A stretch of DNA of 64,000 nt from Paragordius varius (Eukaryota > Animalia > Nematomorpha), in the NCBI GenBank assembly GCA_964247055.1, contig OZ176052.1, positions 1,612,001-1,676,000 of the forward strand, written 5' to 3'. Position 1 is the first letter of the stretch. The number at the start of each line of letters is the position of its first letter. Both the position numbers and the translations under genes were made by a program. The notes beneath the pieces are model-generated. The model had not been told where the DNA came from and ran no database searches. It was given only the letters and a program-made list of their open reading frames with translations. This document shows, in pieces, positions 1-64,000 of the stretch.

Positions 1-2095
1 ACGAAACAGCAAAAAGCTTTATTATTGATTAATAGCTGTGAAAAGCGAATCACATTACCCAAATAATATTTCTTTACTATCGAAATATATGTTATTTGGC
101 AATTAAGAAAAACTAGCAATGCATCTTTTACTCAAACTGTATACATCAAGGCTTTTTACTGTATTACGTTAAAAAATGATTAAATAGGTATATTACATAA
201 CTATAATTTCAATCGTCAAATTAGAATAACTCTTTCTTTAGCTTTAAAATAACAAAAAATTTAAAACCTTTCCCGTTCGCTTTTCTTTCGCCATTTCTCT
301 TCTTTCTAATCCAGAAAGTCATGATGAAAGTAAATAGTAATATTAGAGATAGTAAAATAAATTTAGAATATGTAAGTTGAAAATGAATCATATAATATGA
401 TTGTTGCTTAAATCTTATTCAATTATATTATTGATAATAATTTCATATATATAGGTTATGATATAGGAATATATTTAGTTAGATGGTTAATTTTTTTTAT
501 AGAGTGTCCATAAAAAATGTCAAATTTCAAAATAATACATGATGAGCAACAACCTTTTTTTAAATAAAAAAAAATTGTAATTCGAATCGACAGAGATTTC
601 TTTTACTCATAAATTGTGTTAGGTTAAGACTTAGTCTTAGCAAAATAATAGATCAGACAAGACACTAAAACCATTTAAAAAGATTTATTGGAGGCGTATA
701 ATTGACACATGGTGGGTTTTAGCCATGGGATTGAAAACTAAAAATTTTTGCCTTTATATCGGAATAAATAAAATAATTTTTAATCCATATGGTCTTCCAG
801 GAAGAAGCGTAAAAATTTGCCTTTAAAACATTTTTGTATCCATATAGTGTTATAGCTTATATAGCTTTAGCTTTATAGACCGTTATTTTCATATGGTGGC
901 CTATTCGATATAGGGTGGGACTCCAACCAGAGCATAATGCTAAAAAGGCGCTGTGCTTAAAATTTTAGCTTCATATAAAGAATATCTAAAAACCGTAATC
1001 TATTAACCTGTGCAAAATTGCTTGGTATTTATATTAAGACTTTATTATATTGAAAAAAATGTTATTTTATGGAGCGGAATAAAAATACATAAAAGTGGGC
1101 CGATTATAGACACATTAATAAAAAGTTATAAAATAAATATTGATTGCACGTTTTTCAGAATATTGTCTAAAAGACATGATTTTTGGAGACTTTATTTTTA
1201 AAAAATGCCTTTTTTCAGACTGTGTGGGCTTGATATAAAACGTGGCCTGATTACAGTCTAATTATAAATAAAAAAATAAAAATTTTCCAAGATATGGGCT
1301 TACACGTGTTCCGGAAAATTGTCTCAAAGACATTATTTTCATAGACCTATCTTTTTCAACCTTATTTTCACAAGTGTAAGGCTTAATGCATGGTCCATTC
1401 AAAAAAGTTGATCGACTATAATCGGCGATTTAAAATGAAGTAATCTTCTATTTTACAGGGTTTACGTGTTTTCCAGAAAATGTATAGCCAACATCCTATA
1501 TTCTTCGCGCCTAAAAAGCAGTTGACCCAATATCATGGCTATTTTTTGAGATATTTAATAAAAATGGCTAAGAGGGGAAAGCTATATCAAAAGTTATTAA
1601 AGTACCAAATTTGGTCCAAAAAGAAATTCACCATAAAATCCTGATGATTTTCTAAGACAATATAATTTATTATGTCATTTTTATGTCAATAGCAACTTTA
1701 TTCGCTTTTAGGCATTTTGTTCTATAATTTAAACTATCGGCTGGGTATATCAAAAAATATAACAATATAAGTCACGCTTGAAAAAAATATTATGATTACT
1801 ATTAGATTTTAACATCATCATAACATTTATCACTGCTTAAAATATTTATATTATAAATAGATTTTCGTGTAATCTTTACCTAAAATGTTTGATATATCAT
1901 TCAAAAATTTTCATATCTCCAGTTTTTTAACTTTTATAGCAGTGGTACTGGCACAGGCCCCGTACCGAATGTAACTCTGAAAATGCTTTTTATGGCCATA
2001 AATAATTTATTTAATATATGAGTAATACAATTGTGCAATATTTGTCGGTTAATAAGGTGTACGGCCCTAGACAGGGTAAATACTTTATTTGGCCT
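1..2095. repeat. ~2 kb non-coding dispersed repeat; reverse-complement copy at 50904-53077, third copy starting near 63957
   Basis: Position 1 (acgaaacagcaaaaagc) pairs with 53077 (gctttttgctatttcgt). Collinear anchors: 1946-1972 gtactggcacaggccccgtaccgaatg vs ~50981-51007, and 2044-2049 vs 50904-50909. 2053-2093 matches the reverse complement of 63957-63997. Diverged, with indels. Confidence 0.92.
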
Positions 2096-2227
2096 TTAAT
2101 AGTTTGTTAGTTAACTTTCTAGTGAAACCAGTAGTACTCATTAAAAAGATTATAGAGCTGCATAATATCTTGGTTTTAGGGCAATAGACTATATTATACC
2201 GATAGAAATGGAGGATATAAAATAAAA

Positions 2228-3500
2228 CCAGATGAAATATATATTAACATTTGGATACAACATATTCATTTTAGTCTTTAGATTCAAATTGGGGTAGTTG
2301 GATACCCCTGCCCTGTTTAAAATTAATACATTAAAAAATATAGGAACCGAAACCATGGCAAAAGTTTGCACTTATATATCATTAATCCAAAACAGAAAAA
2401 AAAATCATTCTAATACTGATATTACTTATTTTAAGGCAAAATTCTAAGATCATATGGCATTAGCTCAATATGAATAAAAAATAAACTACTTTTTCTGTTT
2501 CTATTGATGTTATATAAACTTTAAACAAAAAATAGCTAGAATTTTAGTTTTAAAATTAAATAATCACGTTATTTTGTAGAATAAAAATGGCGTCAAAGTT
2601 TGATTGGAACTTAAAAAAGTAAATTTTAATGAAATAGCCTTATCTTTATATATTTAGATAGAAGCATAGTTTTTACTACAGTGGTCAAAACTTTGGATAA
2701 TGAATTATTAATAATTAAACAGCTCACTTTAAATTCACGAATCAAAGACTCTCAAGTATAATCAAAATTTTATATTATCCTATTTAATAGATTTAACGAC
2801 TTGATAATTTTTTTAAAATAAGATTTTATTGTAAAATATGCCTAAAAGGCTATAAAATATATATATTCAAATTTAGCCCAATAAGATACTTTTTTGGGGG
2901 AATAAAATAACCTCAAGTAATATAGAGTTAGTCATGGCTGTGTTTTAAAATAAAAACCAGAAAAATTTGAAAATTGGAAATTTTAAAGAATTTTTATTTA
3001 ATTGTAAAAGCGATAATTTAAATGAGTTTTAACACTTCGATTTAAATTGTGATATCTAAATACCCCAGACTAAATTTGAGTTAGGATTATGTCAAACTAC
3101 TTCGACGCCATTTTTATTTTACAAAATTTTTGCAATCGTCCTCATTTTAAGGGTGAAATTAAAGCTAATTTTTTTAAATTACATCTAACATTGAGGAAGT
3201 AGAAAGAACGGTATATTTTGTATTATTTTTTAATTGTACCATAGCACACATGTCACGGTGACTAAAATATTACCTTTCGGTTTTAGCTTACAATAAATAA
3301 TATCAAGTATTTTTGAATGAAATTTTTTATATATTTCGGTTAATTAATGTTATATAACAAATTTTTGCCATGATTTCGATTTCCATATTTTTAAAAGAAT
3401 TTAATTTTAAAAAGGCCTGGGGTATTTAACCCTATTTGTACCGAAGGACTAAAATCAATGTGTTGTATCCAAGTGTTAACTTTAATAAATTATCATCTGT
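2228..3500. repeat. Long imperfect palindrome (arms ~2228-2610 and ~3085-3500) ending ~20 bp upstream of the SCO1 ATG
   Basis: 2244 attaacatttggatacaacatattcattttagtc vs revcomp of 3447-3480 gttaacacttggatacaacacattgattttagtc. 2342 ggaaccgaaaccatggcaaaa vs revcomp ggaaatcgaaatcatggcaaaa. 2581 ataaaaatggcgtcaaag vs revcomp of ~3101-3118. Confidence 0.85.
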
Positions 3501-3520
3501 GATAAACCCATTCATGTCAA

Positions 3521-4366
3521 ATGAATTTAATTTCAATCGCAAAATCCAGGAGTTTTAATTTACCGATTTATTCCGCTTTCAAATATAGATGTTATTGTCA
3601 AAGCAAAGATAAATCTTCACCTAACCCAAATAAAGATACGAAACCATTTGAACGCGTTGAATCTCCGCGTGAATCAAAAGACACTGCATTCCAGTTTTTC
3701 ACTTGGAGACGGCTTGTTTATGGCTTAGGAGGAGGCCTCATCATAGTTGCTGCTTTACGATATCTCAAATCCATAAAAGATGAACAAGTAGAAGAAGAAA
3801 GAAGGAAACATATGGGGAAAATGTTGATTGGTGGTGATTGGACGCTTACGGATCAAAATGGAAAGACGGTAACTAACAAAGATTTTATGGGTAAGTGGAT
3901 ACTATTGTATTTTGGTTTCACCCATTGTCCCGACATCTGTCCAGACGAAATGGAAAAAATGTGTAAAGCCGTTGACATAATCGACGAAGAAAACAAGAAA
4001 AATGGCACAAACAACGCTATAGAAATTGTCCCAATTTTCGTATCGGTAGATCCTGAACGTGACACGCCTGCAATCATTAAAAAATATTGTGCGGAGTTTT
4101 CACCAAAAATGGTTGGGCTAACCGGGACACCCGATCAAATTCAACACATGTCTAAAACGTTTCGCGTCTATTTTAGTAAAGGACCAATTGATAAAACTTC
4201 CAAAGAATACATTGTTGACCATACAATTATTACATATTTGATAGATCCAAAAAGTGAATTTGTCGATTATTATGGGCGGACCAAGACGGCAGAAGACATT
4301 GCAAATGGAATCAAAATACAAACTCTGAAATACAACAAAGCAAATAAACGATTTAGTTTTTTGTGA
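3521..4366 (+). CDS. SCO1: Mitochondrial copper chaperone SCO1/SCO2 (cytochrome c oxidase assembly), single exon
   Basis: 281-aa ORF with a basic targeting-like N-terminus, one TM (LVYGLGGGLIIVAAL), the YFGFTHCPDICPDE CxxxC motif, VSVDPERDT, and the copper-ligand His in YIVDHTII. SCO1 cannot be distinguished from SCO2 by eye. Confidence 0.97.
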   Translation: MNLISIAKSRSFNLPIYSAFKYRCYCQSKDKSSPNPNKDTKPFERVESPRESKDTAFQFFTWRRLVYGLGGGLIIVAALRYLKSIKDEQVEEERRKHMGKMLIGGDWTLTDQNGKTVTNKDFMGKWILLYFGFTHCPDICPDEMEKMCKAVDIIDEENKKNGTNNAIEIVPIFVSVDPERDTPAIIKKYCAEFSPKMVGLTGTPDQIQHMSKTFRVYFSKGPIDKTSKEYIVDHTIITYLIDPKSEFVDYYGRTKTAEDIANGIKIQTLKYNKANKRFSFL

Positions 4367-4442
4367 ATACATATAATATTTGTAAAAAATTTATTATTTT
4401 AACACTTCACAATTATATATATATATATAAATAAAGTCGTAG

Positions 4443-4837
4443 TTAATGATGTTTTCCGTCTTCAATAGTTTCAAATTTTCCTAAATTGTATATGGATAAT
4501 AAAATTTACTTTCATAGGCGTCGCGCTCAGCCCGCTTTTTAGCTTTAAATGCTGCGATGTTTGACGGACTCAGGGCTAAAATATTTAGAGCATAAATAAA
4601 CTTGCACTTTGAATCATTAATGCAACTCCAAAAGCAGGAATGAATCCATAGCACAAGTATCGATAAATTGGTAACTCATTGTAAAAAAATCTATATATAT
4701 TAAAATTAAATAGTTATCAACCTCCAAGGTATAAGCGCAAGACAATCAAAATAAGTATAAGGGTATCTTTTGGCTCTAAAGGGCCGCTTACGAATAGGCT
4801 GGGTAAAAGCTAATTTTACCAGATTCGGAGCTGACAT
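4443..4837 (-). CDS. Small single-pass membrane protein (~102 aa) resembling insect roh/CG30415-type proteins; 4 exons, introns of 31, 26 and 29 nt
   Basis: Exons 4837-4722, 4690-4602, 4575-4510 and 4480-4443 splice GT-AG in frame to MSAPNLVKLAFTQPIRKRPFRAKRYPYTYFDCLALIPWRFFYNELPIYRYLCYGFIPAFGVALMIQSATLSPSNIAAFKAKKRAERDAYERKFETIEDGKHH*. GC is elevated relative to flanks. The YPYT..A..P....RY...TM..SP.N...HH pattern is recalled from the roh family; the family call is unverified. Confidence 0.8.
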
Positions 4838-5025
4838 ACCGCAACCAAGTAGAAAAAATGCAAAATGCTGATAAAATAAAATCTTTTCAAAAAAAATTGG
4901 TCAAAAATTAATAAAATAAAAAAGAAAGATTAATTAGCGGCTTTATAAATAACAAAAAAATTGTATTTTCTAATTGTATTTTTTTTATTTTACAGTTATT
5001 TACAATTTGAAGATAGGTAAAAACC
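4838..5025. promoter_or_regulatory. 188-bp divergent (head-to-head) intergenic region, presumed bidirectional promoter
   Basis: ATG of the minus-strand gene at 4837 and ATG of UTP20 at 5026. Only poly-A/poly-T-rich sequence lies between them. Confidence 0.6.
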
Positions 5026-8000
5026 ATGCCTTCGCTTCAAAATACATTTAAGGTTTATAATTTGTAATTTATTAGTTTGAAAGCTTTAATGATCAAATTT
5101 CGAAGGTTAAAGTGGATATTATTAGTCAAAAAGACAATGCAAAAAGCATTTTAAACGAAGTTTATATTTATATAATTTTAAGGCTGAATCGTATTTGCTG
5201 GACGGTTTAGAAAAGTATCGGGAATTAAATTGTACTCTTGATTATGGTTAATTTTTTTTAAAATATTAAGCATCATTTTATATGGATCTAAAGCCATACA
5301 CCGGGAGTTATAATCATGTTGTGTATTATCAAGTTTAAGCAATAATATAATTTTCCAGAAAAATATCATCGATATATTTGTCCAACATTTATCTGTGAAT
5401 AATTTAGCCACAGAATCTATCTTAAAGTTTTTTTGTTTTTATAAACTAACTTTTTAGTGTCCTAATTGAGTTTGCAAGAGATTTACAAGCAGATTTTTGC
5501 AAATATTTCTTTGATCTTTTACCGCTCCTTATATGCAAAATTAAATGTTTATTAATTATGCGTAAATCTCGTTTTTCGGCAAAAACGCCACCAGATAAAA
5601 ATCAACAAATGAAGGAATACCAAACTGATGAATATATATTGACTCTACTTAAAGCCTTATTCATTACCCTGGCTTATTTTATGAAATATCTTTGGAGATA
5701 TATCCTACCGGATATCACCTTAGTGTTTGAGTAAAAATATTTTATTTTTTTAAGATTTTTTTTATTTTTTTTTAAATTTTTTTAAAAAATATTTTATAAT
5801 TATTTTGCCCCAAAATGTATGACAGATAATTAATCTACCTAAAGCATGGGTTGGACAACACGCGGTCTCGAGACTTATGCTCGCAAAAAATCTGGACATC
5901 TAAAATCAACATTTCTCAAATAATTTTTCTAATTTTTTCTATTCAATTTGAAAGAACTAGAAAGATTTTGCTATATTTGTTTGCCTTTTACAGTCTTATA
6001 GGTTAAATCTAATAAATTATATATGAATGTCGCTATCATTTCAAATGCGCCCCGCTAAGCCATTTCTGTTGGACTGCCCTCCCTGACTTTAAGGAATTAT
6101 TATTTTTTTAAACATTGCTTTTTAATATTGGCTTTTTTTAAGGATCCCATACGTGAATGAAAATACAAGATTTGATTTAGCAAACGTATGAATATATTAT
6201 TAACAAATAAAAAATTTATTAATAAAACTTATATTTCAATCATGTTAACATGTTTTATTTGTTAATAATATATTCATACACGTTTGCTAAATTAATTCTT
6301 GTATTGCTTTTTAACATTGGCTTTTTTTCTAGCAATTACAAGGGTATATTAATGGATGGAATGAATGTTCATGTCCATAGATTTGCTGCGGAAAGCTTTG
6401 GCTATTTAGCCCGAAAAGCTAAAGATTATTCCACTCTTATTACGCATATCATGGATTGTGCTAAGGTTTTGCCTTTTTTTACAAATATAATTTTGAATTT
6501 TTTTTAGTTTAATGAATTTGATCTAAAAAATTTGAAAAGATTTTTTTTTAAATACACTAACTAATAGATAATAATCAAATAATGGCACGCGAAATTATTA
6601 ATTTTTATGATATTGAATTCTATAGGTGTACCTTTTTTTGGTGTTTTTTGCTAACAGTTGATTTATGAATACAATATAAAACTTTTGTTAAGAAATATTC
6701 TTTTTTGTATTACTTAAATGTGTATTGCGAAGTTTGGCTAATTTTATTTTAGTTTTTTTTTACCTTATAATAATTTTATTTTATTTTTTTTTACAGTTTT
6801 TTTAGTGGAGAATAAAATTTTATAAAAAAATTACAGTTAAAAATGTGATTGTGAATGTGTATGCAAAGAATTTTTATAATTTTTTTCGCTTTTAATATGT
6901 TTTAAAATTCTAATTCGCATAAAAAAATTGTGGTTTTAAATTTTGCCCCCAAAAAATATTTTAAATAAAATTTATTGATGTATAAATAATTTACATATAA
7001 TATAATTTTTTATTTTGTTTCGATATCATATAATAAATAATTTAACAAATTTTATTAAATATTTTAATAACATTCTACTTATTATATATATTATAATCTT
7101 TGAATATGTTGTATAGCAAGAATATTTTAATCCACAATTCAGTGCTTTGTGTGATGGCATTGTGGCTTTATTTGTTGAAATAATCGTTGGGGTTAATTCC
7201 ACTTTTCACAATCGTGGCATACAGGTAAGGGTTTAATTTTAAAATTTATTTTTTATTTAAAAAATTTTTGTTTTAAAAATTTAAAGTTTTTTATTCTGTT
7301 GCTCCTTTTTATATTTGGAAATTTTGGTGAAAAATAATGTTTTTATAACTATATGTATTGTGAAAAAATATATTTACAATTTTTGTTTCTAGGTATTTAA
7401 GTTATATGCGTAATTATTTCAATCATTAAATTTTACTTATATAGGAATTATCTGAATTCAAATTCAATCATATTTAAAAGATAAATTATCGATTACTATA
7501 AGTTGTTTATGTCAAAAATAAAAATTAATAAAATTTAAATATATACACTAAATTAGAAATGAAATTTTAATAAAATATTTTTGTTATATTATTATAAGAG
7601 ATTTTTTTAATTTAACATATATATAAAGGTTTTAGACGCGATTTTCCAATATTTTATGACTGAAAATTATGTTGTTGATGTTGATGATAACGCCAATATA
7701 AATGGAATTTCGTCTGAAATTTCGTCTGAAAATTATTCTGAAAAAATTTCTAATGCTCAAAATAATGATAATAAATCTAATTCTAATGCCATGTATAATT
7801 GTTCATCTACCAATATAATTATATCTAAACTTATGAGTAGCCTTTTAACTTCTATAACAGAACCTAACACTCAACCTTTGTGGGAATTGTTTAGGGTTAG
7901 TATTTCTAAAATCAAATATTTTTTTAATTATTTTAATTATGAAATTTTATTTAATAATTTTTATAACGTTTTTGTTATCATTTTCTTATCTTTCTAATTT

Positions 8001-11000
8001 TATTTATTTTATTAAATTTAATTTTATTCATATATATTATTCAACTATTATGTATTTTGAATAATTAGTTAGATTTATTAATATATTATTAACTTAATTT
8101 GCATTAATATATTAATATTTTTTATTAATCATAAATTTTTATTTTTGATATACATTTTTTTTCAATAATTTTATATTTTTTCCTAATATATATATATATA
8201 TAATTTTTTCAATATATATATTTTTATTATATTATTTTTTTTATGTAATTTTTATATTTTAGATTTATATGAACCAACTCAATATTTATAATGATATTCA
8301 CAAATGGATTTACTTGCTGGATACTGTCAACTATTTACTTGACTATTACACAAAACCATATATTACGCAGTTTCATAATAAAATTTCCCAAAATGTTTTG
8401 GCAGAAATTATTAAGGTACTCTTTTAAATTATTTTTTAAACATTTCCCTTAAAGTTGGTCTTTTGTCCTTAAATTCACCCTTGAACAATTCAAATTCACC
8501 CTAATTGTATGTTTTTTAGGATTAAAAACTACTTTTATTTTATAATATTTTTAGAATATCAAATTATGGTTCAAATTAATATAATGCTGAAAAAATTTTA
8601 AACTATGTCATAAAAATATATTTCATATTACATAATGATGAGTTCTATTATCCCGAAAACACATAATTTATTTTTAGGGTGATATTTGAATTGTTCAAGG
8701 ATAAATTTGAATCGTAAATGGTATATATTATATTTACCAATTTTAAGCGATAATATCTTTTTTTTACAACAATCTTTTTCACTGTAAAAGCTTTTTGTTG
8801 GTTCTGTTTGATTTTTTAAAAATATATATGAAAAAAGGTTTTTCCAACCAAAAATATATACGTTTTCCAGGTTATTTATTACAAACAAATTTAATTATGA
8901 TTGATTATTCAAATATGCGGTTGTTTAGTTAGTCGCGTAGGATTCTTAATCTTCATAAAAAAGCGTTCTAAATCCAAGACGATCTTGAGACTTTTGAATT
9001 CTTTAGGAGAGGGTAAGGTTAGTAACTGTTTAAATTATATCAAGAAACCCTTTTTTGGGCGGCCTCTTTGGTGACTACCATCAATTCAAGCAGAATGTTT
9101 CTTTCCAGGGAATTGGATCGAAGAATATGGCCTAGATATTTTATTAATTGCTTGTAGATCACCAGATCATAAAGTAATAATTCTGGTTTTTGGAAGTTTA
9201 GTATGTATGAATGAAATATATATGTCGGTCCTCCACGAAATACCCAAAATTTTCCAGAAACATCACATTTAAAATGAGTTGATGTTGGCTTTGTCGGTGG
9301 ATTTACATGCGCATGACCTAGACCCATGAAACTTACTTCGAATGTAAATCTATTTAAGAGATAATTCATGTCCGGATGAGATTCAATCAAGCGAACCTTA
9401 TCATTAGCGGATCGGAGATTGCATACAGTAAGTCCACCAATGCGCGCGCTCCAATATGTTGAGGAAATTCACAATTCCGAATTAAAGTTTCAGTGAATAA
9501 ATTAAATAGTAGGGTAGAAAGGACACATTCTTGTCTTACATTTCTAAGGATAGGGAACCAGTCGGTGGGACTCTATTGTGTTTTGATTGCACCTGTTTGC
9601 TTATTATACAAAACAAAACGATTCCAATAAAAGTATATGTTGAATGAAACTCTGGAAGATTTGTTGACTGTGTCAAATGCCATTCTGAAATCCAAAAAAC
9701 AGCTGTCCAAACCTTTACCGAATTCATTATCTCTGTTCCTAGTGTTTCGCTTTGAGATCTAAATACAGCTTGTACATTAGAAATTTTATAATCAAATGTG
9801 AACAGGTATTCACAAAAACAACAATATGACTGAATACCGTAATCTAAATTTGTGCAATTCAAAAGGCCATTTAGAAAGACACTAACGAACACTCTCTTGC
9901 GATTTGGAAAGACTTACTTGCTAGTGAGCTAAATATACAAAAATTACATTTTTTAGTCCCTCACTCACATAATCTTGGGAGCATAAGTAGACAACGTAAT
10001 ATTAATTAAAAACAAAAAACATGATATATTACACGTTCGGGGTGGGGGGAATTTTGAGCTTTTTGTTTATTGTGATGTCTAGGCTATTCGACATTCTTAT
10101 ATTCACCCTTATCTGAATGCTTCTGAACTCGCCCTTAATTAAGTGGACGAAGTTTTAATTGCCGATTTCGATATTGCATATAAATCTATAAAATATTATT
10201 AAATAAGGCAATTCATTTGTTTTCTTATAACAGAAAAAAAGTTCCACCTTAATAAAAAAGTATATAATATTTTGAAATAATTGGATAAAAGGATGAAAAG
10301 AATCCTGACAATATGATTGCGGTAAGGATTTTAAATGTTCAAGGACTAATATGATATTTAAATAATATATAAAAATCTGTAAAATTAATAAATTAAACCA
10401 ATTATGTATTATTTCTCTAGCTATATGAATTGATTAATGCCCAAATTTTATCAATGGACGCTAAAATCTTGACGTATCAAGATAAGAATTTGCCAACAAA
10501 GGAGTGTTCCCAAGAATTTTTGAATGTTTCAATACATTTTCAAATAATTATTTCTGACATTTTATACGTTACGAAGACTAAAAATATGGAAGCAGAAAGG
10601 GAAAACAATAACGATACAGTCAATAACTATGAAAAAATGGTGAGTTGATTTTTAAAATTTATTTAAAATTAATTTGAATAAATTGTTTTTAATATGTTTT
10701 TCATTAACCTTAATTATATCTTTAGGTTAACGAAATCCTTAAATACTTGTCAACGTTATTATATGGGGATAATAATGAGAATTTATCAATTTATTTACCC
10801 TATTATACTTATATCACGCAATCTAAACAATCCTTATTTTTCCATCAAGTAAATTTTAATTATATTTCAAAAAAGAATTTAATTTTTAACATATTTTTTA
10901 CCAAAATTAGAAACATTTATCCAATTATTTGAAGAATGTTGAACAAATTTTACCCCAAGATATGGAATTTAAACGAGATTGTTTTCAGCAACATAAAATT

Positions 11001-14000
11001 TCTACAGTCCTTAAAGCTTTTTTATACGGAACTTATAATGTAGTATTTCAACAAGGAGATATGACAAAATTAGAAACAAACTTTTATGTTAAAAAGTAGG
11101 AATTACTTGGTCTATTAATATATTGTTTTGGATTATTTTAATTTTTGAGAGCAAAGTATAATTTTTAAAATAATAGATGTCAGGATTTTAATGAATATGA
11201 TTTGTCTTATATATTTTGGACAATAATTATGTAATACATTTTTTAACTATCTAAAAAAACTAAATTTGAGCATCAATTTTATTTTATTTTTTTTTAATAT
11301 TTTAACATAAATGAATTTAATTTCATAGAATTATATATAACAATAATTTTCATTTACTTATTTATAATGCAATATCTTTCATGTATTCATTTTTTAGTGA
11401 CTGTCCCCATATTTTACACCAATTATTGCATTTATGGCAAACCAATTTTGAAACGCTTACTGCACTAAATTTGATAAATCCAAATCAAAATTATGACACC
11501 ATTTCAGATGCCAAAAACGTGGGAGATTTATATTTGGCTTGCCTGATTGAAAATTATATTACACTAAAAATTTTAACTCTACTTCAAACGTACGTTTTTT
11601 TAGTTAAAATCAAAAATAAATAATTAATAGTATGGTTATAAAATTTTTCATATTTTTTATTTTTTATGTTGCAGAAATGATGAGTTTTCAAACTTAATAA
11701 CATTTTCCAAATTATCGTTGATCGTGAAATTTGGATTAAAAAGCCTTGACATCGAAAATCAAATGTTTGAAAATGGAAAAAGCGACATATTTTATGGTAA
11801 TTTATATTTTTTTACAGAATAATTTGATTTTTTAGAAAACTAAAATTTATATTTTAAAATTTTTAGAATCTTTATGTACCCTTATACATTGTATGGTGTC
11901 TCTATTAACGAACGTGTCCACAAATCAAATTGAAAATACTGATGATTGCGCTCTAAAAAGTGTTGTATGGAGTGATATGTTGTCACTTTTGAAGTAATTT
12001 ATTTTTTAGTTTTTTTTAAATTTAAGTTTTTTTATACATGAGCTAAAATATTTTTGAAACTTAATGTTTTAAATACAGTTTTGTTTAAAGTCAAGATTTT
12101 TCGAGAAAATTTAAGAGCAATCAATATATTGAAAATATTTTATCATAAAAGATGTTTACTTTAATCTTTTATATTTTAAATTAATGATTATTTTTAAACT
12201 ATTTTCACTAGTAAACACAATCATTATTTCACCAATTCTACTAAGTATTGGGAATCTTTACATAAAGTTATATTACTAATGTCCGGCCTGCCAATCGAAA
12301 ACTTTAATGTTAAAAATGATAATTTGGAAGGAAATAATTTAAAAATTTTTTTTCTGCACATATCTAATCATTTTTCCACACTTAATAATGTTTCAATTGG
12401 AAATGATGATGTGGATTTAAACTTTCTAAAGCTTTTAAAAGTTTTAACTGGAATGAATTTGCTGCATCAAAATAGCCAAGTATTGTTTTAAATAATACAT
12501 TATTTTTTATTTTATTTGATATATATATATATCATTAACAATTCGAATTCACCCTTGAACAATTCAAATTCACCCTTGAACAATACAAATTCACCCTTGA
12601 AAAATTCGTATTCACTCTAAAAATAAATCATAAAATTTCGGTTTAATATAACTAACTCATCTTTAAAATTAAATATATTTTTATGGCAAGTTTATTACTT
12701 TTTCAGTATTATTTTGATTACATACAAAATTTCTCTTAGGGTGAATTTGAATTTTAAATTGTTCAAGGGTTTTGAACTGTAAATAATAATATGCCACTAA
12801 CCCTTATAATCATTTTTTTGAATAAATTATGTGAAATTTTAAATTTTGAAAGAAACTTTTTTGTGTTACGATTGTTTTTTTAATATCCATGTTTTTTTGC
12901 ATAAAATTTTTTTGGATTTTTAAAGCTTAAGTTAAGAGTGAATATTTGCTATGATATCATAACTTTTATGTCGAAAATATTAACTATGTATATAATTTAA
13001 AACATTTTTAATAATAATATTTTTTTTATAACGAAAAAATAATCAATTTTTAAATTTTTTTTCTAAAAAAATGAGCTATAATTATTACGAGTCGGCTTTA
13101 TAGAAATACATATTTCATAATTTTTTAGAATAATTTTTTTTAATTTTATTGTTAGATTTTTTTTGTTTTTTCCACATATTTTTAGATTACCGAAGTATCT
13201 CTACAAATTTTGACTGTTTTGTTGCAAATGAATATTCCAACTGAAAAAGTAATTATATTATTTATAGATTTATTTTTACTTTAATAAATTTTTTTAATAT
13301 TTTAAACATTTTAATTATTTTTTAGGGCGAAATTCACATGTTTTTCAAAATATTCGCCGAATTAATAAACGAAACTTTATTGCCATATATGTTGCTTGGA
13401 AATTCAACTCTAGAAAATTTTAGACAAAAAATTGTTTACCTCAATCGATTAGTCCTTGAAAGCGTAATTACACGGTTTGAAATTAGCCAATTTGAAGTGC
13501 AAAAAAGTGAAAAAAATGGTCTTAAACAGCAATCAATGGATAAATACCCAGAAAACTACAATGTTATCAAATATAACATTTATAAGGTAAATGAAAGTTT
13601 ATATAAATCAAGGGTTAATTTCTGGAGCCCGTTAGGAATTTTAAATTAAATATTTTCTCGAAATCTTAGTAAATTATTTTTTTTACAATTTTCTGAATTA
13701 ATCTTACCCTATTTGCCACAAGAAATTGGTAAAAATTGTTAAAATTAATAGTAGTTTTTAAGTCTAATGTTGAAAATTTAATAAAAGATTTGTTAATGGC
13801 TGGTTTTATTTTTTTTATCCGAAAATGCGGCCCGCAAAGCCATATGTGTTAGACACTCCTGATATAAACAACGATTACGGATCATATATTCATTATTTTT
13901 AATCGGAAAAAAGAGGTTAAAAGTGTTTTCTTATGATTTTAGAAACTAATTTTTTCCTAGCTATAAAATTTTTAAAAAATATAAAGTAAAAACTTTTAGA

Positions 14001-17000
14001 TATAACTTTTTAAATAAATTGATACCTTATGACCGTTTTCTACATTATATTCTGAAAACTATTAGCATATATTAGCAAATAACTATAAATTCTATGCCAC
14101 TAAATAAATTACGACTTTAAAAATTTGTATAATTGTTAGTTTAATTCGTTTTTTAATAAAATATTTGGTAATTTGTACTAAATTATATATATTTTTATAA
14201 AATTTTAGATAATTTTCCGTTTTTTGATTGGAGCGCTATCGCGTGAAAACATGACACCCGTTATTAAACATTTACAATCTATCATCTTTACGTATTTAAT
14301 CACGTCTACAGAAACTTTGTTGTTTAACAACCAACATTCAGATCAAATCGATTGCCATTCAGAATCGCTAAGTAAAACATCTCAGCAGCGTAAAAAAAGA
14401 AGGCGCATTATTAATGATTATACTGATTCAAGTGAACAAAAAAATTTGTGTGAAAAAAGCCCATTTTGGACAATCATATTACAAAGTTTATCTGATTCTG
14501 GGAATCATCAAAAAATAGCTTTAACTAATGAAGGTTAATTATATTTTAATTTTGAATTTAACTTATGAAATGTGTGGTTTGCTTTTTTGCAACTATTTAC
14601 GTTTTATATATTTAATTGGAATTTCTTCTTGAAATTTAATTAAAAAATTAATCATGTGATTTTGTAATCATTTAACTCATTATCATTAATCTGATATATT
14701 TCTTTGTGGAATTTTTTTCTGTAATATATTATTTTTGGAAAAAGTTTAATTTTAAAAAGCATATTATGAAATTTAGGTATTTGAATTGAAAACACATACT
14801 TTATTTTTAGAATAAATTTAAATATTCGAGGGTCAATATGAAAGGTGAAGTGTTTGAGGTGCAAATGGTATATAAATGATTGATAGTTATTTTAGATTAT
14901 ATATTTTTGATTTCAGCTATAATTATTTTGAATTTAATTGTTAGTTGAATATAACATATATATTAAAAGTGATGGCATACTTAATTTTTTTACACAATTC
15001 TATAGTAAATTTTGACAAAATTTAAATTTTTTATATGTTTTTATTATTTTTATTTAAGTCATATATCCTTTATTTTATCAAAAATTTATTTTTTTTCGTT
15101 AAATGGCTATATATATTTGGTAAAGAGTGGAAAAAACAAGAGCTCTATGGTAATTTTGATGAATATGAGATATTGTTAATACCATAGAGCTCTTGTTTTT
15201 TCCATTCAACAAATATTTATACCCATTTAACGAAAAATATAATAAATTTTTGATAAAATAAAATATAAATGGCTGTAAGTCATTATAGTGAAAAACTTTT
15301 TTTTTGAATTACATATATTACAGAAAAATCATTAACAAATAACTCTCTTACTATTGCAATCAATACACCCGATTATACCCTTAATTTTGAACTAAATCCT
15401 GAACAATCTCAAACAAACTCAACAATAAACTTTTTACGGAACAACTTTCAAATTCCACTCCGTTCCAGTTTTCTGAATCTGAAACATTGTTTGAAATCTA
15501 CTCAACAAAATCAAACTCCATCTTCTAGTATTACAATAAAAATTTTGGATTTATTAACAAACCCAAATAAAGAAAATAGTATCAATATTGATGCGCAAAA
15601 TAAAAAGGATAAAAATAATGGTACCCCTGTAGTTAAACTTAAATTTAGTACGGCGTTGGAAAAACATCATAAAGATATTGTCATTGCCTACCTCAAATTT
15701 TATGGGTGAGTTCTTTTAACTTCATTTTTTTGATAAAAAATTTGAGCAATACTTTTTAGGGGTTAAAAACTGTCTTTATCAAACCGTTTGATGATAATTA
15801 AAAAATATTATATTTAAATTTTTAACGTTTCAATGGTAAAACTATTTTATTTTTTCATTTATTTAAATAAAAGTATATTTTTTTATTCTTTAGCGAAAAT
15901 GCATATACTATCTTGCTGTTTATACGTTAATATTTTTCAAAATAATTAGTCTATCGCTAAAAATCATTTAAATATATGACTTTAAAACAATAATAAAAAT
16001 AATTATAATAATATATGCCATTTACAGCTTTAAATTCACCCCTAAACAATTTAAATTATCCCTTGAACAATTCAAAACCCTCGATTCAAATTCACCCTAA
16101 AATAAATTATGTGTTTTTCAAGGTTAAAAATTACTTTATTTTTTACATTTTTAAAAAATAAAATTTCGTTTAAAATTCATATAATACTGAAAAAATAATA
16201 AACTATGTCATAACAATATATTTCTTAAAGATGAGTTTTAGTTTGAAAACAAAATTATTTTCAGGGTAAATTTGAATTGTTCAAGGGTGAAGAATTGTAA
16301 TATATATATATATATATACTTTAAAAAATGTTTGATCGAATTTATATATCAACGCTATATATTTAGGCAAGAATTTGGGCAAAAACCATTTCATGATACC
16401 AAAGAAAATTATATGATTGCACAAAAATTGTTGAAATTATATTTACGTGTTTTGCAACAATTCAGAAATCCTAATATGTACCAAGGTGCCCGTGTTAAAC
16501 ATACTTTACTTGAAGTAATAAATTCAACCATTTATATAATTTTTTTATTGGTTTTGTTTTAAAATTTTTAATTTTTGAGATGGAAAAATATTTAAGGATA
16601 ATATTTATGCTAGTAAGTTTTCATAGAATGTGTATTATTAAATAAAGACTATTTTTTATTTAAAACATGCCAATTCGTTATGATGATTAAATATCGAATA
16701 CGATAAATTATATTTTTGTCGAAAAAAACCGCCCTTAAAACTGTATTTTATAGGATAAAAATTAGGTTAAAATATTTTTGAGCTAATATTGTATAATATA
16801 GCATTTACAATTCAAATTTACCCTTGAACAATTCAAATTCACCCTAAAAATAAATTATCTGTTTTCGGAACCCTAATAACTCATGGCTCAGTTTATTATT
16901 TTTTATTATATTAATTTAAAAAATATTTTTTAAAATATTGGTAGTTGTTAATATCTTAAAAAACACATTATTTATTTTAGGGTAAATTGAATTGTTCAAG

Positions 17001-20000
17001 GGTGAATTTGAATTTAAATGGTATATATATTTTTTTCTTTCCATAATGTAATAATATTAACGAAATTTATTTTAGTTATATTATTTTTTTAATACAATGT
17101 AATAACTTTACTAGCTTTTAACTAATACGGATTCTGAAGTGCAAACTTTAGCATTGGATGCACTTGTGAACATTTATAAAATACCAGGGCTCAAGGATCA
17201 TAGGTAATTTATTGATTAATATATTTAAATTTCTATTTTATTGTATTTTTATAATTAAATTCATACAACAAATCCTTCTTACTCTATTGTTGTTAAAACA
17301 TAATGAGTTATTGATATTAAAATTCATAAATTTTTGAAAATTTATAAATAAATTACCGCACTTTTAAGTGAATAATATTTTTATTTGGCGTTTTTTATAT
17401 ATCACAAATATAAATTACCATAGACCCCTTAACCATTTGACACTAAATTTTTTACATACACATATTAAATACATTTTATTATATGGATATTTAAATACTT
17501 TTAAAATTGTCTTTTTTTTCATATTATCACATTTTTTCCATTCTTTGACAATTAAATTTAAAATATTTGATTAATATTTTATATGTGATTAATTTTACTG
17601 TGCTCAATTTAATTTATATTTTATAGTGAAAGTTTACATCGATTATGCAATGAAGCTACATTTCGTTCAGAACTTGTTATGTTAAGGTAATCATTATTAA
17701 AATTTTTACTTTTATATTTTTTAATTAATCTTATATATTTACAAAAATTTTAGTAGCGAAAACCTAATTACAACCCCGCAGGAAGTGAAATCTAACAATA
17801 CTGCGTTAACGGAGAATTTAATGGATATTATACTAAGGTTTTATTTTATAATTTTAAAAATGGGTAATTTTTTTCTATATTTGAGTCAGTAAATTAAAAG
17901 TATCTTTTTAATTTATATCCTGTCTATGGTGAAAAAATTTTATTATCAAAGAACAGTTTTAATGATAATATTTTACTGTTTTATTGTTGGAATTTTACCC
18001 ATTTGAAAATCCGCTTTCAAACTTTTACAATAAGCTGTTTTATAAATCGTATAAATACTAGAATATTCCACAATTAATATAAAAAAAATTTATATTTTAG
18101 GAACTAAAATATGGGATAAATTTTCCATAATATATATAATTAAGTTTATTTCCCCCTTTTTTATGACATTTTAGAATTTTGTATGGCAAATTCCATTGTA
18201 AATTAACACGCAATAAAGCGAATAACATACTTGGTCGACGCAGAGCTATCCTACGCTTTTTAACCACAAGCTTAAACCCTTTGAATGAAATATCAACCGT
18301 TTTTAATACGGAAGTTTTAGAGAAAAAAACCAGCAATAATTATCAAAATCAAATCTTGTTATTGAAATTTATTCAATTGGCATGGTCACCTTTATTCAAT
18401 GGTATTATAACTACAATAAAATTAAATTAAAACTATATTTTATTACGACAACCATGTTTTATAATCCCTGATTTAAAGTAAATTATAATTCTTGGGCGAG
18501 GGAAAAGGAATAGATATGTAAATTGGTAACATCTATTTCAGATTGAAAATGACTAAGTTTAGAAGTGTCCAACACACTTTGTTCGATACACAAAAGTCCT
18601 CTAAAAAATGTTAAAAAAAATAAAAAATTGCATCTCAATCAAAAAATTTATGATTTAGACGCTAATCATAAAATTTAAAATGAAAAAAAAAACAAAACAA
18701 AAATTATTAAAGTAGCCAGCAAAGATATCTGTGTTGAACACGCCTGGTCTAATTAGATAGGTTATATGGAAAAAAAAATCAAGGATAGTGTTTTTTATAA
18801 TAAATAATGGCTTTTTACTTTTTATATTTTGTTTTATAATTTTGTTTTTACTATATTGAACCGTAAATTCGTTATATTGGCAAATATTGTTTTTCGAGAA
18901 AAGTTAGTTTTGTCCTAACAAGCCAATATAGATCATGTATATGTATATATTTTAGTATTTTGATGGTTGCTTATTTAAGACTACAGTAAGGCAATTTGTA
19001 ACACAGTAGTGTATAGAAAAAACAACAAAATGTTGAATAAACAATTATTTCCTTTCTTTATTTCTATACACTCTTGTGTTGTAAATTGCCTTACTATATT
19101 GTGAAATAAGCAACCATTAAAATGCATACTGTTTTTATATTTAAAAATATATATGTATAATTCTTTTTTCACTATTAGATGCAAATATTGGCGAAAATTA
19201 CATCCAAAATATAAGCCTCAATCCTGCCATTAACGAAAAAATGATTTTAGGGTAGAAATACTAAAAATTTTATTTTATAACTATTTAATAATAAAATTTA
19301 CTAAAACTTTGATATAATATATATTTTTTTAGATTTTTTGGATTTTTATCCATATGCCTTACACAATTGGGACATCAATTAAACTTTATGGCTGGTGAAA
19401 TGCTTGATAGAATCTTGGCTCTATTAAATAAATTTAAACGCCCTGATCTAAAAAATAATCTCGATGAAACTGTTACCATTAGCAATAATAAAAATGAATT
19501 ATTCCGTAAAAAAGATGATAAATCTGTTGAAAGCTTGCCCGAAAACAATGTTGAAAAATTGATTCGAAAATCATTTTTATCCCTGCTTATTAAGGTTTGA
19601 CGAGGCTTTTATTTACATAATAACCTGTAATTTAGATATAAATCTTGAAATTAGTTATAATAAGTCTTGTGACATGGAAATTTTGTTTTTAAAATACATA
19701 ATTTTATTTTATTATAACATACTTTTTTTATTCAAAAAAAACATGATAAAACATATTCAATAAAAATATACTTATAAATATATATTAGTAATTATGTTTC
19801 AAATAATTTAGTTTTTTCGCGTATTCGGTTCAACATACCATCTTACCGCTCAACAAAGAAATTTACTTTTTGAATCGGCTCTCAGTGAGCAAGTAAGCAC
19901 TATTTTTTTATTCAATTTTGTGAATATTAAAATACTTTAATATCTCAATTTCAATATAATCCCTTTTTTTAAACAATTTTATACCATTTATTAATTATTT

Positions 20001-23000
20001 TACGTGATTAATTGAAATAAGGCCATATATTTTAAATATTTACTTGCTGTTAGTATATAAAAAAACCTTATATTTCTCTTTAAGATAATCTATTTTTTTC
20101 TATTTTATACTGCTATGTTTAGATCCATAAATTGCCCCAAGACGCTATATCTGGGGTTAGTTTAACACTAAAGTTATTACATCTATGGAGTAGCATTCCA
20201 AAGTAAATATCACTGTTTTTTTCCGGAATTTTAAATCATAATTTTTATAACATTATAAATTTTTATAATTTACATTATAAATTTTTAATTTTTTAGCACT
20301 CAACATTTATTGTTTTATTCAATGGAAAATTTGCAATTCTCAGATGTTAGCATATCATCCAATTATTCGCAAACACCTATAAATTATATAGCCAGATGTT
20401 TGTCTCAAATTACGAATTTAAACGCTAAATGTGAAGATATTATGCTTGCTCTCCTAAATAATGTCTTTTGTGGCCAAAATAATGGTTTATTTCTTAATTA
20501 TTATATTATCTTACTTTACTTATAAATTTTACATATTTTTTCATTTATATTTATTTATATACAGGTAAAAATTTAAATTATACGGACAAAATGTAAAAAT
20601 ATAAATAAAATATGTTTATTTTAAAGACAATCGTAATTTTTAAAACCCTTTACTTTGCCTACATAAGCTATTAGTTACAACTGTAAAATATAAAATTGAT
20701 TGTCCTAGTAATATATAATATATATATATATATATATTAATATAACTATTCACACTTGCCATTTTAAACAATGAGTTATAATGAAAAAAAATCATGATTC
20801 AAAGATTATGTCTGGATAGCTGTTTTTTGACAAAAAATATTTGTCTTTATATTTTTATGCTTTTTCCGTATAATTTCAATTTACAACCATTTTTTTGTTA
20901 AAAATTTCTGAACTACTCAATTGTTTTCAAAGTAAAGTTTAATTGTAAAAAACATGGCTAATTTTTATAAACCTAAATATTTTAAAAAATACGTATTTCA
21001 CTAAAATAGGTGGTTTTACTGTGAGTATTTAATTTCTTTTTATTGTTAATTTTATAAAAGTTTTTTTTGGTTTTTTCCCCACATTTTTGATCTTTTTCTC
21101 GAATCTTTGTGTTGCATTTTAGAATTATTGAAACAATTTTATACGCACTCCTTGTCTGATATGGATATATATTTTACGAATCGTAAAATATTTTCCTATG
21201 ATACAATCAATACCACCAACGATTGCATTGAAAACGATGAAAAATGCGCCATCACACCCACTAAAATAACATCTGTCACATCTAAAACTTTAATTTTAAC
21301 GTTGGCTGAAAATTTGATGCGTATTGCACCTCAAAAAGATATGGACGATATACCTAATTCAATATTCCTGGAAAGATTTTCATCTTTTAGTCAACATATG
21401 GATTTTAAAACAAAATTATTTAAGTATATATGCTTTTTATGCTGTTTTCAAATATTTTTTTAAAGGGAAAATATTTTTTAATAAAACTATTATAAAATTG
21501 AGTGTGTTACCAATTTACATCATTATACATATTTTCGCAACCCTAAACTACCTTATTTTTTAACAAAATTAATCAAGGATCAAAATATAGTTTTTCCAAA
21601 AATATATATTGATCTTTTTTTTCGTTATAATTTTAATTTTACTTATATTTACTATATTTTCTATATATTTTAACAGATTAGTTTTTGAAAATTTGATATA
21701 AATGATTAATTTATATATAATTTTTTGCAAAAATTTTGGTTATTTTTATCAAAAAACGGATTTTGATTACTTCAATATGAATTAAACCCTTTTCTGTGTT
21801 TGCAGCTTTTTAATTGGGCAATGTACGAAATTGCGTGATAAATCCAATGATGTAACATATTTGGTTAATCCTTGGGATTGGTGTTCTTATGTTAACCAAA
21901 ATAGCCAACAAGAACTAGAAAACAAAAACATTTTACAACAAGGACAAAATGCAATTGAACTTAAGATTAATGGTAAATAAAGTTTTCTAAAACGAAAAAA
22001 CGCATTTATTTAAAACATTTTTTTTCTTAGAGATGAATATTTTACGATTATAAACAGTAACATACCATATATTCAAATGTATGTTCTAACCCAAACGATA
22101 CAAACAAATAAAATTGTATTTAAGCAGTTGTATTAAGATTATAAAATAAAATGTTATTTATTATTCCATTTTGTTAAAACAACTGATTATTTTTGAAAAG
22201 CCGGTCATATTCAAGACATAACCATCAATATATTAATATAAAATGATTATGTGTGTTACTTAAAAAGTTTATTTTAATGTTCTTTAATTGCGTTTGTAAT
22301 AGCATACAAAGAAATTTCGACAGGATTCCTAAAACAAATGTCTGAAACTCTTATTGTTGCAACTCAACTCCTACAATCATTGGCTAAGAATGTCAAAAAT
22401 ATAATCAAATCAACCATCATTGAAAATATAAATGAAAACGAAAAAGACTATAAATTTGAGGAGGACATTAAAAGAATTTTCAATTTAATAGTATCGCCCA
22501 TATTTTTTGGGTAATATTACTTTTTTATTAAAAAAGTAATAATTAAAATTTAATTATTGTCTTTTGAAATTTTAGGGAACATATTTTTTAATAGAGGCAC
22601 ATTTTCCGCATTTTTTAAAATCAAACTTATAATAAATCTTAAATAACATTTTTTTTCTTATTCCAAATGAGCAAAATATTTTGTAATTCAATGGCAATTT
22701 TTTACTGAAACATTGTTTAATTTAAAGACATTGTTTTTTATTTAAAAGCATCATTTTTTACAAATCATTGTCATTTGAATCGAAAAAACTTAGACTCCAA
22801 TAATAAAGGAACATAAGCAAAACCAGGTATCAGAAAAGAGTATACCTTATTTGTATTTTTGATATATGATGGGCTACCCTATAAGTTTAATGTTTTTTTA
22901 TAAAATTTTTTATGATTTTTATAAAAGTTTAATGTTTTTAATAAAAGTTTTTATGATTTTTATGATAAAATTTTTTTTATGATAATAAAAAATAGTAATT

Positions 23001-26000
23001 TACCAACTATCATATATAATACCCGAGAACCACAAACTGCTCAAATCGTTGACACGTTTTGTCTGGCCCTTGTACAATTACTACAAAATTTAATGGAATT
23101 TTTTATGTCATCCCCTAAAAAAGATGAAAGCTCTGACAAAACTCTATACTATTTGTCACATTTTATGACGGATTATATTATACCTGTAAGTTACTATAAA
23201 TATATAAGTTAATAATAACTATAAATATATGGTTAAATATAGGATTATTAACAGTTTTTTATACATCACGTTTTGTCTTTTTTTAAAAAAAGTTTAGATT
23301 TTTAAATTTAAACCTAATATTTCTGTATGTATTTAATATAAGCCAATATATTTCAAATATTTAAAATATATTAATCTAAATTAATATAATATTTCAGTAT
23401 GCATTATAATGGTTGATTATTTCACATAGATTTTAAGCAATTTGCAATACATTAATATATGGGTAAAATCAATAAAATATTGAATATACTAATTTTTCCC
23501 TTTCTTACACTATTTTGTTTATTATTACGGTGTTGCAAATTATAAGCAACCATTTAAATGCATACTGTAAATATTATTAGTTAATTTTTAACAATAATAT
23601 GTTTTAAAATTTTAAGTGTTTGAAATTATCTTATATCAAAGACATTCGGAAATATTAGATTTAAATTTGAAAATCTAAACTTTTTTAAACAGACAATGTA
23701 ATATTATAAAACTGTGTATCCTATATTAAACCATATAATTATAGTTATAATATTAATAATTCTATTATTTTGATAATTTTATAATAACGCGAAAATTTTC
23801 TATAGAATAAATTTTCAAATAAATTTCATTCTACTTTTTACCATGTAGCTTAAAACTATGATTGATAATTCTATGGATACCGCTCTGTATGATGATACTT
23901 TGGGCATTTCACAACCCCAAAACTCATTTGATAACTCTAACTCAAATATAAAAAATGATTCTGGTAATAGCGAGAATATCAAACCATTTGCAGAGATTTA
24001 TGAATACTTTAATAGTGTTTCAAAAATATATTATAATGAAAACACAGTAAATATTATCGCTTTTCAACCAATTTTATGTCAAACACTTTTGATCTTATCA
24101 TGTAAGGCTCTTATTACAACGACGTCTAACACTTTAAATCTTACATTTGCCAATGACACGCAAAATAAAATGGGAAATTTAGCATTTACCCGTGTTAAAA
24201 ATTACTTTGCTAATTCTCATCAATCACAGATTATGAATAATAATGTATGGATAGATTTTATAATTGGGATTTACGATAAAATTTATACTACAATCTCAAA
24301 GCATGAAAAGAATGAATTTGAAATTACACCACCCCCCTTAACGACGAATGTAAATAGGACGCAATGGATAGCATTAGAAGAAGAGTTTGCACATCGCCTA
24401 ACTGAAAATTTGCGGATGTCTAATGAGGTATATAGACGACTTTCACCGGAAAATAATAAAATTTTTGGATTTTTTTGATCAGATTTTAAAGGGGTATATA
24501 GTGTATTTTGTGATATGATTTTTACTTAAAATTTATAATATTTGCTTATTTATTTATATCGTTAAGTTAATCTTAAATTCGCCCAATATGTTTGTTAAAT
24601 TTTAAATCATATATTGCAAAAAATAAATGGAAAATCTTAAAATATATAGCAAATACATTTATTTTAAATTTTATACAATTTTATCATAGCTAAGCCAAAT
24701 ATTCTTAACGGTAAAGTAAGTTATTTAAAAGTTTGCTATTTTGAGAAAAACTTTTAATCCATAAAGTATATAAATAAAATTTTAATATATCCATAAAGCT
24801 TATTATTTCATGGAAAATTATTTTTGCAATTCCCAAAAAATTTAAATAGTTTCAATATTATCTCAAATTCTAATGTTTTTTTATCCTTTTACCACAGAAT
24901 GTGTTTGGCAACTATATTCATCTCTTAAAAGCCTTAATACATTGGAATAGTACTCAAAACAATAATAACTCAATATTAAAAAATCAAATATTCTTAAAAT
25001 CTACTGAGAATTTACAAATTGTCCAATTATGTGATATGATACCATTTATCGAAGTATTGCCTATTGCAGGAATAGATTTAAGATCACACAACTTTTTTAT
25101 CATGTTATTGGATATACAGGTAATTTATATTTTTGCATTGTTAAAATTTAAATTTCACCTAATATTATTTTATAAAAAAATGTATATAAATGATAAATTT
25201 TATTGAAATATATGTAGGATATTTTGAAAGAATATAGAAAGATTTATATTTTAATTTCAAAAAGTTATAAAAAATTTATAAAAGTTGATTTAATGTATAT
25301 AATATTTTATTTAATTGTCTTTTAATAATATTTAGATTCATGAGAAAATTAAGGCCATCAAACTACTCAATGAATTTATTAAAGGGAATTTGGTTACTTC
25401 AAATGACACATCATCGCTTCAAAATATCCAAAATATAAATAATTTTAAACTTCAACCCTTCACCATTAAAATTATTCGGGTGATATTGATGCGTAATTTA
25501 ACAGTTGCTGAGAATTTACGTAAAATATTTTTTTTAATAATTTATCAAATTTTTGTAATTTATATTTATTTGATTTTTAAAAACCTTTATATATGGAGTA
25601 AAAATTGAAATTATACAGAACAAATAGTTTTTTTTCCATCAATGTCTTTTACGATTGTAAATAAATGATTTTTGTAGGATAAAATAAGGTTCAAAAAAGT
25701 ATGGTTGTCTTTTGAAAAATGTGTCTATATGTTTTGACGTTTTGTCCGTATTATTTCATACTGCATATATATTGAGTTTATTAAGATTTTTTTGCACGAA
25801 TTTTATAAAACTTTGGTTTAAAATTATACATTTTTCGGCAAGCAGACAACCCTCCTTCATAACATATATTGTCCTAATTTTCTTATTATACATCATTTTC
25901 ATTTATGTCATCAATAATTCTGTATAATAATTTTATAAATTTAATACTTTTTTTTTGTTTTGTTTTAGTACAAACTGGAAAACGCCTTGGCAAAGATAAC

Positions 26001-27019
26001 ATGAACATTTTCATAGGGTTAGTTATTCAAACGCTTGCTGAATTATGTAGTCGACATTTGAATGTAATGCATTATTTACGCATTCTCAGATCCTATATTA
26101 CGAAACTTCAAACAGTAACAACTAAATCTCAGCACTTTACTGCAAAACCACCACAGGTGTCTGAAAATAAAACTAAGAATAAAAATAAGTATGATAAAAC
26201 TCTGCAAAAAGCACCAAAGACAACTTTATCGATAGCAACGTACAAATTATATATCAAGTATGTACTTTTTATTCATCTTTTAATCTAGTCCTCATTACTT
26301 TGATTTATTCACTTAAAGCTAATATGTATGATGTTTTTTTTGCAAATTTTTACCGATTTTTAACTATGTATTGTAATGCGTACGATCTTTTGAACGCTAA
26401 ATTTGGCAAAATCAATAAATTTATGGATATGGTTTAAAACCATATGGAGCCTTTGATGTTATTAAGTTAAAAAATCTATACATATATATTTTCAATTTTT
26501 CTAGAATCATAAAAGCCTTGCTGGATTGCTTCCCTAATACCTCGGAACTTGTAAGATTATCCCGGCTTGAAAGTTAGTTTTTTTTATTTTTCCAAGATTT
26601 TTTAGGATTATAATGTTGATTAGATTTTGAAAAATTTAGATATAATTCGATTTAAGTAATTCCAATTAATAGTATTTCAGCGTAAATTATATGTGTTTTC
26701 TAAATGTAACTATACTTATGATATAAATCATAAAATGATTTGAAATATTAAATTAAAGCGTGTAAATAATTTTTATCCCTATTCCTAACCCAAAACGATA
26801 GGAATTTTATGAAAAAACGATATTTTTTTGTCAAAATGTTGCTTCCTTAAAAATATCAATCTTTTACTTTTTTTTAATTTTTATTTCAATTTTATATATT
26901 TTTCTTATTATCTATTTATATTTTATATAGCTGACGGAATTGAGAATTTTAATTTGGAACATTTTTACAGTTTGTTACAAACTAGTATCAAGGATCTCTT
27001 CAATATATTTGATACACAA

Positions 27020-27055
<36 letters not shown>

Positions 27056-29316
27056 CAGTAAAATTTGATATGCCTAAAGTACGGTTAATAATAAGTCCAA
27101 AATTGTTTTAAGGTATAAATTTTTTAAGGGCTTGAAGAGAGGTAAGAGACATATTTTACAATACTGTATTAACAATAAATCAAATATCCAAAAAAATATT
27201 GGTTTAATTTCAAAAAATTTGACTTTTGGATGTAATTTTAAGTCTCTATATGTATATATACATGTATATTAAAATTCCCTGATCATTTCAGGTTTCTATA
27301 CATTTATAGAATTTTAAAAATATGCCAATAGTTTTTAGCATATATACCATTTACAGTTCAAATTCGCTTGACCTTGAACAATTTAAATTCTCCCTTGAAC
27401 AATTCAAATTCACCCTAAAAATAAATAATGTGTTCTCAAACTAATATAATATTAATCTGAAATATATCTTTATGGCATAATCTTTTCAGTATTTTTTTAA
27501 TTTAAAACAAAATTTTATTTATTAAAAATATATAAAAATATGGGTAATTTTTAATCTTTTGATCCATGGTGAATTTGAATTGTAAATGATATGTATTATA
27601 CTGTAAAATTTATATGGTCTAAAATACGGTTAATACTACAAAATACTTTTTAACTATAAATATTTTCAGGGCTTTAATATATGAGTTAAGAGACAAATTC
27701 TTATTTCACAATCCCATATAAATAAATCAAATATCCAAAAAATTTGGTTCAATTTTAAATGGTTTTACTTTTAGATGACTTTTAAATAATTTTAGGTTTA
27801 TTTTATATATTCTTCTCCTGATCTTTTCATATGTATATATATATATATATATATATTATCAAAAGTTTTTTGAATATATATTGACTTAAAAATATTATTT
27901 TAAATCAATTTTTTTTATAATTTCTTTTTCCATCCATTTATTTAGTCTTTGGATATAAATTCTACGCATAATGCACACCCCCATGCAGTAACAAAAGAAC
28001 AAATTGTTAAAATTTCGTTGGCTTTACCCCTAGCCAAATTTCTTACATCTTTACCTGTCATGAATAAAAACCAAAGCTATCGCAAAAATGATAATAAAAC
28101 TACAAAGTTTAAAGGTCAATCGTTTGAGGCAATGTCAACTCAATCAATCGATACGGAATATTTTATAAATAAGTTTTTGTTTTTTTAAAATTTTATTTTT
28201 GAGCAAGTTTTTTTTGGATTATAGCTTATCTTACAATTTCACTTTTTTTACTTTTATGAGCAATGCCTAAGGATATTTGATGCGGACCCGCGGTTTTACG
28301 CGATTTTAAGATAATCTTTTTTTCCTTTTTTAACCTAATTTTTTATTTGTAATTCAATTACAAATGTATTAATAGGTTTTTTTTATTAAAATTAGTATAA
28401 ATTAATATTATAGTTTGTACACTTAATTTTTTCCTTAAGAAATAAAATCATAAAATTAATAATATACCATTTACAATTCAAATTCACCCTCAAATAAATT
28501 ATTTTTTAAAAAAAATTAAAATTATTTGTATTTTAATATATTTTTTAAAAAAAAAATTGTTTAAAATTAAAATAATACTGAAAAAGTAATTATTTATGCC
28601 ATAAAGATATATTTCATATTAATAATGAATTATATTAGTTTGAATGCACATAATTGTATTTTTAGGTTTAAAATTAAATAATACTGAAAAAATAATTAAC
28701 TTAGCCATAAAGATATATTTCATATTAATATTGAGTTATATTAGTTCCAAAATACATAATAATTGTTTAAGGGTGAATTTGAATTGTTCAAGGGTGAATT
28801 CAAAACTGTACATGGTATATATCTTTGAGATTTTTTTGTTATAAATATTTTATATTTACCTAAATTTTTTTTAGCCTAATTTACAAATTGTGTGGAACGC
28901 TCAAGAGTCGAGCTCAAAGCCTACGTGAAGCTGGTCGTGATACACTTAAACAAATTTCCATTTACCTTTTTACATCTTTTACTACGAAACAAATTCCCCC
29001 TAACAATTTATCACCAACAGAATCTTTTATGGAAATTGATTATAATCACAATAATAATAATAAAATAATTAAAATCGAAGATAATTTTAATTTTAGCCAA
29101 AAAGATGGAATAAATTCAGGGAGTTTAACGAAATTCGCTAAATATTATGTTCTTATCATTGAACATTTGGATGGCTTACTACAGAAAGGATATCAAAGGT
29201 ATACTTTTTTTAATATATCTAGCTAAGTCTCTTGCTTTTTCGCTAATTATTTAATTTTTTTTTGGTTTTTCATGAATTTCTTTGCTGAAATTATAGTTTT
29301 ATTTTATGGAATCTGA

Positions 29317-29356
<40 letters not shown>

Positions 29357-32300
29357 TTTTTTTGTAACTGTTGAATAATTTTTTTGTAAAGTAAACAGAG
29401 GTTGAACAAATAAAACTTATTTTTTATTTCTTTTTTAATCATTTCCTCCCTTAAAAAATATTTATATATATATTATATATACTTTTATTAATTTAAATTT
29501 GCAAATTATATGGTATTGTGTAGAAATGTTTTATTGTACACCATCCATGTGCTGTTGGAAGAATGGAATAAATATGGTTTGACCAAATACCTTGGACTTG
29601 CATTACAAGATTTACCCTATAAATCGCCTACTAGTCTTAACAACAATAAAGACGATAATTTGATGAATGATGAAGAAATATCCACAAATACGACAGATTT
29701 TAGATTACCAAAGAATTTAGCAACACGTGTCAAATGTGTCACACAAAAAGTTATGGATATAGCGCTCTCCCAAATTTTTGCAAAGTTATAAAATTATTCC
29801 TCCATTTTATTTTACCATGTACTGAATTATTTGATGAAAATAAGGCTTCAAATATAAAAATCTAAGAAGAGATAAAAATAAAATTTAGCAATACTTTTTT
29901 TAGATTTTTGTTTAACAATTAAATGGTTTTTTTTAAAAATATAAGATATGAGTAAATACCCATAATTAAATAACTAATTTATATTAAGAATATTATCATT
30001 AGGTTAGTAATTTTAAAAAACATAAATTCATAAATAGATGGCGTAATATATAAAGAATCAATTACAGGACGGCATCAAATGAATTTTTATGCCACATGAA
30101 GGAACAATTAATTATATTTATAATTATTTATGAGTGTTTGTGCGCCCAATAGAAGTTAAAATATTTTATATAACTTTAGGCATTAACTTTTACTTATACT
30201 TGTTTAGTGAGCTTTGATGGAAAACCATCGTAAAAATTTTTGGCTATAAATACAGTATGCATTTTAATGTATGTTAAGTAAATTTTTATTAAATGCGTAA
30301 AATACTGACCCACGAAATTATTTCGTAGTACTGCACATATGAAAGAGAATTGACTTGAGAATTAGTATAGGCGCTAATTTGATGGATATTTTATAATGTT
30401 AAATTTTGAGAATATTAAAGCATTTTATGTTAACATTAAAATATTGTTGTTACGTATTTAGATGCGGAATTTTGTGGGATTTTATCTTTAATATATAAAT
30501 ACAGTATGCATTTTAATGTATGTTAAGTAATTTTTTTGCCAATCAAATAAAATAAATAAATAGTTTACCAAATGTGAAAAATATTGCTCAACAAAATTAT
30601 TTCGTAGTACACATATGAAAGAGGATTGACGTGAGAATTAACATAAGCTTTAATTTGATGGATATTTTGTTGTAATGCTAAATTTTGAGATTATAGCAAT
30701 TTTATGTTAACATTTGATGAATTTATTGTTGTGATACGTTTTTCGCATTTGATAAACCATTTCTTTTATTTTACTGGCACAAAAATTACTTAACAGACAA
30801 TAAACATACTGCATATAAATTAATATTAAAGCCTACCTAAATCCCATTTAAGCGATAAAATAAATATACTTATTTGAAATATAACATTTTTTTTACAAAT
30901 TTAGTTATATCAAGCTGTGTTGTATATGAACGAACTGGGCTACTTGTGACCATACATATATTTTATTGCATAATCCATACATATATATATTGTATGAAAA
31001 CAATATAAAAAAAGTCTCTAGATTTAAATTTTTATTAAATTTTCGATAGCATTTAAACTAAAGACATATATTATTGGAAAAAAGAGAAATATGCATTCAA
31101 TTAAGACGATTATAGCTCATTTCCCATTGATATATTATATGATATCTGCTAATATTAATTTAATTTTTTCGCTGATTAATTTATAAGTTTCCTTTTTTTA
31201 CTTTGCAATTTAGTTGGCAATTGCATTTCGACTTTAGCATATTGTGCCCTTTTGTAATTTTCATATCAAAATACTTTTTTATACCATAGACAAGAAGATA
31301 AAATATCAGGTGATATGATAACATTCCTGAACGATCGTGAAAATGGAGGCGCAATTAATACTGAATTAACGCCACACTTGAAATGTTATGAGAATCGTAG
31401 CAGTGTGTTAGATTCAAAAGCTTATCATACTATAACTTTGCTTGTCAGTGCAATTTACAGCAATCAAAACTTTTTCTTAGCTGCTGAGAACCACACAAAT
31501 GAGATTGAAATGCTAGAGGTAATTTGTTTTATTAAGAGGGGGGGGGAATATGGTTTTTTTTGACGTTAAAGAAAAATTAATTTTATTAAGCGTGTTTAAT
31601 AATTATAGGTTTGGAAAATATTATCTTTAGCTAAAATTTTAATTTTATTGCAATAATTTTCAAGCATAAATCATTTAATATTTTTTCAAAGATATAAATT
31701 TTATTTATTATATATTAATAAGGGTTTAAGTAGCAGATATATTTTTTGATAAAGTATACTTGTAGAAATTGAAAATATACACTTTAACTAACTTAATTAT
31801 TGCTAAATTATTATCCCAAATTTATTTAATTTTAGCTTAATAAATAAGTTGTTAAGTAATAATGTTTTAATATTTATTATTTACCAAAAAATTTTATATA
31901 TAATTTAAACTGGTTATAACAAATATAATATATTAATATATAATAATTAAAATCCTTTTACTTTGTAAAATCTATCTAGAAAAAAGATAGTATATCAACA
32001 CCGAGCTCACAACTACCTCTCAATATATTTTCCATTGATCAAACTAAATTATTGCAAGTCTTTGCCAAACTCATTTTAGCACCCATCTTGGAGTTTATGT
32101 TGGGAAAAATTGGAACTAATAGCCATAGACAAAATTTATTTACCAGCCCGACTGGGGTAAAGCGTTTAAAACGAACCCTTGAACATATTAGACAAGGCTT
32201 GCTACTTCAGAATAATAATAATAATAATAATTTTGATTCTAAAACACCAAAGAATAAGAAATTATCATCGTTGGAAAGGTAAAATTTTGCAAATATTTAA

Positions 32301-35300
32301 AAAGCTAAAAAATTTTAATAAATGAACGAGTTTAATATATCTTTTGTGTAAAATGCTTTAAAAAAGTGTTATAAAGATTTGTTTTTAATCGCAGGAAAGA
32401 ATACAAACTAACATTGGTTGGTAAACTTCTTTTCAAACAAATAAAGTTTTTATTAATGGTTAAATTTTTCATTATTCTGTAATTAACATTTTGAGAAATC
32501 ATTATATAGAAACGTTATATATTAGTGCATACATATTAATGCTCAAGGAAAAATAAGAAATGATTTAGCTTTAAAAAGCCTGAGTTATAGTAGTAAAAAT
32601 GGTTTATCTATATTATATTTATTTTTTCATAGCGCAAAACAACAATCTACCCTCAATATATCCCATTTGATTCTTGTACACGGCCTAATAACTGGAAAAC
32701 TTGTACAATCCCTCCGTGATGGTGATGACACTCTTAAACACAAAAAATCTGAAAATAAATCCTTATCTAATGATCAAAATAAAAACAAAATTTCGAAAAA
32801 TCCTTCTATTACCCCGTTATATTTGCAAAGGAGTTGTTATGAATTGGATAAACCCATACTTATCCGACATGGTCAATTCAAAACTGAAGCTTTGCTACCT
32901 GAAGATGATAATATAAAAACTTGCATGGTTTATCTTTATTAACTTTTAAGGCAACTCAAATTATTGACTTTCTATAAAATGAGCGTGTTTTTTGGTTTTA
33001 TAAAATATAAAAGGTTGTTAAAAAAATAACCCAAGATATTATAATAAATGCGGTTAAAATTTCTTAGATATCGTTTTAAAACATTTGATATGAAACGTAA
33101 ATTATCTAATTAAATAAAAATTTGAAAGAAAACCCAAAAATGTACTTTATCAGTATAAAAGGACTGTTTTTTAATAATTTCGCATATAGTTTGATAGGTT
33201 TTACTGTAAATGGTTACAAAAAGGTAAAAAATAATAAGTATTAGGCTGTTTTAAAAAAATCATATTTTTTTGCCTAATTTTTATGTAACTTTTATTATTG
33301 TGAAATATATAATTAGGTGGTTTACTAATTTACATCCCTATTGATTTTATATCAAACGTATTATTATAAAACAATTAGAAATATGATTTGCTTTTTTAAT
33401 TAATTTTTTTGTTTAAACTATATTTTTTTAATCAAATTTAGATTGATATATCAGGTGAAGATAATCACGATCAAAACAGTAATAAAAAATTGAAACGTAA
33501 ACTCCCTGTATATTTCAATACATTTTGTGAATTTGGTCTTTCATATTTTCTGTCTATTCTACGAAACATGGACAATAATGGTTATGTTCCAACTTCAAAT
33601 GGTAGTTATTTAACATTTAGATTTTAGTCTTCAAGAAAATTATTATTGAAATTATAGGCATAAAACTATATGATATTTTTTGAAATTTATATATATCAAT
33701 TGTTTGTAAAATTTAAAATAATCGGCTTTTTAAGGCTTTGAGTAGTCAGTATATTTTAAAAAATCCAATAAATCTTATGCGTCTTTTAACATGATAATTA
33801 TATTTAAAGATAAAAAATTCTTAAAGTTTTACTTTTCAACATACATTTATTTTAGAAGAACATTGAATTACAAAAAAAAGAATTAATATACAGTTAGAAT
33901 CCAATCATTGCTTTAAAAAATATAATGGCTAACAAAATTTAAAACTAATAAACTAATTGAATATTCAAGTTTTTTCATTTTGTTACCTATATAGTTTAAA
34001 TTTATGTTGTTGTTTTTTCTAGAAGAAAATGGTAATTGTACGGTGTTAGCCCCATTTCTCCCTGCCCTGTGTGATATCATTTCCTCGAATACGCATTCAA
34101 CATTACTTAAAATCTCTGCCCTAAAATGTTGTTCACTACTTTTTGTGCGATTTGGCACGCAACTTTATACGGAATTAACTACTGATTTTGAGCACGTGTG
34201 TAAAATTCAATTGATTCCCTCGCTTTTTACCATCCTTGATGAGTATGGATCAGTTAATATGGCCCGTGGGCCGATATATACCCTAGTAGTTAATGCTCTT
34301 AAGGTTTTTCGATTTTTTTTTGCTTTTTCTTTTGTTAATTTTATCATTTTGCGCGCGCGGGTGATAAATAGTTTTGTTTGATATATTTCAATTATGTTAG
34401 TTTGATATTATTTTTTTATGGGTAATATTGCTTTTTAAGTTTAAATTTAAACGTTATTTTAGGTAATTTTTTGGTTATTTCTTTTTTATTTGAAATCTAA
34501 GGGGGTTAAAGTATATAAAATATATATTTCTTGTTGATTTTATTTAGTTATGAGAAAAGAAATTTAAAACATGTTATAAAAATCGTAATACATTTGTGTT
34601 TATTTATCATTACTTATATGGACTTAGTACAATATATACCATTTACAATTACAATTAAATTCACTCTTGAACAATTCAAATTCACCCTAAAAATAAATTA
34701 TGTGTTTTGGGGCTAATAATAACTCCTTATTAATATAAAATATATCTTTTTATGGTATAGTTTATTATTTTTTCAGTATTATATTAATTTTGAACAAAAT
34801 TTTATTTTTAAAAAATATAAAAAATTATAGGTAATTTTTAATCCTAAAAAACATAATTTATTTTAGGGTGAATTTGAATTGTTCGAGAGTGAATTTGAAT
34901 TGTTCAAGGGTGAATTTGAATTGTTCAAGGGTGAATGGTACATATAATTTCGTATTTGGCATTAAATTTCCTTATTTATTTTTTTACACTATTATTATTC
35001 AATTTTTCATTATGCAACTTACTACGATATTTACTTTAAATGTTTTAAATAAACACATATTTTTTTATATATGTTTAGACTTTGGCCACACTAATAAAAA
35101 AGTATAAACCAGCTACTGTTTTAGGCCTTACTCATGAACATTATAAAGCATTGCTTACATCACCTTACTATACAATTGATGAGGACCAACTTTTGTTTGC
35201 CCGATTTGAAGGTTATAATTAATATTTATTTCAAAATTTAACAAATTATAACAGAACTAAGTATTACGGAAAACGGGTTGACAGTTTAATAATTGCATAT

Positions 35301-36092
35301 GGGCATATTCGTTTGTTAAAAGGGAAAACTCATTTAAATTAATTTCGATAAAAACAAATGTTTGAAACAATTATTATAAATGACAATTATTTAGAAAAAG
35401 TATAATAATTATATTACCAGTTTTTATATTTTATTTGATATCATTTTGTACACACACATGGTTATAAATAACTTGACTTGGTAGATCTAAAAACGGTCAT
35501 ACACATATGTTAAATAAAGACAATAATATTTTAATATAGAGGAATCCATATATTTTTTTTGCAAAATCTATATCCCTTATTTTTTATTTCACAACCAAAA
35601 ATGATAATGATTAATACATAAAAATTTACGCGTTCAAAAAATATAGTAGTTTTCATGCCAAAAACTATATTTGTCTTTTTTATTCTTTACTACATCTGTG
35701 ATTTTATATTATATATAGGTGAGGCACACGAAAAACGTGCTGCTTGCTTTGTGCTTTTAAGAGCGCTCATAGCTAGGCGTATTAGAGTCCCTGAACTAAA
35801 ATCCTTGATGATAAATGTTTCTCGCCTCATGATTTACAGTGATATCGAAATTATGAGAGAATCTGCCCGACAGGTACTTTGGAATTGAATTATTTATTAA
35901 TGGTTTTACTGATAAAAGATTTAATTACAATAGCGTTCTGTAATCTATAGATTATTAAAATTTGTAGTTTGCCATTAATATATAGATCACTTTATACCTA
36001 TATGTAATTATATATAGCGACGTTAAAGTTTTAATATTGACATTATATTCGTCTAGCGATTTTCCGGATTATTGAGACTTTTTCCGTTTATG

Positions 36093-36145
<53 letters not shown>

Positions 36146-39100
36146 GTATGCATTTTAATGGTTGCTTATATCACATTATAGTAAGGCAATTCGCAACGCA
36201 TGAATATATAGAAAAAAAAGAAAGGAAATAATTGTTTATTCAACAACATTTTATGTTTTTTTCCTACACTACTGTGTTGCAAATTGCCCTCTTATAATGT
36301 GAAATAAACAATCATTTAAATGCATACTGTATATATATATATAGCTTTACTTGAAATACATTATGGTATATTCGGGTTATGGGATACGCGTGTCTAATAA
36401 CAATAATAACTCTTGTATAAATGAAGAATACATTCCACGCATTGTAAGTCAACGCTTTAATCTCCGAGCCCAAATTCAATTTATTTGCTCTAATCTGAGT
36501 TTTGGGGCCGTGAATGGTCGATTATCGCTATACACCTTCCTACAAGCTTTGATACATCGGTTACCTATAACAGCTTTTATTTCACAAACTTGGGATGATT
36601 TTAATGAGAATAATGGAGAAAATATGAATCACAATGAAAAGAATAACTCTGCTTTAAGTAATTTTTTTTATAACTTTATCCTTGATATTAGTTTGTGATT
36701 TAGATTAATTAATTAATCAATGAAATTTATTTTAACCACAAAATATAACATAAAAATATATAATTTAGAGGCCATTTTATTAATGGTCCTAATACTTGTA
36801 CGGTAATATGATCTCATTCAAAATGAAATAAACAAACTGATATTGGTTATAAAATACATTTCAATATGATTTCGGATAGATATAATTTTCTATCTATATA
36901 TTAGTTAACTCTCCAAACTTTAAAATATTTTTTCCGTTTAGATCAATCATTTGCAACAAATAATTTTACTGAGGAACAACGCCGCGCCCATCATCATCAA
37001 TCAAGGCGAAAACGTGGTGGGAAAAAGCGTAAAAAACCCGATTCTAATACCGTTTGTATTGAATTGCTTTACCTATCTTTGATGGCTCGAATACCTCATG
37101 AAACGGATAGCAAATGCCTGGATATGCTTTGGAACATTGTAAGTACACTCTTTGCAAAATTGGCTTTTGCACAAGAAAGTATACTTTCTACAACAACACA
37201 ACTCAACAATATGAGTTTTGGGAATAGCTCTATGTTAACACCCTCTGGTATGTCTATTTTGTAAAAAAAATTATGATTTTATGGTGTGACGATATGGCTG
37301 AATAAAAATAATGTTTTTAGACATGCTTTTTAAGGCATAAATTATTCTATGTAATTGTATACTGTTTTTTAATATATTGATTCTTTATTAAAGTTTATTA
37401 TGTATAGTTTATTATATTATGAACCAAATTTTAAGTTGCCGGAGATTTTTTTTATCAATGCATAATTAATTTTTTATTATATGCTATTTACAATTCAAAT
37501 TAACCCTTGAAATAATTTATTATAGATTTTTGGGCAATATTACCCATCATTTATATGTAATATATCTATATGGCATAGTTTATTAGTTTTCAGTATTATA
37601 TTAATTTTAGACAATTTTTTTTTGAAAATTAAAAAAAAATATAGGTAGTTTTTAATAAAAAAACATAAATTATAGGGTGGATTTGAATGAGGGTTAATTT
37701 GAATTGTTTAAGGGTGAATTCGAATTGTAAATAGTATATTTAAAACGATTCACATATCCAAGTTAATTAAAATAAATGGCAATATGTTAGTTATCAAAAT
37801 TATATTTTTAAGATTTATCTTTTTCCCAAAGGTAAAAAATCTAACAAATTGTCAAAATACCAAGCAATCGTTATGGAATTGATAAAATTAGCCTTAGTTT
37901 GGGCAACCTTTAACAAAGACACAAAAAAGGTATGTTTTTAATACAGGTATCTGTGACCTAATTTATTAAAATTAATTTTTAATAAGTAAAAATAAATTAA
38001 TTTTTAATATTAATTAAATCTAAATCGTAATCCTGTAATGAATTTTTATATTAATTTACTGATAAAGCCAATTTTAAATATATAATAATAATAATATATC
38101 CGCATTCATAAATTTTTATTGTGAGGATCTCAACTTATAAATGTAAAGTTCAAAAAATAAGTTTTCGTATCATTTAGCTTTATTACGTTTAGAAATAAAA
38201 CAAAGGTCGGATTGGTAAATCAATTATTACTTTTAGATATTGTTGTGATATTTTTTAAAATTTTTGTTTTAATTATTTTATTACTCATTTATTTAAATTT
38301 GACTATTCATTATTACCCTTTAGGACAATCTACAAATTTTGGGGACAGATATTATATCGGCTTATCTACAGTTATTCATCGAAGTATCAGATACAAATCC
38401 AAATTCGACAATTGATGTATCAAATAATAAGCAGCCTTCTTATATTAAAAATAATCAATTATTATCGCTCATTATACCCAAAAGCATGATAAACGATATT
38501 ATTGATATTTTGAGTGAAAATTTGACTTATGCCCTAACACAAAGTTATGAACTTAAGCTACGAATCGAGGAAGAACTTTTAAATTGCCCAGATTTCGACC
38601 ATAACGAGATTAATAATGAAGAATTGCAAAGTGGAAATAATGTTGGTGAAAATGATGGGGTACAATCCTTGTTAAATGATTGTAAAAATATTAATGATAA
38701 TAATAATTGGACTCTTGTTGGCTCATCTGAACAACCCTTTCCTAAGCATGAAAGTCTTGTGAAAAAGGTTTTTTTTTCATGCTTTTTGATTTTAAAGAAT
38801 ATATTTTTTACTTTTTTTTCTCTTATTTTTTAGGCAAAAAATTTCAATTAAGTGGCCCAAAAATGCTTAAATCCAGCATATTGGAATCATAACTTGATTT
38901 TTGATAAACAATAATAATTGATTTTTATAAGTATATCACATAATATATATTGAAAATATTTGGATTTATCTTTATACGTTACACAATTTTTATGTCAAAA
39001 AAATTATATACCATTTACAGTTCAAATTTACCCTTGAACAATTCACCTAAATTATGTGTTTTCGAATTAATATAACTCGTTATTAATATGATATCTTAAT

Positions 39101-42100
39101 GGTATTATTTTTCAGTATTATTTAAATAAACAAAATTTTATATTTTATAAATATAAAAAAATATAAGTAATTTTTATTTTTAAAAATCACAATAATTTAG
39201 TTTAGGGTGAATTTGAATTGTTCAAGGGTAAATTTAAAATATATCCTTATATTGTACCCAATTTTAATGTCCAAAAAAATAATATATTTTCAATTTTAAT
39301 GTCCAAAAAATGTTATATTTTCAATTAGTGCGCTGCAATAATAAATGTTTTATTTACGTTTGTTTTTCATCATATTTTCACATCACAGGAAAGCATTATA
39401 CATGAATTGCAAAGTCAACAAAAATTGTATGATAAATTTATATTTTCGACACTCACCGCCATAAATTCCTTGTCACAATGTTCAACAGCACAAATATATG
39501 ACAACATTTTTGAATCTTTCATTTCACGTAAAAATAAGAAGGCAAATAATACGCACCATTTATTGCAATACTTATTTTCCATTCTAGAAACTAATTCTCA
39601 AATTAAATTATCAATCTATTTATTACAACATACTCATCATTGGATCCGTAAATTGGTTCATTGTGTTTGGGCCAATGTTTTAGATCACTCTAGGGTAAGT
39701 TTTTCTTTGTCTTTACATATTACATCCATCACATTTAAAAGCTTATTTTACAGTCAAAATTGAAAATTTTTACAAATTCACCTTTAAAAGATTGTCAATT
39801 ATTATATGGGCTACATATATTTTTTGTTAAAATAACCTACTTTATGGTTTTAAAATATTATCGGGAGTTTAATTTCATATGTACCTTTTTATACAACGTT
39901 AATTATATAGGGGGTTATAGAAAATATTGTCCCTTCACAAAATTGACAATCTTTTATTGTTATGTTTTTAAAATTTTTAGTGTCGATAAATTTATTTAAA
40001 ATAATTTATCAATAATAGATACCACATCTAGTCATACGGGCTATGGAATACACAAATACTGAAGAGTTTAATCAAAGCCTTGTTCAGAATAATGCAACGC
40101 CAAAAGGTGCAAAAATGAAATCAGTTTCGAAAAATTCTGTTTTTGTCAAAAATACTGATTCATTTTTACTTCATTTTATCCGCAATCATATTTTATGTGC
40201 CAATGTTAATCAAATCCAAAGGCTGGCCGATTCATTTTTCTTACACTTCCGATCTCCGTACATTGATCTGGAGTTTTTGAAATTGGTGATTTACGTTACT
40301 TTATTTGATAATATCTCTATGTAACATTAAAACCATTTTTGCCGGTTAACAAATTTATGTTGTACATGGATGAGATAATTTTTTTAATATCTGGTTTAAT
40401 ATTATAAAGGCATATAAATGTGTTTTTGTAATTAATAAATTTTTTCCAACTTGATAAAAATTGCATATTAACCATTTAAAATATTAAAACAAATATAATG
40501 AATAGTCAAAAAAATGCTTTTTAAATGAGCCTCTAAATTTGGCATAAATCAATTATAATGGCACAACTAATGGTTATTGCAATATAGGTGCAAATTTATA
40601 AAATAATTGTGTGAGACTTTTCAAATTTTTTTTCACATTAAAAATATATTTTACCATTTTTTATGCCGACTAGCTAATAGAAATTTTGAATTCGAAATAT
40701 GACTTGTAAATTATAAAGCGGTTTCCTGTGTTTTCTTAAAGGTTTGATGACAATATGCTATATAAATTTTATAGACTAAAAATTCAAATTATATGCATGA
40801 AACGCAAAAATATTAAGACTAATATTTTATTCAAAACATACCCATATATTTCAAGTTTGATTTTTTTAGATATAACTCATTGTTTTAAACAGCAACGTAT
40901 TAAATAGAGATATATATTACTTACACAATCAATTTCATATTTTGAAATTGTAAATAATGATTTTTTATTAAGATAAATATAGGTTTGAATAAGTCTAGGT
41001 TGTCTTTTGAAAAAAATATTCTTTATATTTGTTTCGCGTATAATTTCAATTTTTACTGTATATTTTGTTGGAAAAAAAATCTCCTAGCTTTCTCCAAATC
41101 TCGCTTTCATTGGAAGTTGCTTGTTTGCATCAGAATATGGTCGACCTTTTTCCAAAGAAGTGCTCAAAATAACTCAAAATTCCAATGTTACAAATTTTAG
41201 TTATAGCGAAGAAGCAGATAGATATAACGCACATTTACCTCCGTTTTTTTGGTTCCTACGTAAAATGAATCGTGAATACGTTTACGAAGCCAAAATGGGT
41301 GGACACCGACAATTTGAAAAGGTAAATGAGTTTAGTAGTTAATGTATTCTATTCTTATCTGCAAAATTTTAACAAAGGAACACACTTAAATTTTACAGAT
41401 GAGATATTTAGTTACCCGACCGACCATAATTTAATTTTGAATCAAGGGTTGATTGAAACTTTTAAGTCAAGTAATTTTTTTGTTTCTGGTTCCGGTTCGA
41501 ACCAATTTCTTACAAACAATTTTGATCATATAGTTATGGTAAGAATAATTTTAGTTCTTGTTCCCTTGTTTTTCAATTAAATGGTTCTATATGGGTTTGA
41601 CTTTTTTAATTTGGCCATAGCCTATTGATTTAATCATATAATATGGATAAAATCTCACAAAAACATTAGCATATATACTATAAAAAATGCTGCTTTTTTT
41701 CAAAAAATCGAGAAAATATTCCAATAAAAGGCGTGATTTGGAATAGAAAATAAATTGTAAAAAAATATATTTATATCAGTGGATCCCTATTTAACCGGTT
41801 AAAAACAATTTTAAAAAATAATAAGTTTCTCACCCTCCAATTAATTACATTTTTTAAAAATATTTTTTTTTCATTTCAGCGTATGATATTAATCCAAATC
41901 ATGAATACCATAATGAGTGATTTATGTCACGGTATAATAACAAAGAACTCCACCCCTGTAAAGGCAGAAAGCCAATTAATTGAAACAAAACCATCTATTT
42001 CATGCCTTCAAGAAAGATTTAGGCTTGAGATTGAAAACCTATCGGAACTTTTAAATTCTGATAACAATAAGAACTCTGGAAACAATGAAACCAAAAAGAT

Positions 42101-42720
42101 AAATTACTCAACTTTTAAAGAGCTATTTACCACAGCCAATGGTAGTGTGATAACTAATACTACATCTTCTTTCGATATTCCTCAATACAGTTTTGCTTTT
42201 TTCATATTTTCCCTGCTACGTTGGTTATCACGGTCTGAAAAAGTGATTCAAATTATAACATCGGAAAAAAATAGTTCGGATATTGGACCCCCGCGTACTA
42301 ATGGTAGTGAACATCCATCATCAATGATGATGATTAGTAATGTTAATATTATGGCTTTAGTTTCGGAATTTACCTCAGACATTAAACAATGTCGAGATCT
42401 AATTAAGACGCTTTTTAGCCATTTTACAAACTCTGATGCATTGTATGACAAATGTACATTTTGTGTTGAAAAACTTATCCTTGAGGTTCGACGCAAAGCC
42501 AAAACTGAAAAAGTTAAACAAGTATGTTTCATATTACTTTTTTTCGATTTTTTATTTATTTTATGATTATTTTTTATTTGTTAATTAGGTTTTAGCTAAT
42601 CCACAAAACGCATCCCTTCGTAAAGCCCGTAAAAATATTAAAAAACGTGAAAGTAAAAAGAAAAAACTCTTGGCTATCAAGATGAAACCGACACTGAAGA
42701 AATTGAATAAGAAACGTTAA
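5026..42720 (+). CDS. UTP20: Small subunit processome component 20 homolog (UTP20/DRIM), ~55 exons
   Basis: Spliced N-terminus MPSLQNTFK|FESFNDQISKVKVDII...LEKYRELNC...VLIEFARDLQADF...LAYFMKYLWRY...HVHRFAAESFGYLARK matches the UTP20 N-terminus. Internal motifs: LQQFRNPNMY (16367-16514), ILYGK...RRRAILRFL (~18180), CGTLKSRAQSLREAGRDTL and KGYQ (28876-29198), AACFVLLRALIARRIRVPEL (35720-35874). Lys-rich last exon VLANPQNASLRKARKNIKKRESKKKK ends TAA at 42720. First exons: 5026-5052, 5076-5159, 5183-5246, 5271-5332, 5359-5426, 5458-5730, 6333-6465, 7117-7224. Some middle boundaries are approximate. Confidence 0.95.
5845..6085. mobile_element. Probable hAT-type MITE remnant in UTP20 intron 6; a similar end lies at ~13822-13862
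   Basis: Left gggttggacaacacgcggtctcgag and right aaatgcgccccgctaagccatttctgttggactgccct. The right end resembles 13823 aaatgcggcccgcaaagccatatgtgttagacactcctg. GCGGCCCGC and GTTGGACACCCCTG-like motifs are typical of hAT ends. No TSD seen. Confidence 0.45.
6177..6290. repeat. Near-perfect ~37-bp-arm inverted repeat in UTP20 intron 6
   Basis: ttagcaaacgtatgaatatattattaacaaataaaa (6177) vs ttttatttgttaataatatattcatacacgtttgctaa (6253-6290). Confidence 0.85.
8470..8723. mobile_element. MITE family 1 (foldback-like, 21-bp TIR modules), left end truncated
   Basis: aaattcacccttgaacaattcaaattcaccct ... agggtgatatttgaattgttcaagg ... gtaaatggta. Confidence 0.8.
8905..9960 (-). mobile_element. Decayed RTE-clade-like non-LTR retrotransposon (reverse transcriptase fragment), antisense in a UTP20 intron
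   Basis: Minus-strand translations across frameshifts: CFLDFRMAFDTVN (~9665-9705), VRQECVLSTLLFNLFTE (~9490-9539), NLRSANDKVRLI (degenerate YADD box, ~9385-9420), YLGHILR (~9118-9138), an RGRP-like segment and SQDRLGFR (AQDRxxWR-like) near 8970. Confidence 0.85.
12531..12788. mobile_element. MITE family 1 copy
   Basis: Four left modules (aattcgaattcacccttgaacaa etc.), AT-rich core, right tagggtgaatttga...gttcaaggg...ctgtaaat. Confidence 0.85.
15069..15262. repeat. ~195-bp hairpin with a perfect 25-bp inner stem, in a UTP20 intron
   Basis: tggaaaaaacaagagctctatggta (15128-15152) vs taccatagagctcttgttttttcca (15180-15204). Outer arms tttattttatcaaaaatttatt...cgttaaatgg vs ccatttaacg...aataaatttttgataaaataaa. 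Confidence 0.9.
16015..16300. mobile_element. MITE family 1 copy
   Basis: tgccatttacagctttaaattcacccct ... cagggtaaatttgaattgttcaagggtga, running into (TA)n. Confidence 0.85.
16799..17023. mobile_element. MITE family 1 copy
   Basis: tagcatttacaattcaaatttacccttgaacaattcaaattcaccct ... agggtaaattgaattgttcaagggtgaatttgaatttaaatggta. Confidence 0.9.
18953..19131. mobile_element. MITE family 2 (TIR CAGTATGCATTTTAATGGTTGCTTATTTCAC, TA-flanked, Tc1/mariner-pogo-like ends)
   Basis: gatggttgcttattt...taaggcaatttgtaacacag...gtgtatagaaa paired with tttctatacac...tgtgttgtaaattgcctta...aaataagcaaccattaaaatgcatactg. Confidence 0.8.
23395..23567. mobile_element. MITE family 2 copy
   Basis: cagtatgcattataatggttgattatttcac ... 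ataagcaaccatttaaatgcatactg. Confidence 0.85.
27345..27591. mobile_element. MITE family 1 copy
   Basis: taccatttacagttcaaattc...cccttgaacaattcaaattcaccct ... ggtgaatttgaattgtaaatgata. Confidence 0.85.
28465..28817. mobile_element. MITE family 1 copy with an internal ~100-bp core duplication
   Basis: taccatttacaattcaaattcaccct ... agggtgaatttgaattgttcaagggtgaattcaaaactgtacatggta. The core aatactgaaaaa...gccataaagatatatttcatattaata is present twice (~28573 and ~28680). Confidence 0.85.
30245..30745. repeat. Two tandem ~250-bp units in a UTP20 intron, each starting with the MITE-2 terminal 17-mer
   Basis: ataaatacagtatgcattttaatgtatgttaagta at ~30246 and ~30495. aaattatttcgtagtac...catatgaaagag..ttgac.tgagaatta occurs in both units. 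Confidence 0.85.
34637..34940. mobile_element. MITE family 1 copy
   Basis: taccatttacaatt...cttgaacaattcaaattcaccct ... three ggtgaatttgaattgttcaag-type modules, then gaatggta. Confidence 0.9.
36092..36143. repeat. (TA)n microsatellite; others at ~16300, 20712, 27022, 27835, 29323, 43150, 43528 and 52610
   Basis: Direct reading of the runs. Confidence 0.95.
36144..36329. mobile_element. MITE family 2 copy embedded in (TA)n
   Basis: tagtatgcattttaatggttgcttatatcacattatagtaaggcaatt ... aattgccctcttataatgtgaaataaacaatcatttaaatgcatactg, with (TA)n on both sides. Confidence 0.88.
37482..37736. mobile_element. MITE family 1 copy (diverged)
   Basis: tgctatttacaattcaaattaacccttgaa ... agggtgaattcgaattgtaaatagta. 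Confidence 0.8.
39009..39240. mobile_element. MITE family 1 copy
   Basis: taccatttacagttcaaatttacccttgaacaattcacc ... tagggtgaatttgaattgttcaagggtaaattt. Confidence 0.85.
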
Positions 42721-43146
42721 GACTACAAAAAATTAAAAACTTTTTCATGTTGTTTTATATAATATGTGTTTATATCATAAAACAATAAATATTTTTGTAT
42801 ATATGAACCGACAACAAATATTTCAAATTTATTGAGTATATATATAAAGGTTTAAGGTTTATAAATAATTATATTTGTACCGTTATTTGAAATTAAAACT
42901 TTAAAAACATCGCATATAACTATGATAAATAGCATTAGACTTTTATCATAAAATCCCTTGATTAAAGATTGCTGTACTTTTACCTCCTTTAGTAAATATT
43001 AATTATTTTAATTTGTTGTTTGATACTATTTATTACAATACGTTTGGGGTGTTACAGCATACGGCTTATTATAAATATTTAACAAACTTTAAACTAATCG
43101 GTTTCAGATGGATAGCTAATACCAATTTTATTTACAAGATTTTGTC

Positions 43147-43191
<45 letters not shown>

Positions 43192-43525
43192 AAATAGCGC
43201 TTTAATTTATAAGACAATTAATGTTACAGAATCGTAGAATTTTATTACACCCTCATCCAAAATACTAACGTAAAAAAAAGGCACAATTGATCAATATTGC
43301 ATAAATATATTAGAGACACTTAAGTAAATAAAGTATACGTACCAATCATACATACCTGTTACTATAATAAAATTATCGTATATTCATTCATTATTGCAAT
43401 TTAAGTTAATATTTTAACCATACCCAACACAACACATTGTATTGAAAGTAAATAAAATTTGGCTATTCTGAACGAACTAATAAAAAAAGGTTTGTTGTGT
43501 TTTCCAAAAATATGTTTGCATAATA

Positions 43526-43556
<31 letters not shown>

Positions 43557-44952
43557 TGATGATAGCTTTATAAAATTTAAAAAAAAACCCCATCAAACAC
43601 ATTTTTATTTTAACCACCATAATGAACCTAAAAATTTTATTGCGGTTTGCCAGTCAAAAATCTTTATTTTATCTTGTATTTTTAATTTATATTCTCAGTA
43701 TCAAAGTATCTTATTATTCAGTGAATGGGTAAAATTTATGGTTGTATTTAAAAAAAATTTTTGATTAAATTTAACTTAATTTTAGGCGTTTTTTAACAAA
43801 AAATATTTTAAAACGAAACTATTTAAAAAGTTTTTCGTTAGATTATTTGAAATTCAATTCAATACTTTATCATCATTAACTTTTTATATATTTTGCACTT
43901 CATATTTTGGGGTAATTTTAAGCGATTTTAAATTTGAATTTCTTAAGGAATAATTAAGATTGGGTTAAATTTTAATTTAATAATACAACAACAGGCTAAA
44001 TAATGTATATTATGCTTAAAAAGTATAAATATTTAATTTTAAAGAGTTTAAAGTTACATTTTAGCAGAAATTTCTGATGAAGAGTTTAAATATCAGCTGT
44101 GGGGCTGTTCCAATTTTCTCAGGAATTCAAAAACTTTAAAAATGTAAAATATATAATAAATAAAACCAACGCTTCATAATAATTATATTTAAACCAAATC
44201 ATAAGTTTACTTATAAGTTTGAGCTCTGGGTTACAGACGTAACCCAAAAATTTTAATTATATCACCTTACTGATACTTATTTTAGCATCAAATATGGTAT
44301 ATCCTATTCGTTTACCATTTTAAACTGCGCTAACAATAAAAATTTGTGCGCATTTTCTTCTTTATTTCGTATAATAATTTTTTAAAAAAATAAAAAAACT
44401 CTTTATTTAAAAACCATTTTTCATTGATCGAAAAAGTATGAAAAAAATAACTAGCTGATGTGGTTATCATTAAGAGCGTGATTATATAACAATATGTGAG
44501 ACACATTAAAGACCTTAAAAGAATTCAGCATTTCTAATTAATGGTTTAAAGTTTCACTATAAGTTAAATTTTTATTGTGGGTTTTGCGTTTATTTAAATT
44601 AGAGCGGTAGACAAGTTTTATAGTCTTAATAAATTTTATAAATAAAATAAAAAAGGACTGTTTTAACACTTCAAAAATAAATAAAATATATTATTTTGGC
44701 AGTGTTTATGGTTAGACATATGATATTTTAAACGAAAAATATTTGATTATTAGATTAATCTATTTATAATATGGGTTAATAGATACTAAAATGCCCTGAA
44801 TGAATATTACTTTTAATATTAAATCTTTACTTTGCTCTTTTTTGGGTAAAAAATATATCCCTTAAAAATTAAATTATTACCAGCGTTGGTGATAGAATAT
44901 TTTCTACGTTTTATTATAGCTCATAATGTGTAATTTAATTACTTGCTCATAG

Positions 44953-46872
44953 TTTACTTCGTGAAATGTATCAAGTTAATCAACCACCGATGGAAACTTT
45001 ATGTGATATCCTAGATAACAAACAAATAGTAGGTCAGGTCAAAGGTTTAAACGGTACTACAACTTGGGCCTTTGGAGAAGGCTCTTCTTTTTTCCGATTT
45101 TTTGCTGTTAAATGGGCTTACGATGCCGTTCACTCTTACTTTCTTGGACGAAATAATCAAAGTAATTTGAAGAAAGTTAAAATTACATAATGTAAAATTT
45201 TATTTTCAAGGCAATGCCACAAAAATAATGGCCAAACACATTTAGATAGATGGCTAAAATAGTAATAAATTAACTATTTGTCTACAGAAAAGAGAGCAGT
45301 TTTTTATATTCTAACCGGTTTTCATTCTTATTTATTACTGGTTAAAATTATTATTTTAAAAAATTGAAACGTCTATTAAAACAATTTTTAAAGGTTAGCT
45401 GTTTCCTGTTGTGAAGTTAGATAAGCTTTGTATTTTAACAAGTTACGTAAAAATTGTAAATACACAGACAAATTGCAAAAACATAAGGGTATGTTTTTCA
45501 AAAGACAACCATATGTTTTAAAACTTGATTTTTTCAATTGTAACTTATCCTTTTGGATTGCTGATTGATATTTTAAAAATATAAATAAATAGTTTGTGTA
45601 GATTAAAACAAGGATTAAAAAAGTATGGCTGCCCTTTGAAAAAAATATTTGTATTTATATTTTTACATTTGTCGTATTGTATTTTAATAAGGTCAACAAA
45701 TAAATTTGACTTCCCCCTTTTTGGTGTGGAATACGGATCGAAGTCAAGATGGCTGGTGGTTTTTTCATGCCAAAACTTACCGAGTTTACTTTTATGTGCC
45801 AGGAAATCAAATCCCAGAACCTGTGGATGATACAGTAACTTATAACTTATATCAGTGGATCTAAAATATTGTTTTTAAATTTGCCTAAAACACTCTGTTT
45901 TTTAAGGAGACATTGTTCGTTTAGATCTAAATAAATAAATTTTTATTTTTTCGATTATAATTTATATATTTTTGTAAAATAAAGGTAACAATCAAAAATG
46001 TTGAACCTAGAGCCATGTTTGTCTTCCCTTACTACGGAAGATTGGTTCATATGGTGTCGCACGAATTTCAAAGACAACTCTTTCTCGAAACCTTGGCTGA
46101 TTATGGAATAAATGCGACACTCTCCAAATATTTCATTGCTAGTTATGATAAGTAATTCATTATATATGTTAAACATATAAAATTAGAAATATATCCCAGT
46201 AAAAATAAAATTAAAATCCCCTACATTAATTATCTCACAAATAGAGTTATTTCTTAATATACCATTTACACTTCATTCACCCTTAAACAATTCAAAATTA
46301 CCCTTGAACAATTCAAATTCACCTTCGAACAATTCAAATTCACCCTTAAATGAGTTATATGCTTTATAAGATTAAAATTTATATTTAAAAATAAAATTTT
46401 GTTTTTAATTAAAATAACCGAAAAAATAATAAACTATGTCGTAAAAATGTATTTCATATTAATAATGAGTTATATTAGTTCGAAAATACATAATTTATAT
46501 TTAGGGTGAATTTGAATTGTTCAAGGGTGAATTTGAATTGTTAAAGGTAAATTTGAACTCTAAATGGTATATTTAAACTCAAATTTATATCTATTGTGAA
46601 GATGACTACATGTTTGCAATATAAAGATTTTTATATGAGCTGGAGATTAATACCCTTAATTGCCTTAAATAAATTTTTATAAAAATATTCATGAAAAACC
46701 CATCTTAAAATTTTTAATTGAGCTGCAGAAATATATTTAATATATTTTTTAAGATCATATAATTTAACATAGTCCGATGAAAGTGTTTAACCGACGCTAT
46801 GAGATGTGGATTGAAGCCGATAACAATGAAGTAAGCCATATATGCCAAATTCCCAGAAGCAATTATGTCTAG
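44953..46872 (+). CDS. SOUL heme-binding family protein (HEBP1/HEBP2-like), at least 4 exons
   Basis: Exons 44953-45169, 45692-45834, 45985-46151 and 46773-46872 join in frame: ...AYDAVHSYFLGRNNQ|SQQINLTSPFLVW...RVYFYVPGNQIPEPVDDT|VTIKNVEPRAMFVFPYYG...YFIASYDN|PMKVFNRRYEMWI...*. This parallels the SOUL motifs YIxGxN...I.MT.PV, SFYVP...P.P.D..V.I and YD.P..LFNRRNEVW. The 5' end is uncertain; a phase-compatible candidate exon lies at 44065-44143. Confidence 0.88.
46260..46569. mobile_element. MITE family 1 copy in the last intron of the SOUL gene
   Basis: taccatttacacttcattcaccctt, about four left and three right modules, ending taaatggta. Confidence 0.9.
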
Positions 46873-46928
46873 ATATCATTATACAACACTCATACATTCA
46901 ATCAATATGCATTATTTTAAATGTAATA

Positions 46929-47210
46929 TACCATTTACAATTCAAATTCATCCTTGAACAATTCAAATTCACCCTCGAACAATTCAAATTCACCCTTAGA
47001 AAGTTCAAATTCGGGATAATATAACTCATTATTAATATGAAATATATTTTTAAGACATAGTTCATTATTTTTTCAGCATTGTATTAATAAACAGAGTTTC
47101 ATACATTAAAAATATTCCTCACTAAAGTTAATTTTTAATCTTAAAAAACACATAATTTATTTTAGGGTGAATTTAAATTTTTTAAGGGTGAATTTGAACT
47201 GTAAATGGTA
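46929..47210. mobile_element. MITE family 1 copy 56 nt after the SOUL stop codon
   Basis: taccatttacaattcaaattcatccttgaacaa... agggtgaatttgaactgtaaatggta. Confidence 0.9.
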
Positions 47211-48156
47211 TCTGTAAAAATATCAATAAAGATATTTCAAGCTGATAATAATTTGTAATAATAGTTTCCTTTGGTATATTAGTATTTTAATATTCGCAGG
47301 TGCCGCTACGTATGATCAGCTATGAAAAATTATGGCTATTATTAATTTATATACAAAAGTAGCATAAATTTTAAACGTTTCCTTAAAAAATAGAATTTCT
47401 CTAGTTTTATTGGGTGTATTTACCTTCACACCTTTGTCTAATATGATTAAATTATTAGATATGAAGTTTTCATATTCAAAAAATTATGGATTTTAGGTTT
47501 TCGGTTCACTCATAAGTTTGAGCCCCTTGTCTGAAACATTTTTCCTATTTGTCGCCAAAGATCTATTTGATTTATAAGTATTTTGATCCATAAATAGAGT
47601 TTATAAAATTACAGTCCTTAACACTGTTCAATTTACGTGCAAAGGTGTAGCATGAGTTGTAATCCCATTTATGTTAGCTATTCCATGTTAATACTGATAA
47701 TACTATAATTGTGATTAATGGTATTTTAAGTATGCTTCTCGCCATATATATTTGGAAATTATTGAAATCGAATAACGTATTTTAACTTTCAGCATATTAA
47801 TATTTTAATAATTTTTTACTTTAAACATTTTTTACAATATTTTATTTGCAATTAATAATGTTCTTCCGACGCTTTTTTGACAGTACGATAGAGTTTTGGT
47901 CTTCTCATTGCTTATGTTTGGAATTTAGGATTATTAGTAAGTCAGATGAAATAAAGTTAATTGTAAAAATTATTTTAAATAACTTCAATAATTTAATAAT
48001 AATTAATGAAAATTACATATTATTTTAATTTTTTTGATTGGTTAATTTAACGTTCAGATCCAACCTCTACTCGCCAAGATCAAATCTAATAGATGTCACA
48101 GTAAAAACTTAAGCAAAGACACAGAGACGTAGTTTGCATTTCTGGCTGGCTATGCT

Positions 48157-49805
48157 CAGTGGCGAAATGTAAATTGTGGGCCCTCCCCCGCAAGATTTAA
48201 TTACTAACCCCCCTCCCTTCCCCCCCAAAAAAATCGTTTGCAGTTATTTTTTCACCTGGCGCATCACTTAGAGTAAAAAAATATTATATTTAAAATGTCT
48301 AAAAGTTTTGCGTTCCTGGTATTTTTATATATTATAGTTAGTACCCACACTAACCACCGCCAATTCCTTAACCTTAACCTTCATTTTTAAAGTATTTAAA
48401 AAAATTAAAAACTTATGAGCATCTATTAATCAGCATCATGGTTAAAATTTCGTTTTTTTGATTTTGCGTGAGAGCAAATTTTCTAATTATATCTTTTTTA
48501 TTATTTTTAATGAGAATCAACGTTCCCCTCTAGCAACGGTAACTGGTAAAGTAACAATAAGCTGTCACAAGTTTATCACAACTGGCTCAAACTGTTGGGT
48601 ACATAATAATTAATAGCTCTGAAAATTGCCTGGCATTGTTAATATATTGAGCAATCTCATCCTTGGAATTAGAAACTGACACATTTGAATCGGAAAATAT
48701 TAACTCAAATCGTTTAGATAATTAATTATTAAATTTTTAGCTGAAATGATAATTTCTACTTCACTCATTTTAGTTAACATTGATGAAAGCAGAAACAAAA
48801 CCATATCCGCTACGCTATAAAAACCGCCGAATGTGTTTTTTAACCTAATACATAATATCTAAAATATTGTTGAAAACATTTATCTAAACTTATCATCTAA
48901 ATTAGAAAATCTATGGTCATCGGCAAGTTTATCAAGATGTCTTGCAATAATTTAATGTCTCTTATTACTAAAAACATGTTTAATGCTCCAATTGCTGTTT
49001 CCATGGCATATTTTTTAGCGGTCATATAGTGTTCTCTATATTATAATAAGTTTATAAGCTTTTGCTTTTATAAGGTATATATTATTAGATGTAATGTTGT
49101 AAAGACTTTATGTACTTTATCTAATATATGACATAAAAATGTGCAAAGAAATATAAATTCAAATTAACTTATTTTTTAATTTACATAGAAGCTTTTTCCC
49201 GCTCATTTTTCTTAGTGCTCGTCAATGTAGTATTGGTTAAAATCTTAATAATATCAAAATAACGATATTTTGTTGATAAAACAGACGTTTACTTTCCAGC
49301 CCAACGAGTGAGATTTAATTTTTTTAAACTTATTTCAGATTCCTGAGTAGAACTTCTCAATAGGTCCCATCCTTTTATACTGTATCCAAAAAATGTATAT
49401 ATTGCCTCCAGAGTTGCAAAAAAATCGGATACTTCTAATTTGATAAAATCATTTATAACTAAATTTAGATTATGAACGGCACAATGAACATAAACTGCCT
49501 GGGGCTGATCCTTTCACAAAAGAGATTGTATTCCATTGTAATCTCCGATCATAACACTGACTCCATCATATTGGCCTATACATATCTAATGATAAGTTAT
49601 AGTAGTTTTTTAAAGATTTTTTATCATATCATATTATATAATAACTCATATGCCATTCAATCATTACTACATATCTGTATATAAAAAAATGTTATAATTT
49701 TGGGTCCCCCCCCCCGCAAAATAGAAAGATGTCCCAAATTAAGTATAAATATTAAAAAAGGGCCCCTGTTTTGCCTTTGGCCCCCCGCACTAGCTCCTCA
49801 CACTG
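48157..49805 (-). pseudogene. Internally deleted hAT DNA transposon with a disrupted transposase (ZMYM1-like/Tip100-type), copy 1
   Basis: CAGTG...CACTG ends with GGGCCC-rich subtermini. Minus-strand fragments CIGQYDGVSVMIGDYNGIQ...QAVYVHCAVHNLNLV (catalytic D plus CxxH, ~49470-49580), TRWAG (~49300), and hATC dimerisation motif VTLPVTVARGER*FS (~48515-48556). Stops and frameshifts throughout. Confidence 0.9.
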
Positions 49806-50815
49806 CCGAAACGCGTCTCACACGATGGTACGTAGTAAACCGTCCTCTTTAAAAATTTCATTTCATAAAGCCACCAATAGGAAGTAGTATGACTTCTAAT
49901 TGCATGGTAGCCTATAAATAATGGTTTCTATACTATGTTGTTGTTAAATATAGATATGGCGTCTTTTATTAAGTTAATTACTGGATTTATAAAATTATAT
50001 TATATTATTACTAAATTTGTTGTTATATTGTACTAATTGTGTAAAACATAAAATTTGATGAGATGCTTGGACAATTAAACTTAATTTTTATATACATATG
50101 CCATTGATAGCACGAATATAGAATATCAGAAATTCTATTCGAGAAATTAATGAATTTTTTCAGAGAAGACAGCTTAAGCTTACACCCAATTAAATTCCTT
50201 TGAACTGTGTTTTACATGGAATTTAAAGAATATATAATAAATATGTGTATAGGCTACTGACGAATCTTTTATAAATTGTATTAAAATAAAATCCGACGTC
50301 TTAATAAGGATACTCTGCTTGTATTATTAAGATATGAACATATTACTATGACATTGACCAAGTGGTTAGAAATATAGTTATTTATATAATCATCTGCTCT
50401 AAGATATAATTTTAAAATATGGCTCTTTTACTACTAAATATATAAAAAAAATATTTACCAATTCCTAATATACACGAATACGTATAATCCAATAATATGG
50501 GTATTGCTATATTTCAAATGGAACTGTGGTTTTCGAAAATAAGGCTCTTTCACTAAAAAAATTACCAAAAAAAGTTTACTAGTGGCAAGTATTGTAATAT
50601 TTAATTTATAAAGGAAATAAATGATTAATTGAATGTGATAAAAAATATTAAATATTATAAAAAATTATATGAAAATCAATTTAAAACTTTACTTTCAAAA
50701 AATTTTAAAATTTTACATCACCACCAAAAAATTAAACTTTTTTGCAAAATTATTTTTTTCCAAATTTTTTGAAAGAGCCACAAGTGGCTACTGAACAACC
50801 TGTTGGACACCCCTA
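49806..50815. mobile_element. Probable second hAT relic (Charlie/SPIN-like terminus); copy at ~62915-63950
   Basis: Terminus gttggacacccct (revcomp AGGGGTGTCCAAC) preceded by the palindrome gagccacaagtggct, typical of hAT subtermini. Only a weak WLS(K/R)-like remnant near 50520 and 63640. Confidence 0.5.
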
Positions 50816-50903
50816 CTTAGAATAAAAAAATGCATATATGTTAAAGAGATTGATTTTGATCAATGATTCCGGAGACTACATGTCTCTTGTATTTCCATGT
50901 AAT

Positions 50904-53077
50904 ACCGACAAATATTGCATAGTTGTGTGACTCATATCTTAAAGAAATTATTTAAGGCAATAAAATCATATTTAGGGCTACATTCGGTACGGGGGCTGCG
51001 CCAATACCACTGCTATAGATGTTACAAAACTGTAAATATGAAATTTTGTATGATATATTAAGCATTTTAGGTTCCAGGATAAAAATTACCCTAAAATCTA
51101 TTTATAATATAAATATTTAAAGCAGTGAAATTTGTGATTATGTCAAAATCTAATAGTGACCATAATATTTTTTTTGAAACGTGACTCAATTTGATATAAT
51201 TTTTGACATACTTAGCCGATCGCTTAAATTTCATCAAAACAAAATGCCTAAAAGCAAAAAAAGTTCGTAAGCTATTGTCAAAATATTTTAAATTCCACAT
51301 TGAACGTAAAAAATATTATGCTAAATTATATTTCATAGAAAATCTATCGAGATTTTATGGTGCAATTATTTTTGGACCAAATTTGGTATTAACAACTTTT
51401 GGTGTAGCTTTACCTTCTATACCATTTTTAGTAAATAGCGATGACATTTAGTCTAGTGCTTTTTCGCGAAAAATACATGATGGTGCCTAAACTTTTTCTG
51501 GAAACGTTGAAACTCTGTAAAATGGAAGATTATTCACTTCTTTTAAAATGCGCCGACTATAGTCGATCCACTTTCTTAATTGTACCCCATTAAGCCTTAC
51601 ACTTGTGAAAATAAGGTTGAAAAAGATAAGTCCATGAAAATAATGTCTTTAAGATCTGGAAAACGTGTGAGCCCATTCAAACTCAGTCTTGGAAAATTTT
51701 TATTTAATTATATATAAATGCCCAGACTATCACCTTTTATAACCCATCAACTCCACCCTGTCTGAACAAAGGGATTTTTAAAAATAAAGTCTCCAAGAAT
51801 CATGTCTGTTGGACAATATTCTGAAAAACGTGCAATCAAAATTAACTTTTTTACTAATGTGTCTAACATATTCGGCCACTTTAATTTTTATCCGCTCCCC
51901 CATAAATAACATTTTTTCCAATATAATATAAATCTCAAAATGAAGCAATTTTGCCTAGGTTAATAGATTATAACAAGACAATAATGTTATAGATATTCCC
52001 TATATAAAGCTTAAATTATAAGCAGAGCGCTTTTTCAAATTACAGGCCGGTTAGAGCGCCATCCTATGTCGAATAGACCACCATATAAAAATAACGGTAT
52101 TTGAAAGCTATATAAACCTATGAATTCAATTTAAGGATAAAAATTTACGCTTCTTAATATAGTCGTTGGATAGGGCTCTACCCTTTCTAAAATACGCCAC
52201 CCTATAAAATAACGAGGATTCAAAGCTGACTTTTAGAAAACATGGGGTCCATATGGATTAAAAGTAATTTAATTATTTCTGATTTAAAGGAAAAAATTTA
52301 AGTTATAAGTGCTTTTTCAACCATGGCTATAGCCCACTATCTTAAAATTATACGCCTTCAAACATATATATCGTTTTAAATTGTTTTATTATCTTGTCTG
52401 AACTATTATTTTGCTAAGATTAAGTTTATATATAAACCTAATGCAGTTCATGAGTAAAAGGAATCTCTGTCGATTCGATTACAATTTTTTGTTTAAAAAA
52501 AGGTTGTTGATGATTATGTATATTTTGTAAATTGCCATTTTTTATGGACACTTCATAAAAATTAATTAACCATCTATCTAAATATATATCTATATCATAA
52601 CCTCTATAATTATATATATATATATATATATGTGATAATTATTATCAATAATATAATTGAATATTAAGCAACAATCATATTATAAACTTCATTTTCAAAT
52701 TACATATTCTAAATTTATTTTATCATCACTAATATCACTATTTAAACTTTAATCATGACTTTCTGGATTAGAAAGATGAGAAATGGCAAAAGAAAAGCGA
52801 ATGGAAAAGGTTTTAAATTTTTTGTTATTTTAACAAAGCTAAAGAAAGGGTTATTCTAATTTCACGATTGTAATTATAGTTATGTAATTTACCTATTTAA
52901 TAATTTTTTAACGTAATACAGTAACAAGCCATGATGTATACAGTTTGAGTAAAAGATGCATTGCTAGTTTTTATTAATTGCCAGATAATATGTCAATAGC
53001 AAAAAGAAATATTATTAGGATAATGTGATTCGCTTTTCACAGATATTAACCAATAATAAAGCTTTTTGCTATTTCGT
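50904..53077. repeat. Inverted copy of the 1-2095 repeat
   Basis: For example 52743-52830 ttaaactttaatcatgactttctggattagaaaga...aagaaaagcga is the reverse complement of ~245-335. Confidence 0.92.
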
Positions 53078-53595
53078 CTGACAACAAAAAACTGGCAACT
53101 TTCGTTAACTCATATGGCATAATTCGTTTTATGAATCTTTAGATTCGTTTATGCAAAAAAACTAAACATTTTACTTGCCTAAGTTTTTCCCTACTAACGA
53201 TTTAATAAACCCAAAATGGCTGTTTACACATTTTAGCTTAAAGATATTACAGAACTAGTAAAAACTTTAACGTTGCCTAAAAAGTAATTGCTAGGCAAAA
53301 ACCGGATAACAAAATAATTATTTATTCCTTCAAACAAAATTTATATTTTAAAATTGAAATTAAATCACTAAATTGAATTGTGAGGACTTATCTTTGTTTC
53401 AATAAGTTTTTATATGATTTAGATATTATCCCTAAAAAACTTTTTACCAATTTTCAACTATTTATTATAAAAACATAATAATTTTACTGCTAATTACTAT
53501 AAGGACTAGGTTAATGGTAAAACATTTTAGAATGCAACAATCAAATAGGTTATACTTTTATTGAAATTTTTTATTTATATCAACATCGTACATTA

Positions 53596-55077
53596 ATGAA
53601 AAATATTTTTGCTAATTGGATTCGAAAGAACGATTATAAAGAAAGAAGAGTTATTGGACAAGGTTATTTATTATGTTTTAAACCCCAAATTTTTATAAGA
53701 TATTCCATAATTTAAAATATAAAATTTATCAATTTTAACGGACATGATGATGTTTTTAAATAAAATCCTTTAGACAAGTTGAATGTAAAATTAGTTAGTT
53801 ATTTTCTTTTTTAGCGTAAAATCAACATATATAATTGGTCTAAATTTATTGTGTTTAAGAAGAGAAGTTTTTAAAACAAACTAGTCTAAGGTTTATACTA
53901 ACGTCATAGGCTACTGTAATTGATTTTCGGTCTATGGAAAGTTTTTTAAATAAAATATAATTATTAATTTGTAGATTTGAAGAAGTGGTGGCATCGTGTA
54001 TTCGCTTGTTTTGGAAAAGCGGAAGAGAAGGACGCTTTGATTGGTAAGTAAATTAGTATTTTGCTTGAACCATATTAAAGTTTATATTTTTCAAGGGCAA
54101 GAGCCAAGAGATAACTAAAATTTTAAATGGTGATGATTTTTGATGAAACTTACATTTGATTTTAATATTTATGTGTACATAATATCACTATCATTAATCG
54201 AAATAAAAGTATGTTACTCTCGGCTTGAAGATCCTTATTTAGCTATATAGATTAATTTTTTAAAAATAAATTAATATGGTAATTTTTATTATAAAACCAA
54301 TTTTTCTGTGCATAAATTAGTTGTTTGTCCGCCTGGTAAGCCTGATGCGTTTCAAAAGAAATCCAACATCAAGGGCCGACACGGATTCAAAAATGGTATT
54401 TATTTAATAAAATATATTTTGTTTAAACTTATAGCGATAAAAAATGTAATCTAGATACTATTTGAGCCCATTTAAATAAGTATCAACATCAAATAACGTA
54501 AATATTTTATTAGAACCAAATATCCCAAAAAGAGTGGTTTTCAATGAAGACGTTGAATATTTCCGTTGGACCCCGACTTCCCCTGTCGGAGAACTGTTCT
54601 ATCCAGAACCTAGTTGGGCAGAAATAAATGTGATAGAAAGCGATAATTCCTTCGATGAAGATTGTACTTCGCCTGAATCAATCGGTAAAATAAATATTTC
54701 GAAACATTTTTACAACACTGAGATAAATGCAAAAAGCAATTATCATAAAATAATATCTTAATCGATAATGTTACAAATTTATTTAATTGTGTGTAGAAAA
54801 AACTGTTCCGAAAAAAACAGTAAGATTCAATGACAAACCACAGTATTTTACAAGGACCCCTTCACCTTGTGAGGAACCATTTCCAGAATCAGGCTTACCA
54901 GGAATAGATTTGGTGGAATGCAAGGGTTGTACATGCGATTATGAATCTGTGATGACTGATTGTGTTATTCGAGAAACATACAGTAAGTTTTAAATAACAC
55001 TTTTACATTAACAATATAATTAAATTTTTTTTATTTTTTGATGTTTAGGGGTCTTTTATTTGGAGACCCGTGTATGA
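53596..55077 (+). CDS. Orphan 198-aa protein; predicted PP1-interacting protein (two RVxF motifs) with C-terminal ETRV
   Basis: Exons 53596-53662 (least certain), 53975-54043, 54321-54395, 54514-54684, 54797-54982 and 55049-55077, all junctions phase 1, total 597 nt with no internal stop: MKNIFANWIRKNDYKERRVIGQ|DLKKWWHRVFACFGKAEEKDALI|VVCPPGKPDAFQKKSNIKGRHGFKN|EPNIPKRVVFNEDVEYFRWTPTSP...ESI|EKTVPKKTVRFNDKPQYFTRTPSP...RETY|RVFYLETRV*. Exons are GC-rich against AT-rich introns. Confidence 0.75.
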
Positions 55078-55089
55078 CGTTGGCTGGAA

Positions 55090-56900
55090 TGAATCTAAAA
55101 CTATCAATCACACACTATATACATATTTTATATATTATCCATTTTTATATATAATATATTCTATTTTTACATTCCATATATTCATATTTTTTTCTTCTTC
55201 TTATTCTACGAAATACATTCCTTTACATCAAACCTCAACTCAACTTACCTTACACATACACACCCACACACATCACATGTCCTATTTACTTTTTGGACAT
55301 CATACTATTTTATATTTTACCCATCCTTACATTGCATCAACATACATATCTTCCATTCTCTATCCTTACAAATTCACCCAAGATTTATTTTCATCATACT
55401 ACACTCACCTTACATACAAACATCACCTATATTCTATCTATTTTTGGATGCTAACTTTTATTCTGTATTTAAATTATTTTTTTATTTTATTAAAAATATA
55501 TTCCCTTATTTTAATCCTTACAAAATCACTTAACATTAATCATCACACCTCTCTACCTTATATAAACATCTTCAAACTCACCATTCATCACATATTCTAG
55601 TTTTTGGATACTTTTTTATATTTTATTTGATATATATCCTCTTGAATTACATCAACATACATCTCTTTCCACCATCCCACCTCATCTTACTTACCTTACA
55701 TACAACAAACTCATCTCATCTATCCATCATTTTTTGGATACTATATTTTTATTTTTATACCATAAATAGAATTATTTTTTATTTTGATTAAATTTTATTC
55801 CTATATTACCTTATATATTACATCAACACATGTTATACGAAATCCCTCTCATCACACTCTCACCTTACAACTCATTCCCACATATCACATCACCTCTCTC
55901 CAATATGCATTGTTTCACCATATCTTTATATTGAATTAATATTTTTTAATTTTACATACCTATCTTAACAAATTCACCTACCATTTACCATTACATCGCA
56001 CCTCACCTACATCATCAAAAATCTCATTTTTGGATACTTTTTATTATATATTAATATATTTTTACTTTATATTCCTCATTTAATATTCCCATATTCCCTT
56101 GCTTTACAACCCTATCTTTACAAAATCACCTCACCTCACATATACATCATCAAACTCATCAAATCTCATTTTTGGATACTTTCGAACATATATGATATAT
56201 TTTTATTTTATATTCCCATATCCTTACGATATACCAAACATTTATCATCACACCTCACCTTACAATTACATCCTCAAACTTATATCAAATCTCATTTTTG
56301 GACACTTTTTACCATATATGAATATATTTTTACTTCAAATCTTATCCTTACGATATACCTAACATCTATCATCACACCTCATCTTACAATTACATCCTCA
56401 AACTTATATCAAATCTCATTTTTGGATGCTTTTTATTATATATGAATATATTTCTTTATATTCCCATATCCTTACAATATACCTATTTATCATCACACCT
56501 TACATATACATCATCAAACTCATCAAATCTCATTAAATACTTTTTATTATATATGAATATATTTTTACTTCAAATTCCCATATTCCCTTACATTACATCC
56601 CTATCTTTACAAAACCTCTATCATTTACCGCATTAAACATCACCTTACATCTCACACACTCATTACATCATCACCTCTCCTATTTACTTTTTTAGCATTT
56701 TCATTTTTTATATTTGATATTTTTTATTTTATTAAATTATATTCCCATATTCTCTTACATTACATCAACACATCTTTAAACTCACTCTTCCTACCTACAA
56801 AACTCCTAACATTCATCATCACACCTCACCTTACATATACATTGTCAAACTCAACACATCTCTGATTTTTATTTTCACACAACTTACATTAACGAACCCT
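55090..56900. repeat. Strand-asymmetric, nearly G-free tandem array (~120-160 bp units)
   Basis: Anchor ttttgga(t/c)(a/g)ct at ~55290, 55441, 55601, 55731, 56027, 56169, 56295 and 56419. Each unit is a T/A block plus a C/A block (catcacacctcaccttaca). G is almost confined to the anchor. Confidence 0.9.
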
Positions 56901-58199
56901 ATAAACAAAATGTTTTACCCTATCTTTTATTATAATGTTTTTTAAATATGTATTAGTTAATGATTTTGTTACATAATATTGTAAATAAATTGTTTTGATT
57001 TTGTTATAATTAAATTTATATGATATAATCAGTTTTGGATGTCTATCAAACATCGAGTCACTTTAAATACGGAACTGAGTTTGGGGTGCAATTAGTTTGA
57101 AATTTCTTTTGTTTAAAATAAATTCTAATAAAATTACAATACTATATATATCTTGATTCAAACCGAAACCGTTTATACAGAACCGGCGCTGTTAGCTTTT
57201 TTAAAAAGCGTATTAGTACCGATAACCACGGTATCGTTCTTTGAGATATTTTAAATTTATTATTGTTTAACACCTTTTGTAATTTAATATTTGAGTTAGG
57301 AAAGTGTTTTCATGTCCATATTTTAAAAGTAAATTGAAGAGGTGAATATTCTTTATTACTCTTGAAATAGATATCTATAGGTTAACACATCTCAATTTAA
57401 ACAACGTAAAGAAAAATAGTTGAAATACAAAGAATTATACAAAGTTTATTAATTAAAATTGGTATTCCCAATAATGAAAAATATGTCAAAAAAGGAAATG
57501 TCAATTCCAAATGAAAAACTACGTAGCAATAATTAATTTTATCACAACGAAAGACATCTATCTTAATGAGAGTGTGGTGTCAAAAAATGAAACCCAATTA
57601 TTTTTAACAAAAATAATGGAACCAGAATTAAATATAAAAGCGGCTTCCCGAATCATTTGATCAAGAACCGTTTTTATGTCTAAATGCAACTGCCCCCGGA
57701 ATCGAAAAAGTTTCCAATTCAATCTCAAAACATCAGTCCATTTATTGTTTTAAATGCATATTCTCACTGAGTCATATAAAATGATTATGAGAATCTATTA
57801 TTTATAAAAAATGGAAAATGCTGGATTTGTGATCTGTTTCCGGAAAACCGGAAGACCCATTCAAATCCAAATGTCGAAAAAATATAATCATTATTGAATG
57901 CCCCCACAATAGCTTCGTCCTTTTTTTGAATTAGGCCCCCAGTTCGGGTCCACCCCGTATAAAAAACGGGTTTTAAAACACAAGTCCACAAAAATCGTGT
58001 CTTTGACACAATTTTCCGGAAAACGTGTTGGAACCATTCAATTTCAAATATGATTTATTTTTGCTTATTTTCGATTGCGCCGAACATAGTCGGCTCGCTT
58101 TTTTAATTTAGGCCCTCTTTTTACCCGCTCCTCCCATAAAATGCCATTTTTTTCTAAAATTTGTCCACAAAAATAATTTTTTGAATCTATTTGTCGCCC

Positions 58200-59620
58200 A
58201 AGGAATGAGAATTCAATGAGGATTCCACGTATTCCCTTTTAAAAGGGTAAAATTTTAGTCTTGCATTTTTTTTATATTGGCTTCTGGGTAGGGACATTCC
58301 GCTAAAAACTGCCCCGTCATATTAGCGTGCCTTTGGGGCTAAATTTCAGAAAACCTATCACGCCATATGAGTTCAGTCCGTGCTTAAAATATTACCCGTA
58401 ACAAGGCAAAAATTTAGGTCGTGCGGATTAAAACTAGCCGTTAATTAATCCCTTCACGCCCTGAAATCTGCGCCACCATAGAATGATTTTTTAGTTTTGA
58501 AGAAATTTTTACAAAAACTGAGGGCATATGGAATCAATCATGATTTTTGGTATTCTTCGTAAAAAGGCAAAAATTGTAATCAAGCGCTTTTTATGTATCA
58601 GCCTCTGGGTAGGCTACCGCCTAAAACCGCGCCACCATATCGAGGCGTTTAGGAGTTAATATTCAGAAAACTTATTAGGCCATATAAATTTAATATGGAC
58701 TACCCCTAAAAAGGCAAAAATTTAAGTCGAGCGGTTTTTTTAATTTGGCTTAAATTAAGCCCTTTACTCCCTAAAAATGCGCTATCATTGAATTATTTAG
58801 TTTTGAAGCCATTCTTCCAAAAACTATCAAGAACACATGGAATGAATGAAGATTCCAGGTATTCCCCTATAAAATTAAAAAAATTTATCCAACGTCTTTT
58901 TTACATTGTCTCTGGGTAGAGACTACCCGCCAACAATTGCGCCACCATATCAATACATTACTTTGGAACCGAATTTTAGAAAACTAGACTATGTCAGTAC
59001 AAAAAGGTCCTAAAATATTTTCCACAAATACAAATATTTTAGTATAGAACGCTTTTTTAAAGCCGCTATGTAAAGTTTTACGTCCTGAAAAATGCGCCCC
59101 ATAGAATAATTTAGTTTTGAAGCAATATTACAAAGAACTTATGGGAACTTATGGGAACATATGGAATCCATGATAATTCCAGAAATTCCAAAAATTTTGT
59201 TCAACCCTTTTTTATACCTGCCCCTGGGTACAGAGCTACCCGCCAAGACTGCGCCACTATATAAAAATGCGTTATTTTGGAGCTAATTTACAGAAATTTT
59301 ATGAAGCCATATGAGCTCATTAAAAGCTTGAATACTTGTATCTAGGTAAAAAGGTCAGGCGTGTTTTTATTAGCCGTTAATTTGGGGAATTTATACCATA
59401 AAAATAGGCCATCATATAACGATTATTTAGTGTTTAAAATACCCATGAGACGATGGTATCAAAGATATTTCAATATTTGCCCTATAAAAGCCTGGAATTT
59501 AATTCAGCGTTTTTTCTACATAGGTCTATGGGTATAGGCAGGGGTCTACCGGTTTAAAACTCGCCATACAAAAATGACGTGGTTTTGGAGCTAATTTTCA
59601 CTTAAGAAGCCATACGTGTC
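58200..59620. repeat. Diverged tandem array, ~5 units of ~304-321 bp (dimers of ~155 bp)
   Basis: ctgggta-type anchor at 58284, 58605, 58912, 59224 and 59528. gcgcc(a/c)ccata-type motif roughly every 155 bp. Confidence 0.85.
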
Positions 59621-60017
59621 CAGTTAAACACATTTCTTTGAAACTTGCATAATATCTTTCTTTCCTTTTAAAAGACCACAAATGATTTACTTTTTATATC
59701 CCTTGATCCCAGCTGTGTAAAGACAATTTCATTTTAAAACTTTTAACCATGATTTCGTAAAACAAAAATCTTAAAATAAATCCTATGATAGTTGAAAATT
59801 AACATTAATAAGGGACAGTTTAAATATGGTCAATTTTGAGTAAACAATATTTGAGCCCATGCAAAAACCCGTAAACGAATATGTAAAGACATCCATTTTA
59901 TTTAATGTGTTTTTTTTATCTCCATTACCTCTATTTATTGCAAATTATTAAGAATGATTTTTGGTGAGACTACATCACAGGGAAGCGTGACAGGGCCAGC
60001 TAGTATTATTATAAAAA

Positions 60018-61160
60018 TTAGATAGGGAATTTTTATGTTTAAAAAAATTATTGATGCTTTTAGGATTTCAGTTCACTCATAAGTTGGACGCCCTTGTCCG
60101 AAAACTTTCTTTCATTTGTCGCTAAAGATCCATTTGATTTATAAGTATTTTAATTCATTAAATAGATTTTATAAATTTACAGTCCTAAACACTGTTCAAA
60201 CTACGTGCCAAGGTGTAGCGTGAGTTGTAATTCATTTATGTTAGCTATTCCATGTTAATACTAATTTACTCTAAGTGTGATAGTATGTCTCTCGCCATAT
60301 ATATTTGAAAAATATTTAAATTAATGAGGTATTTTAACTTTCAGTGTATTACTATTTTAATAATTTTTAACTTTTAAACTATTAATATTTTAAATTATAT
60401 GCAAATACATAATAATGTTCTTCTGACGCTTTTTTTGACAGTACGATAGAGTTTTGGTCTTCTGATTGCTTATGATTGGAATCATTTAGGTTATTACTAG
60501 GTCAGATGAAATAAAGGTAACCGTTAAAATTTTTTGAATAGTTTCAAGAATTATATTATAATTAATGAAAATTACATATAATTTTATATTTTGGCCATTA
60601 ACTCAACTTATTTTGTTTGGTTAAATTAACGTTCAGATCTAACCCTACTCTCCTCGCCAAGATCAAATCTAATAGATATTACAGTAAAAATTTATGCAAA
60701 GACATCAGATGTAGCTCGCATTTCTGGCGCCCGGTGCATGAATCCGTGATGGCGCCTCCTCCTAAGCTATGCTACCTCTTGAATTGAAAAATTTAAACCT
60801 TAGTCATGACCACTCTTAATGGGTAGTTTTTTATGCGTTTATTAAGTAATAACTTTTAAATACCTCTATTTTTAAAATAAAATAAAAAGTTTTAAAATCT
60901 GGCGCCCCTTAAATTATGGCCCCCGGTGTATCAGCCCCTCTTCCCCCTCTAGGTACGCCTCTGCAAAGACAAAATGTAAAAATTAAGAGACTGAGACAAA
61001 AAGAGCTGGTTACAAATATTTGTATATTAGATCTTACGGTTGTATTTATTTTTTTATTTTGACTGTGAATAAAGCCGGTTATCGTGTACAAAAAAATTCA
61101 TAAACATAATTTTAAACTGATGTAAGGTTGTTGATTCCAGTGGCGGAACTATAAATTGTG

Positions 61161-61191
<31 letters not shown>

Positions 61192-63950
61192 GTTTGCAGT
61201 ATCTTTTCACCTGACACAACGTCACTTAGATTTGTAAAGAAATATATTTAAAAATGACAATATTTATATGACTTGTCATCATGAGTCCAAAAGTTTTGCG
61301 TTACAGGTATTTTTATTTATGATAGTTAGTAACCACCCGCTCACCCTAACCACCGCCAATTCCTTAATCTTAACGTTCATTTTTAATTAAAATAATTGAA
61401 TAACTTATTAAGAATGTATTATATAATCGTGTTTTGAAATTTCGTTTTATCGATTATGCATGAGCAAATTTCTAATTATATCTTTTTTATTTATTTGATC
61501 CGCCATCTCCGCTTCAGTTGCTAGTAACGATAAATTGCTTCACCTTTTTACAGCCATCGTGCTTCTAATATAATTTTTAATTGTTTTTAAGTTTGAGAAT
61601 GAATGTTCCGCTGTAGGAACCGTAACTGGTAAAGTCAAAATCAATAATATGCTGTTACAACTTCACACTGGCTGAAACTGTTGGGTACTTAATAATTAAT
61701 AGCTTTGCCTGGCGTTGTTAATTTGAGCGATCTCATCCTTAAGCGAATTAGAAACTGTGACACATTTGAATCGGAAAATATTTACTCAAATCGTTTAGAT
61801 AATTAATTATTAAATTTTTAGCGAAATCGATAATTTCTACTTCACTCATTTTGGTTAACTTTGATGGAGGCAGAAATGAAAACATATCCGCTATGCTATA
61901 AAAACTGCCGAATGTGTTTTTTAACTTAACACATAATATTTAAAATTTTATTGAAAACATTCACTCTAAACTTATCACCTAAATTAAAAAATCTATGGTC
62001 ATCGGCAAGTTCATAAAGATGTCTTTCAATAATTTTATGTCTCTTATCACTAAAACCATGTTTAATGCCCCATTTTATTGCTGTTTCCATGGCATATTTT
62101 TTTGCGGTCATATAGTCATCTCTATATTATAATAAGTTTATATTTAAATTTTCGAGCTTTTGCTTTTATAAGGTATATATCATTAGATTTAATATTGTAG
62201 AGACTTTATGTACTTTGTCTAATATATGACATAAAAGATGCAAAGAATATAAATTAAAATTTACTTATTTTTTTAATTAACATAGAAGCTTCTTCCCGCT
62301 CATTTTCCTTAGTGTTCGTTAATGTTATATTGGTTAGCACCTTAATAATATCAAAATAACGATATTTTGTTGATAAAAGAGACGTTTACCTTCCAGCCCA
62401 ACGAGTGTGGGATTTAATTTTTTTAAAACTTAAGATTCCTGAGTATAACTTCTAAAAAAGTACCATCCTTTTATACTGTAGCCAAAAAATGTATATGTTA
62501 CCTCCAGAGTTGCCAAAAAATCGGATGCTTCTCAACAAGATTTAATAGAATCATTTATAACTAAATTTAGATTATGAGCGGCAGAATGAACAGAAACTGC
62601 CTGGGGCTGATCCTTTCGCACTCAAGATTGTACTCCATTGTAAGCTCCGCTCATAAAACTGACTCCATCCTAACCTTGGCCTATACATTTATCTAATGTG
62701 ATAAATTATAGTTTTTAAAGATTTTTTATCATATTATTTAATAATTCATATGCCATTCAATCATTACTACAAATCTGTATATAAAAAAAGTTATAATTTT
62801 GGGTCCCCGCAAAATAGAAAGGTGTCCTAAATTTGATATAAATATTAAGGGCCCCTGTTTTGCCTTGGTCCCCCGAACTATTTCCCCACACTGCTGATGT
62901 GTCCCAACAAAGATGAAACGCGTCTAACAATATGGTACGTAATAAACACTGTCCTCTTTAAAATTTTCATTTCATAAAGCCACCAATTGCCTGATAGGAA
63001 GTATTATAACTTCTAATTGTATGGTAGCCTATAAATAATGATTCCATACTATGTTGTTGTTAAAAATAGAGATGGCGTCTTTTACCTTAGGATCTATATG
63101 AGCACAACAATATATTATAATATTACTAAATTTGCTGTTGAATTGTACTAATATGTGCAAAAACATAAAATTTGATAAGATGCTTGGACAAAAACTTATT
63201 TTTATATACTTATGCCATTGATAGCACAAATATAATCAAAAATTCTATTCGAGAAATTGATGAATTTTTTCAGCGAAAACAACTTAAACTTAGACCCAAT
63301 TAAATTCCTTTGAACTGTGTTTAGCATGGAATTTTTTAAAGAATATATAAGAAATATGTGTATAGGCTACTGAGGAATCTTTTATAAATTGTATTAAAAT
63401 CAAATCCAATATCTTAATAAAGATTCTCTGCTTGTATTACTTAGATATGAACATATTCCTATGACATTGACCCAAGTGGTTAGAAATATAATTATATGTA
63501 TAATCATCTGCTCTAAGATAAAATTTCGAAATATGGCTGTTTTACTAAATAAATAAAAAATATTTACCAATTCCTAATATACTCGAATACGTATAATTCA
63601 ATAATATGGGTATTGCTATATTTCAAATGGAACTGTGGTTATCGAAAATATGGCTCTTTCACTAAATAATTACCAAAAAAAGTTTACTAGTGGCAAGTAT
63701 TCTAAATATTTTCCGATTAAAAAGAAAATAAATGATTAATTAAATGTGATGGTAAATAATAAAAAATATTATGAAAAATTATATGAAAATCAATATTTAA
63801 CTTTTACTTTTTAAAAAATTTTAACATTTACATTGCCACTAAAAAATTAAACTTTTTTGCAAAATTATTTTTTTCCAAAATTTTGAAAGAGCACATATAT
63901 TTTTCAAGGAGCCACAAGTGGCTACTGAACCACCTGTTGGATACCCCTTA
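60018..63950 (+). repeat. Duplicated block, copy 2 (of 47455-50815)
   Basis: See copy 1. Carries extra sequence at ~60726-61137, including another hAT-like end ggtacgcctctg at ~60952-60963. Confidence 0.95.
61138..62893 (-). pseudogene. hAT transposon relic, copy 2
   Basis: LDKCIGQG*DGVSFMSGAYNGVQ, TRWAGR*TSLL..KYRYFDIIKVLT, ORF 61926-62111 (KWGIKHGF..KRHK..DKFRVNVFNKIL), and hATC TLPVTVPTAEHSFSNLKTIKNYIRSTM (~61555-61640). Confidence 0.92.
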
Positions 63951-64000
63951 GTAAGCGGCCGAATAAAGCATTTTCTTTGTCTAGGGTCCTACACTTTGTA

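Follow-up and report, generated by a model that had tools for sequence, protein, structure and literature searches.

The RVxF motif, by which many regulators dock on the catalytic subunit of the phosphatase PP1 (PP1c), has been defined as (K/R)(K/R)(V/I){FIMYDP}(F/W) (PMC6363451). In GADD34 the motif reads KVRF (residues 555–558) and is followed by a PhiPhi motif, Val564-His565 (PMC10743859), and in PNUTS the PhiPhi motif takes the form PhiPhi-x-F, the last Phe of which fills a pocket that is also used by GM, RepoMan/Ki-67 and RRP1B (PMC11536154, PMC10731240). CDK1 sites lie inside the docking region of RepoMan and, once phosphorylated, they block PP1 binding; Ki-67 and RepoMan also carry the KiR-SLiM, FDxxLP(P/A)N(T/S)PL(R/K)(R/K)Gx(T/S)P (PMC5005033). 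No homologue of GADD34 or CReP is known from C. elegans (PMC10743859).

The gene described here occurs in the hairworm Paragordius varius (Nematomorpha), within a stretch of 64,000 nucleotides (contig OZ176052.1, positions 1,612,001 to 1,676,000; assembly GCA_964247055.1) which is referred to as the window and which is very AT-rich (G+C 21–34%). A preliminary description of this stretch had presented the gene as an orphan that might encode a PP1-targeting scaffold. Our own reading, the chances of which we place close to even and somewhat on the lower side, is that the window carries one intact copy from a family of small proteins, restricted to hairworms and largely disordered, that would interact with PP1.

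The gene, its paralogues and their flanking DNA

The gene model extends over positions 53596–55077 of the window on the forward (+) strand, to which all coordinates below refer, and it consists of six exons with a total of 597 nt (198 codons and a TGA stop), as established by direct reading and exon-by-exon translation. All five introns are GT-AG and in phase 1, the codons split at the five junctions being, by eye, those for D, V, E, E and R, and the preliminary description of symmetric phase 1 internal exons (exons 2–5 of 69, 75, 171 and 186 nt) was matched exactly. The peptides that it quoted were likewise all found and they are located as follows. Exon 1 (53596–53662) starts with ATG, carries 22 codons and one base encoding a basic N-terminus, and ends at the donor AAG|GT. 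Exon 2 (53975–54043) encodes a basic-aromatic stretch with an invariant Cys, the residues K-W-x-x-R-hydrophobic-hydrophobic-x-C-F-G lying at 53977–54015, and exon 3 (54321–54395) encodes a basic, Pro/Gly-rich linker. Exon 4 (54514–54684) carries a first module, with KRVVF at 54528–54542, YFRW at 54558–54569 and TPTSP at 54570–54584, followed by an acidic tail. In exon 5 (54797–54982) a second module, with KTVRF at 54814–54828, YFTR at 54844–54855 and TPSP at 54856–54867, precedes a conserved tail of the form S-G-x-P...E-C...T-C...E-T-Y which bears five Cys residues (54916–54963). Exon 6 (55049–55077) supplies the final nine codons, including ETRV (55063–55074), and the TGA stop. From 51.3 to 57.7 kb of the window the minus strand carries no ORF of at least 60 aa, and a search of the whole 64-kb window against Rfam yielded no match.

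The gene had been considered a single orphan and this proved incorrect, because it is one of about 19 copies in its own genome. Peptides of exons 4 and 5 each matched 12 loci on three contigs of the 110.6-Mb assembly, with eight located at C3:1.61–1.94 Mb on both strands, two at C4:11.13–11.14 Mb and two at C5:7.40–7.42 Mb. The window carries one of the C3 copies, and the neighbouring copies lie 1.5 kb before its start and 3.6 kb past its end. The order of the exons, examined by tblastn with the six exon peptides, is common to the copies. When the eight C3 copies were aligned, the ATG and all ten splice sites proved intact in seven of them, the TGA stop and the exon-6 acceptor being intact in all eight; one C3 locus, L006, lacks exons 1 and 2. 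The copies on C4 and C5, at 40–62% identity, still hold the exon structure, frame, motifs and stop, and the exon 1 peptide shows 65% identity to its counterpart in L012, a distant C5 copy. With an exon-4 profile, about seven further genes were found as a second cluster at C4:3.38–3.46 Mb, bringing the family to about 19 genes. This cluster has only a 22-residue module in common with the 12 paralogues, with one module per gene, and the module exon reads P-K-K-S-V-T-F-S-E-V-N-Q-Y-H-S-W-T-P-V-S-P-V. Just upstream from this exon, the second-cluster genes carry an exon with W-R-R-Y-L-C-C...C-C which recalls the exon-2 motif and occupies the same place. One gene of this cluster, L050, looks frame-shifted.

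In the 5' half of the C3 copies the exons are conserved beyond their surroundings. They are 79–93% identical there, as against 65–70% for introns, and exon 3 shows 92.5% nucleotide identity compared with about 70% in the flanking introns. Pairwise dN/dS values range from 0.16 to 0.82 (Nei-Gojobori counts summed over exons 3–5) and pooled values (pN/pS) are 0.30 for exon 3, 0.30 for exon 4 and 0.47 for exon 5. Moreover, synonymous codon differences occur at seven invariant positions of exon 4, where the residues of the first module are encoded variously by CCA, CCT or CCC (Pro), AGA or AGG (Arg), GTG or GTC (Val), TTC or TTT (Phe), TCC or TCA (Ser) and GGA, GGG or GGT (Gly). Given the paralogues, the retained start, stop and splice sites, the higher identity of exons than of introns, the dN/dS values and the codon variation at invariant residues, we consider that the six-exon model very probably represents a real gene.

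A different pattern is seen farther downstream. From exon 4 to the G-poor tract described below, the C3 copies are 87–94% identical, introns included, whereas the 5' half has diverged, and this suggests that gene conversion, seeded by the 3' array, may have homogenised the 3' half of the C3 copies. The G-poor tract (1–4% G) is C-rich (21–30% C), begins right after the stop and extends over 55090–56800, with a 124-nt tandem repeat at 56127–56583. It is 87–91% identical among the C3 copies, and a similar tract follows the stop in all copies measured, namely seven on C3, including that of the window, and one on C4. It probably constitutes the 3' UTR. On the 5' side, a conserved block of about 90 nt (53510–53595), representing a putative 5' UTR or core promoter, is kept in seven of the eight C3 copies, which align poorly farther upstream (0.69 identity, 30% gaps). 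The block retains a splice-acceptor-like sequence, TTTTAG|AATGCAACAATC, together with a short upstream ATG, and could provide an acceptor, either for an intron in the 5' UTR or for trans-splicing, or else a short upstream ORF.

The repeated module as a candidate PP1 dock

Exons 4 and 5 had been described as duplicates, and the two are related beyond chance. In a whole-genome search, the exon-4 query matched exon 5 of the C4 paralogues (E 1.5e-5 and 2.6e-5), and the exon-4 profile matched exon 5 copies with E values of 6.5e-8 to 0.02; in the C4 genes the likeness spans the entire exon. Alignment of exon 4 from the 12 paralogues revealed that P-K-R-V-x-F-N, the second Phe of the aromatic pair, P-x-S-P-x-G and P-x-P are invariant in all 12 copies, and that the acidic second half of the exon varies freely. 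The best-conserved element is P-K-R-V-x-F, followed by five residues, Y-F, one residue, W and T-P-x-S-P. An alignment of exon 5 showed a related module and then the conserved tail with S-G-x-P, E-C, T-C and E-T-Y. In a joint alignment of 13 modules, chosen to represent exon 4, exon 5 and the second cluster and covering three gene groups, the leading Pro, the V and F of RVxF and the Pro of T-P were invariant, the Lys and the first aromatic residue were nearly so, and the aromatic pair remained Y/F followed by F/H in every module.

RVxF is retained in module 1 of all 12 paralogues, in module 2 of ten of them and in the five second-cluster copies that were picked up by a scan of seven loci. Both C5 paralogues have lost the RVxF of module 2, the L002 copy carries Ser at the Trp position of this module, and the window copy shows private changes, with the family Trp replaced by Arg and Glu by Lys. 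Judged by these substitutions, module 2 is a weaker, less constrained duplicate which is partly degenerate in the window copy. Because several copies carry a decayed module 2 and genes of the second cluster possess a single module, two-site binding and tunable valency, which had been proposed for the protein, are not properties of the family; in-frame skipping of the symmetric exons is an arithmetical possibility only.

The sequence K-T-V-R-F of exon 5 has Thr at the second position of the RVxF definition; wider RVxF variants tolerate Thr at this site, and it was counted here as an RVxF motif. K-R-V-V-F of exon 4 fits the published definition (PMC6363451). Thus, of the two canonical RVxF modules that had been claimed, the first stands, being invariant and having a correctly spaced aromatic pair, and the second is qualified by its loss in the C5 copies and its degradation in the window copy. 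The downstream hydrophobic pair that had been likened to a PhiPhi motif is well founded: it is Tyr-Phe in module 1 and lies at +6/+7, counted from the Phe of RVxF, which is the spacing of solved PP1 regulators (PMC6363451, PMC10743859). The motif itself carries little information, because when the residues of the protein were shuffled a bare RVxF appeared in 47% of the shuffles and two in 12%, and the weight therefore rests on conservation and not on motif presence. The extended form (RVxF, 5–8 residues, a hydrophobic pair, x and F/W) occurred in 1.8% of shuffles. PP1c itself is present in the genome, with four loci above the STPPase_N cut-off, one of them near-identical to human PP1 alpha over 110 residues and one intronless (363 aa, E 1e-149).

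We infer PP1 binding, its switching by phosphorylation and the localisation of the complex along the following lines. The K-R-V-x-F of exon 4 would enter the RVxF groove of PP1c in strand conformation, with the Tyr-Phe pair in the adjoining PhiPhi pocket and the Trp two residues beyond the pair in the pocket that PNUTS fills with its 'Phe motif'. Proline-directed phosphorylation of the T-P and S-P sites that come directly after could weaken docking; a switch of this kind had been suggested earlier, the sites do flank the module, and the idea has a precedent in RepoMan (PMC5005033). Placement of the complex at a membrane or scaffold would probably fall to the Trp-Arg-hydrophobic-Cys stretch near the N-terminus and to the conserved C-terminal tail with its final Val.

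At the two ends of the protein, earlier claims were partly upheld. The segment of exon 2 that had been compared to a membrane anchor is not hydrophobic, with a mean hydrophobicity of about 0.2 and no hydrophobic span. It does constitute an amphipathic stretch with a helical hydrophobic moment of about 0.6 and one invariant Cys, and its Trp-Arg-hydrophobic-Cys motif is common to the C3, C4 and C5 copies; S-acylation of the Cys is a fair guess, no more. At the C-terminus, ten of the 12 paralogues, including the window copy, end in E-T-R-V, with the C5 copies ending in Y-W-E-T-R-V, and this agrees with the class I PDZ ligand that had been proposed, x-(S/T)-x-hydrophobic, and with class I PDZ C-termini of the form x-S/T-x-V-COOH. 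In contrast, the two C4 copies end in Y-W-E-I-D-V, with Ile at position -2, so that it is the tail Y-x-E-x-x-V, terminal Val included, that is kept in all 12 paralogues. In the window copy the tail is a candidate class I PDZ ligand.

Structure prediction gave a mixed picture. In the AlphaFold2 models the mean pLDDT was 62 for the peptide of exon 4, with three weak strands within residues 5–28 (pLDDT 68–78 over residues 1–30), and 51 for that of exon 5, which was unstructured. Should the strands be genuine, the module might be a small fold and not a linear motif. A Foldseek search of the exon-4 model against the PDB gave no neighbour, the best match, a WW domain at E 3.3, being rejected. In the ESM-Atlas, the three named clusters nearest to both exons carry PF10488 (PP1c_bdg), with scores of 0.80–0.83. 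One shuffled protein in three scores as high, and neither exon is independent of the other; this predicted likeness is a lead only. No tie to any solved PP1 regulator emerged from Pfam, PDB sequence searches or Foldseek.

Distribution of the family and alternative readings

The preliminary description recognised no family, and this was borne out by all searches, which were run exon by exon with single-exon peptides or exon profiles. With hmmscan, Pfam gave no match for any exon or for any of 12 exon-4 sequences, and no PDB sequence matched a profile of the 21 module positions. The exon-4 profile produced a HIT-family match (E 0.008) and a tail-spike match among PDB sequences, both judged to be due to chance. 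The exon-4 and exon-5 profiles had no match in word searches of a 5.8-billion-protein collection, searches which reach only proteins of about 31–107 aa, and a full HMMER scan of 1.84 billion protein representatives with the exon-4 profile gave no credible relative. The latter scan yielded 28 matches with E values from 1e-3 to 1.6e-6, all of them repeat-derived ORFs with 4–10 repeats of an F-N-P-R-S-P-C-G-E-R unit, and they were rejected as relatives because the repeat units match only the P-x-S-P-x-G segment of the profile. A scan of IMG/VR revealed no viral relative. The reach of the library can be gauged from the SCO1 gene at 3521–4363 of the window, the best match of which, by a wide margin, comes from the horsehair worm Gordionus sp. 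(E 1e-109 at 62% identity, against 2e-86 for the runner-up). A hairworm proteome is therefore present in the searched collection and yet it contains no member of the family. Gordionus is the nearest relative of the P. varius genome within that library and, as far as the libraries show, the family would be confined to part of the Nematomorpha, with the caveat that small genes may be missed by annotation.

Docking types of other kinds found little correspondence in the module. An Inhibitor-1/DARPP-32 type was dropped since a basic R-R-R-P-T-P site is lacking and only 10 residues separate the T-P from RVxF, and neither calcineurin PxIxIT/LxVP nor MAPK F-x-F-P docking motifs had an exact match.

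The alternative that we take most seriously, and consider possible if rather doubtful, accepts the family as real and regards RVxF as coincidental, the module being a small beta-structured unit or the docking site of another partner. Such partners could include a proline-directed kinase, a WW/Pin1-type reader of pT-P/pS-P or a family-specific protein. The frequency of RVxF-like strings in the shuffles would accord with this, as would the three short strands predicted for exon 4, the extension of invariance past the PP1 motifs into P-x-S-P-x-G and P-x-P, and the lack of any sequence or fold link to known PP1 regulators. However, the fold model is of low confidence and has no structural neighbour, and the conserved positions (V, F, the +6/+7 pair and the next aromatic residue) are those that contact PP1 in solved regulators, a conservation that spans three otherwise dissimilar gene groups. 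An origin as a very diverged adaptor of the PPP1R15/GADD34 (PP1c_bdg) type, which would supply the targeting subunit for eIF2-alpha phosphatase that has not been found in nematodes, we judge very improbable. It would account for the PF10488 clusters nearest to both exons and for a PhiPhi spacing equal to that of GADD34 (PMC10743859). Also in its favour are a PF10488 search of the worm's own genome, which had no match, and the case of C. elegans, which lacks a known GADD34/CReP homologue (PMC10743859). Against this, with hmmscan PF10488 was matched neither by any exon nor by the 12 exon-4 sequences at a threshold as loose as E 10, the Atlas scores are no higher than chance gives for a first hit, no counterpart was seen of the helical, Arg/Ala-rich segment that lies downstream in the PPP1R15 core, and 19 copies would be odd for a housekeeping adaptor.

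Two further readings concern the copies as a whole. They might be decaying or non-functional passengers of a repeated unit, made up of the gene and the G-poor array, with their frames kept only by recent duplication and gene conversion, and the homogenised 3' half (introns 4 and 5 and the array), the missing exons of L006, the apparent frame shift of L050, and the lack of a transcript-derived protein of the family in the 1.84-billion library point in that direction. We nevertheless regard this as improbable, because exons next to introns of no more than about 70% identity show a dN/dS well below 1, the distant C4 and C5 copies hold their exon structure, frame, motifs and stop, and the variation at invariant residues is synonymous. 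Some viral proteins copy host motifs such as a PP1 dock and a PDZ-binding tail, and the hairworm proteins could, in the same manner, be effectors that copy short linear motifs of the insect host and act within it. A lineage-restricted, expanded family of disordered proteins with two host-type motifs, in a group of host-manipulating parasites, would be compatible with this proposal; the N-terminus, however, has no signal-peptide-like hydrophobic stretch and the worm's own PP1c genes offer a simpler target, so that we give it the smallest chance of all. The boldest formulation, a motif-mimicking hairworm-specific family with a PP1 dock, a PDZ-type tail and about 1.7 kb of G-free 3' UTR, serving as exported effectors in the insect host or as the missing eIF2-alpha phosphatase adaptors of nematodes and hairworms, is also a long shot.

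Comparison with known PP1 regulators

At present the family of PP1-interacting proteins proposed here stands as a motif-level prediction for an orphan gene, useful in annotating hairworm genomes, to which the window contributes one intact copy with a slightly degenerate second module. Since motifs of this kind define the majority of PP1 partners, the prediction would be unsurprising to a PP1 specialist. If binding holds, a family of PP1 regulators would have been born within a lineage of a parasitic phylum that has received little study, and a phosphatase adaptor would have arisen from little more than a docking string by duplication of a symmetric exon and then by expansion to about 19 copies. 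Its practical value lies in a 22-residue module with invariant contact positions which is testable against the worm's own PP1c.

The viral PP1c_bdg proteins (PF10488; ICP34.5/DP71L type) resemble the hairworm protein in being short and having one RVxF-PhiPhi dock, and they include the nearest named ESM Atlas clusters, but the hairworm exons match neither the PF10488 HMM nor any IMG/VR sequence. With RepoMan/Ki-67 the module shares RVxF, x-E-D-hydrophobic, an aromatic residue at +9 and S/T-P sites within the docking region (PMC5005033). It differs in that the KiR-SLiM is absent, exon 4 reading R-W-T-P-T-S-P-V-G-E-L after the pair, and in the position of PhiPhi, which is +7/+8 in RepoMan/Ki-67 and +6/+7 in the hairworm module.

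Relative to the RVxF-PhiPhi class, comprising PNUTS, spinophilin/neurabin, PPP1R15A/B and Phactr1, the hairworm protein is much smaller, occurs in about 19 copies and has no folded substrate-recruiting domain; it also shows no sequence homology and lacks the spaced Arg motif or a clear W motif at the published distance. What it has in common with this class is RVxF followed by five residues, an aromatic pair and a further aromatic residue (PMC10743859, PMC11536154, PMC7599070), with the motif located in a region that is modelled at low confidence and may be disordered. Within the class, the PhiPhi offset of +6/+7 is that of GADD34 (Val564-His565), and the pair-x-Trp of the hairworm module corresponds to the PhiPhi-x-F form of PNUTS.

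Unequal divergence and flanking sequences of the gene

The 3' half of the gene (window 54514-55977) shows 87-94% identity among the copies on contig C3, introns included, whereas in the 5' half (window 53596-54513) the introns of these copies are only 65-70% identical. The much greater similarity of the 3' half is the pattern that would be expected if gene conversion had started at the downstream array and spread from there.

A few bases past the stop codon of the window copy there begins a G-poor tract (window 55090-56800, + strand), and tracts of the same type begin equally close to the stops at loci L002-L007 and L009, the copies measured, which include a distant copy on C4. In every family copy measured G constitutes only 1-4%, and C 21-30%, of this tract, and its identity among the C3 copies is 87-91%. 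The tract probably represents a G-free 3' UTR that is carried along with the gene.

Upstream of the ATG, a block at window 53510-53595 is kept in seven of the eight C3 copies and carries TTTTAG followed directly by AATGCAACAATCAAATA, a junction that looks like a splice acceptor, of either a 5' UTR intron or a trans-splicing site. On the 3' side of this acceptor-like site, an upstream ATG opens a short frame of 6-10 codons.

Second C4 cluster and the SCO1/SenC gene

At 3.38-3.46 Mb on C4, about seven genes (L043-L050) form a second cluster, and a 22-residue docking-type module is the only part that they have in common with the family of the window gene. They carry a Cys-cluster exon upstream of the module and acidic repeat exons downstream, and L050 shows an apparent frame-shift.

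The window also carries a single-exon SCO1/SenC gene (3521-4363, + strand; Pfam E 1.6e-47), the closest relative of which is a protein of the hairworm Gordionus sp., with 62% identity. This match assigns the genome to Nematomorpha, though to a genus other than Gordionus.

PP1 catalytic subunit genes

The genome encodes a canonical PP1c gene (L052:1537-1896, + strand; C1, 5.00 Mb) in which, relative to human PP1 alpha, eight additional codons are read through (I-Q-S-N-N-F-L-G), probably constituting a 24-nt micro-intron. An intronless gene (L055:709-1797, - strand; C2, 8.88 Mb) codes for a PP1-type catalytic subunit of 363 aa that is extended at its N-terminus by about 45 residues. This gene may have arisen as a retrocopy, or it may encode a tissue-specific PP1, of which nematode sperm provide an example.
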